Positions 1 to 64,000 of a stretch of 64,000 nt of DNA are shown here, in pieces; position 1 is the stretch's first letter; every line of letters begins with the position of its first letter. The notes under the pieces were generated by a model. That model worked only from the letters and a program-made list of their open reading frames with translations. It had not been told where the DNA came from and made no database searches. Source of the stretch: an uncultured virus (IMG/VR IMGVR_UViG_3300015608_003726) (taxonomy: Duplodnaviria > Heunggongvirae > Uroviricota > Caudoviricetes); IMG/VR virus record IMGVR_UViG_3300015608_003726. The stretch is one strand, 5' to 3'. The translations under genes and the position numbers were made by a program.

Positions 1-828
1 TCTATATGTCGTTAGCCAAGAGCCGGATCTTAATTGACCAACAACAGGTCTATGGCATCCATACATTCTTGTTTTATATAATTCGCTCCAAGACATTCCT
101 CCGTCATTAGATAAACAATAAAAAGAAGGTTCTCCTCTTCTGGAATTTTCCCTCATCATACATCCAATAATATTTTGATCAATACAAAAAAGAGATGCTT
201 CGCAAAAATTAAAATTCCTCTTATCAGCTACTCTTATAGGTCCTACCCATTTATTAGAAAACAAAGAATCTGATATCCATAAATTCTGAATTAAATAACC
301 AGATATTTCTTCTTTAGCATATAAACTACTGAAATCTTTTTTGTTGTTAATATTTATTATAGAATTATCTTTTTTTAAAAAATACTTTTTAGTATGAGAT
401 GCAATAAGGTATTTTCCATTTTTGTTTTTAACTGGTTTGCTTGGTACAATTCCATATATGTTAGTAATAATTGGACCGTCCCACAAAATACCATTATCTG
501 TTTTCCATAAACATATTCTAGTATTTGGTCCGTTTTCTGAAGAAATAAAATCGCCGCTAGAAGGTATCATATCGCAAATAAGATACATAGCTCCTTCTTC
601 AGAATATAATCGAGGACAGTTCAACCTGCCTTCTACCGAAAAAGATTTGTAAGAATTATTAAAATTAATGTTAGATAAATCGGAATGAGTAACACATATT
701 TCTGTGTTTTTCTCTGAAAGATGCTGAAAAGACTTCCTGTAACATACATATATTTTATTTTTAAAAACGCATGTATCAGGATGCCCTAGCCAATAATTAT
801 TGTCTTTAGTAACTTCTCCTGATATCAA
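1..828 (-). CDS. Sialidase-like / BNR (Asp-box) beta-propeller glycoside hydrolase, runs off the left window edge
   Basis: Not in the ORF track. Manual translation from a TTG at 828 (overlapping the neuA TGA) is open to position 1: MISGEVTKDNNYWLGHPD...LNCPRL...WKTDNGILW...FCEASL...MMRENS...CLSNDGGMSW...GCHRPVVGQL. Contains Asp-box SxDGGxSW and a degenerate TDNGILW. Confidence 0.75.
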   Translation of the reverse strand, partial: MISGEVTKDNNYWLGHPDTCVFKNKIYVCYRKSFQHLSEKNTEICVTHSDLSNINFNNSYKSFSVEGRLNCPRLYSEEGAMYLICDMIPSSGDFISSENGPNTRICLWKTDNGILWDGPIITNIYGIVPSKPVKNKNGKYLIASHTKKYFLKKDNSIININNKKDFSSLYAKEEISGYLIQNLWISDSLFSNKWVGPIRVADKRNFNFCEASLFCIDQNIIGCMMRENSRRGEPSFYCLSNDGGMSWSELYKTRMYGCHRPVVGQLRSGSWLTTYR

Positions 829-1628
829 ACAAATCTCCCATATAATTCATACATTTTTTGCATGATAAGAAAATCATCTTCTGTATCTATTTGTAATGAC
901 TCGAAAAAATCCGTTACGAACAAAGCAGGAGAACTTCCTACTCTTTGATAAATATTTGTAATAACATTACTATAACATGCATAGAAGTTTCCATTGTCGT
1001 GATATATCATTTCTGTTAAATCTATATTTTGCCTCATTGGTCTATTTTGTAACGAATAAGAAGGATATGCAACATATCTTTCATTACTCTTTATATTTTC
1101 TATTTTAAATTTATTCAATGGATAAAATACTTCTGAATGAATTGATGGGTATTTTCTTATATTCCAGAAAAATGGAGTTTTTTCTACTACGGTTAAAATT
1201 GAATCAAATTGTTCAAAAACCATCTTTTCTAAACATTTGTCAATAAGATTATTTCTTCTTGCTGGAGATGTTGGCTGCAATAAACAGACTATATCAAATG
1301 CCATTTTTAAGTTTTTATTCAAATAACACAGAGCATGGATCATTGCAAATTCTGTTTTTGAATCTGGAGCAGACAAAGATTCAGGTCTACGTATAACTAC
1401 AATATTCTTATTTATATCTTTATTTTTCTTATATTCATTAATAATTTCTTCTATCTTAGAATCATTTGTTGAAATAACAATTGTATCAATATAATTACTT
1501 TGCAAAGCTGCTTCAACGGACCATATGAAAAGAGGCTTTCCTGCTATATCTCTATAATTCTTACCAGGACATCCTGCAGAATTAGCCCTTGCCGGAATGA
1601 TTGCAACAACATTATTATTTTTAATCAT
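825..1628 (-). CDS. neuA: Acylneuraminate (CMP-nonulosonate) cytidylyltransferase
   Basis: IIPARANSAGCPGKN (ARxxSKxxxxKN-like), IAGKPL, ISTND, RRPESLS, LLQPTSP, NGNFY, SLQIDTEDDF are all NeuA/CMAS-family motifs. Confidence 0.88.
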   Translation of the reverse strand: MIKNNNVVAIIPARANSAGCPGKNYRDIAGKPLFIWSVEAALQSNYIDTIVISTNDSKIEEIINEYKKNKDINKNIVVIRRPESLSAPDSKTEFAMIHALCYLNKNLKMAFDIVCLLQPTSPARRNNLIDKCLEKMVFEQFDSILTVVEKTPFFWNIRKYPSIHSEVFYPLNKFKIENIKSNERYVAYPSYSLQNRPMRQNIDLTEMIYHDNGNFYACYSNVITNIYQRVGSSPALFVTDFFESLQIDTEDDFLIMQKMYELYGRFV

Positions 1629-2377
1629 TTCTTTTTCCTTTCTCCATATTCCAAAAATACATCTTCTAATCTTTTAGTAGGAAAACATTCCAGTAGTCCG
1701 CCTTCTGAAGCATATATGATATCAACTTTTCCTCTATTTATTCTTTCAAAGTGATTCCAATAATCATCAAATTCGCAACAATGAGAATCAACAAATTGAC
1801 CTCTTCTTTTTCCTCTATTTGGATTAGAAAAAACAGGATTACCATTTAAACGAAATGCTTTTTTCTCACCAGTAAATTGCCAAAAATATCTTTTACCTAT
1901 TCTATAACAAGAATCGCATCCCAAAAGGACAATAGGACTACACCCCATAATGTATAAAAAATGAAGAGCCGAAGCAGCAGATGTTCTTGCTCCTATAATA
2001 GGAGAATCTGCGTCCTTTGTCATTTCAAGGCCGTTAAAATTATATTCTTTCTTTTCAGGAGAATACCACCATTTATGCTTAAAAAACAAAACCTCTTCTT
2101 GCCTAAAATGAGACGCATCATTTTTTAACTTGTCTTCATATAAAAGTTTAATACATTTACTTTCTTTGGCGTCTCTATGATAATAATTCCAATGCTTTAC
2201 TCCAACATCGTCGGATAGAAAATAATCGCAATTACTAGCTTTTAATATGCCAGAATTAACTGCTATTGTAACATAGTCTTTCAATGGCTCTATGTTTTGA
2301 AAATGAAGAGATGGACCTCCTCCTACAACAAAACCCATTGAACCTAAATGTTTATCTTGTAAATCTTTAAGAAGCAT
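1625..2377 (-). CDS. Maf/DUF115 (MptE-like, Cst-type sialyltransferase fold) protein
   Basis: FVVGGGPSL, TIAVN, DYFLSDD, TSAASALHFLYIMGCSPIVLLGCD motifs of the DUF115/MAF_flag10 family; overlaps the neuA start. Confidence 0.7.
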   Translation of the reverse strand: MLLKDLQDKHLGSMGFVVGGGPSLHFQNIEPLKDYVTIAVNSGILKASNCDYFLSDDVGVKHWNYYHRDAKESKCIKLLYEDKLKNDASHFRQEEVLFFKHKWWYSPEKKEYNFNGLEMTKDADSPIIGARTSAASALHFLYIMGCSPIVLLGCDSCYRIGKRYFWQFTGEKKAFRLNGNPVFSNPNRGKRRGQFVDSHCCEFDDYWNHFERINRGKVDIIYASEGGLLECFPTKRLEDVFLEYGERKKK

Positions 2378-2747
2378 TACTCTCTTTCAACTCTTCAGAT
2401 TCCATCAAAAGTATAATATCTAAAATTTGTTTATTCTTTTTTACCATATCATTATCGTCATAAGCAACTGTCGCATCATGAACAGAAAGAGATAATTCTG
2501 TTTTCTGATTGTCGTTAAACCAAAAAATCTTCTCGCTCGATTCTAGACCTTTACGTATTATATTAAAATCACTTATATCATCTTTATTGAATACTATTCT
2601 AAAAGCATAGTAAAAAGAATCTGTATTATCTGAAGATAAATCATATAATATTTTAAAGCCAAAAATTTTACTCGCCGATATTTTTACTTTTTCTATAACT
2701 AAATAATCATCATCGGTCAAAACATAAACAGTTGATGGAACAGGCAT
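2367..2747 (-). CDS. Hypothetical protein
   Basis: 126-aa ORF with a strong AAGGAGGT RBS, in the operon; no recognisable motif. Confidence 0.75.
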   Translation of the reverse strand: MPVPSTVYVLTDDDYLVIEKVKISASKIFGFKILYDLSSDNTDSFYYAFRIVFNKDDISDFNIIRKGLESSEKIFWFNDNQKTELSLSVHDATVAYDDNDMVKKNKQILDIILLMESEELKESNAS

Positions 2748-2768
2748 AATACCTCCTTTTATTTGTAT

Positions 2769-3281
2769 TTATTCAAAATCCAAATAGATTAGCCTTTTAT
2801 TATTTATATAATCATTTTTATTATTTTCTTTTTCTTTATTTAATCCATTTTTTATGTATTTTATATATTCAGAATCAAATTCTGAAAAACGGATTCTTAC
2901 CGTAACCTCCGTTGCGTACTGCATCCCCATTTCAAACGTTCTTTTTGATTTTATAACCTGTCCAGAAACTATAAATCCTTCATCTTGAAAGTTTTCAATA
3001 TTATTTTTATTAAATTCATTTTTATTAAAAAGAAACTGAATAAGATTGTTATACTTAATTTTGAATCCTGCTTTTGGTCTAAAAGTATAGTTTGTTTCAA
3101 GCGTACATAAACTTTTTATGCATAACATTTTTATATACATATCAGGTATAACAATATTATAATCTATACATTTTTGCGTCATATTAACAGTAAACATTTT
3201 CAAAGAGAAATCTTTTATTTCTCCTTGATCTATATTTTCAACAAAAAAAGAATCATCTCCTAATGGGCTAAAAATATTCAT
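2769..3281 (-). CDS. Hypothetical protein
   Basis: 170-aa ORF with ATGA coupling; C-terminus KRLIYLDFE. Confidence 0.7.
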   Translation of the reverse strand: MNIFSPLGDDSFFVENIDQGEIKDFSLKMFTVNMTQKCIDYNIVIPDMYIKMLCIKSLCTLETNYTFRPKAGFKIKYNNLIQFLFNKNEFNKNNIENFQDEGFIVSGQVIKSKRTFEMGMQYATEVTVRIRFSEFDSEYIKYIKNGLNKEKENNKNDYINNKRLIYLDFE

Positions 3282-3964
3282 AATACCTCTTTTAATTCTA
3301 CTTTATCAAAAGTTTTTACTCTACTTCTTGGATTGCAGTTAAATATTTTGACGCCTTTCCTTTGGGCAAACGCACTCAAAGCTTGATATGCTTTGTCATT
3401 ATAATTAAATGTCCATCTTTGTTGATCAAAAGAAGCCATACTTCCATCAGATCTTTTTGGTTGTTTTTCAAAAGGATAAAATTGCCAAAAATGACTCTTA
3501 TTCCCAATCATATATTGATCAACGCCTAATACATACACTGTTTTACATCCTGCTTTTATGGCAAAATCTATTCCAGAAGGTACGCTTGAACAATAACACA
3601 AACCATCATCTTCATCATCAATAACGTCTTCAGGAGTATTACGCGGGTTAAATTGATAAAAATTTTTACCTTCTAATTCATTGAAATATTTTGACCAACT
3701 ATTACGTACTATTTTAGAAGAATTACTATTTAAAACTTTGCTCCACCAACTCCATCTTCTACATAAAGAATCATTTGATATCCAATATCTTTTCGAATAA
3801 TCTCCTTCATCCCATGGCATTAATAGAATAGAAGAATTTACTGAAATAACAACGTCTTTATGTATTCCGGAAATATCAACATTAAAAAGGCTAGTTCCTG
3901 CTCCAACAACAAAAGCCCTTTCGCCTTTATGAATATTATTAAAATAAGAATAATTAGGTATCAT
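3278..3964 (-). CDS. Second Maf/DUF115-like (sialyltransferase fold) protein
   Basis: KGERAFVVGAGTSL, VISVN, SSVPSGIDFAIKAGCKTVYVLGVD, KIFNCNP; paralog of 1625..2377. Confidence 0.7.
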   Translation of the reverse strand: MIPNYSYFNNIHKGERAFVVGAGTSLFNVDISGIHKDVVISVNSSILLMPWDEGDYSKRYWISNDSLCRRWSWWSKVLNSNSSKIVRNSWSKYFNELEGKNFYQFNPRNTPEDVIDDEDDGLCYCSSVPSGIDFAIKAGCKTVYVLGVDQYMIGNKSHFWQFYPFEKQPKRSDGSMASFDQQRWTFNYNDKAYQALSAFAQRKGVKIFNCNPRSRVKTFDKVELKEVL

Positions 3965-4856
3965 GGAAATTAGTTATAATTAATTCTTTTCCTTTGGTTT
4001 TGTTTTTTTGAGAAATACTATTTTTCGGGCTCGAAGTACCGCAATAAGTCCATTCTTCTTCGTATATACGAAAAATCTTATCCGAATAAAGTTCTCTTAT
4101 TCCATCATGGTCATCATAACTTATAACAATTTTATGTTTGCTATTTAAAACGCAATCTCTTAATCGAATGTGATCGTTTTTTTCAAAACCACACTCATAT
4201 AATTTTGATTGACTTGCAAGCTCTGTATCTCTCATGTATGGAGGATCAGCATAAATCAAAACATCTGTACCGTCCTCTTTAATAACTTCAGAAAAATCAA
4301 CTGACGTTATCTTTGTGTTTTGGAGATAATCAGAAGCTATAGATATTTTATTTGTTTTAATAATATTCCATCCAGAAGGATTGGAAAAATATAATCTAGA
4401 CTCCATATTAGGATTATAATTAACTCTACCGCCCCAAACGGTCCTATTTATAAAAAAATACCTTAATGCCTGATCGCAATTATTATTATATTTTAAAAAA
4501 TCAAACACTTCTTTAAGTCTTTTATTATATTCTTTTCCTCCTCTGCTATTGAGTCTAGGATTCGTCGTGGGCTCTCCTTCAATAGGAGGCTCTATTGTTC
4601 TACAAAGAGTCAAAAACTCATCCAATCTGTCTCTTACAGCCTCATAAACAGAAATCAAAGGCTTGTTTATATCATTAATCCATCGACAATCAACAGAGTG
4701 AGGATTTATACCAAAGAAAACCCCTCCTCCTCCAACAAAACAATCTCTAAATTCTCTATATTTCTTTGGAAATCTAGATAATATCTTTTTCCTTATATTT
4801 GACTTACTTTTGCCTCCAGGATATCTAAAAATACTTCCTATATTATTCGTTTTCAT
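3954..4856 (-). CDS. D12-class (Dam-like) N6-adenine DNA methyltransferase
   Basis: FRYPGGKS, DCFVGGGGVF, INDIN, IYADPPY, ISYD, ELIITN. Confidence 0.9.
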   Translation of the reverse strand: MKTNNIGSIFRYPGGKSKSNIRKKILSRFPKKYREFRDCFVGGGGVFFGINPHSVDCRWINDINKPLISVYEAVRDRLDEFLTLCRTIEPPIEGEPTTNPRLNSRGGKEYNKRLKEVFDFLKYNNNCDQALRYFFINRTVWGGRVNYNPNMESRLYFSNPSGWNIIKTNKISIASDYLQNTKITSVDFSEVIKEDGTDVLIYADPPYMRDTELASQSKLYECGFEKNDHIRLRDCVLNSKHKIVISYDDHDGIRELYSDKIFRIYEEEWTYCGTSSPKNSISQKNKTKGKELIITNFHDT

Positions 4857-5530
4857 TTTTTAACTCTCTTTACTTCATCAAAATAACCTGTATTTAATAT
4901 GTCATGATTTGAAAATTCTTTAATTATATCAAAAATATAAGAACAGTATTTTATTATATCTTCTTTTGACAAGCGGAAATCTATATTATACCAAGGTTTT
5001 AAATCTTTATATATAATCTCATAGCATTTTTTATTGCTATCTTTTCTTATATTTATTTCTGAAAACAAAAATGGTATATTTTTAACATAAGATTTTTTTG
5101 GAATACAAAAACACATCTCATTTTCTTTTTTAGATTTTATACACACCAGTATTCTTTCTTCTTTTGCTATTTTTTTGAAAGAATCCGTCTTAAGTCTTCC
5201 TTTTATGTCAGATGATTTATTAATAGATCCATCTGATAAACGAAACGGAGAAGCGCTAATTTCTAAAATAAAACACTTTCTAGATCTGTTATTAAATTCT
5301 ACAGCAATCGCAACATCTCCATAATCTTTAAGATTATCTGATATTATTCTATTTCGCTTACTTTCAATTCCGACTTTTATATTTTTTATACCAAAAATAG
5401 AAATATCAACACTATCAAACAAATAACGAAGAAAATCAGCAAATATAAAGTTATAATAATCTCCGTTATGTATGTCTTTCATAAATTCAACGGATGTTCT
5501 ATTATCTTTTCTGTAAGAATAATTATTCAT
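4853..5530 (-). CDS. Hypothetical protein, possibly PD-(D/E)xK nuclease
   Basis: 225-aa ORF coupled (ATGA) to the MTase; DYGDVAI...FILEIS loosely resembles a PD...(D/E)xK core. Confidence 0.4.
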   Translation of the reverse strand: MNNYSYRKDNRTSVEFMKDIHNGDYYNFIFADFLRYLFDSVDISIFGIKNIKVGIESKRNRIISDNLKDYGDVAIAVEFNNRSRKCFILEISASPFRLSDGSINKSSDIKGRLKTDSFKKIAKEERILVCIKSKKENEMCFCIPKKSYVKNIPFLFSEINIRKDSNKKCYEIIYKDLKPWYNIDFRLSKEDIIKYCSYIFDIIKEFSNHDILNTGYFDEVKRVKK

Positions 5531-8500
5531 ATCTTTAAAATTGGCTGTATCTTCAAATCTGCTTCTTTAATAAACCTGCTTGGTATGTTTTTGATGAACT
5601 GAACTCCGCCCTTTCCATACTTCATAACTGATTTATCAGAAAAAGAACACACTAATTTCTTTTTTGCTCTTGTCATACCAACAAAACACAATCTTCTTTC
5701 TTCATCAATACCATCTTTTCTTTCTGTTATTGCTCTTTTATGAGGAAACAAATTCTCTTCCATTCTTGGCATAAATACAAATGGGAATTCTAGCCCCTTT
5801 GAAGAATGCAACGTCATTAATGTTACTTTCCCTTCATTTGTGTCCTTATCCGAAGAAGTGGAAAGAGATATATTTTGCAAATAAGATACTATATCATTAT
5901 TTCTTTGAACACTAAAAACAGCTGCAGAATTAACGAGTTCTTGTTGATTATCTTTTCTGTCTTCGTAATTAATATTAGATTCTTTATCTGTTTTTAAATA
6001 TTCATCATAACGAAGATTTTCAATAAGATCAGTTAACGTTTCTCCTATGTTTTTACCAGAATAATCTTTATCAAAAACAGAAGCAATTTCATAACAGTGC
6101 TTACATATAGATTCAGTATTAATGTACTCTCCAGATCTTTTAAGAGATTCTAAAATATTAATTCCATTAGATTCTGCGAAATTTTCTATTTTAGACAAAG
6201 TACCCTCTCCTATACCTCTTTTTGGTTTATTGATAAATCTACTTAAAGCAATACTATCATAAGGATTAACAAGAAAACGTAACATAGCTAAAGCATCTTT
6301 AATCTCTTTTCTGTCATAAAACCCATAACCGCCTAAAACTTGATATGGTATTTGATAGTGAACTAATCCTGATTCTATAGCCCTTGACATGCTGTTCATT
6401 CTATATAGTATTGCTATGTCTTCTGCTTTAGAGCCTGATTCTATGAGATTCTTAATTTTGTTTGCTATCCACTGTCCTTCTATCTCTGGAGTATCCAATC
6501 TAAAGCAATCAACCTGTTCTCCATCTTCATTTACAGTTTCAAACGAAAAATCTTTAGGTCTATTTGGGTTATACGATATTAACGAGCTAGCAGCATTAAC
6601 TATCTGCGGAGTACTCCTGTAATTAACTGGAAGCCTGATTTCTTTTGCATTAAAATCCTTTACAAATTCATATATACCTTCAGGATGAGCTCCTCTCCAT
6701 ATATAAATAGACTGATCCATATCTCCTGCGATAAATATATTTTTTGTCTCTCCTATTAAATATGCTATTTTAAGTTGTGCCTTATTACAATCCTGCGATT
6801 CATCTATCTGTATATATTTAAATCTGTCTTGTAATTTCTTCAAAACAGAAGGATGATTTTCAAGAAGTCTTATTGTTTCTGATAATAATCCGCTAAAATC
6901 AACAGCTCCTTTATCTCTCATTTTTTTCAAATATGCCAATGCTATATCAGATTTCCATACCTGATCAAATCCGTTTATAAATTCTTCTTCTGTTACTATC
7001 TTTTCTCTTAAATCATTTGTCTTCCATATAATGTAAGATATTTCTGGAGCTGAAAGTTCAAATCCTAAAGAACGAGCGGACTGAGCCATAAGAGCATCCT
7101 GATCATCAGAATCATAGATTGTCATATTATGACCATAACCTATAGGACCTCCCATTTTTCTTAATATATTAGCAGAAAGAGCATGAAATGTTCCCATGTA
7201 TAAATGCTCGGAAATTTCATCTCCAACGCATTTTATTATTCTTTCTTTCATTTCTTTAGCTGCTTTATTAGTAAAAGTTAAACTTAATATTGATCTTGGA
7301 GATATTCCGCTATTAATAAGATTAATAGTTCTTTGTATAATAGTTTTGGTATTATGATTTACAAAACCATTTGCAATAAAATTATGTGAACCTTCAATAA
7401 AATAATCATATACATGTTTATTCCCGCCATCTTCAACATAACTAATTTCACTAAATTCAAAATTTTTAATCAAAAATTTTAATTGGTCCAAAGCATGACA
7501 ATTAATTTTTGCAATTTCACACGCAGATATAAGTATCCGAGCAGAATGTTCTGTTAAACCTCTTCGATTTTTGAAAGGTTTTAAACAGTATCTTACTAGT
7601 CTAACACTTTTATTATCGGAATCATAAATATTTGATGTTTTTGGATCATAATTATACGGTTTGTTTAATTTTATTACATCATATATTTTGGATACCAAAT
7701 AATGCGAAAATGGAATTATTTTATTTGGATTAGAATTTAAACAAGTAAATCTTTTTAATTTTTCTTTTTTTCTACTAAGTCTAAATCCTATATTTTTTTC
7801 AAACCTTCGCAAATTTTCTCCATAAATACTAAGACGATAATATGTTGATCCGTTGACTACTTTTGTTTTTAATGAAGAAAAAACACCAAATCTTAGCAAT
7901 ATAACATGAATTTGTTCTATAAGTTTTTTTGAACAAAGACATATTCCTACAGTATGTCTATCTACATAGCCATCTGTATCAAATAATCCTTGTATAAGGC
8001 TCCCTATTTCTCCTCTGCTTCCGGCGAGCATTTTATCAGTCAATTTCTTTTCGCAAGCCAAATGAAAAAAATCTCCAAATCTATTATATAATTCATATTT
8101 AATACTTTTAGAGCAAACATACAAAGATCTAAGATTTTTTCTTCTTTTATCATGATACTTTTTAACTTCATAATTAAAATAATTTTTAAATACTAAATTA
8201 AATGATTCTTCAATTTCATCATCATTAGTCGTTATATTTAATATATTTTTTTCTTTTAAGTATCCATCTCCTAACAATAACCCGATAATATACCAAATAT
8301 CAAACAATTCTGGATGTCTAATAATTGGATTATCATACATTTTTTCCATTTGAATAGCCGCAAAATCTCCGGTTTTAATTTCTTTTAATTTCTTCCATTC
8401 AAGTTCACATTCCTTATTTAAAATCATTATAGGATGATCATGCGTTCCTTGTATATTATATCCTTGTTTTGTAATAATTTTAATAGTAGGCTGAATGCCT

Positions 8501-8751
8501 GAATCAATAAAATTATTTATTTTAATAGATCTATAATTACTTAAATTAACATTTTCTGAATCAAATGATTTTATATATTCAACCTTATCATTATCAATTC
8601 TAGAAAATCCTTCATCTAATATAACAATAGAATCGCCTATAATACACTTCCCTGAACCGGGAACGGCTGAAACAAAAAGAGGCCCGTCAATATGAGACGC
8701 GGCCTTCATTTGTTGTTCATTAAGACCTGATTCTTCTTTATTTTCAATCAT
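5527..8751 (-). CDS. uvrD: UvrD/PcrA superfamily-1 helicase, intein-containing
   Basis: LNEQQ, AVPGSGK|T, LTFTNKAAKEMKER, GTFHAL, IDESQD, GDMDQSIY, NYRST, MTLHSSKGLEF, EERRLCFVGMTRAK. Confidence 0.95.
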   Translation of the reverse strand: MIENKEESGLNEQQMKAASHIDGPLFVSAVPGSGKCIIGDSIVILDEGFSRIDNDKVEYIKSFDSENVNLSNYRSIKINNFIDSGIQPTIKIITKQGYNIQGTHDHPIMILNKECELEWKKLKEIKTGDFAAIQMEKMYDNPIIRHPELFDIWYIIGLLLGDGYLKEKNILNITTNDDEIEESFNLVFKNYFNYEVKKYHDKRRKNLRSLYVCSKSIKYELYNRFGDFFHLACEKKLTDKMLAGSRGEIGSLIQGLFDTDGYVDRHTVGICLCSKKLIEQIHVILLRFGVFSSLKTKVVNGSTYYRLSIYGENLRRFEKNIGFRLSRKKEKLKRFTCLNSNPNKIIPFSHYLVSKIYDVIKLNKPYNYDPKTSNIYDSDNKSVRLVRYCLKPFKNRRGLTEHSARILISACEIAKINCHALDQLKFLIKNFEFSEISYVEDGGNKHVYDYFIEGSHNFIANGFVNHNTKTIIQRTINLINSGISPRSILSLTFTNKAAKEMKERIIKCVGDEISEHLYMGTFHALSANILRKMGGPIGYGHNMTIYDSDDQDALMAQSARSLGFELSAPEISYIIWKTNDLREKIVTEEEFINGFDQVWKSDIALAYLKKMRDKGAVDFSGLLSETIRLLENHPSVLKKLQDRFKYIQIDESQDCNKAQLKIAYLIGETKNIFIAGDMDQSIYIWRGAHPEGIYEFVKDFNAKEIRLPVNYRSTPQIVNAASSLISYNPNRPKDFSFETVNEDGEQVDCFRLDTPEIEGQWIANKIKNLIESGSKAEDIAILYRMNSMSRAIESGLVHYQIPYQVLGGYGFYDRKEIKDALAMLRFLVNPYDSIALSRFINKPKRGIGEGTLSKIENFAESNGINILESLKRSGEYINTESICKHCYEIASVFDKDYSGKNIGETLTDLIENLRYDEYLKTDKESNINYEDRKDNQQELVNSAAVFSVQRNNDIVSYLQNISLSTSSDKDTNEGKVTLMTLHSSKGLEFPFVFMPRMEENLFPHKRAITERKDGIDEERRLCFVGMTRAKKKLVCSFSDKSVMKYGKGGVQFIKNIPSRFIKEADLKIQPILKI
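7351..8646 (-). mobile_element. Intein (432 aa) with LAGLIDADG endonuclease in the UvrD P-loop
   Basis: GSGK|CIIGDS ... GTHDHP (block B) ... IGLLLGDG ... IQGLFDTDG ... HNFIANGFVNHN|T. Confidence 0.95.
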
Positions 8752-9061
8752 AGCAGTTATTGCATCCTTTTTTATTTGGATTCCTACTTTGTGATATATT
8801 TTTAGAAGTAGAAACTCTTTTCAAGAATTTCATCGGATCAATTAGACCTATGTGGGACGAAATCACCCTATTATCAGAAGAACTCAAAATTTGAATTACA
8901 GGTATCTCATCAATATTTAAAATATCGCATAACTTATCATTCTTCTTGTCATTAACATCTACAAAATCGTATGATAAATCATAATATTTTAAAGACTGCT
9001 TTAATATATTACAATTATTACAATCAGACGAACCAAATAATCTTATTTTTAATAGTTCCAT
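8744..9061 (-). CDS. Thioredoxin/glutaredoxin-fold protein
   Basis: Probable start MELLKIRLFG (ATG 9061), CNNC active-site motif, cis-Pro motif IDEIPVIQI. The longer track ORF overlaps the upstream gene. Confidence 0.75.
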   Translation of the reverse strand: MELLKIRLFGSSDCNNCNILKQSLKYYDLSYDFVDVNDKKNDKLCDILNIDEIPVIQILSSSDNRVISSHIGLIDPMKFLKRVSTSKNISQSRNPNKKGCNNCYD

Positions 9062-9062
9062 T

Positions 9063-9395
9063 TTAATCAAAAAAATTATTATAATTGGAAAAGTTTTCTT
9101 TTGCTTTATCAAAATATTTCTGCATCTGAGCATTTGTAACAAAAGGAGATTCAGGATCTCCAACAAATTCGCAAATCATATTTATAGTTTTACCTTTTAT
9201 TTTAGAACAAAAATCTATCCATAATTCTGCCGTTACTTCTCCTTTTATATTTAATGCATTTTTAAAATCATCTGGCGGCCAACAAAATTGCCTTATAATA
9301 TCTTTCTCAATAAATCTAACTTTCATAAAAATAAGACCAGTGTCTTCATCGTATAAAGAATCTTGTATTTCAACTTTATGCGGTATACCACTCAT
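9063..9395 (-). CDS. Hypothetical protein
   Basis: 110-aa ORF tightly packed in the operon. Confidence 0.7.
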   Translation of the reverse strand: MSGIPHKVEIQDSLYDEDTGLIFMKVRFIEKDIIRQFCWPPDDFKNALNIKGEVTAELWIDFCSKIKGKTINMICEFVGDPESPFVTNAQMQKYFDKAKENFSNYNNFFD

Positions 9396-9396
9396 A

Positions 9397-10128
9397 CTAT
9401 ATCTCTTTTCTATTTAAGAAATTTTGCAATCCAAGCAACATCCTTCTTATCGCAGTTTCTTTCTGCATTGGATCTCCGTCAGTTCTTGTGTTGGAAAGAA
9501 GTTCCATAGTTGCATCATCAAATAAATGAAGAAGAATATGGTCATGATATGATCGATAAGAACCACCATGCCCATCATGCATGTCTTTATACAATACTCC
9601 AATAGATGCTTCGGTGTTTTTTAAATGATCCCACCAAAATTTTATATCCTTTTCTTCTACTTTTTCTCCATTTGTAGTAGATACAAGATTACATTGATTT
9701 TTTATATTAGGATAAATAACTTTTAATTTTACTAATCTTTTATTAAAATCTTCCTCTGGTTCTATGCCGTAAATTCTACAATTGTATCCTCTGTAATTAT
9801 GCTGAGAACACATTTTTGAATCTTTATCCCAAAAAACGCATGATCTTTCTGGTTTTGGAAATAAATAATTCCTCAAACTTTTTTCTATAAGAGAAAGTAT
9901 TTTTTGATCATTCCAATTGTGTACAACGTAATTCCATGAATACAAAAATTCAACATACCAAACAGAAGGGAATTGTTCGGCGCAACACCAGCTTTCGCAG
10001 CCTCCTGTTTCTTTTGATATATTATCCAGGCAGCCAACAGTTTCGGGCATCTGATCATAAATCCATTTTAAATTTTTCCTGGATTTTGCTATTTTTTTAA
10101 TATCATTTTTTACGTTATATCTAAACAT
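9397..10128 (-). CDS. YkgJ-like cysteine-cluster (CxxCxxCC; Fe-S/Zn-chelating) protein
   Basis: GC...GCESWCC and CVFWDKDSKMCSQHNYRGYNCRIYG match the YkgJ CxF...CxxxxxRxxxCRxY pattern. Confidence 0.75.
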   Translation of the reverse strand: MFRYNVKNDIKKIAKSRKNLKWIYDQMPETVGCLDNISKETGGCESWCCAEQFPSVWYVEFLYSWNYVVHNWNDQKILSLIEKSLRNYLFPKPERSCVFWDKDSKMCSQHNYRGYNCRIYGIEPEEDFNKRLVKLKVIYPNIKNQCNLVSTTNGEKVEEKDIKFWWDHLKNTEASIGVLYKDMHDGHGGSYRSYHDHILLHLFDDATMELLSNTRTDGDPMQKETAIRRMLLGLQNFLNRKEI

Positions 10129-10154
10129 TAAAAATCCTATTAAACTATTTTAAA

Positions 10155-10808
10155 TCAAAAAGAAAGGTCGTTTAAATTATCAGGCTTCATATCAAGAACA
10201 TCTATATTTCTTAACGGGATTATCCTCGCATTACTAGGAATGCTATGTTTTTGCTCCTGAGAAGGAAGTATATCGTCTATTGATTCAGTTATAACTGGCG
10301 AGTTTTCAACAAATGATATAGAAATTGAATCCCTAGATTCTTCTCTTTTAACATAATCTGAAATATTATTATTTTTCTCTAATTCATCAAGAACTTTATT
10401 AAGCTTACTTTTATTGAATTGAATAACTTCTTCTCCAACTTCATCAAACTTACCTAAAGATTTTAAATGACCTGCAAGATTCTCTTCGTCGAGAATAGTC
10501 CATGTACCCTTTATTTTCTTGAGCGTAACTTTAGAAAAATCAGGAAAATCTAAAGTTTTGTCTTTATTCTTGGACATACATTCTGATATTGATTTTTTAA
10601 GAATTTCAATTCTTTGTTCTTGTGTTTTTATAGCATCATTTATAGGATTTATTCTTCTTTGTTTTAATTTCTTCAGAAAATCAATTTTCTTTTCTGCTGC
10701 AGAAATAACAACCAAAGCATCTTCTATTTGATCAGAATGGTCAAGAAACGATCTGCCTGCCAAAACTTCTTCTATAAAATTTTTATCTATAAAATGATTG
10801 TTATCCAT
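10155..10808 (-). CDS. Mu Gam / Gp157-like coiled-coil DNA end-protection protein
   Basis: Coiled coil followed by KTLDFPDFSKVTLKK...EVIQFNKSKLNK...ISISF pattern; located in the recombination module. Confidence 0.6.
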   Translation of the reverse strand: MDNNHFIDKNFIEEVLAGRSFLDHSDQIEDALVVISAAEKKIDFLKKLKQRRINPINDAIKTQEQRIEILKKSISECMSKNKDKTLDFPDFSKVTLKKIKGTWTILDEENLAGHLKSLGKFDEVGEEVIQFNKSKLNKVLDELEKNNNISDYVKREESRDSISISFVENSPVITESIDDILPSQEQKHSIPSNARIIPLRNIDVLDMKPDNLNDLSF

Positions 10809-10831
10809 AAAGCCCCTTTTATATTACTTCA

Positions 10832-11176
10832 TTACTGTTTCGTTACTGTATTAACGGCAAATTCTATTTTCATAATAATAGCTGTTTTTTCTGTGCCCTC
10901 AAAATCTGCAGTTCCAAAAGATCCTCTATTGACAAGATCTTGTCCTCTTTTTACGCACTCTGTTTGAGCTATACAAAAAGCCTTATACGCATTACCTATC
11001 GCAGCATTTCCTACGCATTTAAGTTTTGCATGACCATGCTTATTGACAACAGTCATAATCGCAGAAGCCAGCCCCTTAACATAATCTCTCGACTGATCTC
11101 TATTCCCGTCAAACGTTTTATCTCCTCTTACTTTAAGAATAGTTTGATCTACATTTGAATTCATCATATTTTCCAT
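10832..11176 (-). CDS. spoVS: Stage V sporulation protein S (SpoVS, Alba-like fold)
   Basis: ILKV...LASAI...HGHAKLKCVGNAAIGNAYKAFCIA...GQDL...SFGTADFEGTEKTAIIMKI aligns by eye with the SpoVS consensus (LKVS..VAGAL..AIGAGALNQAVKAVAIA..PAF..IDGEERTAI). Confidence 0.8.
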   Translation of the reverse strand: MENMMNSNVDQTILKVRGDKTFDGNRDQSRDYVKGLASAIMTVVNKHGHAKLKCVGNAAIGNAYKAFCIAQTECVKRGQDLVNRGSFGTADFEGTEKTAIIMKIEFAVNTVTKQ

Positions 11177-11187
11177 CTTATTCTCCT

Positions 11188-12219
11188 TTATTCAAAATCG
11201 CCATAGAATTTTTCTCTCAACTCAGATAGGTCTGGATGATCCCATATACTCTTTGTACCATCCTCCCCATGACATTTCGACTTAAAAGGACAATATCTAC
11301 ACTCGATAGAAGATTTCGCTTTCGGTCTTGGCGGAGGAAGTTTCTTAGAGTCAATCATATTTTTCATAGTCGATGCTTGCTCTTGTATCTTTTTCCACAA
11401 TTCAGGATTTTTATTTACTTCAAAAATTTTAACTCTTGAGTTGTCTTTGTTTTCATATATCAAAACTCCTTTTTCAAGTTTTAAAATATTGATATAAATA
11501 GTTAACTGAACTTTATATTCAAAATGCATTTTTTCTTGTATCTTACCATCAAAATCTCTTGAATTTATAGTTTTCATATCAACAACAACAGGATACTTAG
11601 GCAAATCTTTTGGATTAAAAAGAATATCAACAGGATTCCCTGTCTTATATAATGAAACATCAAAATTTGAAAAATCTAATATCTGATCTGCGTGACCATG
11701 AAAATTAAGATCGCTATTTTCTACTGATATTTCATGATAATCAAAATCAGAACAACCGCATACACAAGACTTTGGCTTATGACATCCTATTAAATTATCA
11801 TAGCCATATTTTCTAGAACCATGTTTTTGATAAAATTCTTTTGCATTATGAATGTTATTCAATGACAAAGATCCGTCTTCTTTAAACATATGGCACATCA
11901 TATTCCTACAATGCCAATATCCTCTCAAAACTCCTATATCTGAAAAATAATTAGCCCATCTATTATGCATAGTATGACCAGTATCAAAAATTCTAAGAGT
12001 TTCATTTGATTTTTTATCGTGTTCTCCTTTTATATATCCCATTTCTTCGTACAATTCATATTGCATTTTTCTAAGGCAACGTCCGTAACTTGATGGATGG
12101 TACACTAGGTGACTTCTTGGAGGTCCGTTTTTTGATCTCCATTGTAAATGAACATTAAGAGCATTCATTATGTTCTGTATTTCAGGAGATATTTTAGAAT
12201 CATCATTATTATTTAACAT
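11188..12219 (-). CDS. Cas4-like PD-(D/E)xK exonuclease with Fe-S staple
   Basis: HPSSYGRCLRK, GHTMH, FHGHADQI, VVDMKT, QLTIY, YENKD, C-terminal CRYCPFKSKC. Confidence 0.85.
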   Translation of the reverse strand: MLNNNDDSKISPEIQNIMNALNVHLQWRSKNGPPRSHLVYHPSSYGRCLRKMQYELYEEMGYIKGEHDKKSNETLRIFDTGHTMHNRWANYFSDIGVLRGYWHCRNMMCHMFKEDGSLSLNNIHNAKEFYQKHGSRKYGYDNLIGCHKPKSCVCGCSDFDYHEISVENSDLNFHGHADQILDFSNFDVSLYKTGNPVDILFNPKDLPKYPVVVDMKTINSRDFDGKIQEKMHFEYKVQLTIYINILKLEKGVLIYENKDNSRVKIFEVNKNPELWKKIQEQASTMKNMIDSKKLPPPRPKAKSSIECRYCPFKSKCHGEDGTKSIWDHPDLSELREKFYGDFE

Positions 12220-12920
12220 GCTTGTTTCTTTCTTGTTATTTCTTCTTTTGATTTTTTCATTATTTCTATAACTTTTAATTTTCCGTATTTCTCAACAAAC
12301 TGATCTGGATCTAAATTTTCGTTTATAAAAATTGGTATAAAATTAATTCCAAATAAAGACAAATTCAATTCTTCATACATATTCATCGCTCTTTCCGAAG
12401 CCTTATTCCCTGCGTCGTCAGGATCAAACCATAAATAAAAATCTGTACAATATCTACGAAGCAAGCAAACATGATCTATACTAAAAGCTCCTCCAAGAGC
12501 AGCCACAGTAATACTCAGACCATGTTTATGCATAACGTGAGTATCAAATTGTCCTTCAACAACAATAACCTTATTAAACCTAAATATATCATTCTTAGAA
12601 ACATTAAGACCATATAAATATTTTGTTTTATCAAAGCTTTCATGCCAATGAGGTAAATATGCTTCTTTAGAAAAGTCTCTTGTTGTTAAACATACTAATT
12701 TATTATGCTGATCAAATAAGGGCATAATTATCCTTCCAGATAAATTATGCCCTGCTTCTTTTGGAACATATCCTATATTAAACTTTTTTATAATATCATT
12801 TGTAATTCCTCTGTTATGTAGATAATCTAGAGCATCCTTGCTGTCTGATGAATGAAAAAATATTTCATCCTCAGACCACTCTTGAATTGTTTTTCTATCT
12901 ACATCAGAAAACGTCATCAT
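12213..12920 (-). CDS. dnaG: DNA primase catalytic core (DnaG N-terminal + TOPRIM), lacking the zinc-binding domain
   Basis: YLHNRGI, FNIGY, RIIMPL, KYLYGL, VVEGQFD, FDPDDAG, LDPD. Confidence 0.9.
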   Translation of the reverse strand: MMTFSDVDRKTIQEWSEDEIFFHSSDSKDALDYLHNRGITNDIIKKFNIGYVPKEAGHNLSGRIIMPLFDQHNKLVCLTTRDFSKEAYLPHWHESFDKTKYLYGLNVSKNDIFRFNKVIVVEGQFDTHVMHKHGLSITVAALGGAFSIDHVCLLRRYCTDFYLWFDPDDAGNKASERAMNMYEELNLSLFGINFIPIFINENLDPDQFVEKYGKLKVIEIMKKSKEEITRKKQAC

Positions 12921-12934
12921 ATATATTCTTTCGT

Positions 12935-14167
12935 CTACAAATTCAAATCATCCATATGAACCACTTCTTGATCTACCTGCTTTTCTGTTTTCTTCTTATT
13001 ATTTTTTTTACTCTTAGGTGTTTCATCTATCTTTATTTCATCTGTCTCTGTTTCTCCTGATTTATTTTTTTCCATATATGTCAATATTTCAGGAGGTAAT
13101 GCAAATTCTTTTTCTTCTGCTTTTTGTATAACATCTTGAACAAGTTGCTTTAGAGCATTTGTATCTGATGCTATTTTTGACATAAAAGCAGATTTCCCTA
13201 TTTCTTTAATATCGCCATATGAATATGTATTTTTATGTATTCGTATAACATTTAATTGCCTACCAGTATTGAATAAATGGTCTGCAAAATTAGGAAAATA
13301 GAATTTATAGTAAATAGGTATTTCTATAGAATCTCTCACAGGAGCCGCAAAGCGATTTTTCTTAATCATAACATATGCCTTGCCTCCGACTACTTCTGTT
13401 TCTCCATTTTCATTTTCTATTTCAATAATAGAGGATTTACCATTTGCCTTAGAAACCTTAAGCCTTACAGAACAAGCATGTTTTAAAGCTCTTCCTCCTG
13501 GAGTTGTTTCCGGGTCTCCCCATAAAACTCCAATCTTTTCTCTCAACTGATTTATAAATACGCATAATACTTTATGCTTCGATGCATAGTTAGCAAGTTT
13601 CGGCAAATGAGTAGAAAGTGTTCTAGCTAAAGCTCCAACTGACATCTTATCAGCATCATGCTCCATTGTATATTTAGGAGACATAAATGCAACAGAATCT
13701 AAAACAACAACCTGAATTTTCCCGCTCTTACATACAGCAATCATTTTATCAATAATAGCTTCTGCATCATCGACTTTTTCAGGATCATCTGCGTGAGTTA
13801 AATCTGCATATGCAACATCATCTACATTAACACCATTTATTTTCGCTAATTGTTCTGAAAAACTGTGTTCTGTATCTATCCAGGCACACCTATATCCCAT
13901 TTTTTGAGCATTACCTACAATACGATAAGCTATACTTGATTTTCCTCCGCCTTCTTCTCCATATATTTCAATAAGCTTACCAAGAGGAACTCCTCCTTGC
14001 ATAAGCATTTCATTATCTGAAGAAGAATTATCAGGATCTTGCAATACTCCTCTCGCTATAGCAAAATCTAATTGAGGATGACCAGTAGGTATAAAAACAA
14101 GACTACCAACATCTGCTCCTAAAGTAAAACCATCAAGACCTTCTATAACGCTTGCTTTTTTAGCCAT
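12935..14167 (-). CDS. recA: RecA recombinase
   Basis: IPTGHPQLD, IEIYGEEGGGKS, IDTEH, VVLDSVA, FINQLREKIGV, ETTPGGRALK, KNRFAAP. Confidence 0.95.
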   Translation of the reverse strand: MAKKASVIEGLDGFTLGADVGSLVFIPTGHPQLDFAIARGVLQDPDNSSSDNEMLMQGGVPLGKLIEIYGEEGGGKSSIAYRIVGNAQKMGYRCAWIDTEHSFSEQLAKINGVNVDDVAYADLTHADDPEKVDDAEAIIDKMIAVCKSGKIQVVVLDSVAFMSPKYTMEHDADKMSVGALARTLSTHLPKLANYASKHKVLCVFINQLREKIGVLWGDPETTPGGRALKHACSVRLKVSKANGKSSIIEIENENGETEVVGGKAYVMIKKNRFAAPVRDSIEIPIYYKFYFPNFADHLFNTGRQLNVIRIHKNTYSYGDIKEIGKSAFMSKIASDTNALKQLVQDVIQKAEEKEFALPPEILTYMEKNKSGETETDEIKIDETPKSKKNNKKKTEKQVDQEVVHMDDLNL

Positions 14168-14188
14168 TAAATATTCTCCTTTTTATAA

Positions 14189-14231
14189 AAATAACAAATG
14201 CCGCACCACAGGCATGCGGCACTCGTTATTT
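14189..14231 (-). terminator. Probable rho-independent terminator between the SSB gene and recA
   Basis: Minus strand AAATAACGAG-TGCCGCA-TGCCTGTGG-TGCGGCA-TTTGTTATTT: 7-bp GC-rich core stem extended by G-U/A-U pairs, with a U-rich tail. Confidence 0.7.
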
Positions 14232-14263
14232 AAAAACATTTTTATAAACAATCTATTGCTATA

Positions 14264-14926
14264 TTAGAAAGACATTTCTTCATCATCAAAAGATGATGCA
14301 CCCTTACTAGCAACAGGAGAACTATCGTTATCAAAATCATCCGACTTGCTTGCTTTCTTAGGAGCAACAAACCCAAGCTTCTCTTCTATCTGGTCAACTG
14401 GAGTTGGAGCAAATTCCTTATCCAAATTGTAAAGCTTACCATCTGGTCCTGAACTCTTGATCATTGCTTTTTCTTCATCTGTAACAGGCGTAGGACCATT
14501 ACAAGATACAGAATATCTTGTTCTACGCTTATCTCCGCCAGGAATTTCAATCATGACAGAAAAATCTCCGCCTTGACCAGAACCTGGTGTTACCTTGTCG
14601 TTGTCCCATGCAACATTAATATCTGCAAAAAGACTATAAGGACCTTCAAGAATCTTCAACTTACCATCAGCTCTATCAATGACATTGACAGCTGCCCTCT
14701 TGCGAGGCGTTTCTCCGTGTTTCTGCGCTACGGGGCAATTGTCTGGATCGTCCGTAATAGCACTAAGAGTCTTGCCTTCTGAATTCTTTACATAATAACG
14801 ATAGAAGACAACTGGATCTCCAAGCGGTCTAAAACGATTCTTCTTTTCAGCCTTAAGCTTATAGAATTTATCAGATCCGCCATTGTTACCCTTATTCAAA
14901 TTACCCCATACATGTTTAGTCGCCAT
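14264..14926 (-). CDS. Phage single-stranded DNA-binding protein (gp32-like)
   Basis: FYKLK..NRFRPL, CPV, NVIDRADGKLKILE, DF..RYSV, acidic tail FDDEEMSF; strong AAGGAG RBS; adjacent to recA. Confidence 0.8.
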   Translation of the reverse strand: MATKHVWGNLNKGNNGGSDKFYKLKAEKKNRFRPLGDPVVFYRYYVKNSEGKTLSAITDDPDNCPVAQKHGETPRKRAAVNVIDRADGKLKILEGPYSLFADINVAWDNDKVTPGSGQGGDFSVMIEIPGGDKRRTRYSVSCNGPTPVTDEEKAMIKSSGPDGKLYNLDKEFAPTPVDQIEEKLGFVAPKKASKSDDFDNDSSPVASKGASSFDDEEMSF

Positions 14927-14934
14927 AAAAAACT

Positions 14935-14996
14935 CCTTTAATCTCTATTTTCTCTAATCTCTTTTTCTCTAGATCTCTATTTTTTTATCTCTTTTT
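14935..14996 (-). repeat. Purine-rich AGAGA(T) repeats in the SSB leader
   Basis: Minus strand AAAAAGAGATAAAAAAATAGAGATCTAGAGAAAAAGAGATTAGAGAAAATAGAGATTAAAGGAG directly before the RBS. Confidence 0.6.
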
Positions 14997-15126
14997 ATCA
15001 TTAAATATGAAAAATAAGCATTAAAAAAATCATACAAAATCATAACCATATAAATATAAACATTAAAAATAAATATATATCAATAAATAATATTAACATT
15101 ACATAAGTCACCTCCGCATTGGTATT

Positions 15127-16263
15127 TTATTTTTTCCTTATATCATTCCAGGAAACCTTACCTGTTTTCGACTCTACTTCTATCGTCCTCTTTGACGTTT
15201 TCATTACGTTTTCCACGTTGTTTAATGAATCATATTCTTCTAATAAAGCCTTCTGAGCAGGAGACTTATTGACATTAAATGGAATACCATAATTTGTAGA
15301 ATTTGAATTTTGATATTTCTCCAATTCTTTTTGAGGCATAATAACTGTAATTTGTCTACTCAATGAATCATATGCCTTGTCTAGGTTGTTCATAACTGAA
15401 GTGCAATTACTCTTGATGCCTTTGAGTCTAGATAGATAATCCTCAACATCTCTTAAATGTATGTAATGCATTCCTGTTTGACGTTCCTTGGGTTTTTCAT
15501 ATTGAGTGAGAGCAAGAAGCCCCTGCAAATGCTCAACAACCATAGACCACCAAGAGAGCTGAGGATCAACTTCAAGAGTGATTTGAGTTACTCTGTTTCT
15601 CCAATCCGATATAGCTTTAATTTTTTCATTCACAACAGAAGTATCATCAGTAGGATTCCATATAGGAACAAAAGCTTGTTTCAGTTCTTCTTGATACTTC
15701 TCAAATGGTATAAAACCAATACTACGCAATCTATTGATCTTAGATACTTTATGTTCATAAAACTTATTAAATTTAGGAGAACTACTACTTAAAACCCATC
15801 CCTCCAGCGAAGAGTCTCCTACGTTTGATATATCGAATGTATCCCGAATCTCGTTCTGACTCTCTTCATTTTCTTCGTCGTCAGCATTTTTACTATCAAC
15901 GGCCTGTTGGTGTACCACTTGATCGGAATCATTATGTTCCGAGGTCTCTGTCTCAGCATCTTTAATTTGTTGTTCTTGATATTCAGCAACCTTTTCTTCA
16001 TTCGATTTACTCTCTTTCGATTGAATAGTTTGCTCTTTCTTAGGTTCTTCTACAAAATCATATTCTTCTGATTCTTTTGATGGCTCTATAGTTTTTTTAA
16101 GTACAGATACCTTATCTTCATAAGAATCGGTATATACACCTTTTCCTATTTCAGCATAAGCATTATCCTGAACGTCTTCTTCTCCTCCTACGTTCGTTAT
16201 ATTGCTACCATCTGTAGGAATATTAAAAATTTCGTTTAACCAATCAGCAGAATTATCGCTCAT
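15127..16263 (-). CDS. Hypothetical protein (acidic N-terminus, helical core; possibly UvsY-like recombination mediator)
   Basis: 378 aa; D/E-rich disordered N-terminus; helical C-terminal core ending LDKAYDSLSRQIT; next to the SSB gene. Confidence 0.45.
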   Translation of the reverse strand: MSDNSADWLNEIFNIPTDGSNITNVGGEEDVQDNAYAEIGKGVYTDSYEDKVSVLKKTIEPSKESEEYDFVEEPKKEQTIQSKESKSNEEKVAEYQEQQIKDAETETSEHNDSDQVVHQQAVDSKNADDEENEESQNEIRDTFDISNVGDSSLEGWVLSSSSPKFNKFYEHKVSKINRLRSIGFIPFEKYQEELKQAFVPIWNPTDDTSVVNEKIKAISDWRNRVTQITLEVDPQLSWWSMVVEHLQGLLALTQYEKPKERQTGMHYIHLRDVEDYLSRLKGIKSNCTSVMNNLDKAYDSLSRQITVIMPQKELEKYQNSNSTNYGIPFNVNKSPAQKALLEEYDSLNNVENVMKTSKRTIEVESKTGKVSWNDIRKK

Positions 16264-16282
16264 AAATCTCTCTCTATTATAT

Positions 16283-16612
16283 TCAACTTAAACTATCAAA
16301 ATCATTCTCTTTTTTGGCATTTGATTCTTCTTTTTGATCAAAATTTTGCAAAGAAGAAAGACCTAAACCGGATACTACGCTTTTAAAAGTCTGTATAAAA
16401 TCTGCCTGTATATATTCGTCAAATTTTCTTGTTTTATTCCATAATTCATCTTTGCTAGACCAGTCAATCTCTTGTTGCCAAGTTCCTCCAACATCTAAAG
16501 TTTCATATGGAGCTGTATTTATTTTTCTAGAAATTGTACGAGTAACAACTGTTTTTCTGGACTCTACATCTTTATTATTATCATTATTTGCCATATCAAA
16601 ACCCCTTTTCAC
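16283..16612 (-). CDS. Hypothetical protein
   Basis: 109-aa ORF (may start at MANND); motif RKINTAPYETLDV. Confidence 0.65.
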   Translation of the reverse strand: MKRGFDMANNDNNKDVESRKTVVTRTISRKINTAPYETLDVGGTWQQEIDWSSKDELWNKTRKFDEYIQADFIQTFKSVVSGLGLSSLQNFDQKEESNAKKENDFDSLS

Positions 16613-19600
16613 ATGTTAAATATATCAACGTCTTCTACGCCCTTTTTTAAAGCCTTTTTAAGATCTTCTCTTATAACACAAAAATCATCTACTATATTTT
16701 TCTTATTTTTGTCTCTATCAAAAAAACCAGCTTGATACAAAGCCTCTATCGCTTTTTTGTCTACAGATTTTGCTTCTGTTTTTGCTGCAAAATCTCTAAG
16801 ATCCTTATACTTCTGATGCTTTACAATCGACTCTGCAGCAGCAGAAGAAAGACCCTTACACATAATAGATGGACAAATAGACGAGCGATAGACGCCGCTT
16901 GACAAGTCTTTTTCTGCAGAAATTTGATAATCTATTTTACATTTATTAATTGATCTAGGAAGTATATCTATACCCATCCTCTCAGCCTCTTGTTCTAGCT
17001 GTTCTACTCTTTCGTGTTTAGAACGTTTACTTTCTACATTTAAATAACAACACATAAATACTTCTGGAAAATTTGCTTTCAAATAAGCTGTTATATAAGA
17101 AAGATTTGCATAAGCACACGAGTGGCTATTGCTTGTACAAATACCATTAGTTAACAAAAAATTATGGGTAGAACAGGACACTTCAAGATCATACATCCTT
17201 TGCTTGCCCACGGGCTGGATTCGTATAATTTGCCTAGACACCAAATGCCCGGTTTCGGAGATTTTAGCATAGAATCCATTATCAAAAACCACTCCTCTTT
17301 CATCTCTCCGCTTGAACTTTTGAAACATTCCATAGAAATTCTTATGAGCATTATATTCCTTCTCAAAGCCTCTATATTCAGCATTTCGTCTCTCTCTTGA
17401 GTAGTTTTCAAATCTCTTGTATCGTTTCTTTTTCTGTGAAATTTTGGATGAGGAAAGAAATGGTAAAACCCATCTACTTCTATCCATATATTTTCTTTTA
17501 CAAAATCCACTTGTTTTTGACGATCTCCACAACGAACTCTCTGAGATTCCCATTTGATTTTGTTTCTTAGCCACGTCTCCATTCTTGATACTTTTGGACT
17601 TTTCTGGGCCGCAAAAATACATTCTTTGAATTTTTCCGGATTGGATTCTCTCCATTTTCTTAACGTTTCTGAACGAGAAGCTAAAATCTCTGGTCTTGAC
17701 GATGTTCTTTTTGCAGTTTCTGAAAGTATAGCTTTTATTTTTGGAGATTGATTGTTTTTGTTTAATATTTTCATACGATTTATAATATTTTGTTTTTTGA
17801 TGTCTTGGCATTTTTGACATTCTTTTTGATGTTGAATCTTTGTTGATAAAGTAGCACAAGTTATTCCGCATCTTGAAACATGAACCACTATCTCGCCAGA
17901 TGGTTTCTTTTTCCAAGCCAAAGATCGACATATTTTGCATGATGATTGATGTATTTTTTTCTGCCTTATCGATAATACTGTTTGACCGCATCTTGCATGG
18001 CATATTATTGCTTTCATATAAAGAATCTCCTTCTTCATAGTGAGTTCCGTAAATAGAAAGCCCATTCCTCCAAATATGCCAAAGAGGAAGTTGACCTTTT
18101 GAGGTTAAAAACTTATGATCAATACTACATATAACTTCGCTATTATCATCAAAAATAACTCTATATCCATCCAAAAAACCATGATCATGCAAATTAACTA
18201 CATTAGTTAATTCAATTTCTCCATTTTCATTAATACAAAAAACTTTATCTCCAGGCATAAAATTCTTCAATTCCTTATTTCCATCCGGCGTTCTTATAGA
18301 AGTATTTTCGAGCATACTTTTGTTGAATCCGTAAGAGGCAAAGGGAGTTATAAATTTATCCCAATACTCAGCAGAAAGATCTTTATTTATATTCTTATCA
18401 CAGCATCCTTGTATAAAATTATTCCTATATTTTTTTAGTAATGTTTCATTTTTCTTTCCGACAGCTTTAATAACTCCATAACCATCAGAAATAGAAAAGC
18501 CAGCAAGAGAATTACATATTTGCATTAAAGTTTCTTGATAACAAATAATTCCATAAGTGCTTTCTAAATATGGCTTAACATAAGATTCTATTGATTTATG
18601 ATAATAAGAAATAGGTTCTAATTTTCTTTTTCTATTTGCATACGAAGGAATCGAAGAAAGAGGACCTGGTCTATATAAAGCTATAATAGCAATAATATCT
18701 TCAAACCTATCGCATCCAACTTGTACGAAAGTTTTCTGCATACCAGGCTCTTCTGCCTGAAATACTCCTATAAGATTTCCTGATTGATAAAGATCAAATG
18801 TTTTTTTGTCTTTAAGATCTAAGTTTTTAATGTCTATAGATATATCATATCTTTCTTTGATCATTTTTAAACATTCAGAAACTACAGTTAAAGTACTAAT
18901 AGCTAAAATATCAAATTTAATAAGACCAAGAGTTTCTAAATCTTCATTTGTATATTGAGTGGCATATACTACCGCATCTTCTCCTTCATCATTTTCTTTA
19001 ATAATTTTTGTCTGTCTTAGTGGAGCTATATCAGATAGTGGTACATCGCACAAACAAACTCCAGCGGGATGAACTGAATATATAGAAAGAAGTCCCTCAA
19101 TATATTGCGAGTGCTTAAGTATATCTGGATATTGATCCATATAAAACGCAAACTCAGGACACCATTTATAAGCATCCTTAACAGATTTAATAACATGTTC
19201 TTCTCCATTGTCATCGGTAACTTTAAGAACAGCTCCTCTTTGAGGAGGAAGAGAATTTACAATCTCGTCTGCTTTTTCATTAGCCTCTGATTCCCACTCT
19301 TTGCTTATCTTGCCTTCTCCCCTTACATATCTGCTAATATCTGAAGAAGTATTGTATTTAAAAAATGATTTAGTAGGATCAAGAGACTTAACAGATCTAC
19401 GAATATAAGATTTCATTTTCATGGCCTGATATGTGCCAATGTTACCGACTCTTTCTTGACCGTATTTTTCAATCAAATACGAATATATTTCAGATCTACG
19501 TTCGTAGTCAAAATCAGTGTCAATATCGGGAAATCCAACTCTTGCGAATGATCTTCTTTTTGGTAAAAAATTATCTGATGTAGGTTTTTTATTTGTCAAT

Positions 19601-19815
19601 CCGATAGCATAAGCAGTCCAAGAATTGATATTATTTTCATTTCCTAACATACCGATATGGCTCTTCCATATATTGTAGAAAACCATTATAATAGGTTTTC
19701 CATCTATTCCATCAATAGATGACATTATTTTTATTTCTTCGTTTACTTTAGGTAATAAACTCTTGTCCTTAACGGAATCAAGTATTTCTTTAATTATATT
19801 ATCAAAACTAGCCAT
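16609..19815 (-). CDS. dnaE: DNA polymerase III alpha, catalytic/C-terminal part (palm with PDIDxDF, fingers, HhH), intein-containing
   Basis: FPDIDTDF, KYG, SVHPAGV, GLIKFDILAISTL, GVFQAE, ALYRPGP, TYGIICYQE, YGFNK|intein|SHSCAYA, AYLKANFP. Confidence 0.95.
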   Translation of the reverse strand: MASFDNIIKEILDSVKDKSLLPKVNEEIKIMSSIDGIDGKPIIMVFYNIWKSHIGMLGNENNINSWTAYAIGLTNKKPTSDNFLPKRRSFARVGFPDIDTDFDYERRSEIYSYLIEKYGQERVGNIGTYQAMKMKSYIRRSVKSLDPTKSFFKYNTSSDISRYVRGEGKISKEWESEANEKADEIVNSLPPQRGAVLKVTDDNGEEHVIKSVKDAYKWCPEFAFYMDQYPDILKHSQYIEGLLSIYSVHPAGVCLCDVPLSDIAPLRQTKIIKENDEGEDAVVYATQYTNEDLETLGLIKFDILAISTLTVVSECLKMIKERYDISIDIKNLDLKDKKTFDLYQSGNLIGVFQAEEPGMQKTFVQVGCDRFEDIIAIIALYRPGPLSSIPSYANRKRKLEPISYYHKSIESYVKPYLESTYGIICYQETLMQICNSLAGFSISDGYGVIKAVGKKNETLLKKYRNNFIQGCCDKNINKDLSAEYWDKFITPFASYGFNKSMLENTSIRTPDGNKELKNFMPGDKVFCINENGEIELTNVVNLHDHGFLDGYRVIFDDNSEVICSIDHKFLTSKGQLPLWHIWRNGLSIYGTHYEEGDSLYESNNMPCKMRSNSIIDKAEKNTSIIMQNMSIFGLEKETIWRDSGSCFKMRNNLCYFINKDSTSKRMSKMPRHQKTKYYKSYENIKQKQSISKNKSYTFRNCKKNIVKTRDFSFSFRNVKKMERIQSGKIQRMYFCGPEKSKSIKNGDVAKKQNQMGISESSLWRSSKTSGFCKRKYMDRSRWVLPFLSSSKISQKKKRYKRFENYSRERRNAEYRGFEKEYNAHKNFYGMFQKFKRRDERGVVFDNGFYAKISETGHLVSRQIIRIQPVGKQRMYDLEVSCSTHNFLLTNGICTSNSHSCAYANLSYITAYLKANFPEVFMCCYLNVESKRSKHERVEQLEQEAERMGIDILPRSINKCKIDYQISAEKDLSSGVYRSSICPSIMCKGLSSAAAESIVKHQKYKDLRDFAAKTEAKSVDKKAIEALYQAGFFDRDKNKKNIVDDFCVIREDLKKALKKGVEDVDIFNM
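17151..18017 (-). CDS. Vsr/DUF559 (EDxHD)-like homing endonuclease nested in the +1 frame of the DnaE intein
   Basis: AAGGAG-9 nt-ATG start at 18017; two RCG...H...CxxC Zn-finger-like repeats; basic helical segment; nuclease core SRME...QVDF...IEVDGFYH...QERD...LIRI; stop at 17151. Confidence 0.85.
   Translation of the reverse strand: MKAIICHARCGQTVLSIRQKKIHQSSCKICRSLAWKKKPSGEIVVHVSRCGITCATLSTKIQHQKECQKCQDIKKQNIINRMKILNKNNQSPKIKAILSETAKRTSSRPEILASRSETLRKWRESNPEKFKECIFAAQKSPKVSRMETWLRNKIKWESQRVRCGDRQKQVDFVKENIWIEVDGFYHFFPHPKFHRKRNDTRDLKTTQERDEMLNIEALRRNIMLIRISMECFKSSSGEMKEEWFLIMDSMLKSPKPGIWCLGKLYESSPWASKGCMILKCPVLPIIFC
18027..18032 (-). promoter_or_regulatory. Internal Shine-Dalgarno site for the nested endonuclease
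   Basis: GAAGAAGGAGATTCTTTATATG: AAGGAG 9 nt upstream of ATG 18017, within intein codons E-E-G-D. Confidence 0.7.
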
Positions 19816-19821
19816 AATTGT

Positions 19822-20784
19822 TTATTCTAAAAAACCATATTTCTTAATTATATTATAAATACTAAAATAGCCTCTTTCAGTATCTTCAGAGATTTTGTTA
19901 CATATTTGTTTTTTTGACATTCCTTCGCTATTATATTTACGACAAAGATCTTCTATTCTACATAAGGTTTCACTATCTATTTTTTTACCTTGATTTTGTG
20001 GGTATAATTTATTTTTATTTTCTGATATATCAGATCCGTATTTTATATCTTTTATTTTTTCTATATGATAGTCATAAGCATTTTTATTTTTCTCAAAACC
20101 TATGATCTTTCTTCCCATCTTTAAAGAAACATAAGCAGTAGTAAAATTACCAAGAAAAAAATCACAAACAACATCATCCTTATTTGAAGCATATTCAATT
20201 ATCTTTTTTATTAGTTCATTAGGCAATTTGTTTGCATTCTTTGTCTTATCAATATCATATTCTCTATTTATCTCCCATACATCTTCTATATCAGAATATA
20301 AAAGAGATCTCCCTTTTATGTCTTTGTCATAATAAGAGTATCTACCATACAAATTAAATGTATTTTTACTTTTCTTGTCTTTTTTGTAATACAGTATATG
20401 ATAATGAGAAGTTACAAATTTCTTTTTTGTATTTACGCCGAAATTGTATTTCCATATTATATGATTTATTTCAAATAATTTATTTATTCTTGCAGCTGTC
20501 ATAATATCATACAATGAAGAATGTCCTGAAATGACAAACAAAGAGCCATTATCTTTAAGTATTCTTTTTGCTTGTTCCATCCATGAAACGGTCCAATCTA
20601 GGTATTTTTCTGGAGCTTCTACATATCCAGGAATGATCTTATCATTATTTCTATTATAGTGCTTTGAAAAACTTGATTCTCCTATTCCAAAAGGAGGATC
20701 GCATATAATTAAATCAATGCTTTTATCACCTATTAATTCAATAGATCCTTGTATACAGTCTTTGTTATATATATGATAGTTCAT
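19822..20784 (-). CDS. N4/N6 DNA methyltransferase (beta class) with C-terminal helical extension
   Basis: IDLIICDPPF, RILKDNGS, IIWKY, KLPNELI, DVVCDFFLGNFTT, GRKIIGFE. Confidence 0.88.
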   Translation of the reverse strand: MNYHIYNKDCIQGSIELIGDKSIDLIICDPPFGIGESSFSKHYNRNNDKIIPGYVEAPEKYLDWTVSWMEQAKRILKDNGSLFVISGHSSLYDIMTAARINKLFEINHIIWKYNFGVNTKKKFVTSHYHILYYKKDKKSKNTFNLYGRYSYYDKDIKGRSLLYSDIEDVWEINREYDIDKTKNANKLPNELIKKIIEYASNKDDVVCDFFLGNFTTAYVSLKMGRKIIGFEKNKNAYDYHIEKIKDIKYGSDISENKNKLYPQNQGKKIDSETLCRIEDLCRKYNSEGMSKKQICNKISEDTERGYFSIYNIIKKYGFLE

Positions 20785-22178
20785 TAATATCTGTCAACTC
20801 CGCCAAGATCATCTTCAACTTCTCTTGCATCTTCTGTTTGAGAAGAAACAGGTATTTTATGTTTTGTATCTGAGAAAAAATCCTGTACAGATACGTACCG
20901 AAGAGAATCAAATCCTAAAAATCTTTCCCATAACAACCCATATTCAATAGGATCAGGCCCATATGCTATTTCAAGCGTTCTTAATAATACGCTTCCGTAC
21001 CCGCTTCCTCTGCCAGCTCCAACTAAAATTCCTCTTTTTTCTGCTTCTTTTATATAATCTCTTACAATAAGAAAATAAGTAGAAAAATCATATTTATTAT
21101 TATCTAAAGCAACTTTTACATCTTCTATTTCTAGATTTAATCTTTTTACATGATCTGGACTTTTATCCCAATTAAGTCTCTTAAGCCCGTCGTAAGCCAA
21201 ATATTTCATATATTCAAATGGAGAAGAAAATTGCTCAGGTATTTTTATTTTAGGCAGCCTCATACCTCCGTTTAAATGAGAATATATATCATTAAAATCA
21301 ACAGATTCTGCAAGTATATTTGTATTATATAGCAATTCTGGTCTTGTACCAAATATTTTACCCATCTCAGGAGCCGATTTTAAATAAAATTCATCATAAG
21401 GGAAGTGAAGATGTTTTGGATCATGAAGACATTTTGATGAGGAAATTGCCATAAGAAGTTCGTGGGATTTACCCATATCTTTTGAAGTATAATGAGTATC
21501 GTTGGAACATATCGTTTTAATGTTTAATTCTTGACCCAGCTTAATAACATCTGGTATAATAGCAGATTCAGCATCTATTCCATGATACATTACTTCTAAA
21601 TAGAAATTTTCTTTAAATATATCTTTTAAATAAGATGCAGTTTTCTTTGCCTGGTCGTATCTGTCATGAAGAAGATTTGCATTAATGACAGAAGAAAGAC
21701 AAGCAGAAGAAACTATAAGTCCTTCGCTGTGTTTTTCTAGTAAACCAAAATCTATGCGAGGATTTCCAATATAATAACCCTCTGTCCAGCTCATTTGGCT
21801 CAAACGACATAGATTTTGATATCCGGCCCAATTTTTTGCTATAATAACAAGATGTCTATTACCTCTTTTAAGATCCGGTTGCTCTTCTTTTGATCTTGCA
21901 AATCTATTTTTAGACACATAAAATTCGGAACCTATTAATGGCTTTATAGTTGGATAAGGTATTTCTTTTCCCTCCTTATCCTTTGTCTTCATACATTCTT
22001 GTATAAACTTTATAGCTCCGCCAATGTTACCGTGATCTGTTATAGCAAGACTTCTAAACCCCATCTTTCTTGCAGCCATCGGAAACGAAGAAATTTTATT
22101 CAATCCATCAAAAGAAGAATATTCAGTGTGACAATGTACATGCACAAAATCTGCATTTGATACGATCTTTTTTCCCAT
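20784..22178 (-). CDS. dnaE: DNA polymerase III alpha, N-terminal part (PHP domain through the GRGS and ERFL motifs)
   Basis: FVHVHCHTEYSSFDG, AITDHG, GSEFY, HL..AKN..GYQNL, SACL, FYLEV, NDTHY, YFLIV, GAGRGSGYGS, LLWERFL, then an acidic tail and stop. Confidence 0.93.
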   Translation of the reverse strand: MGKKIVSNADFVHVHCHTEYSSFDGLNKISSFPMAARKMGFRSLAITDHGNIGGAIKFIQECMKTKDKEGKEIPYPTIKPLIGSEFYVSKNRFARSKEEQPDLKRGNRHLVIIAKNWAGYQNLCRLSQMSWTEGYYIGNPRIDFGLLEKHSEGLIVSSACLSSVINANLLHDRYDQAKKTASYLKDIFKENFYLEVMYHGIDAESAIIPDVIKLGQELNIKTICSNDTHYTSKDMGKSHELLMAISSSKCLHDPKHLHFPYDEFYLKSAPEMGKIFGTRPELLYNTNILAESVDFNDIYSHLNGGMRLPKIKIPEQFSSPFEYMKYLAYDGLKRLNWDKSPDHVKRLNLEIEDVKVALDNNKYDFSTYFLIVRDYIKEAEKRGILVGAGRGSGYGSVLLRTLEIAYGPDPIEYGLLWERFLGFDSLRYVSVQDFFSDTKHKIPVSSQTEDAREVEDDLGGVDRY

Positions 22179-22224
22179 GTTGTACTTTCGACTAATGTTA
22201 ATCTAAATAAAATGTATTCACAAA

Positions 22225-22572
22225 CTATTCTGTATCTAAAAATCTTATACGATTATCATTATTGGGTTTTATATATTTATCAGAATTTTTTGTAATAATT
22301 TTTATTTCTATAAAATTTTTAATAGGTATATCTTTATATATCATAACAGAATTATTCTTATATATTTTTATATTTACTAAATTGCCATTTATAGAAGTCG
22401 CCCTCATTCGTTCATATAATAAAGCAGATTCTCCGTCTTTTACTGAAACAATAGCAGAAAAATCAATTTGATCTTTTACTAAATTATCAAATATACTTTT
22501 GGATACTTCTTCATCGTTTATTTCTTCGTCGCATAAATCTGCAATAACGATTTCTTTTAATATATATCTCAT
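22225..22572 (-). CDS. Hypothetical protein
   Basis: 115 aa, ATGA-coupled; C-terminus RIRFLDTE. Confidence 0.7.
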   Translation of the reverse strand: MRYILKEIVIADLCDEEINDEEVSKSIFDNLVKDQIDFSAIVSVKDGESALLYERMRATSINGNLVNIKIYKNNSVMIYKDIPIKNFIEIKIITKNSDKYIKPNNDNRIRFLDTE

Positions 22573-22811
22573 CTCATCCTCTTTCTTTCGCCTGTTTTTC
22601 CGTCTTTTACATATTTTGGTTTTAATTTCTTAATAAAATCAGAATGTTTATCCCATACAGGTTGATCAGTTATAGCATTGGGACATGACAGTAATCTTTT
22701 AATATTTTTTGATTGACAGTGTTCGCACATATCGCAAGACGAATCGCTCGACAACAATAATACCTCAAAATTTTTATGACAAGACAAACATTGATATTCA
22801 TATAAAGGCAT
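22569..22811 (-). CDS. FmdB-family zinc-ribbon protein
   Basis: MPLYEYQCLSCHKNFEVL...CEHCQS..IKRLLS; probable start ATG 22811. Confidence 0.85.
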   Translation of the reverse strand: MPLYEYQCLSCHKNFEVLLLSSDSSCDMCEHCQSKNIKRLLSCPNAITDQPVWDKHSDFIKKLKPKYVKDGKTGERKRMR

Positions 22812-22812
22812 A

Positions 22813-23568
22813 TTAGTCTTCCAGATCCATACGAATAGGATTAAAAACATAAGGCTTAATTATATCATCATTTTTTTCTGTCTTTGGTTTTATATTCTTT
22901 TTATCCCATATTTTCATAATTCTTTTTCCTAAATCTATAGATTCCTTGTATACTGATTCAAATAACCTTCTATCATCTTCGTCTGTTTTACATAAATCAA
23001 AATTCTTATTTGGTATAATAATACTAAATAAATATGGGAGAAAAATATCTACGATAATTTCATCATCTGTTTTTCCTCTCATTCTACAAAAATCTATCAT
23101 GTTCCCATATGCAAATTCCTCTTCTATCTGCATAGTCTTTTCTGTTTCGCATATTTTTCCAGAAACATAATGCAGTAATTCATGAACTAATATTTGTTCT
23201 ATTGTTATATGAGACTGTATAGCTGACCATCTATCTGAATTGGTTGGTATATTTGAATCTTTTAAATTAGAAAGAGAATCTGGTATAACTACTATTTTTT
23301 CTACGCGAGAATAAAAACCTCCGATTCCCTTATATCCTACATTATCTAAAAACCTTCTTGGACACATATATACAGTTGCTTCTTTAACCTTTGCGTTAGG
23401 AAACATATTATCAACATAATCAAATGCAGATTTAAAATCTTCATAAGAAACTATCTTTGTTTTTTTGTTAGATTTTATTTTATCTAATGATTCTTTATGA
23501 AGCTGAATCGTCTTCTGATTTCTCGCTTTCATTTTCCGTTTGAATCTCAAATATCGGTTGTATGACAT
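22813..23568 (-). CDS. HExxH zincin-like metallopeptidase domain protein
   Basis: GGFYS, ILVHELLHY, downstream EEEFAY third ligand. Confidence 0.7.
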   Translation of the reverse strand: MSYNRYLRFKRKMKARNQKTIQLHKESLDKIKSNKKTKIVSYEDFKSAFDYVDNMFPNAKVKEATVYMCPRRFLDNVGYKGIGGFYSRVEKIVVIPDSLSNLKDSNIPTNSDRWSAIQSHITIEQILVHELLHYVSGKICETEKTMQIEEEFAYGNMIDFCRMRGKTDDEIIVDIFLPYLFSIIIPNKNFDLCKTDEDDRRLFESVYKESIDLGKRIMKIWDKKNIKPKTEKNDDIIKPYVFNPIRMDLED

Positions 23569-23800
23569 CTTTTTTTACCTGACCTTTATGTATAAATCCT
23601 TCGCATTCATAAACAAAATGTGGTCTTCCATTTACTACATAAGCTCTGCATTTTTTGCTTATGCCCATAACAGATATCTGTACTGGTCTTATCGGATTAT
23701 CGCAGTCTCTAGTAATACATGCATCACACAAAGAAGGTATTATACCAGAAGAAGCTACTGGTAATTTTTCAATAGATATTTTTTGACATCGATATATCAT
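23495..23800 (-). CDS. Cys-rich hypothetical protein
   Basis: CDACITRDCDNP...YECEGF; acidic tail overlaps the next gene. Confidence 0.65.
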   Translation of the reverse strand: MIYRCQKISIEKLPVASSGIIPSLCDACITRDCDNPIRPVQISVMGISKKCRAYVVNGRPHFVYECEGFIHKGQVKKDVIQPIFEIQTENESEKSEDDSAS

Positions 23801-24321
23801 TCTTTACGGACTATCCTCTTTCCTGATGCTTTTGCTCGCTTAATTGCTTCCATTCTTTCTTGATTGTATTTAGCAGCATCTTCTGTGTTTTCTTTGTTAT
23901 TAGAATGAACGCTAATAGAATTGTATTCGTTTTTATCTTCTTCAAAAGAAGGCATTGAAATAGATCCTAAATCATTTTCATTCGTTTCTAAAGAAAAATC
24001 ACTTAATGGAACAGAATTTGAAAAAGAAGATATAGGATCAACATTATTCATTGGTAAATTATCTTTAAAAGAAGATTCATTATTATTACTTAAAACATCG
24101 TCTTTCATTTTAATTACATTTTTTGAATATAAAAAACGTACTACATCAATAAACATTTCCGCAGGAGCAGAGTATAAATCAGAACCATCTTCTGATAACA
24201 AAGTAATGGTTGGACCATGATGTTCAGTGTAAGAATATCGTATATTCTGAAATACAGACTTTTCCATATTTTCATACGTAAATTCTATGCTTGTTTTAGA
24301 AGTGTTTTCATTTATCGGCAT
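23797..24321 (-). CDS. Hypothetical protein
   Basis: 174 aa with GGAGGT RBS. Confidence 0.75.
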   Translation of the reverse strand: MPINENTSKTSIEFTYENMEKSVFQNIRYSYTEHHGPTITLLSEDGSDLYSAPAEMFIDVVRFLYSKNVIKMKDDVLSNNNESSFKDNLPMNNVDPISSFSNSVPLSDFSLETNENDLGSISMPSFEEDKNEYNSISVHSNNKENTEDAAKYNQERMEAIKRAKASGKRIVRKE

Positions 24322-24329
24322 GCTACCTC

Positions 24330-24521
24330 CTATTTTTTATCTTTTAATTTATTTCTTAAATAATCTATAATATCATTTTTGTTATCGTCATATTTTGATC
24401 TCAAATTACTAAAAACTTGTCTTTCTGGCTTTATGAAATAAGAACAATTCATACAAACCTTACCAAAAAAATTAGTATGATTATCATATCTGTATCCGCA
24501 CTTAGGACATATTATAATCAT
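24330..24521 (-). CDS. Small zinc-ribbon protein
   Basis: IICPKCG...VCMNCS. Confidence 0.65.
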   Translation of the reverse strand: MIIICPKCGYRYDNHTNFFGKVCMNCSYFIKPERQVFSNLRSKYDDNKNDIIDYLRNKLKDKK

Positions 24522-24523
24522 AT

Positions 24524-24955
24524 TTAATCTTCCTGGTTATTGCCAAAAATATTATCAAAATATGAAGAATAAATCATTCCTGTTTCCCATTGATACTTCC
24601 AAAAATCAATTCTTTCTTCTATCACAGAAGAAGACGGTTCTGGCTGATTCCATCCTTTCTGCATGCACCACTGCGAAAAACATCTTATATCAACATTATA
24701 AAAAGTATCTCTAATTACAGGAGAATAAGAAACAATAAATACATTTTTATTATTATCAAATTGACAAACAAATTCATTATATCCGAAATTATTTAAAACA
24801 CCTATATTTGATCTAATAAACCATTCATTTCTTTTTGCGTTACAAGAATGTTTGTTCATAATAGAATTTGCAACATCAAAAACTCCATCAGATTCGTTGA
24901 GCGTAACATCTGTCATGTATATTTCGAATTCAATTGGACTCTGATCTTCGCTCAT
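24524..24955 (-). CDS. Hypothetical protein
   Basis: 143 aa, Trp-rich C-terminal half, tightly coupled. Confidence 0.7.
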   Translation of the reverse strand: MSEDQSPIEFEIYMTDVTLNESDGVFDVANSIMNKHSCNAKRNEWFIRSNIGVLNNFGYNEFVCQFDNNKNVFIVSYSPVIRDTFYNVDIRCFSQWCMQKGWNQPEPSSSVIEERIDFWKYQWETGMIYSSYFDNIFGNNQED

Positions 24956-24956
24956 A

Positions 24957-25790
24957 TTAATGTGTCTCTGTATTATTTTTCTTTATACGTTCAGATCTTG
25001 GAACATAATTATCGTCAATAAAAATATCATCTATAGAAAGAAGCCTGTTTTTTGCTATTTGTATATATCTTTCAGAATTATCAATTCCTATATAATTTCT
25101 ATGTAGCATTTTTGCTACATAACAAGTAGTGCCTGAACCTGAAAATGGATCTAGAATTAAATCATCTCTATAAGAATATAATTTTATTACTCTTTTTGCT
25201 AATTCTTCTGGAAATGGAGCGGGATGTCCTGTGTCTCTTTTTGTTTCAGGCTTGATATCCCAAAAACTCATAGTATAATTTTCAAATTCCTCTTTTGTCA
25301 TATCTGATTTTTCAGAATCTCCAATAAGAGTATATGATTCTTTTGACCAAACAATAAGATATTCATGATTTCTTCTAACAATAGGAGTCGAACAACTCAT
25401 CCAAGACCCCCACGCAGTTGCTCTTCCTACTACTTGATGTTTGTGCCATGCTATGTCTGTAAAAAATTTAAATCCTACATCTTTATTAATATTGCATAAA
25501 TCAGCGTACAATGGCCTAAAATAACATTCTTCTTTAGATTCGTGATTTACTGTAGAATCATGATTAACTACAAGCCTACCTCCTGATTTTAAAACCCTAT
25601 AACATTCATGAAATACGCTCTTTAACCAAGAAATATAACTTTCATATTCCATAGAATCAGAATAATTTTCGTATTTGATACCAACATTATATGGAGGGCT
25701 GGTTAGTATAAGACTAACAGAATTGTCAGGTATTAATTTCATACCTTCAAGTACATCTGAACATATAAATACATCTCTTAATTCCATCAT
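24957..25790 (-). CDS. N4-cytosine/N6-adenine DNA methyltransferase (beta class)
   Basis: LILTSPPYN, RVLKSGG, HPAPFPEEL, ILDPFSGSGTT, YIGID. Confidence 0.92.
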   Translation of the reverse strand: MMELRDVFICSDVLEGMKLIPDNSVSLILTSPPYNVGIKYENYSDSMEYESYISWLKSVFHECYRVLKSGGRLVVNHDSTVNHESKEECYFRPLYADLCNINKDVGFKFFTDIAWHKHQVVGRATAWGSWMSCSTPIVRRNHEYLIVWSKESYTLIGDSEKSDMTKEEFENYTMSFWDIKPETKRDTGHPAPFPEELAKRVIKLYSYRDDLILDPFSGSGTTCYVAKMLHRNYIGIDNSERYIQIAKNRLLSIDDIFIDDNYVPRSERIKKNNTETH

Positions 25791-26416
25791 TAAACTCCAT
25801 TTGTATTCATCATTATTTTTTTAATTTCTTTAATGTCTTTTTCTTTATTGTAAAACAATAATTTTTTATGAAGAATTTCTGGTAAATCTGAATTTATTTT
25901 CTCTATACTAGATATATCGTTTGATAGAGCAAAACTATCAACAATCTTATACATATTTTCGCAACAATCAAAACACTTAATATCATTAAATGTTTTGACT
26001 AAAAAATTATGCGTCATACATGACATAGGAAGAAGATAGTTCCAAACATCATCATTATCTTTATTGTTATCAATTGAATTATTTATTTCCAAAATAAGAT
26101 GATCAATAACATCATCTACATGTATATTTAAATCCTGCAAAAGTCTTGTTATGGATTTTTTAAGTGATACTTTTTCCATAATTTGATAAAGATTAATTAT
26201 ATTTCCGCTCATTTTACATCCATAACAAAAGAAGTCCTGCTTTTCTCCTTTATCGTAAACAAAAAATGACGGCGTATTATCCTCTTTATGATCTGGAAGA
26301 GGGCATTTAAAGATATATTTATTTCCAGATGTTTTTTCTGGATAAATGTCTTTAGATTTGAGATAATCTAATATAGAATGCTTCTTGAAAATTTGTTCCA
26401 TTTCATATGACGACAT
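25790..26416 (-). CDS. Stand-alone CHC2 primase zinc-finger protein
   Basis: CPLPDHKEDNTPSF...FFCYGCKMSGNII is the DnaG zinc-binding domain, followed by a helical domain; no TOPRIM; directly downstream of dnaB. Confidence 0.85.
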   Translation of the reverse strand: MSSYEMEQIFKKHSILDYLKSKDIYPEKTSGNKYIFKCPLPDHKEDNTPSFFVYDKGEKQDFFCYGCKMSGNIINLYQIMEKVSLKKSITRLLQDLNIHVDDVIDHLILEINNSIDNNKDNDDVWNYLLPMSCMTHNFLVKTFNDIKCFDCCENMYKIVDSFALSNDISSIEKINSDLPEILHKKLLFYNKEKDIKEIKKIMMNTNGV

Positions 26417-26430
26417 ATTTTATATACCTA

Positions 26431-29211
26431 TTAATCATCAAGGAATGATATATCAGAAACTTTTGACGCTTTTGTACTTATTATTTTTTTAGCATTAAGA
26501 GGTTTTTCTGATATATCTTTATCTAAATTATCAAGATCTGGAATGTCGCCGCCATATTTTTTGTGCATAACATCATTTACTTCATCTGCGCTTCCTATCT
26601 TCCAAAGATTATCAGAACCTATTTTTTGCATATGAGGTTTTATTTCTAAAACAGCCATCATAGCATCTCCTATAAATGTCTTTTTACCATCCCTCGCCTT
26701 CGCGCAAACAACACATAATTTCTGCACTGGTTCTTGCGGGTGAGGCCATTGAATATATATATTATCAGCATCTGCTGAATAATCATGAGACCCCTTCATG
26801 TCTTCAACGCCAGCGGTTTTATTTGCTTGTTTTTGCTGCTTAAGCCTCTTGAGAGCTTCTTTCCCAAGCTGAACGGCTGATATTATTGAAAACTCAAATT
26901 TTCTACCCATTTGTCTCAAGTCTTTACACATTTCTCCTGGCCAAGCATATTCATTTTGTTTTAGATATTTTTCATCTGGCTGAAGAATTGCCATATAGTC
27001 AATAAACAGAACCTTAAACTTAAAAGTAGAATGATATTTTTCTACTATTCTTCTTATGTCGCTCACTGTCATTCTTTCTTCGTTATCTATTAAAATGAAA
27101 CGATTCATTTTTTCAGACCATTTTTTATGAGCATTCTTAACGCTTTCAAGTTCTTCTGATGATAATAGGTCTGGTTGGCTTATTTTCTTTAAATCAATAT
27201 TTGTTTCTCTGGAAATTATTCTATTCATCACTTTATCTTTGGTCATTTCAAGAGATATAAATACAACGCTTTCTCCTGAATTCATAAATATATTCAGAGC
27301 TATATTCATCATCATCATCGAATTATGAGTTATTATATTATTACATACAAAATTATGATCATGTGGCATAGAGATATCGTAAGTATCAAAAAAGCCAACA
27401 TCCGTAATGCTCTCAATTGTATCCCAAAAAATATCTGATTCTGATATAGATATTAATTCATCATTATCAATATGCTTGGCTACAATATTAAACAGATCTC
27501 TAGATACTATTCCTCCATGGGAAGAAATTGGACCTGAACCTATACCAAGAGTTTCTCTTCTAGGAAATTTTATATTCTTTTCTTCAGCTATTTTTTTTGC
27601 TTTATTCCAAAATTCAACAGGTATTGTATCATGATTTGGATTGCATTTTATATTTAATATATTGATTTTATGTTTATTTAAAATTTCTTGCTTGTAACCA
27701 ACAAACCCAATATTCTGCATATACAAAGCGATAGATCTACCATCTCTTATAGAAACAGTATAACAAGTATATGGTAAATTTTTATATGTTCTATTAACTT
27801 TTTTAACTATTGAATTAATAGAAAATTTTAATAACAAATCCCTAACTCCTTCTGCAAGCAAAAGCGAAGATGTATAATATTTTATTAAGTATGAATTATT
27901 TTTTTTGTTTTTATTTTGTACAACAAATGATCCATCACAAGAAAATAACATTTTCAAAAATTCACTTACACTATCCTTACACCATCCAAAAACATCTGTA
28001 GGAATTTTTTTATGTATAGATTTTACATTATTTATATCGTATTTTACACCAATAGATTTACATCCAGAAACATGATACTGTCCTTTTTCTATTTTTTTAT
28101 TATTTATAACCTGAGTAAATCTTCCTCCTAGTTTTTCAACAGCGGCCTGCATATGATTTGCAATTTTTTCATCAAAATTAGTAAATCGATATCCATGACC
28201 AGTCGTTCCTCCATCAGCAATCATACCAGCTAAAAATACAGCATTTGATATATCAATTTTAATATTACCAAAACAAGACCATCGACTTATTCCTATTTTT
28301 TTACCTACAAATAAATCATCAATAGGGACATATCCATTTGGAGTAAGAATTGGATGGTTTCCTGTTGCTATTAAAGAAAATCCTCTGGAGGTTTGAACTT
28401 TAAAACACTTTTTACTACCATTGTATCCTATTGCAGAAATATTTTGATAATATAATTTATTATTTTCTCTAAGCGATTGTATTTTTGGCAGAACCTTACC
28501 ATCTTCAGATAAACTAATTAAATCCCTAACTGTTCTCTGAATGCCATCTTCGCAATTAACTATAGCAAAATCTGGTACACACTTCATTCCGCCAGGTTCT
28601 GCGACAAATAAAGTCAATTGTCCATTAGTTAAACCTGTTTGCATCGATTCGTCTATTTCTTTTATACCAGTTAATAATCTTTTTTGAGGATTCTCTCTTT
28701 TTTCTACAAGACCTTTATACCAGTCATCAAAATATGATGATAAATCTAATATTTGATATTTTCCAGAAGAAGGCTCAGAAATAAGATTATCGAGATTAAT
28801 ATGCAGATTTCTGATGGCATTTTTGTAATTCTTATCCTTTTCTTTTTGGAATTTATCAAAAAAATCTCTAATCTTATTTTTAGAGTGCTGTTCTAGCAAG
28901 GCATCAAGCAATACAGGATAATCATTTTTATCAGCTATTGTTAATGAATGTATTTTTACGAATATCTGCTCTTCAGAAATTGTTTTTAACTTATTATTTT
29001 GTGTTTGTTTTTTTACAAATTCTTTATATGAATCTTTTGTTAACAAAACGCTCAAAGAATGACTATGAACCATAGCATCAAATAACATTCTATACGAATT
29101 ATCGAATAAATCAACGGCATTCTTGTGCTTAAGAAATTCACCAAGAATATCTTGATCTTTCATTAATATATTAAGGATTTTTTCCTGAGTTATCTCAGAT
29201 TGTTGGCTCAT
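26431..29211 (-). CDS. dnaB: Replicative DnaB-like helicase, intein-containing
   Basis: TGIKEID, LFVAEPGGMK|S, FISLEM, FIDYM, SAVQL, DAD, KARDG. Confidence 0.9.
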   Translation of the reverse strand: MSQQSEITQEKILNILMKDQDILGEFLKHKNAVDLFDNSYRMLFDAMVHSHSLSVLLTKDSYKEFVKKQTQNNKLKTISEEQIFVKIHSLTIADKNDYPVLLDALLEQHSKNKIRDFFDKFQKEKDKNYKNAIRNLHINLDNLISEPSSGKYQILDLSSYFDDWYKGLVEKRENPQKRLLTGIKEIDESMQTGLTNGQLTLFVAEPGGMKCVPDFAIVNCEDGIQRTVRDLISLSEDGKVLPKIQSLRENNKLYYQNISAIGYNGSKKCFKVQTSRGFSLIATGNHPILTPNGYVPIDDLFVGKKIGISRWSCFGNIKIDISNAVFLAGMIADGGTTGHGYRFTNFDEKIANHMQAAVEKLGGRFTQVINNKKIEKGQYHVSGCKSIGVKYDINNVKSIHKKIPTDVFGWCKDSVSEFLKMLFSCDGSFVVQNKNKKNNSYLIKYYTSSLLLAEGVRDLLLKFSINSIVKKVNRTYKNLPYTCYTVSIRDGRSIALYMQNIGFVGYKQEILNKHKINILNIKCNPNHDTIPVEFWNKAKKIAEEKNIKFPRRETLGIGSGPISSHGGIVSRDLFNIVAKHIDNDELISISESDIFWDTIESITDVGFFDTYDISMPHDHNFVCNNIITHNSMMMMNIALNIFMNSGESVVFISLEMTKDKVMNRIISRETNIDLKKISQPDLLSSEELESVKNAHKKWSEKMNRFILIDNEERMTVSDIRRIVEKYHSTFKFKVLFIDYMAILQPDEKYLKQNEYAWPGEMCKDLRQMGRKFEFSIISAVQLGKEALKRLKQQKQANKTAGVEDMKGSHDYSADADNIYIQWPHPQEPVQKLCVVCAKARDGKKTFIGDAMMAVLEIKPHMQKIGSDNLWKIGSADEVNDVMHKKYGGDIPDLDNLDKDISEKPLNAKKIISTKASKVSDISFLDD
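27322..28581 (-). mobile_element. Intein (420 aa) with LAGLIDADG endonuclease in the DnaB P-loop
   Basis: GGMK|CVPDFA ... ATGNHP ... LAGMIADG ... LKMLFSCDG ... HNFVCNNIITHN|S. Confidence 0.95.
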
Positions 29212-29218
29212 ATATTAG

Positions 29219-30085
29219 TTACACCCTAACAATAAAAGAAGATTTTAAATAACGTATTTTATCCATTGCAAAACCAAAATCTTCTTTTAAATCAACATTA
29301 TCTATATTAAATTGCATAACAAAAATTGTAGGCTTATTATTCTCTAATCTAGACATAAGAAAAGCATCAAATTGCCTTTTAAAATATTGTTTGTAATCGT
29401 TTGAAGAATCTCCATCTAAAAGTATATCGTCTATGACAAGCCAGTCTATATCAGAAAGATCAGAAATATAATCTTTTTTATCTTTATCATTTTTATCTAA
29501 TAAGTTATTACGCAATATAGGAAAAGAAACATACTGATATGTAAAAGCTTCATTTGTAGAAAAGAGTTTTCTCCTTATCGCCTCCTTAAGAACAATTGCA
29601 GCTAACATGCTTTTACCTGTTTGTATTCTGATTTTTTTATTCTTTTTTATTTTGCTATCAAATTTTTCAATATAATTATTTCCATGTATTATTAGATTTG
29701 ATGCATTCTTAAATCTTTCATCCATTAAAGAAATTAAATCCATGTCTTGAGGCTTCATTCTTTGAATATTATTTCCAGGACATTTACCTTTCCAACAATA
29801 TTCATATATTCTCTCTTTAGCTTGCTGCGCAAATAAATCAAACTCCGAAGAAGCTATAGGATCGTCTTGTATAACATCATTATTGTTTGAAGCTCCGCTA
29901 AAATCAAATATTGTTTTATGAACAAACTCTTCTGGTAGTATAAATTTTGTATAAGCGCATACTTCTGATATGGCCTTACAATAGCATCCATGTTCATTTT
30001 TACAAAAACCAGATTGTTTAAAAAATTTACAATCCGAAGTAAAAAATGACATGTAATCTCTAATATATTTTTGTAAATCTTTCAT
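29219..30085 (-). CDS. DnaC/IstB-like helicase loader ATPase
   Basis: LIIHG...TGKSMLA, WLVIDDI, RLENNKPTIF, N-terminal Cys cluster; immediately upstream of dnaB. Confidence 0.7.
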   Translation of the reverse strand: MKDLQKYIRDYMSFFTSDCKFFKQSGFCKNEHGCYCKAISEVCAYTKFILPEEFVHKTIFDFSGASNNNDVIQDDPIASSEFDLFAQQAKERIYEYCWKGKCPGNNIQRMKPQDMDLISLMDERFKNASNLIIHGNNYIEKFDSKIKKNKKIRIQTGKSMLAAIVLKEAIRRKLFSTNEAFTYQYVSFPILRNNLLDKNDKDKKDYISDLSDIDWLVIDDILLDGDSSNDYKQYFKRQFDAFLMSRLENNKPTIFVMQFNIDNVDLKEDFGFAMDKIRYLKSSFIVRV

Positions 30086-30087
30086 AT

Positions 30088-33036
30088 TTAAAAATCTACA
30101 TCAACTGATTTATTAGAAAGTCCCTTATTATGAATAATCGACTCTGCCTTAACGTCTGATTCTTTTGTATTTGCAACTTTGCATCTTCCGTCTGCCCACT
30201 CTTTCATAAAATCTATATCTTCTTTCCTTGTTTCTGAAAGAGGTTTAAAAGATTTTATGGCATTAATAATATCCTTGGTTTCTATCTCTCTTTTACTATC
30301 AGCATACGCTTCAAATAATGCTATTTCTACAGCTTTTTCTATTTCTGCTCCAGAATAATTTTGAGATAAAGAAGCTATTTTGGGTATATTGAATTTTTTC
30401 GGGTCTCTGCCTTTTTTCTTTATTTGTATTTCTAATATCTGCTCTCTTCCTAACTGATTAGGAAGATCAACAAAGAATACTTCATCAAAACGGCCTGCTC
30501 TCATAAATTCAGGCGGTATTTGTAACGGATTATTAGCTGTACAAAATACAAAAACAGGCGACTCCTTCTCTTGTAGCCATGTCAAAAACGTAGAAACAAC
30601 TCTACTTGTCGTTCCTCCGTCTGTAGAGCCGCTCGAAGCCGTGCCGCTCAATCCCTTCTCAACCTCGTCGCACCATAATATACAATTGTGACAAAGAATA
30701 TTATTTGCAAAGAAATTAGAATTTGATTCGCATGATAAATCGTAAGTGTCTTGTAATCCGATATCATTTACAGAAACCACCCTTACTCCTATAAGATCTG
30801 AATTAATAACCTTCTTGGTATCTTCAGAAATACCTAAATTAATTACGTAACCATTGTTTGATTCCATTTTTCCATCATCTAAAATAGAAAGCAAATATTT
30901 ACCAATAATAGATTCATTTTTATTATTTTTAATCAATTCAAATGTTATAATTTGAGAATCAGAATCATTTGATTTTATAAAATTACTAAACTGTTTATTC
31001 ATCTTTAAACCAAAATCAAAATTATAATCTTCTTTTTCATTGCAAAGTATAGCCATTTCTATAAATTCTGAAAGATCTTTCCTATGAAGATCAAGCGGAA
31101 GACATACGTCTTTAATATTACTAATTCCTTTTACACAAAAAGTATTTTTGTTATATCTTGGCAAACATATTCCCAACATATGATAAATTTTATACAACTC
31201 TTCAATATGATCATCGTTATAAGTAAAACATTCTAATGATATAGAAGAATTATCATTCGTAAAAAGACCTGCCGAATCAATAAATCCGCTTAAATAACCT
31301 AATAAAATAGCATCATCTTGCGTAAAAAGCATTTTTCTAGCTCTATCAAATAAATAAGAAAGTTTAGAATTATTGATAACACACTGTCCTGAAGAAACTT
31401 CAGGTTCTACATTAAATATACTTGCAAAAGTATTGCAAAATATATACATCAATGACCAATCAAATGTGTCATATACTATGCACCCGTTTTTTGTATTAAT
31501 AGAACCGGAAGACTGTATCATTCCTAGAAGATAATACAAAGCATATGTATTAAAACCAACGCTTTCATCTTCAATTATAATAATATCTTTTTCTGAATCA
31601 AGAATATCAAATGATATTAAATCTCTGTTTATTTTTCTTGACGTACAAATAAAATCTCCAACTTTAATTTCAGAAGCAGCAACCCATTCGAATGTTCCGT
31701 TTTTGTTTACAAGTATCTTATGATCTCTTGTCGCATCAATAGAACCTATTGGTGTTTTTATTTTTAACATTTCTTTTTGTTCTAAATGCTTTATTACTGC
31801 TTTTACTTTTGTTCTTTCTGTTTTGAGAGTTTTTTCGTTTAAGGCATAAATGTATAAATTATTCAAAAGATCTTCATTGTTAAGAATATCTTTTATTGTA
31901 TAAGATTTTCCATCAGCAGAAATAATAACAGAATTTCCTCCAACGCAGGGAGCTAAAGATTCTGCCATTTTTATAGCCTCTCTAGAAGTTCTTTCGCTTT
32001 CTCCTACTAAACTACCAAACATTTTACCAAAGTCTAAACGCAAAAGAGGCATTTCGTAATATCCAGCAGTAGCTTTAGCAGAAAGCGATTTACCACCGCC
32101 TGGAATTCCTACCATTAATACGCCTTTTGGATAAGGCAAACCATATTGAGAAGCGTCTGACTGAAAAGCCATTTTTCTCTTTTTAAGCCAGTCCGTAAAT
32201 TCATCTAATCCTCCAACGTCTTTAATGCTAATGTCAGATTCTATATATTCAAGAATTGGATTCTTTTTAATAATTTGCTTTTTCTCGTTAAGAATTGTTT
32301 GTATATCAAATTCTGGTTTTTTTGTTTTCTTTGCCATAACAACAGACTTACAATAAGCCTGCTGAGTTTCTACCAATGTAAGCCCCCTACAAGCCTTTAT
32401 AAGCTCTTCTTCGTGTTCCTTTACTCTTTTAGAGGCGTTCGGAAAAGCCATCGTAGCAGAATCTAAAACATGATATAAAGTATTCTTTATTTCTTCATCA
32501 TTTGGATATGGAAAATCCAATAAAGCCATATCCTTATCAAGGGATGGAGTAGATACATATGAAGGTCCAACCAAAATAACAGTGACTCTATTCGATATAG
32601 AAGATATGTATTTTAATCTTCTTTCAGTTTCTGGATCGCATGCAGGACTTATAAATCTATCAAAACCAAATAAAATATAAATACATCCCTTTGTATTGTC
32701 ATCGCATTCTTTAGAAAATTTTTCAATCTTATCAATAATGATATCTAATACAGCGTCTGGATCTTTATCATCATTACCTGCTACTTCTACTTTTTCTCCT
32801 GGATCTAATATATTAACTAATCCTTTGTATGTATCCCACAAAAAACACATTCTCTTACTTGCTATAGACAAGTGATGCATGTAGGCTCTAAACCTATTTT
32901 CTTCTTGAGTAGTTATATATATAAGCGGTTGAGAACTTTTAATTAAAGCAAGCAAATCATAATTAAATTGCTGCGTAGCCATAGAATTAAAAATAGACTC
33001 GCTTGAAGCGACTGATACGCTTTTATCCTTCGACAT
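30088..33036 (-). CDS. Ycf46-like AAA+ ATPase, intein-containing
   Basis: PLIYITTQEENR, DVGGLD, PKGVLMVGIPGGGKSL, LLRLDFG, VGESE, AP|CILWCDEVEK, FLTWLQE, TAN, RAGRFDE, YSGAEIE. Confidence 0.88.
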   Translation of the reverse strand: MSKDKSVSVASSESIFNSMATQQFNYDLLALIKSSQPLIYITTQEENRFRAYMHHLSIASKRMCFLWDTYKGLVNILDPGEKVEVAGNDDKDPDAVLDIIIDKIEKFSKECDDNTKGCIYILFGFDRFISPACDPETERRLKYISSISNRVTVILVGPSYVSTPSLDKDMALLDFPYPNDEEIKNTLYHVLDSATMAFPNASKRVKEHEEELIKACRGLTLVETQQAYCKSVVMAKKTKKPEFDIQTILNEKKQIIKKNPILEYIESDISIKDVGGLDEFTDWLKKRKMAFQSDASQYGLPYPKGVLMVGIPGGGKSLSAKATAGYYEMPLLRLDFGKMFGSLVGESERTSREAIKMAESLAPCVGGNSVIISADGKSYTIKDILNNEDLLNNLYIYALNEKTLKTERTKVKAVIKHLEQKEMLKIKTPIGSIDATRDHKILVNKNGTFEWVAASEIKVGDFICTSRKINRDLISFDILDSEKDIIIIEDESVGFNTYALYYLLGMIQSSGSINTKNGCIVYDTFDWSLMYIFCNTFASIFNVEPEVSSGQCVINNSKLSYLFDRARKMLFTQDDAILLGYLSGFIDSAGLFTNDNSSISLECFTYNDDHIEELYKIYHMLGICLPRYNKNTFCVKGISNIKDVCLPLDLHRKDLSEFIEMAILCNEKEDYNFDFGLKMNKQFSNFIKSNDSDSQIITFELIKNNKNESIIGKYLLSILDDGKMESNNGYVINLGISEDTKKVINSDLIGVRVVSVNDIGLQDTYDLSCESNSNFFANNILCHNCILWCDEVEKGLSGTASSGSTDGGTTSRVVSTFLTWLQEKESPVFVFCTANNPLQIPPEFMRAGRFDEVFFVDLPNQLGREQILEIQIKKKGRDPKKFNIPKIASLSQNYSGAEIEKAVEIALFEAYADSKREIETKDIINAIKSFKPLSETRKEDIDFMKEWADGRCKVANTKESDVKAESIIHNKGLSNKSVDVDF
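30685..31947 (-). mobile_element. Intein (421 aa) before Walker B of the AAA+ ATPase; degenerate LAGLIDADG
   Basis: LAP|CVGGNS ... ATRDHK ... LLGMIQSSGS / LSGFIDSAG (catalytic acidic residues lost) ... NFFANNILCHN|C. Confidence 0.92.
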
Positions 33037-33052
33037 ACATGCCTCTTCTTTT

Positions 33053-33547
33053 TTACTTAATTGGATTTAATACAACAAAAACACTCTTGTCTGATACACA
33101 GATATCGTTAAATTTAGCAATTCCAACGAAATCTGCCACTTGTTGTTTTAACATTTCTTTTACACCATTTAACGTATATCTTTCTCTTCTTCTTGCTTCT
33201 ATTCCAAACTTTACTTTGTGCCCCTTCTCTAATATTTCTTTTACGTGATTCTTCTTTGTTTGTAAATCATGAGAAGAAATATTAGTATGATACATTATCT
33301 CTTTTTCTTTTTGAGGTTTTTGAGCCTTAATCTTAGATCTTTCATACTTCATTTTTCCATAATCCATAATCTTGCAAATAGGAGATTGACTTCTTTCGTC
33401 TCCGTTCACCTGGACCAAATCAAGTCCAAGATCTTTTGCTCTTTTTAATGCATCATTCCTAAAAGTTTCTCCAACCTTATTGCCGTTTTCGTCAATAAGA
33501 ATTATTTTTCTAGCATAAATAGACTCATTTACAAAATCCTTACTCAC
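33053..33547 (-). CDS. infC: Translation initiation factor IF-3
   Basis: VNESI, LIDENG, A..LGLDLVQV, PICKIMDYGKMKYE, KEI, ISSHDLQTK, LEKGHKVK. Confidence 0.92.
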   Translation of the reverse strand: MSKDFVNESIYARKIILIDENGNKVGETFRNDALKRAKDLGLDLVQVNGDERSQSPICKIMDYGKMKYERSKIKAQKPQKEKEIMYHTNISSHDLQTKKNHVKEILEKGHKVKFGIEARRRERYTLNGVKEMLKQQVADFVGIAKFNDICVSDKSVFVVLNPIK

Positions 33548-34363
33548 TCATTTCCCCTTTCTCATAAAATCAGGAACATCATATTTAGCATAAAATCTTA
33601 AAACAAATCCATCCATATTTAGTTTAAATTTATTTTTTATTTCTATTATCTTTTCCTTCATACCATCAATTTTTAAAGAAGTATTATATGGACCTAATTT
33701 TTTTGTATTTTCAAGTATAACTTCCCAACATTTTATATCTTTCTCAAGTATATCGCTTATTTTTGTAAAAACAAAATTCAGTGCATCTTCTCTGCTCGTT
33801 TTTTCGCAATGAATTAAATAAGATATAGGAATAATAAAACCATATTTTCTCATAAAAGTCGAACAATTAAGATTATATGATGCCCTAAGAATACTCTCGC
33901 TTAAAATGACCTTCTGTTCAGAAATATTTAATATATCGCTGCACATATTGTTGTCTATGTTGTTTTTTTTGTTTAGAAATAAATTCATTCTTTTTAAGCT
34001 AGAAAGATATTTTATATCAAAAAAATCTGATTTTCTTTTGTTTACAGTATAGTCTATAGAATCATTTATATAGTTTAACAATTGTTTATTCGAAATAGAT
34101 ATTTTAAAATTTTCCAAAAATTTAGATCTTACATATCCTATATATGCAGATCCTGATGGTAAGCTTAATTTTGGAAAATTAACATCATTACGTTTTTCAA
34201 AAAAACATAAAATGTGATTATAAAAATCCTTATTCGACCATTTTTCTATATCTGTAGGCAATGGTTTTTTCTTTCTTTTTCTTATATTTCCCCATTCAAA
34301 ATGATTATCCTTACTTCCGTCGTTAGAATGCGTAATCGTAAGTCCATCGATTAAATTTTCCAT
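33548..34363 (-). CDS. Hypothetical protein
   Basis: 271-aa basic ORF in the replication operon. Confidence 0.7.
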   Translation of the reverse strand: MENLIDGLTITHSNDGSKDNHFEWGNIRKRKKKPLPTDIEKWSNKDFYNHILCFFEKRNDVNFPKLSLPSGSAYIGYVRSKFLENFKISISNKQLLNYINDSIDYTVNKRKSDFFDIKYLSSLKRMNLFLNKKNNIDNNMCSDILNISEQKVILSESILRASYNLNCSTFMRKYGFIIPISYLIHCEKTSREDALNFVFTKISDILEKDIKCWEVILENTKKLGPYNTSLKIDGMKEKIIEIKNKFKLNMDGFVLRFYAKYDVPDFMRKGK

Positions 34364-34376
34364 AAAATGCCTTCTA

Positions 34377-35528
34377 TTACTTAGCTATAATTAAATACTC
34401 TTTTCCGCGAGACTTTGAATTTTTTCTATATTGATAATTATAATCAATTTCTTCAATTATTATTTTATTTTTAAATTTCTCTATAAAAGAACATATACCA
34501 TTTACATCTAACCAACTACTATCATTGTAACTGAAAACCCAAGAAGAATCCATTGGCAAAGAAAAAAGAAGAGAATTAAAATGTTTTTCATATTCATTTG
34601 AATTATTAAAATTTCTAGCATTTTTAATATATTCTATATCTTCAATTTTTTTATTCATTATAAACTCTTCGCAAAATTTATACATAAATGAATAGTCGCT
34701 TTGCGATCCGCCATATGGAGGATCTATGTAAATACAATCATATTTTTTATTATTATTAGCAAGTAATTCAATAGCATCTGTTTTGTAAGAACAACATTTT
34801 TTTTCTTTATCAAAATTAAAATTAGGTATAAACAAATCAGAAAAAGTCATTTCTCCATTATAATCAATATGAGAATTTCTTTTTAATCTAAAATCAGAAT
34901 CAGCTAAAACTTGACCCTTATTAAGCCTACCACCTATATGGCATTGACTTAAAACATAATTAATAACATATGTCATACCCATACACGATTTATAGAAATC
35001 TGAATCTCTTTGAAATCCGTTTTTTGCAGTAGATTGTGTGATTTTTTCATCAATAAATCCGTACATTTCTGATAATTTTTGTCTAAATGAATCTAGCCAA
35101 ACAGCCTCTTTCTTTGTAAATTTTCGATTCTCTGATAATTCAGTGTAGTTGTTAAAAATAAATCCCTCAATACTATTATTAGAAGAAAACAAATGATTTA
35201 TTTCGTTTTTTGTAAAATATATATTTTTGTTTTCTAAAAAAGAAACAGAAGTAATAAACGGAAAAGATAGCAAATCATTACTATCTACTTCTGATCCAAG
35301 GATATTAAAAAATAATCCTACAACAGAGCTGCCGCTAAAAAGATCCAAAAAAGTATCAGTTTTTATATTATTTTTAATTAAAGAGGAATATATAGTAATA
35401 AGCATCTTCTTCTTATTACCAGTATAAGGATTGTTTATAATTCTAACTTTATTATAAGCATCTATGGCCTTTGAAAGTCCATCGATTTCGTCATCAAAAC
35501 AATTTGAATCTTCTATGAACTTAGCCAT
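34377..35528 (-). CDS. D12-class N6-adenine DNA methyltransferase (FokI/NlaIII-like)
   Basis: PYTGNKKKM, FLDLFSGSSVV, SNDL, IYIDPPY, FSYN, EYLII. Confidence 0.88.
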   Translation of the reverse strand: MAKFIEDSNCFDDEIDGLSKAIDAYNKVRIINNPYTGNKKKMLITIYSSLIKNNIKTDTFLDLFSGSSVVGLFFNILGSEVDSNDLLSFPFITSVSFLENKNIYFTKNEINHLFSSNNSIEGFIFNNYTELSENRKFTKKEAVWLDSFRQKLSEMYGFIDEKITQSTAKNGFQRDSDFYKSCMGMTYVINYVLSQCHIGGRLNKGQVLADSDFRLKRNSHIDYNGEMTFSDLFIPNFNFDKEKKCCSYKTDAIELLANNNKKYDCIYIDPPYGGSQSDYSFMYKFCEEFIMNKKIEDIEYIKNARNFNNSNEYEKHFNSLLFSLPMDSSWVFSYNDSSWLDVNGICSFIEKFKNKIIIEEIDYNYQYRKNSKSRGKEYLIIAK

Positions 35529-38451
35529 ACGGATAGCATTCCTTAATAATAAATTTTGGTTCAGTCATATATATTTTTCTTCTTGCGCTGCTATGAGAAG
35601 AAAGTATGCGAACATAATCTTGAAAATCAAAAACTATCGCATTCTTTTTAACATACTTTGTTATTGGATTTGTATATGTTCTTATTACTCGTCCAACTCT
35701 TTGTAATGCTCTTGTTGCGCTCTTTCCGGAACCTCCAAGAATGAGACCGTCCAGCGGTTTAACATCAACTCCTTGATCAAAAATCGATGTACTTATAGTT
35801 ATATTTGCTTTACCATTCCTCATTTTTTCTATATGATCGCTACGATCTTTAGACGAATGAGAGCCGTGAATAAAAAAACTACCAGGTATTATATCTTCTA
35901 AAAATTCCCCATGAGGAATATGTTTTATAAGAATGAGAACATTACGCCCACTATCAGCCATCTTTAAAGATGCTTTTTTAATTAATTCATTTCTTTCTTC
36001 ATTTTCTACAATATACTTCTTATATATTGTTTGATAACTTTCGGTAGTTTTATATTTTTTTGTATGAATAAAATATATTGTAGGTTGAACAAGGAAGCCT
36101 TTTTCTATAAGAAATGAAGCTCTAATATCAGATATTGTTTTGCCAAAACATGCTTCTATCAAAAGATCATCACCCAGGTCTCTAAATGGTGTCGCGCTAT
36201 TATGAACTAATAAGCCATTTGCAACAAATGAAGGATGATCTTCCATTTCAAAATCATAAACATAACCAGAAAATGGAACTTTTTCTATTTCTCTAATCCT
36301 GGCTTCGTGCAAACTTTCTTTGTACAAAAACTTATTAGGAGAGCAGTAGTGGCCTTTAATATTTCCATCCAAACATGACATTGACCATATTATTTGATAT
36401 GAAGGTCTTTTGCCTACTATTTCTCTCCCATTAATAATTCCTCCTTTTTCCGGTTTTCGAATAGAAATAGATGGTTTGCCGCCTAAACTTCTAATTAAAG
36501 ACATAATATCCTGAGATAATCCAAAAGATGTTGTTGTATATCTGGTTTCAGTTTTATTTTTCTTATTATACGTTCTACATCCATCAGAATCTATCAATCC
36601 CTCAAGAAGGTTTCTTCTGTTTTCTTTAGACCACGACATAATCCATTCAGGAGACAATCTCTTATCATAACATTTAGAAATTTTTAAAATTTGCTTAATA
36701 ACACATACTAGTAATGCATTACTTATCCTTATCTCTACTGATTTACCTTTCATTTCTCGAACAGATGGATTACATACCAACCATTTAAAACTACTAATTC
36801 TTTCTAAAAAATCATTAATACGATCGTTTTCTACGGCAAAATTAATTCTATTTCCATCAATCCAACCATCTCCAATATAAAATCCCAACAAATATGATAA
36901 ATCAGAAAACGGAATAAACCTACTAATTCCATTTCCTCTTGCTCCTTCTGTATAAATAAAATCTACAGTAGGACAGTTTTTAATAGATTTTTGCATTTCT
37001 ATATACTGAAGTATATTTACAGAAGATCCTTTGGGATTTTTATTGCAAATTTTATAGAATCTGTTTTTCGATATTTTTAATTGCTCATGAGATATGCTTG
37101 ATAAATCGCATCTGATTCTTATTTTATTAGGATTATGATAAAATTTATATAAACAATCGATAACATCTAATATTTCGTCTGTGCCTCCCCAGTTATTGCC
37201 ATTATCTTGCACTAATATATCACCAACAAGAAGTTTTTCTGTTTTTATTTCATTTATTTTGCCATAAAATTTCTTGGCTCCACAAACCATTTCATAAGTA
37301 TCGCCTTGTTCAACTCTAAAAATAGAATGATCACCTGTTAGTTGTAAGCTTTGTCCTCCTCTATATCTAATAGAATATAACTCTTTAGGTCCAATATGTC
37401 TAATAAATTTATTTATTTTTTTCCAACAAAATTCTTTACCATCCCATCCTCTGGACTGTATATCTAATTTTTCAACATTTATTATTTCATAATCTTGATA
37501 AAAACAAGAATTTTCAGTCTTCGAAATCAACTCCCAAGCACTTTCAATACATCCATGAAATCCTTTTCCAAACGAATATCCTTTTAACTCAACAAAGGAT
37601 TGAGGACCAACGGAGAGTCCATATTTATATTTTGCGCTAACAGAATGATCTGATATAGCCTGGCATGTAGACGCAGCCCAACAATGGCATTCGTCTCCAA
37701 TAATACCTTTTGCATTATATATAAGATTATATATTTCTTCTCTTTTTTCTAAAAGATCTTCATCTTCTTTATCTTTATCTTCATCTTCTTCATCATCAAA
37801 AGACTCATACATACATCCAATTGCTCTAACGGCAGTTTGCATAGTCATTACATTAATATCTTTTATATCGCATTTACCATCACCGATTATTCCGACCTGC
37901 AAAGAAGATCCATTCATGATAGTAAATTTTTCTATTTCTTCTTTTGCCTGCTTTAAAAGATCTTTTGATGGAACATAAAAAACAAATGGAGCAATACCTA
38001 ATTTAGATATTATGCCAGCTCCTATTTTTGTCTTTCCGCTCCCTGTAGCAGCTTTTATAATTCCTCTTGTTTGTTTGCACGCTTTTTCAATGGTTTCTTT
38101 CTGGTAGTCAAATGAAGGATAGTCTGGATTTTCTTCCAAATTTAATGTTCTTTCAACTTTTATCCTATTATCAATAGCGGTATATGGAATTTTATGAAAG
38201 TCAAAAAACTCCCTAGCAAGTCTAAGAAGTCCAGTAGGAAAATGCGTGCCATCTTTTTTAATATAACACTTACAATATTTCCTGTTATAACATACAGTAG
38301 AAATTGTTCCGTCCCACTTACCGTTTGAATTTTTCCACATAGCTTGAGGATCTTTATAGCCTAAAGCTTTTTTCAAAAGCTTATATTTAGAGCTATCTAG
38401 AGAACCCTCAATAAGCGTATAAGTATTATATACTTTTAAAATGATACTCAT
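35521..38451 (-). CDS. Superfamily-2 (UvsW/ResIII-like) DExH helicase, intein-containing
   Basis: FDYQ, AATGSGKT, GDECH, YGL|intein|SATPFR, QGVDV, LQRVGRVIR. Confidence 0.92.
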   Translation of the reverse strand: MSIILKVYNTYTLIEGSLDSSKYKLLKKALGYKDPQAMWKNSNGKWDGTISTVCYNRKYCKCYIKKDGTHFPTGLLRLAREFFDFHKIPYTAIDNRIKVERTLNLEENPDYPSFDYQKETIEKACKQTRGIIKAATGSGKTKIGAGIISKLGIAPFVFYVPSKDLLKQAKEEIEKFTIMNGSSLQVGIIGDGKCDIKDINVMTMQTAVRAIGCMYESFDDEEDEDKDKEDEDLLEKREEIYNLIYNAKGIIGDECHCWAASTCQAISDHSVSAKYKYGLSVGPQSFVELKGYSFGKGFHGCIESAWELISKTENSCFYQDYEIINVEKLDIQSRGWDGKEFCWKKINKFIRHIGPKELYSIRYRGGQSLQLTGDHSIFRVEQGDTYEMVCGAKKFYGKINEIKTEKLLVGDILVQDNGNNWGGTDEILDVIDCLYKFYHNPNKIRIRCDLSSISHEQLKISKNRFYKICNKNPKGSSVNILQYIEMQKSIKNCPTVDFIYTEGARGNGISRFIPFSDLSYLLGFYIGDGWIDGNRINFAVENDRINDFLERISSFKWLVCNPSVREMKGKSVEIRISNALLVCVIKQILKISKCYDKRLSPEWIMSWSKENRRNLLEGLIDSDGCRTYNKKNKTETRYTTTSFGLSQDIMSLIRSLGGKPSISIRKPEKGGIINGREIVGKRPSYQIIWSMSCLDGNIKGHYCSPNKFLYKESLHEARIREIEKVPFSGYVYDFEMEDHPSFVANGLLVHNSATPFRDLGDDLLIEACFGKTISDIRASFLIEKGFLVQPTIYFIHTKKYKTTESYQTIYKKYIVENEERNELIKKASLKMADSGRNVLILIKHIPHGEFLEDIIPGSFFIHGSHSSKDRSDHIEKMRNGKANITISTSIFDQGVDVKPLDGLILGGSGKSATRALQRVGRVIRTYTNPITKYVKKNAIVFDFQDYVRILSSHSSARRKIYMTEPKFIIKECYPYG
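36199..37614 (-). mobile_element. Intein (472 aa, Ser1) with LAGLIDADG endonuclease at helicase motif III
   Basis: YGL|SVGPQS ... LTGDHSIF ... LLGFYIGDG ... LEGLIDSDG ... VYDFE...FVANGLLVHN|SATP. Confidence 0.93.
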
Positions 38452-38456
38452 AAATG

Positions 38457-38696
38457 TTAAGAAGATGCTTTATCGTTTTTTGATATGTTTTTAAGTCTCA
38501 TTTCGCACTGAGATCTTAGATTCAAAAAACTGTCTCTAGCTCCCTTGATTTTACGTTCTGCATCAAAGAATTTACCATCATATATAAAATTGAGAGCATT
38601 TTCTAAATCGCAAATCTTCTTATACATAACTATAGACATATATCTACAGAATTGTTCTTCTGAGTAATGATTGTTTTCTTTATCATTTTCATTCAT
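38457..38696 (-). CDS. Hypothetical protein
   Basis: 79-aa helical ORF in the operon. Confidence 0.65.
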   Translation of the reverse strand: MNENDKENNHYSEEQFCRYMSIVMYKKICDLENALNFIYDGKFFDAERKIKGARDSFLNLRSQCEMRLKNISKNDKASS

Positions 38697-38700
38697 ATTA

Positions 38701-39735
38701 TCACCAAATTCTTGCTTCTTCTAATTTTTTCTGTAAAGAAATTTTATCTTCTTTATCACAATCTTCAGAATTTATTCTTAAAAGCATCTCCATAGGAACA
38801 TCGACAAGTCCTCTTAATTTTCTTTCTTTTTCCACTCGCTTCTTAAGCTTATCAGTTATACTCTTGAGTCCTTTTGTAACAGACCAATCTGGTCCTCTAA
38901 CTGGAGCAAGCATTTTTTCTATAAGACCGCTATACCACCATGTTCCCATAGGATTAGCTTGAGCTGTTTTTATATTTTGTTCTGCAAAATGCATTTCGGA
39001 CATAATAGATATTTCTTCTGTATTTGTAAGAAGAGATAAAACAGCAAAAAATGTAACAAAATCTTCGGTATGACCAAATGATAATTCTGCAAAATGTATA
39101 ATTCTCTTCTTAAAAGAACTATCTAAAAATACAGACCTAATAATATCAGAAGTATCTTGATTAGGTAAGTAAATTTTTAATCCGTAATAAAGAGCGTAAG
39201 CCTCTAATACAGATTTTGATGTCATACTAAAGTTTACGAATAAAGGCGACTGATCGCTATCTATTAAAGAAATAACATCTTTTTCATGAGTTTTACCACA
39301 TTTTATAGGTAAATCTTTTAAATTTATTCCATATATAGGAGAGAATATATTCTTTAATATAATCCATGAAACAGGAAAGACATTTAAAGAAGAAATAAAA
39401 CTAAAATCATCTTCAATATCAGATCTATTATTCATAAAATCATATACAAGATAATAAGCATAAGTAAGAATTTCATCTCTCTGATCAGGAGATAAAAAAC
39501 CTCCATTTATATTTACCATATTATCAATATATACCTGAACTATCGTAAATAAAGTTTTTGATAGAGATTGATTTTTTACTTCAAAGCATGGAGCATAAAG
39601 TGTCATATCTGAAAAAAACCATCTATCATCTTTATTTGTAAAAGAAATAGGCATATCCACAAAACCTATTTGTAGATCATTGCAAATAATTTGTATAATA
39701 TTTTTTGATAAACAAAAATCACTTATTTTGACCAT
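38701..39735 (-). CDS. Hypothetical protein
   Basis: 344-aa ORF; no recognised motif. Confidence 0.75.
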   Translation of the reverse strand: MVKISDFCLSKNIIQIICNDLQIGFVDMPISFTNKDDRWFFSDMTLYAPCFEVKNQSLSKTLFTIVQVYIDNMVNINGGFLSPDQRDEILTYAYYLVYDFMNNRSDIEDDFSFISSLNVFPVSWIILKNIFSPIYGINLKDLPIKCGKTHEKDVISLIDSDQSPLFVNFSMTSKSVLEAYALYYGLKIYLPNQDTSDIIRSVFLDSSFKKRIIHFAELSFGHTEDFVTFFAVLSLLTNTEEISIMSEMHFAEQNIKTAQANPMGTWWYSGLIEKMLAPVRGPDWSVTKGLKSITDKLKKRVEKERKLRGLVDVPMEMLLRINSEDCDKEDKISLQKKLEEARIW

Positions 39736-40273
39736 TATTATCTTGTCCTGGTTTTTGGGAATATTTCTTTATTTCAGACTCTGGAACTCCTATGTACCTC
39801 ATAAAGTCCTGGTGATCCATATTCGCCATATTTTTAATAAAATCTTGAACCTCTTGGTTCGTTATATTATAATTAGTTTGTTTTTCTAAATTATCATTTA
39901 TTTTAGACAAACCTTTTTCTGAATAATCTTGAGGATAAATTTCCTTTAATCCATTAATTATTTTATTTAAATCAATAGGATTTTCTTTAAGAAATGAATC
40001 GCACAAACAGTACATTATTTCCCTAGCTACATCCATAGATTTTATTATTAAATTAGGATCATTTGAATGAACAACTGTTTGCGAAATTCTTCCGCAACTA
40101 TGACACATATATTCAATAGACATTCCAGCTGAGGTATTCGTTTCTTTTGTTCCTAAAACTCCTATCTCTCTTATACCAACTCCGCAAACCCACTCGCTTA
40201 AAAGACAGGCATTGCAATAAGGACATTTTTTATCTAACAAAAGAGGTTCTGACCACTTAGGTAATGGAATCAT
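39719..40273 (-). CDS. Zinc-finger hypothetical protein
   Basis: CPYC ... YMCHSC pairs. Confidence 0.65.
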   Translation of the reverse strand: MIPLPKWSEPLLLDKKCPYCNACLLSEWVCGVGIREIGVLGTKETNTSAGMSIEYMCHSCGRISQTVVHSNDPNLIIKSMDVAREIMYCLCDSFLKENPIDLNKIINGLKEIYPQDYSEKGLSKINDNLEKQTNYNITNQEVQDFIKNMANMDHQDFMRYIGVPESEIKKYSQKPGQDNNGQNK

Positions 40274-42555
40274 TTTTGCCCCTTATTAAAAAGTTTATCC
40301 TCTCTTTTTTGATCTAAATCTATATTGTACATATAAGTAATTCCTCGCTTATCGTGTATTCCGAATAGTTTTTGTTCAGGCTTTGCTCCAGGAAGATAGT
40401 TTCTCAAAGAGTACATATCTCCACCTAAAAATGAACCATTAACCAAACACCTACCATTATGAGTGGTATATTCGGAAGCATTATGGAAGTGTCCTGCTAT
40501 GGTATAATTAGGTATGTCTTTTATTATACCAGACATTTTCTGTTCGAAATCTAAGAGAGATCTTACTGGCGGATTTTTTGACTTAACATCATCTCCGTGT
40601 ACCATGAGAAATTTATGATTACGAATCTTTTCTAACATCCACCATGTTTTAGGAATATGAAAATGTATCCTTTTATTATCTTTAAACTGCAGCTTAAGCA
40701 ACTCATATATTACATTATCCCAGTTGTTGTAATCCTTTTCAGATCCAGACCGGGCACAATTACCAGTAAAATAAGGATGCCCAGATTCACTTAAAACAGC
40801 AATAGTACCATTACTTACAGTAACACACCATACAGTATCATTATATTCCTTTTCAATAACATCCTTGCATACTACTCTGTATTTATTATTCTTTTTTATT
40901 TGTAAATACCAAGACTCTTGTTCTTCATTATTCGATTTAATTTTACTAATTAATCTTTTATGTTTAATAACAGAACATGGTATATTATGAGAAACAAATA
41001 ATCCTGCAAGTTTTTCTAAATATTTTTTGCCTCCCCAAAGAGAATCATACCCTCCTTTTCTTACATATCCATCTTTATGCAATTTATTTTCTCTAAAAGA
41101 ACCATCTCCAAGCATTAAACTATGCAATAAAACACTCACTTGCCTATCAGATAGATTATGCATCCATGAAGGAACATCTTTACGCTCAGGCAGTAAATCT
41201 TTAATTTTTTTAGTAAAATCTGAAGAATTTAAATAAAAGTAATGCTGTTTCAATTGATTTTTTATCTTAGTTCCAAGAATACTATTTGTTCTTTTTGTTT
41301 CGTTTGTTTTTTCTGAAAATTCAACATTTAAATCTTGTAATATTTTTCTTATTATATTCTGAGTTTTATTTTTAGATTGATATATTCTTATAGCATTCGT
41401 TTTTTCATCATAACATCCATCGGTCATAATCCATCCTAGTAATGATATAACATTATCATCTATGTCGTATTCTGTATTATTAGACGAAATTGATATAGGT
41501 ATAGATATACCAGCTTTAGTATTTCTTTTTAAATGTTTAGCTTTAACTTTTCTGTACATGTTCTTTTTATTTTCTGTTTTTACCAATACGTCATGATCTA
41601 AAGAACACAACATTTGCAATTTCTTCCTGTCTATACCTACAACTGTTTTTTCATTTTCATATATATGAATCTGCTCTATAGGCTGAAATTCAAACGTATT
41701 AGTATCGCAATTTAAAGTACCAACCATATCGCCTTGTTTTAATTCGTAATAATATTTATATCCATTAGGAGTTAAAATTCTAGTATTTTTGGTTTTACAG
41801 CGCCCATGGTTTCCCCTAATGCCATAAAAATGAACTTCTTCAAAAAAGCTAAGCCAATAACATAAGCATCTCGTTATCTCCTGATATCCTATCATAACCT
41901 GATCGTATATTGTAGTAGATATATAAACAGGAGACCACGCTCCTGCCTCATTCATGCCATCTACAATATCTCCTAAAGAAAATACGTGTAAAGCTGGTAT
42001 TTTATACAAATTCGAATGCAATTCATATATGTCAGCAACAGCATACTGTAGGTTCTTTAACCTTTCTTTAAAAATATCCAAAGAATAAGCAGATAGCCCG
42101 CCTGTTTCTTCTAAAGAATGCTCATGACCTATATGTAGATCGCTTAAAATTAGACCCATATCTTCTGGCGAATGCTTTTCCTTTGGCTTATTTCTAGGCT
42201 GCCAATTTTCTATTTTTACTTCTGGTAATTTATTTAAGGACTGAGATAATTTATCTGCAATAATATCAGCTCTCATTTTAAATTTATCAAGAGTATAATT
42301 TACAGAATAAGAAATATCCTCTTTACCTTTATCTACTTTATTGTGTAATATTTCTTCTTTCTCAGTATCAGGTATTCCTGTTTTATACCACTTAGTATCT
42401 CTATACTTATTTCTGCAGCTATCTTCTGTTCTATTTAAAATTCTACCTATATGAGAATAAGGCATATTTTCATAAGCCCTTTTCTCGTATAAAACACGCA
42501 TTTCTTCATCTGACCATGACCTTGAGTTGTCTTTGTTTATAAATGAAAATGACAT
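40270..42555 (-). CDS. Calcineurin-like metallophosphoesterase (DP1-like) with N-terminal Myb/HTH, intein-containing
   Basis: WSDEE...IGRILNRTEDSCRNKY HTH; SDLHIG, GDIVDG, GNHGR, VHGD, GHFH, NGS motifs. Confidence 0.85.
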   Translation of the reverse strand: MSFSFINKDNSRSWSDEEMRVLYEKRAYENMPYSHIGRILNRTEDSCRNKYRDTKWYKTGIPDTEKEEILHNKVDKGKEDISYSVNYTLDKFKMRADIIADKLSQSLNKLPEVKIENWQPRNKPKEKHSPEDMGLILSDLHIGHEHSLEETGGLSAYSLDIFKERLKNLQYAVADIYELHSNLYKIPALHVFSLGDIVDGMNEAGAWSPVYISTTIYDQVMIGYQEITRCLCYWLSFFEEVHFYGIRGNHGRCKTKNTRILTPNGYKYYYELKQGDMVGTLNCDTNTFEFQPIEQIHIYENEKTVVGIDRKKLQMLCSLDHDVLVKTENKKNMYRKVKAKHLKRNTKAGISIPISISSNNTEYDIDDNVISLLGWIMTDGCYDEKTNAIRIYQSKNKTQNIIRKILQDLNVEFSEKTNETKRTNSILGTKIKNQLKQHYFYLNSSDFTKKIKDLLPERKDVPSWMHNLSDRQVSVLLHSLMLGDGSFRENKLHKDGYVRKGGYDSLWGGKKYLEKLAGLFVSHNIPCSVIKHKRLISKIKSNNEEQESWYLQIKKNNKYRVVCKDVIEKEYNDTVWCVTVSNGTIAVLSESGHPYFTGNCARSGSEKDYNNWDNVIYELLKLQFKDNKRIHFHIPKTWWMLEKIRNHKFLMVHGDDVKSKNPPVRSLLDFEQKMSGIIKDIPNYTIAGHFHNASEYTTHNGRCLVNGSFLGGDMYSLRNYLPGAKPEQKLFGIHDKRGITYMYNIDLDQKREDKLFNKGQK
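40759..41799 (-). mobile_element. Intein (347 aa) with LAGLIDADG endonuclease after GNHGR; ends Gly-Asn
   Basis: GNHGR|CKTKNTRILTPNG ... CSLDHDV ... LLGWIMTDG ... LHSLMLGDG ... VWCVTVSNGT...FTGN|C. Confidence 0.92.
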
Positions 42556-42582
42556 AAAATATTACAACCTTTCGTATTAATA

Positions 42583-43329
42583 TTATACTTTTTTATTCAG
42601 ATTAATCATGCTTGTTTTAAAAGAATTGATAACTTGATTATGAGATTTTTGCATTTCTTTGTTATGAAGCCTTGTCATACCATTTGGATTTATTCTATAT
42701 TTTATTAAAACTTCTGGCATATTAATTATTTTATAACCAGACAATATGGCTCTGCACCACAAATCCATATCTGGTACTGTATAAATATCTCTATTTAGCG
42801 TATACATTCCTATATCTTTAAATATTTTCTTTTTAAACATAGATGTTGGATCTATAATCGGATTTTTTCTTCCTACTAACAACATATTCACATTTTCATT
42901 ATGACTAACTGGTGGATAAGACATAATTCTTGATTCAATATCATTTTCATCTATCTGTAAAGCCCATCCACCTACGCAAAAAACATCTTCTTTTTGCTTT
43001 TGAAAAAATGAATATTGATGTAGCAATCGATTTGGTAAACTAATATCATCTCCATCATGTATTGCTACATATTCAGAAGAAGCCATAGATATAGCTTCAT
43101 TTCTTCTTAGAGGTATTTTTTTATTATCCTTATTATCTATTTTAATAATATTTTCATATTTATCGGTTAGTTTCGTTACAATATCCCATGTTTTATCAGA
43201 AGAACCATCATTAATAATTATCCACTCAAAATCATTAAAAGATTGATTAATAATCGATAGAATCGATTGTTCTATAAAATTTTGACAATTATATAGTGTT
43301 GTTATAATGCTTATTTTATATTTCATCAT
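42583..43329 (-). CDS. Glycosyltransferase family 2
   Basis: ISIITTLYN, QSFNDFEWIIINDGSSD, RNEAI, HDGDD, DMDLW, YRI. Confidence 0.92.
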   Translation of the reverse strand: MMKYKISIITTLYNCQNFIEQSILSIINQSFNDFEWIIINDGSSDKTWDIVTKLTDKYENIIKIDNKDNKKIPLRRNEAISMASSEYVAIHDGDDISLPNRLLHQYSFFQKQKEDVFCVGGWALQIDENDIESRIMSYPPVSHNENVNMLLVGRKNPIIDPTSMFKKKIFKDIGMYTLNRDIYTVPDMDLWCRAILSGYKIINMPEVLIKYRINPNGMTRLHNKEMQKSHNQVINSFKTSMINLNKKV

Positions 43330-44431
43330 TAAAAATCTTATGATAATTTATTTTTATATTATCCCAATTAAAATGATCAAAACAATATTTATAACCAATG
43401 TTTCCTAGATCAATTCTTCTATTATCGTCAATCAACAAGTCTAGAATATTATTTTCAAAAGACTTAAAAATGCTTTCATCATAAACAAACTGTCCGTTTA
43501 CCTTCTTTGATGCATTAATTACTAATCCTCCTGACAACGAAGAAACATTACCTACATTCAACGATATCCAAGGAGTTCGAGAGGCCATACTTTCTAATAA
43601 AACCAAAGGAGCAACCTCCTGCTGAGAAGGAAATACAAAAATATCTGATTCTAAAAAAGATTGTATTGTATCTTCTCTTGGTATGTCTTTTAGTAAAATA
43701 TACTTAAATTTAGCGTTTTTCTGCAACATAGAACAAAAACGATTCATCAAATTATTTGCTACATAAAAACTAACTGTACTACAAATAAAAACCATAGTAA
43801 AATCTTTAAAACGCTCATAAATCTTATTAAGTATGCTAATTAAATATTCTTGTCCTTTTCCTGGGAAAAAATTAGATACGCACAATATCATTTTATTTGT
43901 TAAAACATTATACTTTCTTTTAAATGAAAAATTGTTATTTTTAAATTCACTAAAATCTATACCATTAGGAATGACATGTGTTTTTATGTTTTTAGATTTA
44001 CAAAACAAATAATCTTGGTAATTGTCTGAATGAGTAATTATTTTAAAATTATTACTTTTTTCAAGAAATAAAGATTGCAAACCTTTATCTCCTAACATTT
44101 TATTCATTCCGACCAAGCATATACTTTTACTAAATGGTAATTGATCTGATTTTTTTAATATAGCAGGCCAATAAGAAAAACAATCACTATATACCATTAA
44201 ATGATCTATATTTAATGAAATTAATTGATCCAAAAAATCTTCTGCATTAGAAGCTGTTCTTATTAAATTAACTCCATTAAAATAACAAGATTCTTTATTT
44301 GTGTACTTAGTAAGGACTACCGAATTATGGCCGTAATCCTTTTTCATGGATTCAGAAATTTGTTGAATAACTTTTTCTGATCCTCCTACATGAAAAGGAG
44401 ATGCATGGTTTACTGCTGCGCAAAATTTCAT
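43316..44431 (-). CDS. Glycosyltransferase family 4 (GT-B)
   Basis: GGSEK, VIPNGID, KGQE, DIFVFPSQQEVAPLVLLESMAS. Confidence 0.92.
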   Translation of the reverse strand: MKFCAAVNHASPFHVGGSEKVIQQISESMKKDYGHNSVVLTKYTNKESCYFNGVNLIRTASNAEDFLDQLISLNIDHLMVYSDCFSYWPAILKKSDQLPFSKSICLVGMNKMLGDKGLQSLFLEKSNNFKIITHSDNYQDYLFCKSKNIKTHVIPNGIDFSEFKNNNFSFKRKYNVLTNKMILCVSNFFPGKGQEYLISILNKIYERFKDFTMVFICSTVSFYVANNLMNRFCSMLQKNAKFKYILLKDIPREDTIQSFLESDIFVFPSQQEVAPLVLLESMASRTPWISLNVGNVSSLSGGLVINASKKVNGQFVYDESIFKSFENNILDLLIDDNRRIDLGNIGYKYCFDHFNWDNIKINYHKIFNDEI

Positions 44432-44463
44432 ATATAATAATCGAAAAAATTAAACTCAAACAA

Positions 44464-45225
44464 CTACTTTTCACAATTTTCAATACAATCAATTTTATGC
44501 TGATATAAATTTCGTATTTTTATTTTTTTCCATTTATCTTTAAATTTCGAATGACTATTAATAAGTAATTTATGTCTTTTACTTTGATTTATTTTACCAA
44601 GAGTTTGATGAGGTATATGAATAATATTTGATCGATAATTCCATCCTATTGAAAAACCATTCTGCATTGCTCTTATACAAAAATCAGGATCTTCGAAATA
44701 ACATGGATTATAAATTTCATCAAACATGCCTATTTTATCTGATACATATTTTTTAATCATCATTCCGCCGCAGCCAACATAAGAAAATGGCTCTCCTGGT
44801 TTCTTACAATTTTTTACCGGCCAAAAAGCAGAACTTAAAAGCCAAGCCTCAACGCCTATAATATCATAATTACCTTTTTTCATAAAATCATGATGATCTA
44901 ATAACCAGTTTTTTTGACATATTTGATCATTATCTAAAAATACAAAATAATCATCTTTAGTTTTTTCGTATATCTTTTGGTAAGTATCATATCCCTGATT
45001 TCTTCCACCTATAACCCCTAAGTTGCTTTCGTTAAAAATTAAAGTAATATTATTGCGGTTTACAGAAAAATCTTTAAAATATTCAACAGAACCATCTGTA
45101 GAATTATTATCAATTAAAATCAAATTAAAATTGGAAGTATTATTATATAGAGCATTTAAAAACCTCTTGCTCATATCTACATTATTATAAGCAAGAACGA
45201 TAATAGTTGTACTTGGATGATTCAT
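44464..45225 (-). CDS. Glycosyltransferase family 2
   Basis: IIVLAYN, IDNNSTDG, NLG..GGRNQG, FLDND, GMFDE, FEDPDFCIR. Confidence 0.92.
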   Translation of the reverse strand: MNHPSTTIIVLAYNNVDMSKRFLNALYNNTSNFNLILIDNNSTDGSVEYFKDFSVNRNNITLIFNESNLGVIGGRNQGYDTYQKIYEKTKDDYFVFLDNDQICQKNWLLDHHDFMKKGNYDIIGVEAWLLSSAFWPVKNCKKPGEPFSYVGCGGMMIKKYVSDKIGMFDEIYNPCYFEDPDFCIRAMQNGFSIGWNYRSNIIHIPHQTLGKINQSKRHKLLINSHSKFKDKWKKIKIRNLYQHKIDCIENCEK

Positions 45226-45226
45226 A

Positions 45227-48200
45227 CTAAATTATCGTCACAACATCACTTTCTACTGAAACACCTACCGATAATCCATCAAAAGGAACTACTTCGGCTT
45301 TCCAGTTATCCTTTACCGATAGATATCTTGATAAGATTATCGACTGATTCCTTAACTCTGTAACTTCTGTAAAATCTATTTCTCCGTCCTTTTTTCTATG
45401 CCAACGTATTGAACTTTGATTGGATTGCGAACTTGTTCCAAAAGAAATATCAACATCATTAAATTTATAAGTTAAAACAAGATTAGAAGATGCTTTCGGT
45501 TTTGACGGAGAAATAATAACATCAGAAACTTCCGGAGGTTGGTTTTCTACTGTTTTTTCTTCGCTTTTTACTGGATTGCCAGAAAGTATAGACGTAGATG
45601 GTATAATTTCTACCTGTATTGTATTTCCTATTTGTAAAGCAAATACATTATTATAAAATTCTCCAGGAGATATCTGTTCATTACTGAAATCTCCAATATA
45701 ATCTCCAAGATATCCCTTTTTAAATTCAGATCCATTTACGTACCAAATAATAATTGATTTGTTATTTTCATCATCAGCAAAAAAGTTATAATCTGCAAAA
45801 GCGACATTTCCTGTAGTTATAGAATCACTAACTACTCCTAAAGAATCCATGCTTTTTATTGATATATTAGTAATAAAAGGAGGAGCCTCTACTACGACAA
45901 CAGATGCTGATCTGCCTTTCTGTCCGTATTTTTTACCATCAAAAGGCTGTATAACGCAATGTATCGTGTCTCCTACTTTCAATATACTTTGACTTAACTG
46001 TCTAGCATATTCTTCATAAGACAGTCCATCAGGAACATCTTGAGAACTAAATTGCAAACCATACTTCCATATAGGATCTTCCAGATTATTGATATTGTTC
46101 CAAGTCTTAAGACCTCTTAAATATTCTATTTCTACTCCATTGATATACCAACTAATAATACTATCACTTTCTTTATCCATATTAACGTCATTATATGTAT
46201 ACTCAATTGAAATCACTGAATATATATATGGATTTTCTGGAGATAAAACAATATTTGTTATATATGGAGCTTTTTCGGAAACAGGCGGAGGCAAAAATAC
46301 GTTTGTATTATACATAAAGCCGATTCCGCTTATTTCGGCAGTTTCATCATGTTTTTTATTTGTAATTTTCAAACCAAGTCTAATCTTACCATCGTTTTCA
46401 ATATCTATAAATAAAGATTTTGTTTGCTTTTCAGCAAATACAACCAAACCCAAACGAGGATATACTTTGTAGTAGTTATTGTCAAATATATTACCATCGG
46501 AATCTTTAATAATAACATTAGATGAATCATGCCATCTTCCATATTCAGCTCTAAATGCAAAATCTGTAATTTTTATTAGAGGTTCATTTAAAGTATAATC
46601 TTCTTGACTTGTTCTTATGGGTATAAATATTTTTCCGTTTTGCTCTACAGAAGGCTGAGATCCGCTATAGTAATCATTCCAATTAAACGAATTTCCTGTA
46701 GAAACACCAACATCAATTTCGCTATTTTTATTGTTATAAACATTAACAGATGCAATAACCTGTTGCGCACTATGTTCCATCGATTCTTCATTAAGATATA
46801 TATAGCTAGTTTTAGGAATATCATATGTAATATTAATTGCGTTAATAGAAGGAGATCCTGGTGTTGGTATATCTTCGTAAGCCTCATCGGTATAAGCAGA
46901 TAATCCGCTAAGCAATGTCATTCTAAATCTTAAATATCTTCCGCTAAAATCTTCAAAATCAACTTCTGTATTTGCATCAAACGACCTACTATATTCTGAA
47001 TAATTAAAATTATCTTCGCTTATAGATACTTTCCAATTTCCTGTAGTATTATCGTATAACGTATAATCTGTAGATATGTTACTAACTATACATGATTGAC
47101 CTAAATCTATTGTATATTCAAATAATCCATAACCTAAAGATCCTACCATTTTTCCAACAGAATTATTAATATTATCATCAATGAACATAGAAGATATAAT
47201 TGTCTGAGATTGTCCTCCTGTTGAATAAGAAATATTTTCCAGGCTATCTGTATCTGTCCTGTTTGATAATGCAGACAATGTTAAAGGAAAAACTATAGAA
47301 TAATTATTAATAACAACAGGAACCTTATAATACCCATCTATTGACTGTATATTGTCAATAACATCATCAACATTATAAATAGATAAATTTTCCTCATTAT
47401 CTGTGTGTAGATAAATAACTTTTGAAAAATCATTAGCTGATTCCTCAAGAAGGTCTTCTGACACTTTATATAATGCATCATAAATAGGAGAAGCACCAAA
47501 AGGTATTCTTGATTGTATCTTTCTTAAATAAGACAAAGCTTCGTCATATGAACCTGAATTTCCTACTAATATTCTCTTTGTTTGAGGTATCCAATCGATA
47601 TCGCTATAATATCCGATAATAGGACTAGTTAATTGAGAAAACTGATTTGGAACAAAATTAAAAATATCGCTATTGATATTTAAATCGCCTATTTCATTAT
47701 TACTACCAGAAGATCCTCCTGAAGATCCTCCTGAAGATCCTGACTGTTTAGATGATTGTATACTTATACAATCTTGAGCAAAATTATCTAATGATCCTGA
47801 AGAAGATCCTCCAGAATAAGGATCTGAGTTACTTCCAGAACCGGAACCGGAATCTGAAGAACCACATCCACATCCACATCCAGAACCGGAACCGGAATCT
47901 GAAGAACCATTTGATTGATCTTTATTATCCGAAATATTATCCGAAATATTAATAACTGTCTCTCCATAATAAAAATCATCAACAATAGATATTTGAACTC
48001 TAATTTTATAAGGGAATCTTATATCTCCTTGATTGATAACAAGAGAATCGTTTTGATATCCCTCTCCATCAAGATATCCTTGTATTCCAAGTTTTTCTTT
48101 AATATCTCTTATGTTCTTAAGAATATCTTCTGATCTTGGCATAAGAATAAATGACGCGCTTCCTTCTTTTATAGATATGTCATTAGAAGAAAACGAAACA

Positions 48201-51200
48201 GGATATACAAGATCATTTCTATTTACAGAATCAGAAGAAGATTGCTGAGAAGTATCGCTTCCTCCTGAACCGGAAGATGATACTACATCAAATATTAAAT
48301 ATCCTCTTACAAACGCAGAAACTTCTTCTGGATAATTACCGTATTCATCTCGTATAACAACATCAATAGTAACCGATTCCTGCCCATCTAACCTAACATA
48401 ATTTTTACTTGAATTTGCCTTTATTTGCAAAAATCCTTCTGGTCTTCCGCTTGTAATTCCTCCTGCGGCATACAAGTAGACGTTATTGTCATTCGTAAAT
48501 CCAAAAGCATTTTTACCTTTTATCATATTAGATCCTAAAGAACAAACAAACGGATCTGAATATAAGACATCTGTATCGATAACATTTAATAAATTAGAAG
48601 AACCAGATATGCTAGTAACTCCGCCAGCTATATATGTTATATTATCTATAGATGTAGAGAGTGCTTTATAGAAAGGTTTAGGCATATTATCATATTTATT
48701 CTCATCTGCAGAAATAGAATTATCATTAATATCAATCATGAAAGATGTGGTAAAATATTCTAAATGAATATTACTAAGATCTTCCTTATTTTCAATGACA
48801 CCTCCAATTACTCTTATTTTTCCTTCATTGTCTACATAAGAAACCGGAGATATTCTTTTATATTCATTTATATAATTTTCATCTATATCAACAGAAGACC
48901 AAGAATCTTGTATAAAATCATATATTAATATTTTATCATTTAAATATTTTATGGAAGAAGACGAATCTATTTCTCTTATTCCGCACAAAATATAAGCCTT
49001 ATCTCCTAGTATAGAAATTGACCCAGAAGCAACTCCATATATAGAAGGATTTACTTCTCCTATCGAAGGCATCGAGGAAACAAATTCCCATTTATCATTA
49101 GATATATCATATCTCTCTACAGAATTTGTTATTTTCAAATTATTATCTTCTACAACCAATCCTCCAAAAATATATAAATAGTTTCCATAAGAACAAGATA
49201 CATGATAGCATCTAGGAATATTGCAAGAAGACATTAATTGCCATTGATTATCAAGAATATTATATCTTTCATTATAAGACAATATTCTATTACCATCTAT
49301 GCCGCCTATTGCAAACAAAAATTCACCATAGGCATCTGCTGCCCAATTTAAAGACAACCCTCCTCTTGGATATTTCATTTCATCAAGAGAAGACCATTCT
49401 TCAGAAAATGTATCATATCTTTCAAGAGATTTACTAAATACGTTATCTATATTTTTTTGACTTGAATTATCTGTATTATCATTATTATCATTATTATACG
49501 GCTGATCTGCATTATATTGAATATCTATGCAAGATGTCATTTCTCTTTCAATGTCGCCTCTTTTATCATATGTAGATTTTGCTATAATTTGTAATTCAAA
49601 GCTAAAAGCAGGATTTAATGGAGATATAGTAAATTTACAGTAAGATTTTTCATCTCCATTTGGATTTAAATATTTATCATTATCATTATATGTATAAATA
49701 GTAGTTTCTGGATATATAGATATACCCTCTGATATCGTTGTATTAAAAGACAAATAAACAGGCGTTCCAACAGGAACTGGCTTTCCTGCAAACGATACCT
49801 CTACGATAAACTCGTGTTCTGTAACTCCATCAACAACAATCTGATCAGTTGGTATGCCACCTATTCTTTGATCAACAAAACTAATATACAATGGTTCTAC
49901 TGGTCTTATGATAATGGGAGGAATTCCGTTTTTTAAATCTCCTCCGCTTTTTAAATATCTGTCTTGCTGATCAACTAAAACAAGTGTGTCTCCATTTATT
50001 ACTATATCATTTTCATTTTCTTTTTCATTTTGATTTATATTAAGACATTTACAAGAATTACTTCCTTTTACAGAATCAAAACTATCATTTTCCGAAGGCT
50101 TATCTTTTCCTATAAATTTATTGATTTTAACATAAAAATACGAATAATCACTATTACCAGACAGAGGTATCTCGGCTCTAAATAAAGATTGAGTAGCATC
50201 AGAAAACACAGTATACCCTAACTCGCTATCATATGATATAGAAATATCTTCTCCATATAAAATTTCCATGTCTCCAGCGCTTACATTCACTATCTGTCCA
50301 GGGTTTAGCACAACCAAAGAAGATCCGTCTTCTGAGGCACATTCTCTAAAACATTCAGAAAAAGCAGTTGAAGAAGTATTTGAATTATGACTTATTATTA
50401 TTTTTACATAATCATATCCGTCTGACCAAACATTACTAACAATTGATGGACCTTCCATAAGAAAACGAGAACCGAATTTGTTAGTCATCGTCTTAGGCCA
50501 AACTATTAAAGGAACTTCTTCAAAACTACTTAACCCATCATATACCACAGAAGCTTTTACTGCATATATCTCAGGAAGTATCAATATACCAAGTTTATCA
50601 TCGCTAATAATCTGAGGAACAACTCCGCATGCTGGTCCAAAATAAACATCATTAGCAGATCCATTTCTAAAATAAGAAAATATACCAGGACCATTAGGAA
50701 CACTATCTACAGAATAAAATGGTCTATCCTTACCAGTAATACTTTTCCTTATATTCCATTTACATATTTGCATATCAGGAACATATTTCTTTATTGTAGT
50801 ATTATTTGGATCGATAATATAAGCAGAGCAAAATTGTTCTGCTCTTTCTATGCAGTTTGGTTCAGGGGCATTAGTCGTAACTTCTACTCTTAATATATTC
50901 TCGAATACAATATACATTTTTTGCATTGATATATAACCATTATATGATGTTTTTATAAACAACATAGCTCCTTGAGGATATCTAGGAGGTTTTATATATA
51001 TATCAGCTGCACTAACTGTCTTTGTTACAGATCCTTCCTCTGTTGTTATGTTATAAAAATCAACTACATCTGATTCTGGTAAAACTTTTTGACTTTCTTC
51101 GTCAGCAAAACTTGGCTCCCATTCTTGTTCGCACGAAGGATCAGATGCATCATGAATAGATACTAAACAAGAATTTCCTACAGACAAAGGCTCGTCTTTA

Positions 51201-54200
51201 TAAGAAGCAATAACCTGAGCAACAAATGACTGATCTCTTCTTATGAAACATCCATCAAAATTTCTATAAAAATTAGGATCGAATTCTAAGGTAGATAAAA
51301 ACTCAGGATCTGAAAAAGGAACTTCTTTCTTACATAAATGATCTATATAATCCTCATTTTTATTAATTAATTTTACCGACCAAGGATTTTTAAATGTAAC
51401 CGATATAGGTTCTGAATAAAATTCAAATATATTTATTGAAGGATTATTTCTATCAACTACATTCGTATATACAGAAACATTAAATTTAAGACTACTTATT
51501 GATGAAAGTGTAAAATTATCAGAAACAAGTCTTAAGGTTCCTCTAATAATACCATCTCCAACGCTTTCATACGATAATAAATACAAATCTTCTGGATTAG
51601 GTTTAGTAATGTCTCTATTAATTGTATCTCCAAAAACATCTTCTGATAAACCGGAAAAATTTGATTGTATATCGCTTATTTTTAACTGTATTCTATCTAG
51701 ATCCTCAATATAATCGCCTTCGCTGTCAATAATTTGACAATAAAATACCACTCTCTGATCAAACCATGCAGATATATCTTGATATTTTATTATTGGTATA
51801 TCCCATAATATTCTAAGAGAAGAATAATCTATTATTTCATATTTTAACCCTGTAACTTCTTGTAATGGTATTAATGATTCATCAGAATCTAAAGATGGAG
51901 TTGATTCTGTAAAAGAAGATTCTCCGCAAAATCCATATTTATCCATAGCAACTATGGTATAATAATATTTAGTATCATTATTTATATTTCTATGAACAAA
52001 ATTCGTGTCTTCTTTGTTGCCTATAAAAATAAGATCTCCATCAGTATAACCATTTTCAACAATAGGATACGCTTTCTCGGAAACCCAAATTTTAATTTGT
52101 CTTACTCTTTCGTCAGATATTTCATCCCAATATATATAATTTTTACCCACTCCAGGCAAAGACTGAACATTAGATACTTCTTGTATAGGAAGTTCTGGCT
52201 CTCCAATATAAAAATATGGATATTTCATATTTGGAATTTCAACTTCTAAAACAGAAGCATCTTTGTAATGACACCAAACTCCTAAAGAATTTTGAGACAT
52301 AATTCTAAAGAAATATTTTCTTCCTAAAACAAAATCAACAGGAACAGATATTGTAAATCTACCGCTCGCAGATTCTCCTTCATAAACAATTGTTCCATCA
52401 TTTTCGTGATTTGGTATCTCTCCGTATCTTTCTATATAAGAAGAAGAATTTCCATCAGATCCTATAATTCTTTCTTCATGCAATACTCCTGTATCTTCTT
52501 TAATTATTATTCTTACTTTACCATTAACATAATTAAAATCTTCTGGTATAGAATAATTTAGAAGAACAAGTCTATCGCCATTGTCAAAATCATTTAAATC
52601 AGAATATTGCTGAACCTTATTATACACATCATATATATATGATGCTTCTTTTATAGAATTAAATATTACAAAATCTTTTATTTTAGCAAATAATTTATAT
52701 GAAGGATATGAATAGAATGATATATTTCCTATATCAATTCTTGAAGAATTTATCACAATAGAACTAGAAAAATAATCAGAACCAACAAGTATTCCGTTAA
52801 TATAAATTGAAATGATTGGCTCTGAAACAGAATTATCTACGGTAACGCATATATGATTCCACTGCTCGTTTTGCAATCCTGTGTAGTAAATAAATTCAGA
52901 AAAATCCTTAGTTACAAATACCCGATCTCCATCAATTCCTATGTACAATCCTTCTTGATATAAATCTCCTATTGATAATATCCCCTGAAAAGCAGAGTCG
53001 CTCAAGGGATAAACCCATCCCATAAAAGTTATTTTTTCATTTGATATTTTATTTTCACTGTCATTAAATGTAAAATATCTATAACCATCTAATCTTATGC
53101 CGCTTTTTCCAAAAGGAACATCTTGGCTATTAAGCCAAAATATATCTTTATCATTTGTTTGTAAATGAAATTGGTTAACTGAAAAATCATAAGCAAAAGA
53201 TCCTGAACCTTCATCAAAATGCCATAAAGCTACACAATCATTATCTTTTATTACCCCAGAACCTCTGAGAATGTTATAGTCAAAATAAGAAATACCAAAA
53301 GGAAGAATTCTATCTTTTGGTGTTGCTTTAATATTTTTTCCGTTACTAAATCTATTATTCTTATCATACGTATAAATGGTATAAAAATATTCTTTTCCTT
53401 CTTCTAGATCTACATCTATTGAAGAAGTAGAAAAACCATCATATATCGTTTCACCATCTAACGGCCCAGAAGAAAAATCGTTTAATCTTCTAACAAGTCT
53501 TATCCCTGATAAAGAACTTTCCTGATTGTTAATAAAAGATTTTGCAACATCATTTATACTATTTGTATTATCAGTTTCATTTTCAACTACGCCATAAAAA
53601 TCCAAGTTAATAGGAGAAGAACCTGCTGTATATATATTGTATTTTAAATCACCAGGATAAACAGAATTTATCCTATTAAGCATTCTTTGAGCAGATTCAT
53701 GTCTTATTCCATAAACATCATTCCATGTTTGACTTCCGCTTTGATCTATAACAAAATTAATAATTTTATCTGGAAGAGAAAGTTCTACCTTATTAGATCC
53801 ATCATTATTATCAACTATTTTTGTGTTTAAAAATATAGGTTTTTTAGATTCATCATCAAAAATATCAATAACATTTGTATATTGCTCTGCCGATGGAGTG
53901 ATAATTCTGCAATTTTCCGAATCAAGAGAGTCTGCATATGTATAAACTTTTAAAGCAAATGCTTTTTCGCAATCAAGTACAAATTCGCCTTCGGTTTGAT
54001 CGTAATAAAAAGAACATTTATCTAAATAAGGATCTACTTGTTCATTCGAATAATCCCATAATATATAATGAGACGACGAATTTCCAGAAAGAAATAAAAC
54101 AAAAGAATATCTTCCATTTATATTTAATGAAGAATTTCCAATTAACGGCTTAGTATCAAAAAAATACCAATCATCCTGATAAATATCGTTGACAGTATTT

Positions 54201-54808
54201 TTAGAATCATATACATTTAAATAAGAAGTAACATTGTTTTCACTATCTAATTCATATATTTTAGCGTGTATTGTACAATAAAATGCGTCATAAACTATAT
54301 CTTCGATAACATATTCATCCTTGCTTATTATCACGGAATCTATTAGGACATTATCTTTTTCTATTTGTATTCCAAGATTATGTTTGTCAGAATCAGGAAA
54401 TACTAACTCAAGAGAAACAATATCCCAATCTGTAGTAGAAATTCCGCTAACATCAATAGTATTAGAAATATTTTCATCTATATAAAGATTAAATCTTATT
54501 GAAGAAGAAACAGAAAATAATCTTATGTATATTATATATTTACCTGGTTCTGAGGTTTTTACAGGATAAAAAAATACCGGATAATTTGTTTCATAATTAT
54601 CAATAGTTTCTGATAATTTTATATACCCACTTCCAAAAAAACCATTTTGATCAAAATCAAAAATAGCATTAGGATTCCCTTGTGTTATTTTTATAAAATT
54701 ACATGCATCTATTGATGCTTTATTGTTACTATCAAAAGAAAAATAAGATTGAATTGGCTCTCCTACTTTTCTTAAATAAGCAGATATTTTTATTGGGTCC
54801 CCAGACAC
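45227..54808 (-). CDS. Giant (3193 aa) multidomain virion/tail adhesin: CBM-like, split vWA, LamG, FN3/Ig, Kelch propeller, Gly/Ser linker, C-terminal Ig-like repeats
   Basis: vWA DQSGS; LamG WHFDEGSG...WNHICVT...YING; FN3 YYYTIVAMD; Kelch GG..G...ERYD...W repeats; C-terminal repeats (YTYND...ISWYING; SIRW...VVPFDG). Confidence 0.8.
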   Translation of the reverse strand: MSGDPIKISAYLRKVGEPIQSYFSFDSNNKASIDACNFIKITQGNPNAIFDFDQNGFFGSGYIKLSETIDNYETNYPVFFYPVKTSEPGKYIIYIRLFSVSSSIRFNLYIDENISNTIDVSGISTTDWDIVSLELVFPDSDKHNLGIQIEKDNVLIDSVIISKDEYVIEDIVYDAFYCTIHAKIYELDSENNVTSYLNVYDSKNTVNDIYQDDWYFFDTKPLIGNSSLNINGRYSFVLFLSGNSSSHYILWDYSNEQVDPYLDKCSFYYDQTEGEFVLDCEKAFALKVYTYADSLDSENCRIITPSAEQYTNVIDIFDDESKKPIFLNTKIVDNNDGSNKVELSLPDKIINFVIDQSGSQTWNDVYGIRHESAQRMLNRINSVYPGDLKYNIYTAGSSPINLDFYGVVENETDNTNSINDVAKSFINNQESSLSGIRLVRRLNDFSSGPLDGETIYDGFSTSSIDVDLEEGKEYFYTIYTYDKNNRFSNGKNIKATPKDRILPFGISYFDYNILRGSGVIKDNDCVALWHFDEGSGSFAYDFSVNQFHLQTNDKDIFWLNSQDVPFGKSGIRLDGYRYFTFNDSENKISNEKITFMGWVYPLSDSAFQGILSIGDLYQEGLYIGIDGDRVFVTKDFSEFIYYTGLQNEQWNHICVTVDNSVSEPIISIYINGILVGSDYFSSSIVINSSRIDIGNISFYSYPSYKLFAKIKDFVIFNSIKEASYIYDVYNKVQQYSDLNDFDNGDRLVLLNYSIPEDFNYVNGKVRIIIKEDTGVLHEERIIGSDGNSSSYIERYGEIPNHENDGTIVYEGESASGRFTISVPVDFVLGRKYFFRIMSQNSLGVWCHYKDASVLEVEIPNMKYPYFYIGEPELPIQEVSNVQSLPGVGKNYIYWDEISDERVRQIKIWVSEKAYPIVENGYTDGDLIFIGNKEDTNFVHRNINNDTKYYYTIVAMDKYGFCGESSFTESTPSLDSDESLIPLQEVTGLKYEIIDYSSLRILWDIPIIKYQDISAWFDQRVVFYCQIIDSEGDYIEDLDRIQLKISDIQSNFSGLSEDVFGDTINRDITKPNPEDLYLLSYESVGDGIIRGTLRLVSDNFTLSSISSLKFNVSVYTNVVDRNNPSINIFEFYSEPISVTFKNPWSVKLINKNEDYIDHLCKKEVPFSDPEFLSTLEFDPNFYRNFDGCFIRRDQSFVAQVIASYKDEPLSVGNSCLVSIHDASDPSCEQEWEPSFADEESQKVLPESDVVDFYNITTEEGSVTKTVSAADIYIKPPRYPQGAMLFIKTSYNGYISMQKMYIVFENILRVEVTTNAPEPNCIERAEQFCSAYIIDPNNTTIKKYVPDMQICKWNIRKSITGKDRPFYSVDSVPNGPGIFSYFRNGSANDVYFGPACGVVPQIISDDKLGILILPEIYAVKASVVYDGLSSFEEVPLIVWPKTMTNKFGSRFLMEGPSIVSNVWSDGYDYVKIIISHNSNTSSTAFSECFRECASEDGSSLVVLNPGQIVNVSAGDMEILYGEDISISYDSELGYTVFSDATQSLFRAEIPLSGNSDYSYFYVKINKFIGKDKPSENDSFDSVKGSNSCKCLNINQNEKENENDIVINGDTLVLVDQQDRYLKSGGDLKNGIPPIIIRPVEPLYISFVDQRIGGIPTDQIVVDGVTEHEFIVEVSFAGKPVPVGTPVYLSFNTTISEGISIYPETTIYTYNDNDKYLNPNGDEKSYCKFTISPLNPAFSFELQIIAKSTYDKRGDIEREMTSCIDIQYNADQPYNNDNNDNTDNSSQKNIDNVFSKSLERYDTFSEEWSSLDEMKYPRGGLSLNWAADAYGEFLFAIGGIDGNRILSYNERYNILDNQWQLMSSCNIPRCYHVSCSYGNYLYIFGGLVVEDNNLKITNSVERYDISNDKWEFVSSMPSIGEVNPSIYGVASGSISILGDKAYILCGIREIDSSSSIKYLNDKILIYDFIQDSWSSVDIDENYINEYKRISPVSYVDNEGKIRVIGGVIENKEDLSNIHLEYFTTSFMIDINDNSISADENKYDNMPKPFYKALSTSIDNITYIAGGVTSISGSSNLLNVIDTDVLYSDPFVCSLGSNMIKGKNAFGFTNDNNVYLYAAGGITSGRPEGFLQIKANSSKNYVRLDGQESVTIDVVIRDEYGNYPEEVSAFVRGYLIFDVVSSSGSGGSDTSQQSSSDSVNRNDLVYPVSFSSNDISIKEGSASFILMPRSEDILKNIRDIKEKLGIQGYLDGEGYQNDSLVINQGDIRFPYKIRVQISIVDDFYYGETVINISDNISDNKDQSNGSSDSGSGSGCGCGCGSSDSGSGSGSNSDPYSGGSSSGSLDNFAQDCISIQSSKQSGSSGGSSGGSSGSNNEIGDLNINSDIFNFVPNQFSQLTSPIIGYYSDIDWIPQTKRILVGNSGSYDEALSYLRKIQSRIPFGASPIYDALYKVSEDLLEESANDFSKVIYLHTDNEENLSIYNVDDVIDNIQSIDGYYKVPVVINNYSIVFPLTLSALSNRTDTDSLENISYSTGGQSQTIISSMFIDDNINNSVGKMVGSLGYGLFEYTIDLGQSCIVSNISTDYTLYDNTTGNWKVSISEDNFNYSEYSRSFDANTEVDFEDFSGRYLRFRMTLLSGLSAYTDEAYEDIPTPGSPSINAINITYDIPKTSYIYLNEESMEHSAQQVIASVNVYNNKNSEIDVGVSTGNSFNWNDYYSGSQPSVEQNGKIFIPIRTSQEDYTLNEPLIKITDFAFRAEYGRWHDSSNVIIKDSDGNIFDNNYYKVYPRLGLVVFAEKQTKSLFIDIENDGKIRLGLKITNKKHDETAEISGIGFMYNTNVFLPPPVSEKAPYITNIVLSPENPYIYSVISIEYTYNDVNMDKESDSIISWYINGVEIEYLRGLKTWNNINNLEDPIWKYGLQFSSQDVPDGLSYEEYARQLSQSILKVGDTIHCVIQPFDGKKYGQKGRSASVVVVEAPPFITNISIKSMDSLGVVSDSITTGNVAFADYNFFADDENNKSIIIWYVNGSEFKKGYLGDYIGDFSNEQISPGEFYNNVFALQIGNTIQVEIIPSTSILSGNPVKSEEKTVENQPPEVSDVIISPSKPKASSNLVLTYKFNDVDISFGTSSQSNQSSIRWHRKKDGEIDFTEVTELRNQSIILSRYLSVKDNWKAEVVPFDGLSVGVSVESDVVTII
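47700..47910 (-). repeat. Gly/Ser low-complexity linker with a 30-bp direct repeat flanking (CATCCA)n
   Basis: CCAGAACCGGAACCGGAATCTGAAGAACCA at 47835 and 47880; GAAGATCCTCCT tandem near 47709-47740; encodes GSSDSGSGSG-CGCGC-GSSDSGSGSG and SGSSGGSSGGSSG. Confidence 0.85.
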
Positions 54809-54825
54809 TTTTTCCTCTTTTACTT

Positions 54826-57800
54826 TTATTTTTTAATAATTATAGATCCACCACCAGAACTACCAAGACCACCGCCTCCTCCAGACCCTCCAGAGCCTCC
54901 TCCAGAACCGCCGCTTCCCCCAGATCCACCAGATCCTATACTTCCTCCTGTTCCATATAGAGATTCTATAATTCCTCCTGTAGCCAGTTTTCTTATTATA
55001 GATTCGTCAAAACATCTAAAATAATCATATCCAAACATCCATATTTTACCAGAAACAGAAGTCATTTTATGAATAGAATTCAACATGGAATCAGAATATA
55101 ATGTAAATTCAGAATCGTATTTAAAATATTCTCCATCATACATTCCTATGTAAAGAAAATAATCATCAAAACACATGTGATTTATCTTCAAAGAAGAAGA
55201 AGATTCTATATCATTCATAATATCAACCAGAGATAGGTTTATTCTGTCGTTATAAAAAGATCCATTATCTGCAAACAAACCAGAATTAGTACCAATATAA
55301 AACTGAGATTTATATCTTATAATACAATTTACAACTAAATCACTAGAAATAGATCCTTTTTTATTCCAAGAAAGACCATCATTAGAATACCAAATACTAT
55401 TATCTACTACCGCAAAAGCAGAATCAGGACTAATTAATATCTCAACTTTTTCTGAAGAATTAATAACCTTTTCCCATTTATTATCGTTTATCTTTTTAAC
55501 ATAAACTCCATCTTCTGCTCCAATAATCATAGTATTATTAGGCATTATTGAAAAAACATATAAGCTTCCCGGCAAACCGTACCCTGAATCCTTATACAAA
55601 GACTCACTGCTTATATCGTATTTGTATAAATATGAATTTGTTAATATAAAAATATCATCTTGATATCTTATTAAATTTTTAATATCCGAAACCAAAAAAG
55701 AACTATCAAGATCATATCCTGATATATATTTATTTTCTATAGATATTTTAAGAATTCCTCCAATTCCCCCTACTAAAATAGATTCCATCTCAGGAACATA
55801 CAAAATAGAAGATGCATATGGCAAGGACCTGTTCATATTTACAAGATCATAGTCTAACTCATTATCAATAGTAGAGTATAAAGTATTATACCAATCCAAA
55901 TTACATGGACTGATAAATTTTGCTTGATATGGCGTAGATATTGAGTTTTGTATTCCAGGAAATTGTCTTTCGTAAAAAATACCAACATTCACTACATTTG
56001 AATGATTAACCTGAGATAAAGAAGATGGCATACCGGAGTTAATCGACTCCATAGAATCTTCTAATACCCTGTGAGGTAAAGATGTTTTTCTAAAAGAAAC
56101 ATTGTTTAAAGAAACTTCTAAAGTATCATATTTGCTTAAATTTTGATTAAAAGAAAAAATTCCATCCACTGAATTACAAAAACATATTATATTGCAATCT
56201 TGTATGTCAAACGGAATATAATCTCCAACTGCATACCCTGAAACTTCCTTATATCTTTCCACTCCAAAAGCAACACCTCTATCTGAAGCTACTTCGTTTT
56301 CTATAGAAAATGTAACCGAACTAGACGCTTCGCTATATTCAGATCCATCAATCAATGGTAAAGTAAAATTATCATATATTTTATTCAAATAAGAATCAGC
56401 CCAAAACCCAAATGACCCTATACAAAAACCTCTTTTTGCAATACTTTCAATATCAGATAATGATGAATTATTATTTCTTGGAATTATTAATGTTATTTCT
56501 TTTTCTTTTGGATTAAAACTAAAGTCGTAATTCGAAGCAAGAGAAATACTATCCACAATAGGATATTTACAAATATCATTATAATACGATCCATTAACAA
56601 TCAATAATGGACTTATCTTTACTTTAATGCCTATAGAATTATAATGCTTATATAAATCGTATATCAATACAGATTTTCTCAAGTCATTATCTTGACAATG
56701 AAAAATAATACCTTTAACTCCAATATCAAACCATTCGCACCAATTATCTCTTAAATAAGATGCATCTTTTGTATTCCTTATATCCGGTATTCTTAAGTTA
56801 AATTCTATATTATCTAAATACAAATCATAAGAATTATCATTAATTAAAAGACCTGAATAAACAAAGATACTTGCATCCTGATGCTCAGATGTCCATAGTC
56901 CTATCTTTTCTATTATTTTATTTCTTTTATTTTCATCTATTGTGTACCAATGATTTGTATTGTATTGCTCTTTTCTAGTACCTGCTGGTAAATAAAACAC
57001 AAATTTTCTAAATCCATCCAAATAATCTTTAGACATATTATTAATTAAAACATCTACAGAATCATTTTTCATCCACCAGTCAGAAAGTCCGCATGGATTA
57101 TTCGATGAATAAGAGCCATCATACATATCATAAAATCTAACTGGACGTATGTCTATTTCTTCTTGTAAACTATAACTGCAATCTTCTTCTGAAGAAGATA
57201 CTACGCTGCTTACTACAGAACTTTTATTTGAATTGCTATAAAATATATTACTAGTATCAATATCTATTGTGTTTTTTATTCTACTAATTGCCAAAGACAA
57301 AGATGTATTTACCCATGAAGATATTAAATAAGAATCTTCTTTTGATTCGCATTTTGCAAAAAATCCTACCTTATAAATACCTGAAGAATAGGAAGATTCT
57401 AAAAAACACTCTAATTCAGAAGATCCTATAATTCTATTAGAAAAAAATACACTTTCTAGATTTGTATTTCCAAATTTCATTTCAATTATTGGAAATATAT
57501 TTTTATTCAAATTATAATATGTATTTAATAAATATATAAAATGATCTTTATATACATCATATTCTATCTCATAAGAGTTGCAAATGCCATCAAATTTGCC
57601 TCCAGAAACATATTTATCTATAGATATATTGCATAAAATAAAAGGCATTTCTGATATGAAATAATATATAATTTCGTTAAATTTTATCCAATCTTCTTTG
57701 TTGTTTCTTATTCCATTATAATAATTATAAAAAATATTATCAAAACAAAAATAAGATTCTTCAAAAATATTATTTAGATATTTAGTAATATCAGAAATCA

Positions 57801-58269
57801 TCTTAGTAGCGGATTCTAACCATTCCCTATAAGTATATTTACTATTAATGTAATTAGGATCAATAGTGGGATCATTGCTTGCATCAGAATCTAAAAAAGA
57901 ATCAAAATTATCATATTCTGATAATAAATATAATTCAAAAATTGTTTTTATTGTAAATTTAGAAAAATTTATTTGAATATATTTATATTTGGATAAATAA
58001 CTTTTACTTTTTATTTTTTCTATGATTGTAGGAATTATTTCATCATATAATATAGATGGATTTATAATAAAGTCGCTTGGATAATACCCATAATTTTCTC
58101 TTCCATCTTTTTTGTACTCGGATAGCATCCCAAGCAAATCATCATAAATTGTAATAGACTTATAATAAGATAATTCTTTAAAATTAATAAATGATTTATA
58201 ATTATATATAGGGTTATTTTCCCATATATAATCAGGAGTAGAAGAAAAATTATAAAAAATTAAACTCAT
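54826..58269 (-). CDS. Large virion-associated protein with a possible glycoside-hydrolase-like barrel and C-terminal beta-propeller; Gly/Ser tail
   Basis: 1147 aa; Asp-box YSNDGLSW, IGTNSGLF propeller repeats; central GFRKFVFYLPAG...GVKGIIFH alpha/beta region. Confidence 0.6.
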   Translation of the reverse strand: MSLIFYNFSSTPDYIWENNPIYNYKSFINFKELSYYKSITIYDDLLGMLSEYKKDGRENYGYYPSDFIINPSILYDEIIPTIIEKIKSKSYLSKYKYIQINFSKFTIKTIFELYLLSEYDNFDSFLDSDASNDPTIDPNYINSKYTYREWLESATKMISDITKYLNNIFEESYFCFDNIFYNYYNGIRNNKEDWIKFNEIIYYFISEMPFILCNISIDKYVSGGKFDGICNSYEIEYDVYKDHFIYLLNTYYNLNKNIFPIIEMKFGNTNLESVFFSNRIIGSSELECFLESSYSSGIYKVGFFAKCESKEDSYLISSWVNTSLSLAISRIKNTIDIDTSNIFYSNSNKSSVVSSVVSSSEEDCSYSLQEEIDIRPVRFYDMYDGSYSSNNPCGLSDWWMKNDSVDVLINNMSKDYLDGFRKFVFYLPAGTRKEQYNTNHWYTIDENKRNKIIEKIGLWTSEHQDASIFVYSGLLINDNSYDLYLDNIEFNLRIPDIRNTKDASYLRDNWCEWFDIGVKGIIFHCQDNDLRKSVLIYDLYKHYNSIGIKVKISPLLIVNGSYYNDICKYPIVDSISLASNYDFSFNPKEKEITLIIPRNNNSSLSDIESIAKRGFCIGSFGFWADSYLNKIYDNFTLPLIDGSEYSEASSSVTFSIENEVASDRGVAFGVERYKEVSGYAVGDYIPFDIQDCNIICFCNSVDGIFSFNQNLSKYDTLEVSLNNVSFRKTSLPHRVLEDSMESINSGMPSSLSQVNHSNVVNVGIFYERQFPGIQNSISTPYQAKFISPCNLDWYNTLYSTIDNELDYDLVNMNRSLPYASSILYVPEMESILVGGIGGILKISIENKYISGYDLDSSFLVSDIKNLIRYQDDIFILTNSYLYKYDISSESLYKDSGYGLPGSLYVFSIMPNNTMIIGAEDGVYVKKINDNKWEKVINSSEKVEILISPDSAFAVVDNSIWYSNDGLSWNKKGSISSDLVVNCIIRYKSQFYIGTNSGLFADNGSFYNDRINLSLVDIMNDIESSSSLKINHMCFDDYFLYIGMYDGEYFKYDSEFTLYSDSMLNSIHKMTSVSGKIWMFGYDYFRCFDESIIRKLATGGIIESLYGTGGSIGSGGSGGSGGSGGGSGGSGGGGGLGSSGGGSIIIKK
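54846..54955 (-). repeat. Gly/Ser low-complexity tail
   Basis: Encodes GTGGSIGSGGSGGSGGSGGGSGGSGGGGGLGSSGGGS. Confidence 0.85.
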
Positions 58270-58283
58270 AAATCCTCAAAAAG

Positions 58284-61200
58284 TTATCCGCCACCAGGAA
58301 TTGCTCCGCCAATCTGACCGCCAGTAAATGAACCACTAGATCCACCAGTAACGTCTCCTTTGCCTGTATCCCCTCCAGAGCCTCCAGAGCCTCCAGAGCC
58401 TCCAGAGCCTCCTCCAGAGCCAGAACCTCCTCCGGAACCGCCTCCAGAACTAGATCCTCCAGAACCTCCTCCTAAGTCTTCTGAAATGGTATCAATAGTA
58501 AATACAGATTCGATACCAGAAGAATATCCTCTTCCATCATTTTGTTCTACTTCCTCATTATTGTTATAAAAATCTATTCCGCTATTTAAAGAACCAGGGG
58601 TTTTATCTGATTCTAAGTCCTTATATTTACCATATGTTTTTATAGATTTATTATAATTGCAAGACATTAAAGCTGTTCTAAAATTAGGTATTTCAAATTC
58701 TTTTTGGGAAATATTACCATTTTCATCTGTGTAAATTACTTTTCTACTATCTTTGTATATTTGCGATAAAAAGTATTCAACAGAAAATAAATAGTCAGCA
58801 ACATTTTTTCTCGTAAATCCCGTAGGAATAATATTTTTATTATCGTCAGTTTTGTATGTAAGTAAATTTTGAAATCTTATATCTACAATAGCTTTAGCAT
58901 AATCAGCTCCTGACTTGTAAGAATTTCTATCCGTATATTCAGGATACGAAATATTTAGTAAAGAATTAAAAGGCAATTCAGACAAACTAAAATCATTCAT
59001 CATTATTCCGTCTTTATACAAAGACACAGAGGATTTAAAATTACAATCAGCCCAACCTTTGTTTTCTATTTGGTAATTACTGTACTGATTAGTAAATGAA
59101 ACTTGATCATTTATAGATAGCTTCCTATCAAAAGATACATAACCTTTAGATCCTGTAGAAAAAGTATACGCCAATTTTTGTTCTATGTTATTAATATATA
59201 TAGTTGGATTTTTTTCATAAGGGATTAAACATTGAAGACTGATATTATTATTTTTTTTACTAAAATACAACCTACATTCTGTTCCTATGAATAAATCGTT
59301 TTCTATTAAATTAATAGAAGTCGGAGGAAGAATTTTTTTATTTATTTTCATTTCAGTAAATGCTAATTTAAATTGTATATCTTCTGAATCATAAATATCA
59401 TATTCGTCTTCAGAAACAAGTAGTCCATTATCTGATGATATAAATATTTTATTATCTCTTATGATAATTTTTCTCATTATATCATGTTCTAAATATGATA
59501 TTCTTATAAATTTATCAGAATCAGGATCTAATCTAAATAAAGACAAATCTGTCAAAGCATATATATATCCGTTTATATTAACAAAAGAATATATAGGAGT
59601 TTGATTTGTATATTCGCTAGAAAATTCCCAAGACACTCCATCATCAACAGATTCGAAAATACCCAATTCATTACTAATTAAAATTCTATTTCTTACATTA
59701 TCATATATTATAGAATAAAAATCTGTACTTTCTGGTCCTATCGCCGGTATTTGTTTCCAGAAAAATGTATTTTGTAAATCAGAATATTCTAAATAAAATA
59801 ATCCTATATCGCTTGTGCATATTATCTTACCAGTATTTGTCTGTATTATATCTCTTAGTATTTTACTATTTTCTGTTCCTCTCATTTCATTCCATGAAGA
59901 AAACGAAACAAAAGAACCGCCTCTGCACCCATACATTCCTCTATTAGTAAGAGCAAAATAATAATCAATAGAACTTGAATAAAATAACTTTACAGCAGGT
60001 GTAGGAAACTGATATTTCACAGACCAACGAAGTCCATAATCTTCGCTAATATAAATTCCATCACTTGTAGAAGATATTAAAAATTCCTTGCCTGGTGATT
60101 GTATAATATCATAAAAAACAACCGCATCTCCAATTAAAGAAGGTTCTTTGGTCTGAAATCTGAATCCATCATCAATCGGGAAAAGATCTGTCTTTATTGG
60201 TATGAGACTTTCTTTTATTCTTCCTTGATGATTCATATCTGGCATTTGTTTGCGATCTATCATTCCGGAATAAGACTGTTGAGCGCTTATTGACTCTATT
60301 CTTTCCTTAGGCATTTCTCCATCAACTTCTCCCATACTATTAACAACTACCTTAATAGTCGGAGGATCTGAATACGGGAAAGAAGATTGACTTCCACTAT
60401 TAAAAGAACCATCATATAATTTTTGATCAAATACTATTGAACTATTTTCTATGCTTATGTCATATAAAAAATTAGTAATGTAACCATTTATATAAACATA
60501 AACATTATCAAGAGAATCTATAAAATCAAGATTTGTTTCAGTATTAAAAACCTGATAATCAACAGTTGACCAATCTTCTATAACGACTGAATCTGAAAGA
60601 CTTATTCTTCTATCATCATTTTCGCTATTAAAAGAATGTTTATGTTCTTTTAATTTTTCTATTGTTTTTTCTCTAATAGGATCTTCGTAATTTTGCAAAT
60701 TCATAACTTCTTCTAAATCAAATGTCATCGAACCATTTTCTGTAATAATCTTACCGGCGTAAACAGAATCTTCTAAATAATCATCAGAAGAAAGAACTAT
60801 AAAATCGCTTTCATTATAAAACTTTCTAATAATATAATAGTAAGTACCTGTTCTATCTAAAACATCTGAATCTGTATACGAAATTTCATCATAAGATAAA
60901 GTATCTATTTTCTGAAATGAATGCCTATTGTTAAATGATCTCCATATTTCATAGCCATCAAACTCTTCAGAAGAAGAATCCCATAACAAAATTACGCTAT
61001 TTACTGAAACTGTTGCAGAAACATTAATAGTTTCGGATAAAAATGAAGTAGATCTAGGAGTAGCCACAGACAACTTATAATCAATAAATTCATCGTCAAT
61101 AGGATTAAGAGACTGATTGCCGTATCCGTCTATAGAAGTAACAAAATAAACATAAGTTTCGTCATTATCAACATCGAAATCTATAAATTCATTATATCTA

Positions 61201-62990
61201 TTATTTTCTTTTTCAACAAATTCCAACAAAGAAAAATCGCTAGGAGAATAAAAACTATTTTTATTTGATCTCCATATATTATAACCTACAACAAAAGGAG
61301 ATTTAGAATCTTCCCATCTTAATATAACTTGTTTATTTCCAGAATATGATGTTTGTCTGTTTGGAATTTTTGGTTTATCCATTTCGTTTTTAGAAAGAGT
61401 ATTGAAAATAAAAGTTTTCTCTTCGCTCTCATTACCGTAGATATCAACAGACTTAATTTTAAAATAGTATTCTGTATTTTCAAAAATAAAATCTAATCCT
61501 AAAATATATTTATCTGATTTGTATAGATATTCTTCTAAAAGAATATCTTGTTCTGTTTCTGAATTGGTTTTATAAGATATAGATAAAAGATTATGACTTA
61601 ATTCTTTTTCTACATTAACCCAAGAAAACAATATCGTCTGGTCTTCTTGCTGAAAAGCATTAAGGCTATCAGGAGGATATACTAATGTATATTTATTTGT
61701 ATTATAAAAAGATATAGCTCCAGGACTTTTATAACCAGCACTATCCACAGATCTTACAATAATATAATATTTAGAATTTTGTTTAATTGGTAAATACTTT
61801 TTTGTACCGTTTTGCAAAACAGAAAACACCTGTAAATCCAAAGAAAATCCATCTCTTACTTCTATCCATTCTGAAGATATTATAGAGAATTCGTCTACTT
61901 GCAAAAGTTGAACTTCATAAAAAGAAGCTAAATCTGAATCATACGGATCTATATGAGGCTCCCATTCTATATGCATTTTTATATTAGAAATAGGATTATC
62001 TATATATGAATCAGATATTATCAAATTATCAACTTCTTTTGGACCTATGTATGAAATAGGATTTCCATACACTGTAACTCCAGAAGATTCAATATTATTA
62101 ATAGATACAGATTTACATATAACTTTATACCTCAATCCATTAGAAAGATCTGTAATTTGAATAAATCTCTTTTCAAAACTTGCAGTATAAGTATTGTGCA
62201 AAGATATTACATTACTATCGCTATCTAATTCGTAACAATAAAAAATATAATGAGAAACATTTTCTGATTGAGATTCCTTCCATATTATTTGCAACATAGA
62301 ATCATTATTAAAAACTCTAATATTAGAAGGATCGCCGGGTACAGATACGTCTTCTGCTGTCATTTGAGAAACAACAGAAGAAAATGAACTACTATTTCCT
62401 GTTTTGTCTATAGATTTTATTTTTATATAATATAAAGAATTTTGATCTAAATCATTTAATATATAATAATTTGTATCTGAAGAATCGTACAATGAATAAT
62501 CTATATTATTCGTAGATAAATATATTTCATAATAATCAAAATCTATTTCAGAAGAACTATCCCATGACAAAGAAATTGAATCTGTCGTATACGATAAAAC
62601 TCGAAGACCAGTTGGAGACAATGGAATATTTGTATCAACATAAGAAACAGTAGCAATATCAGAAAAAGGTCCTAAAGATCCTATGATATTTTTTCTTTTT
62701 TTCATCCAAGCATAATATGTTTTATTATCAGAAAGAGACTCTTCTAAATAACCAAATGTTCTTGTGACAAACCTATCAACAATACCCATTCCTGAATTGC
62801 ATCTTAAAACTAAAGATCCAGTATCTTCCAAATCCCAACCTTCAATCACTCCATCCCCAACTAAATCGCTAAGAAAAGCTAAGTGATTGTCAATAAGAGA
62901 AAATCTTTTCCTGTCAATTGAAGCCGAATAATAATCCCCTCTAACAAACGCTTGTAAACCGAAATGCGGCGTACTAACAGGCATAATCAA
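58284..62990 (-). CDS. Large virion protein with multiple FN3 repeats and an Asp-box beta-propeller; Gly/Ser tail
   Basis: FN3 motifs (PTGL..SLSW..YYIKIKSIDKTGNSS and others); Asp-boxes ISEDYGLRW and ESVDDGVSW; N-terminal GDGVIEGW. Confidence 0.8.
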   Translation of the reverse strand: MIMPVSTPHFGLQAFVRGDYYSASIDRKRFSLIDNHLAFLSDLVGDGVIEGWDLEDTGSLVLRCNSGMGIVDRFVTRTFGYLEESLSDNKTYYAWMKKRKNIIGSLGPFSDIATVSYVDTNIPLSPTGLRVLSYTTDSISLSWDSSSEIDFDYYEIYLSTNNIDYSLYDSSDTNYYILNDLDQNSLYYIKIKSIDKTGNSSSFSSVVSQMTAEDVSVPGDPSNIRVFNNDSMLQIIWKESQSENVSHYIFYCYELDSDSNVISLHNTYTASFEKRFIQITDLSNGLRYKVICKSVSINNIESSGVTVYGNPISYIGPKEVDNLIISDSYIDNPISNIKMHIEWEPHIDPYDSDLASFYEVQLLQVDEFSIISSEWIEVRDGFSLDLQVFSVLQNGTKKYLPIKQNSKYYIIVRSVDSAGYKSPGAISFYNTNKYTLVYPPDSLNAFQQEDQTILFSWVNVEKELSHNLLSISYKTNSETEQDILLEEYLYKSDKYILGLDFIFENTEYYFKIKSVDIYGNESEEKTFIFNTLSKNEMDKPKIPNRQTSYSGNKQVILRWEDSKSPFVVGYNIWRSNKNSFYSPSDFSLLEFVEKENNRYNEFIDFDVDNDETYVYFVTSIDGYGNQSLNPIDDEFIDYKLSVATPRSTSFLSETINVSATVSVNSVILLWDSSSEEFDGYEIWRSFNNRHSFQKIDTLSYDEISYTDSDVLDRTGTYYYIIRKFYNESDFIVLSSDDYLEDSVYAGKIITENGSMTFDLEEVMNLQNYEDPIREKTIEKLKEHKHSFNSENDDRRISLSDSVVIEDWSTVDYQVFNTETNLDFIDSLDNVYVYINGYITNFLYDISIENSSIVFDQKLYDGSFNSGSQSSFPYSDPPTIKVVVNSMGEVDGEMPKERIESISAQQSYSGMIDRKQMPDMNHQGRIKESLIPIKTDLFPIDDGFRFQTKEPSLIGDAVVFYDIIQSPGKEFLISSTSDGIYISEDYGLRWSVKYQFPTPAVKLFYSSSIDYYFALTNRGMYGCRGGSFVSFSSWNEMRGTENSKILRDIIQTNTGKIICTSDIGLFYLEYSDLQNTFFWKQIPAIGPESTDFYSIIYDNVRNRILISNELGIFESVDDGVSWEFSSEYTNQTPIYSFVNINGYIYALTDLSLFRLDPDSDKFIRISYLEHDIMRKIIIRDNKIFISSDNGLLVSEDEYDIYDSEDIQFKLAFTEMKINKKILPPTSINLIENDLFIGTECRLYFSKKNNNISLQCLIPYEKNPTIYINNIEQKLAYTFSTGSKGYVSFDRKLSINDQVSFTNQYSNYQIENKGWADCNFKSSVSLYKDGIMMNDFSLSELPFNSLLNISYPEYTDRNSYKSGADYAKAIVDIRFQNLLTYKTDDNKNIIPTGFTRKNVADYLFSVEYFLSQIYKDSRKVIYTDENGNISQKEFEIPNFRTALMSCNYNKSIKTYGKYKDLESDKTPGSLNSGIDFYNNNEEVEQNDGRGYSSGIESVFTIDTISEDLGGGSGGSSSGGGSGGGSGSGGGSGGSGGSGGSGGDTGKGDVTGGSSGSFTGGQIGGAIPGGG
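58287..58472 (-). repeat. Gly/Ser tail with a tandem 9-mer (CCTCCAGAG)n
   Basis: Four consecutive CCTCCAGAG copies at 58372-58407 plus variants; encodes (GGS)n. Confidence 0.9.
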
Positions 62991-62994
62991 TCCT

Positions 62995-64000
62995 TTACAT
63001 ATTTATTCTTACAAATTGACCGCTATCTAATTCAAACATAATAGCCATATTCTTAATTACTGGCACATTTTTATAAGGTCCGCAATATATATCTTCGTCA
63101 GTATTTTGAGATTTAAAAGTAAAAGAATTAGAATGATTTATAAATTCTTCTCCATTAAAAGCATCAATACTTAAGTAATACGTTTGAGATGAATCAAAAG
63201 AAGACAAAGACGGATTATAAGAAACATTAACTATATCATTTATATTTACATATATTCCATCGCTACTCATCTGCTCATCGTCTACGAACCATCCATAATT
63301 ATCATTTCCGCTATAAGCAGTATAAAAAAGATTCGTTCTTTCTTCGTCGGTATAGAATCTAACTCTAAAATTAAAATAAGAAGAAGAATTAGAATTTTTA
63401 AAATCAAAATCAACAGTATCTATAAAGCTTATTCCGCATGATTGTATAAATGAATTTGAATCCGAAAATACCTTCCATCCCGAACCGTCGTTATATTCTA
63501 TCTTTACAAAATAGTAAGTATTGCATTTTATTGGATTATCGCCAGTCGGTGTAAACGAAAAGTTTCCTTCTTTTCCGCTACCTATTTCTACTGAATTGTT
63601 TGTCCAATATTCTCCATTATAACTAAATCCTGCATACGAATCTTCTGTCGAAATAGAGTATATTTCAGAAGAAAAAAGATCTTCAAAAAATGAAATTCTA
63701 AATTTATAGTTTACATTTTCGCTAGAAGAATTAACGATAGACCAATCAATAGAATTATTCATCAAAACTGTATCATATGGACCATACTCTCCAAAATCTT
63801 CAGATATAGTTTCTCCTTTACTTGGAGTTAAAAATCTTATTCCTATTCTTAAATTATTGCCATCTTGAAATTCTTCTGTACTAAATATTCTATTTTCTTC
63901 TATTATTTGATAATCTCCAAAATCTGTAGAATTTGTGGTATTTATTCCAAAAACGATATCAGCAGCAACTGGAACTATTTTTTGACTTGTCAATATACCA
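62995..64000 (-). CDS. C-terminal part of a virion structural protein (two tandem Ig-like repeats); runs off the right window edge
   Basis: The frame is open past the TTG at 63993 to the window end; internal duplication YKFRISFFED...TYYFVKIE / FNFRVRFYTD...TYYLSID. Confidence 0.7.
   Translation of the reverse strand, partial: GILTSQKIVPVAADIVFGINTTNSTDFGDYQIIEENRIFSTEEFQDGNNLRIGIRFLTPSKGETISEDFGEYGPYDTVLMNNSIDWSIVNSSSENVNYKFRISFFEDLFSSEIYSISTEDSYAGFSYNGEYWTNNSVEIGSGKEGNFSFTPTGDNPIKCNTYYFVKIEYNDGSGWKVFSDSNSFIQSCGISFIDTVDFDFKNSNSSSYFNFRVRFYTDEERTNLFYTAYSGNDNYGWFVDDEQMSSDGIYVNINDIVNVSYNPSLSSFDSSQTYYLSIDAFNGEEFINHSNSFTFKSQNTDEDIYCGPYKNVPVIKNMAIMFELDSGQFVRINM

Follow-up and report, generated by a model that had tools for sequence, protein, structure and literature searches.

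A phage DnaE intein with a predicted Vsr/EDxHD-like nuclease gene in its +1 frame

The DnaE locus of an uncultured Caudoviricetes virus raises the question of how one stretch of DNA can encode both the middle of an intein and, on the same strand in the +1 frame, a separate nuclease. The window, that is the whole stretch of DNA analysed, has a length of 64,000 nucleotides, and the features described here lie on its minus strand. The C-terminal part of DnaE (DNA polymerase III alpha) is encoded at 16609..19815 by an open reading frame (ORF) of 1068 amino acids, which was identified by ORF calling and by Pfam matches to DNA_pol3_finger (E 5.8e-47), DNA_pol3_alpha (2.9e-27) and HHH_6 (1.7e-10). 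An intein of 397 codons (17128..18318) splits this ORF at YGFNK/SHS, the slash marking the splice junction. A second called ORF of 304 amino acids (17151..18065) overlaps the DnaE ORF in the +1 frame and contains an internal ATG at 18017, from which a protein of 288 amino acids is read.

The splicing parts of the intein were analysed with respect to their motifs and predicted structure. The 397-residue translation reads YGFNK/SMLENT...CSIDHKFLT...MYDLEVSCSTHNFLLTNGICTSN/SHS. The normal DnaE-intein splicing blocks of the original prediction are present: Ser1, the block B histidine (SIDH, within CSIDHKF), MYDLEV of block F and THNF...TSN of block G with its terminal Asn, followed by Ser as the +1 extein residue. 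The columns H68, D377, E379, V380, H385, N386, T395, S396 and N397 are invariant among the relatives (n = 23 sequences for H68), and position 1, which is Ser in the window, is occupied by S, T or C in each of the 24 loci that carry the nuclease gene embedded in an open intein frame and have a visible junction. The penultimate residue is Ser and not His; the Npu and Ssp DnaE inteins likewise end in SN. AlphaFold2 gave pLDDT values of 92-96 for residues 1-90 and 91-96 for residues 361-397. The N-terminal splicing domain (residues 1-95; 18034..18318) was delimited by pLDDT and Foldseek, and the C-terminal splicing domain (residues 350-397; 17128..17271) by pLDDT and the conserved LVxRKIVRVxPVGKRxMYDLEV...HNF...TSN. 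Foldseek gave 45 matches at E<=1e-3, every one of them an intein, an intein-like (BIL) domain or a Hedgehog autoprocessing domain; the Npu DnaE intein ranked first (4kl5_A, E 7.1e-07, rmsd 1.5 across 94 columns). The Pfam family Intein_splicing matched with E 2.7e-6 and 27.7 bits, which is below its gathering score of 35.8, and this match bridges both ends over a long insert. The results support intact splicing domains with a predicted HINT fold in a class 1 (Ser1) cis-splicing intein. Since stops in the intein are selected against and the extein is conserved, the DnaE intein may be taken to perform protein splicing.

Between the two splicing domains lie residues 96-349 (17272..18033), which are stop-free, rich in K, S, R and N (K38, S32, R23 and N20 of 254 residues) and predicted to be disordered, all having pLDDT below 50. 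This agrees with the earlier description of the middle as K/R/S-rich sequence with no domain. In the GC-rich loci L006 and L007 the filler is instead rich in G, R, A and E. The view that the intein middle behaves as filler is supported, as it is free of stops, otherwise conserved no more than a non-coding frame and predicted to be disordered. An unstructured insert of this size might slow or impair splicing.

The putative homing endonuclease gene (HEG) occupies 17151..18017 in the +1 frame of the intein, with 288 codons and a stop according to the ORF call and translation (MKAIICHARCG...PIIFC). The stop at 17151-17153 is situated nine codons ahead of the last intein Asn, so that the HEG overlaps block F, as had been proposed, and also block G. 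Six homologues of the +1 protein were found in the database (39-56% identity, E 2e-89 to 5e-50), and a search of the representative library at E<=1e-3 gave 229 clusters. Searches of the 'phages' collection, by tblastn with the +1 protein and by blastn with the DnaE ORF, found nothing. The two expected zinc-finger-like repeats were located at 17928..17990 (C26-x12-H39-x3-C43-x2-C46 in P0002 numbering, with a strand-strand-helix arrangement) and 17808..17870 (C66-x12-H79-x3-C83-x2-C86). The matches of the first repeat to CTCF zinc fingers were weak (E 0.056, prob 0.92), and the number of repeats ranges from 1 to 4 among the nuclease homologues. The N-terminal region is built from CHCC finger-like repeats, whereas the described EDxHD members have a NUMOD-type region.

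The Vsr/EDxHD-like core predicted from the sequence was delimited by structural alignment and invariant columns at 17181..17588 (residues 160-295 of P0002). The +1 ORF carries the motif NIWIEVDGFYHF, and E163, D187, E196, D198, H202 and D226 are invariant in seven sequences. When the nuclease model was compared with 48161 chains by VIA-align, the two best were Vsr (1cw0_A, Z 9.5, rmsd 3.6, 135 aligned) and I-Bth0305I (3r3p_B, Z 7.9, rmsd 2.8, 89/98 aligned). The latter is the prototype EDxHD homing endonuclease, encoded by an intron in recA (PDB 3R3P; Taylor et al. 2011, PMC3239194). The window nuclease resembles it, as there described, in the predicted fold of the catalytic domain and in the order of acidic and His residues, which were mapped onto E170, D196, N208, H213 and D222 by order and spacing and not by residue-level superposition; it differs in having C-x12-H-x3-C-x2-C finger-like repeats in place of N-terminal NUMOD/HTH motifs. 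The PDB profile search with the +1 protein gave nothing under E 0.29, its rows being at chance level, and contained no sequence-level match to I-Bth0305I. The Pfam and PHROG family searches gave no match for the +1 protein. The structure search proposed for both frames succeeded for the intein, where Foldseek matched HINT domains, and failed for the nuclease, whose whole model had no Foldseek match at E<=1e-3. The nuclease call therefore draws on one structural aligner and on motif mapping. The combined results support the +1 ORF as a conserved protein with a predicted Vsr/EDxHD fold, and we infer that it would act as a site-specific homing endonuclease cutting intein-less DnaE.

Chance does not account for both open frames. 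Over the 288 shared codons of the window no stop occurs in the intein frame and 29 occur in the third frame. A set of 1000 synonymous-codon permutations of the window HEG gave a mean of 20.0 intein-frame stops with a minimum of 10, which shows that the earlier estimate of about 20 stops expected by chance was right. The 28 non-redundant embedded loci have 0 intein-frame stops in 7325 codons against 388.7 expected by permutation, and 481 in the third frame, while the eight non-embedded relatives have 167 against 177.7 expected (tblastn ranges clipped to the open frame). For the GC-rich members the permutations give a low expectation of 3.7-9.8 stops. The avoidance of T-ending HEG codons before AA, AG or GA codons, for which a check had been proposed, was complete in the embedded loci (0/2311, against 1494/4986 in other contexts), and in the window the figures were 0/97 and 74/190. 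In the non-embedded loci such T-ending codons were found in 167/638 cases.

The selection on each frame was analysed for the nuclease core in 25 sequences. The nucleotide entropy at HEG codon positions 1, 2 and 3 was 0.84, 0.69 and 1.36, and the amino-acid identity was 57.4% in the HEG frame, 31.4% in the intein frame and 30.7% in the third frame. The dN/dS per frame, likewise proposed with the original prediction, gave median NG86 omega values of 0.061 (HEG), 2.2 (intein) and 1.37 (third), which are to be read with the interdependence of dN/dS between overlapping frames and with HEG-frame dS saturated in 12 of 28 pairs. The calculations show strong purifying selection on the nuclease frame. 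Over the HEG, the intein frame is selected solely against stops, through the absence of T-ending codons before AA, AG or GA. With an identity close to that of the third frame, predicted disorder and no stops, the data are in accordance with an intein that tolerates off-frame translation as filler.

The HEG and DnaE loci of relatives were surveyed, the latter by an alignment-based scan. There were 36 non-redundant HEG loci, 28 of them embedded in an open intein frame, and two further loci (L059 and L084) were found through DnaE. Among the embedded loci with a visible N-junction, 23/24 are located at DnaE GF[NC]x/[ST], and SH follows in all of them. The dual-frame layout is confirmed to be real, and selection maintains it in dozens of related phages. 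Other states were found at this site. In L040, an L003-type intein has lost the HEG by a 774-nt in-frame deletion, leaving a mini-intein, and L009 is another mini-intein; L118 has an in-frame HNH intein. In L005 and L035 homologous nuclease and intein pairs occur as split inteins at the same DnaE site, the host gene being broken in two ORFs, and L041-L045 and L050 are further fractured relatives. The window is not fractured, its intein frame being continuous over 397 codons. The representative library contains a 779-aa IntN-nuclease fusion (P0097); longer in-frame fused nuclease forms were absent from 699 candidates, this search in itself being weak evidence. A single-protein pattern search revealed no close relatives of the window DnaE N-extein. 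The element is sporadically distributed: at the same site, some relatives are intein-less, some have lost the HEG and some are split. The tie to fractured genes that had been suggested is real, as L005 and L035 show. A quick tree does not decide whether these two derive from embedded ancestors. At 72 of 80 viral DnaE loci no intein is present at the site, and these are possible target alleles; L052 represents such an intein-less allele, with the uninterrupted sequence FNKSHS.

The start signals of the nuclease gene were examined in the window and in the relatives. A Shine-Dalgarno (SD)-like AAGGAG is present at 18027-18032, nine bases 5' of the HEG ATG, so that the 288-aa same-strand ORF with its own ribosome binding site is as originally predicted. 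An SD-like tetramer and a start codon are found upstream of the first finger in 23/26 embedded loci against a background of 10.6%. An RNA hairpin is predicted at 18022..18048, in which AGGAG of the SD pairs with an upstream CUCACU. The hairpin is uncertain for the window, where the result depends on the segment folded: the 60-nt fold (-12.8 kcal/mol, z -2.8) has the SD paired, and in a 54-nt segment the hairpin is not the minimum-energy fold and the SD is unpaired. The prediction is clearer in the relatives, where 18/23 local folds had the SD fully paired, compared with 17.2% of 985 controls; because the loci are related, independence is overstated by the Fisher and Mann-Whitney values for this pairing. 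RNAalifold gave no consensus pairs for 13 upstream regions because MAFFT placed the hairpin arms out of register, and hairpin covariation is therefore seen by eye only.

Different explanations of the layout were weighed against these data. An ordinary in-frame nuclease domain displaced by two compensating sequencing or assembly indels would agree with the in-frame position of canonical intein endonucleases and with the in-frame HNH intein of L118. The contigs of four runs from four independent studies, which confirm the sequence, span 17000-18500 with 0 differing letters and 0 gaps; the same frame relation is found in 28 non-redundant loci whose nucleases share 38-56% identity; and the nuclease frame has its own start with stop codons a few codons upstream. 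The loci and the identical contigs refute this explanation, whose probability is close to nil. One of the runs that contain the stretch (X7) is an RNA run, which as contigs shows no transcription, start or strand; it has loose ends at 17543 and 18254. Programmed frameshifting, into the +1 frame close to the start of the nuclease and out of it again close to its end, would yield a canonical in-frame domain, with frame 0 not the main product, and the nuclease does sit between block B and block F, the usual place of an endonuclease. There would be no reason, however, to purge all stops from an untranslated frame, and 0 stops in 7325 codons were found where 389 are expected. In several loci the nuclease frame is blocked only a few codons before the ATG (3 codons in L002 and L003), the SD and start are found in 23/26 loci, and the nuclease terminates 4-16 codons ahead of the end of the intein, which would require a second precise shift. 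Such frameshifting is very improbable.

The remaining two alternatives concern the function of each frame. The middle of the intein could be a functional basic disordered segment, for example in DNA binding or in the regulation of splicing, rather than mere filler, as its composition in the window is strongly basic (K38 and R23 of 254) and it is always kept in frame. This is improbable, since among relatives its identity (31.4%) equals that of the third frame (30.7%) with omega of about 2.2, its make-up tracks base composition in L006 and L007, and mini-inteins without most of the segment persist (L009, L040). The window nuclease could also be an inactive, decaying passenger heading for the kind of deletion seen in the mini-inteins. 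The HEG loss in L040 fits this, as do an SD hairpin in the window that is less regular than those of the relatives and a fairly long window branch (0.77 in the quick tree). The window nevertheless retains intact the six invariant residues of the catalytic site, the two finger repeats, the SD and the ATG, and neither a frameshift nor a stop interrupts the 288 codons, making decay unlikely.

The element is very probably a mobile composite in phage DnaE, namely a class 1 cis-splicing intein whose central linker carries a free-standing-type HEG in the +1 frame. Ribosomes translating DnaE would read through frame 0 and produce a disordered basic linker of about 254 residues between the HINT halves, which would then associate and splice the polymerase. 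The endonuclease would be a separate product, translated by ribosomes that initiate within the intein ORF at the SD and ATG of the HEG. As the SD is locked in a predicted hairpin in most relatives, its expression is probably low or coupled to the passage of DnaE-translating ribosomes. In the protein, a helical linker would join two zinc-finger-like modules to a Vsr/EDxHD core, and the enzyme presumably cuts intein-less DnaE alleles near the FNK/SH codons, upon which repair would copy in the whole element.

The original prediction regarded the layout as unheard of, which does not hold, as out-of-frame and antisense intein endonucleases have already been described and the arrangement is not unprecedented. 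In a cyanobacterial dnaX intein, a LAGLIDADG homing endonuclease lies out of frame (Phillips, DeSimone & Gogarten 2026, bioRxiv 10.64898/2026.09.14.751524); these authors credit the first proposal to Gorbalenya 1998 and propose secondary HEG invasion of a mini-intein. As presented there, the dnaX intein is, like the window intein, contiguous, with a disordered in-frame middle, and its nuclease is encoded by an overlapping ORF that has SD motifs; low dN/dS values mark the nuclease frame and high values the host frame, and full, mini and intein-less alleles coexist. It differs in nuclease type (LAGLIDADG against Vsr/EDxHD), frame (+2 against +1) and host gene (cellular dnaX against phage dnaE), and the available account describes no fractured sister forms, unlike the window family. 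In non-canonical actinobacteriophage inteins, the endonuclease and the splicing domain are encoded in different frames (Gosselin, Arsenault & Gogarten 2025, bioRxiv 10.1101/2025.01.02.630785). The window fits this type, having a contiguous ORF, an unstructured centre and an overlapping ORF with a predicted folded nuclease, and purifying selection acts on its nuclease frame and is relaxed in the host frame (omega 0.061 against 2.2; identity 57.4% against 31.4%). As in the window, VSR-like endonucleases matching 1CW0 and 3R3P are reported there, with an in-frame part without recognisable structure. Those VSR-like genes are antisense, whereas the window gene is on the same strand; the same-strand out-of-frame case of that account is endonuclease VII-like and in frame 3. 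According to the same source VSR-like endonucleases are otherwise known only from split inteins, and its available text lists no VSR-like gene in DnaE on the same strand in the +1 frame. In the phage ShiLan, an out-of-frame HNH insertion is found in a methylase (Arsenault et al. 2025, PMC11855218), and as described the homing nuclease is likewise hidden in a second frame of an insertion whose host frame is open. Lacking intein splicing domains, that element keeps its insert in the protein, whereas the window insert would be removed by protein splicing.

A further comparison is with the fractured genes, in which a free-standing Vsr-like (later 'EDxHD') HEG lies between split-intein halves (Dassa et al. 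2009, PMC2677866). In the portions of that account used here, the likenesses are a Vsr-like core behind N-terminal DNA-binding modules, a phage DnaE host, a nuclease gene whose 3' end overlaps the intein C-part in another frame and an RBS-sequestering hairpin upstream of the nuclease; the DnaE-3 IntC of the supplement resembles the C-domain of the window intein. Unlike those genes, the window intein is one continuous ORF with the nuclease wholly inside and the stops purged, and the overlap is about 867 nt against 6-69 bp. The model given in their Fig. 5 legend contains in-frame integration or fracture only and has no contiguous form with the nuclease out of frame. What is new here is a Vsr-like nuclease on the same strand in the +1 frame, together with the connection to fractured genes.

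A wider reading, which is tentative and has the odds against it, would make the family the missing link of the fractured-gene model, with all states (intein-less, mini-intein, contiguous with a +1 Vsr-like HEG, IntN-HEG in-frame fusion and split intein) at one DnaE codon and the dual-coded contiguous state as the hub. If so, one nonsense mutation in the filler together with a start codon before the C-domain would give a split intein, and a single in-frame deletion a mini-intein. Translation of the nuclease would be mechanically coupled to that of the polymerase, since the hairpin sequestering the SD is situated within the intein ORF and would be melted only by ribosomes reading DnaE.

In-frame annotation would label the intein middle as having no domain or as a degenerate endonuclease, and annotation confined to this frame misses the mobility gene of phage DnaE inteins that form a widespread group. 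The family is a clean case of one-sided overprinting, with ordinary protein selection in one frame, stop avoidance alone in the other and a simple codon-pair rule. If the intein splices, it tolerates a disordered insert of about 250 residues, which would be useful for engineering. Split inteins such as gp41-1, which comes from the fractured-gene loci, serve as protein-ligation tools, and their origin is therefore of practical interest. As homologous elements occur as split inteins at the same site, the family gives a testable route between contiguous and split inteins.

The DnaE gene of the window was analysed along with its intein and the ORF overlapping it; in the window, all of these lie on the minus strand. 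The DnaE ORF (16609..19815, 1068 aa) carries the polymerase core of DNA polymerase III alpha by Pfam (finger 5.8e-47, alpha NTPase 2.9e-27, HHH_6 1.7e-10). Its reading holds a 397-residue insert (17128-18318) with YGFNK on one side and SHS on the other, and Ser is both the first residue of the intein and the residue after it. The motifs CSIDHKFLT (block B), MYDLEV (block F) and THNFLLTNGICTSN (block G) were identified, while the middle is abundant in K, S, R and N. The score of Pfam Intein_splicing on this intein was under the model's cut-off. Residues H68, D377, E379, V380, H385, N386 and T395-S396-N397 are invariant in 23 aligned intein-frame sequences. The AlphaFold2 model from this alignment gave pLDDT values of 92-96 for residues 1-90, 91-96 for residues 361-397 and below 50 at each position of residues 96-349. 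All 45 Foldseek matches of the model at E<=1e-3, gp41-1 among them, were intein, intein-like (BIL) or Hedgehog autoprocessing domains; the top match was the Npu DnaE intein (E 7.1e-07, rmsd 1.5 over 94 columns). Taken together, these features make the intein look functional.

The stretch is contained in 20 public runs from 13 studies. Contigs of four runs, each from a different study and none marked as a possible source, span 17000-18500 with no differing letters and no gaps, which confirms the sequence; one of these runs is RNA-labelled and consists of contigs, which cannot show transcription. In that RNA-labelled run, X7, two short contigs agree with the window over 30 bases and depart from it at 17543 and 18254; they may represent other alleles or strains of the sample.

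A further break in the DnaE gene lies upstream of this ORF (19822-22178). A 464-aa ORF (20784-22178) carries PHP and DNA_pol3_alpha profile positions 2-97, and an N6_N4 DNA methylase gene (19822-20784) separates it from the polymerase-core ORF, which covers positions 69-260, so the two parts overlap in the profile. No intein motifs were found at this upstream break. In L006 (318-2416), a GC-rich relative, the PHP-part and DnaE core ORFs are separated by an HNH-type ORF of 144 aa (...DHDHATGLFRGIVCHPCN...), which looks like a second mobile insertion within one gene. Downstream, a RecA-family recombinase gene (12935-14167, Pfam RecA 2.3e-51) adjoins the DnaE cluster, consistent with a phage module for replication and recombination.

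The overlapping ORF (17151..18065, 304 aa) lies in the +1 frame relative to DnaE; read from its internal ATG at 18017 it has 288 codons, and AAGGAG stands nine bases 5' of that ATG. The original prediction had read this arrangement as a separately translated endonuclease inside a cis-splicing intein, and its positions and its account of the layout were right. The +1 ORF encodes a real protein. Pfam and PHROG gave no family for it; six protein-database homologues showed 39-56% identity (E 2e-89 to 5e-50), and a profile search of the representative library gave 229 clusters at E<=1e-3. In the AlphaFold2 model the mean pLDDT is 71.7, and residues ~160-280 form a confident core. The proposed Vsr-like fold was recovered in the structural search against 48161 representative chains, where Vsr 1cw0_A ranked at the top (Z 9.5, 135 aligned, rmsd 3.6) along with the I-Bth0305I catalytic domain 3r3p_B (Z 7.9, 89/98 aligned, rmsd 2.8); Foldseek with the entire model returned no significant match. 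The residues E163, D187, E196, D198, H202 and D226 are invariant in the nuclease alignment and, by order and spacing rather than superposition, are the putative counterparts of the E/D/x/H/D catalytic residues of I-Bth0305I (PMC3239194). The N-terminal part has two C-x12-H-x3-C-x2-C repeats, modelled as strand-strand-helix units with weak zinc-finger matches; homologues have one to four.

Scans with the nuclease alignment revealed 10 viral and 41 metagenomic loci. After removal of duplicates and of seven short C-terminal matches (<=57-64 residues; mini-intein or fragment loci), 36 distinct nuclease loci were left, including the window. In 28 of them, hereafter embedded loci, more than 300 codons are open in the frame one base upstream; two of these loci (L036, L038) are 5'-truncated. 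The N-junction is visible in 24 embedded loci, all with SH after ...SN, and 23 lie in DnaE at GF[NC]x|[S/T]. The nuclease stop is 4-16 codons 5' of the last Asn of the intein, therefore the entire gene travels within the intein. The remaining locus, L008 (3280-4542), has the same intein and +1 nuclease pair with Cys1 in a host protein other than DnaE (junction ...EIMF|C...ITSN|SHLVDS); it is the longest branch of the tree, and its placement suggests a jump into a new host gene.

Whether the double open frame arises by chance or by selection was evaluated with 1000 permutations of synonymous codons within the nuclease ORF, a null that preserves both the protein and the codon usage of the ORF. 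Over the 288 shared codons the window has 0 stops in the intein frame and 29 in the third frame, while the null gave a mean of 20.0 and a minimum of 10, in accordance with the roughly 20 chance stops estimated originally. For the 28 embedded loci, the homologous part has 0 stops in 7325 intein-frame codons and 481 in the third frame, against a null total of 388.7; the eight loci whose intein frame is not open showed 167 stops, with 177.7 expected. An intein-frame stop requires a T-ending nuclease codon followed by a codon beginning AA, AG or GA. The suspected avoidance of this pair is complete in the window (0/97, against 74/190 T-ending elsewhere) and in the embedded loci (0/2311, against 1494/4986 in other contexts), and non-embedded relatives break the rule (167/638).

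Frame-specific selection was measured on 25 full-length embedded sequences, with L016, L036 and L038 excluded as truncated. The mean pairwise amino-acid identity of the nuclease core was 57.4% in the nuclease (HEG) frame, 31.4% in the intein frame and 30.7% in the third frame. The median NG86 dN/dS, calculated for 28 pairs at 70-99.5% core nucleotide identity, was 0.061, 2.2 and 1.37, respectively, the HEG-frame value being computable in 16 of the 28 pairs as dS was saturated in the others. Nucleotide entropy at nuclease codon positions 1/2/3 was 0.84/0.69/1.36. From these identities and dN/dS values, the intein-frame middle is constrained only to remain open. Both frames are conserved (64.5% and 57.6%) over the last ~38 nuclease codons, where the gene runs across the intein C-domain, and as judged from the alignment this short 3' segment is truly dual-coded.

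The SD was analysed for expression of the nuclease. GGAG, GAGG or AGGA precedes a start codon upstream of the first finger by 4-13 bases in 23 of 26 embedded loci, against a background of 10.6% of start triplets in host ORFs, and the N-termini from these starts read MP(K/T)(K/R)K..GW..(R)CG. In local folds the SD is fully paired in a hairpin in 18 of 23 loci versus 17.2% of 985 control sites, with a mean energy of -13.4 versus -8.9 kcal/mol. The stems vary among loci in a compensatory-looking manner (AUAUAUUGU/ACAAUAUA, AUCUAUCUUGU/ACAAGAUAGA, AUAUAUCGU/ACGAUAUA). A predicted SD-sequestering hairpin before the nuclease ATG is thus likely in embedded loci, not proven, because the formal consensus fold was out of register and the loci share ancestry. 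For the window, a 60-nt fold (z -2.8) joins the SD to an upstream CUCACU, a pairing that is absent from a 54-nt fold. Fractured loci are known to have RBS-sequestering hairpins before their free-standing endonuclease genes (PMC2677866), whereas the embedded hairpin sits within a translated ORF, and for this reason translation of the nuclease could plausibly be coupled to that of DnaE. Across L001-L034, many relatives share ..CAAUAUA(A)GGAG.. in the ~20 bases just 5' of the start, which may stem from the hairpin, from codons of the intein frame or from a promoter-like element; T4 late-promoter-like boxes were seen in the loci of Dassa et al. (PMC2677866).

The link to fractured genes drawn in the original prediction was borne out at the same DnaE codon. 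L005 and L035 are classical fractured genes, with DnaE-N and an IntN stopping soon after block B, then a homologous nuclease, then an IntC and DnaE-C ORF overlapping the nuclease 3' end (by 154 nt in L005). Read in the former intein frame, their nucleases contain 26 and 27 stops, matching the null expectation, and in a quick tree both fall inside the embedded group with weak support. A fractured clade at greater distance comprises L041-L045 and L050, and its IntC resembles the DnaE-3 IntC of the Dassa supplement. P0097, a 779-aa DnaE fragment from the representative library, runs from an FNR| site IntN in frame into a homologous Vsr-like nuclease up to the protein end; it also holds a complete mini-intein at a different site. 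L009/L010 and L039/L040 are mini-inteins, L040 being an L003-type element minus 774 nt in frame, with SD, ATG and catalytic core lost. Among the best 80 of 352 confirmed viral DnaE matches, 72 have no intein at the site, one lacks the motif, three have the Ser/Thr1 type (L059, L084, L131; the first two also carry a +1 nuclease) and four have Cys1 inteins, of which three are apparently split and the other is contiguous, with an in-frame HNH. The FNK| site Cys1 inteins are unrelated to the window type: L118 is contiguous with the HNH motif, and L053, L061 and L106, whose frame closes ~100-110 codons past the junction, look like split inteins. This codon is apparently a hot spot for inteins.

A 2009 paper (PMC2677866) described this nuclease family and linked it with the split inteins of phage DnaE; the model given there provides for in-frame integration or fracture only. 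The cyanobacterial dnaX intein carries a +2-frame LAGLIDADG gene (bioRxiv 10.64898/2026.09.14.751524; that preprint attributes the first proposal to Gorbalenya 1998), and actinobacteriophage inteins have antisense LAGLIDADG, antisense VSR-like and frame-3 endonuclease VII-like genes (bioRxiv 10.1101/2025.01.02.630785). In the portions of the literature covered, no report of a same-strand +1 VSR-like gene in a contiguous intein was found. Out-of-frame nuclease genes inside contiguous inteins are already in print, as rare cases, and the window element is not a new category. Selection, fold and comparisons among relatives all support the mechanism of an off-frame endonuclease carried as intein filler, and the particular value of the DnaE family is that it offers a complete series of states at a single site.
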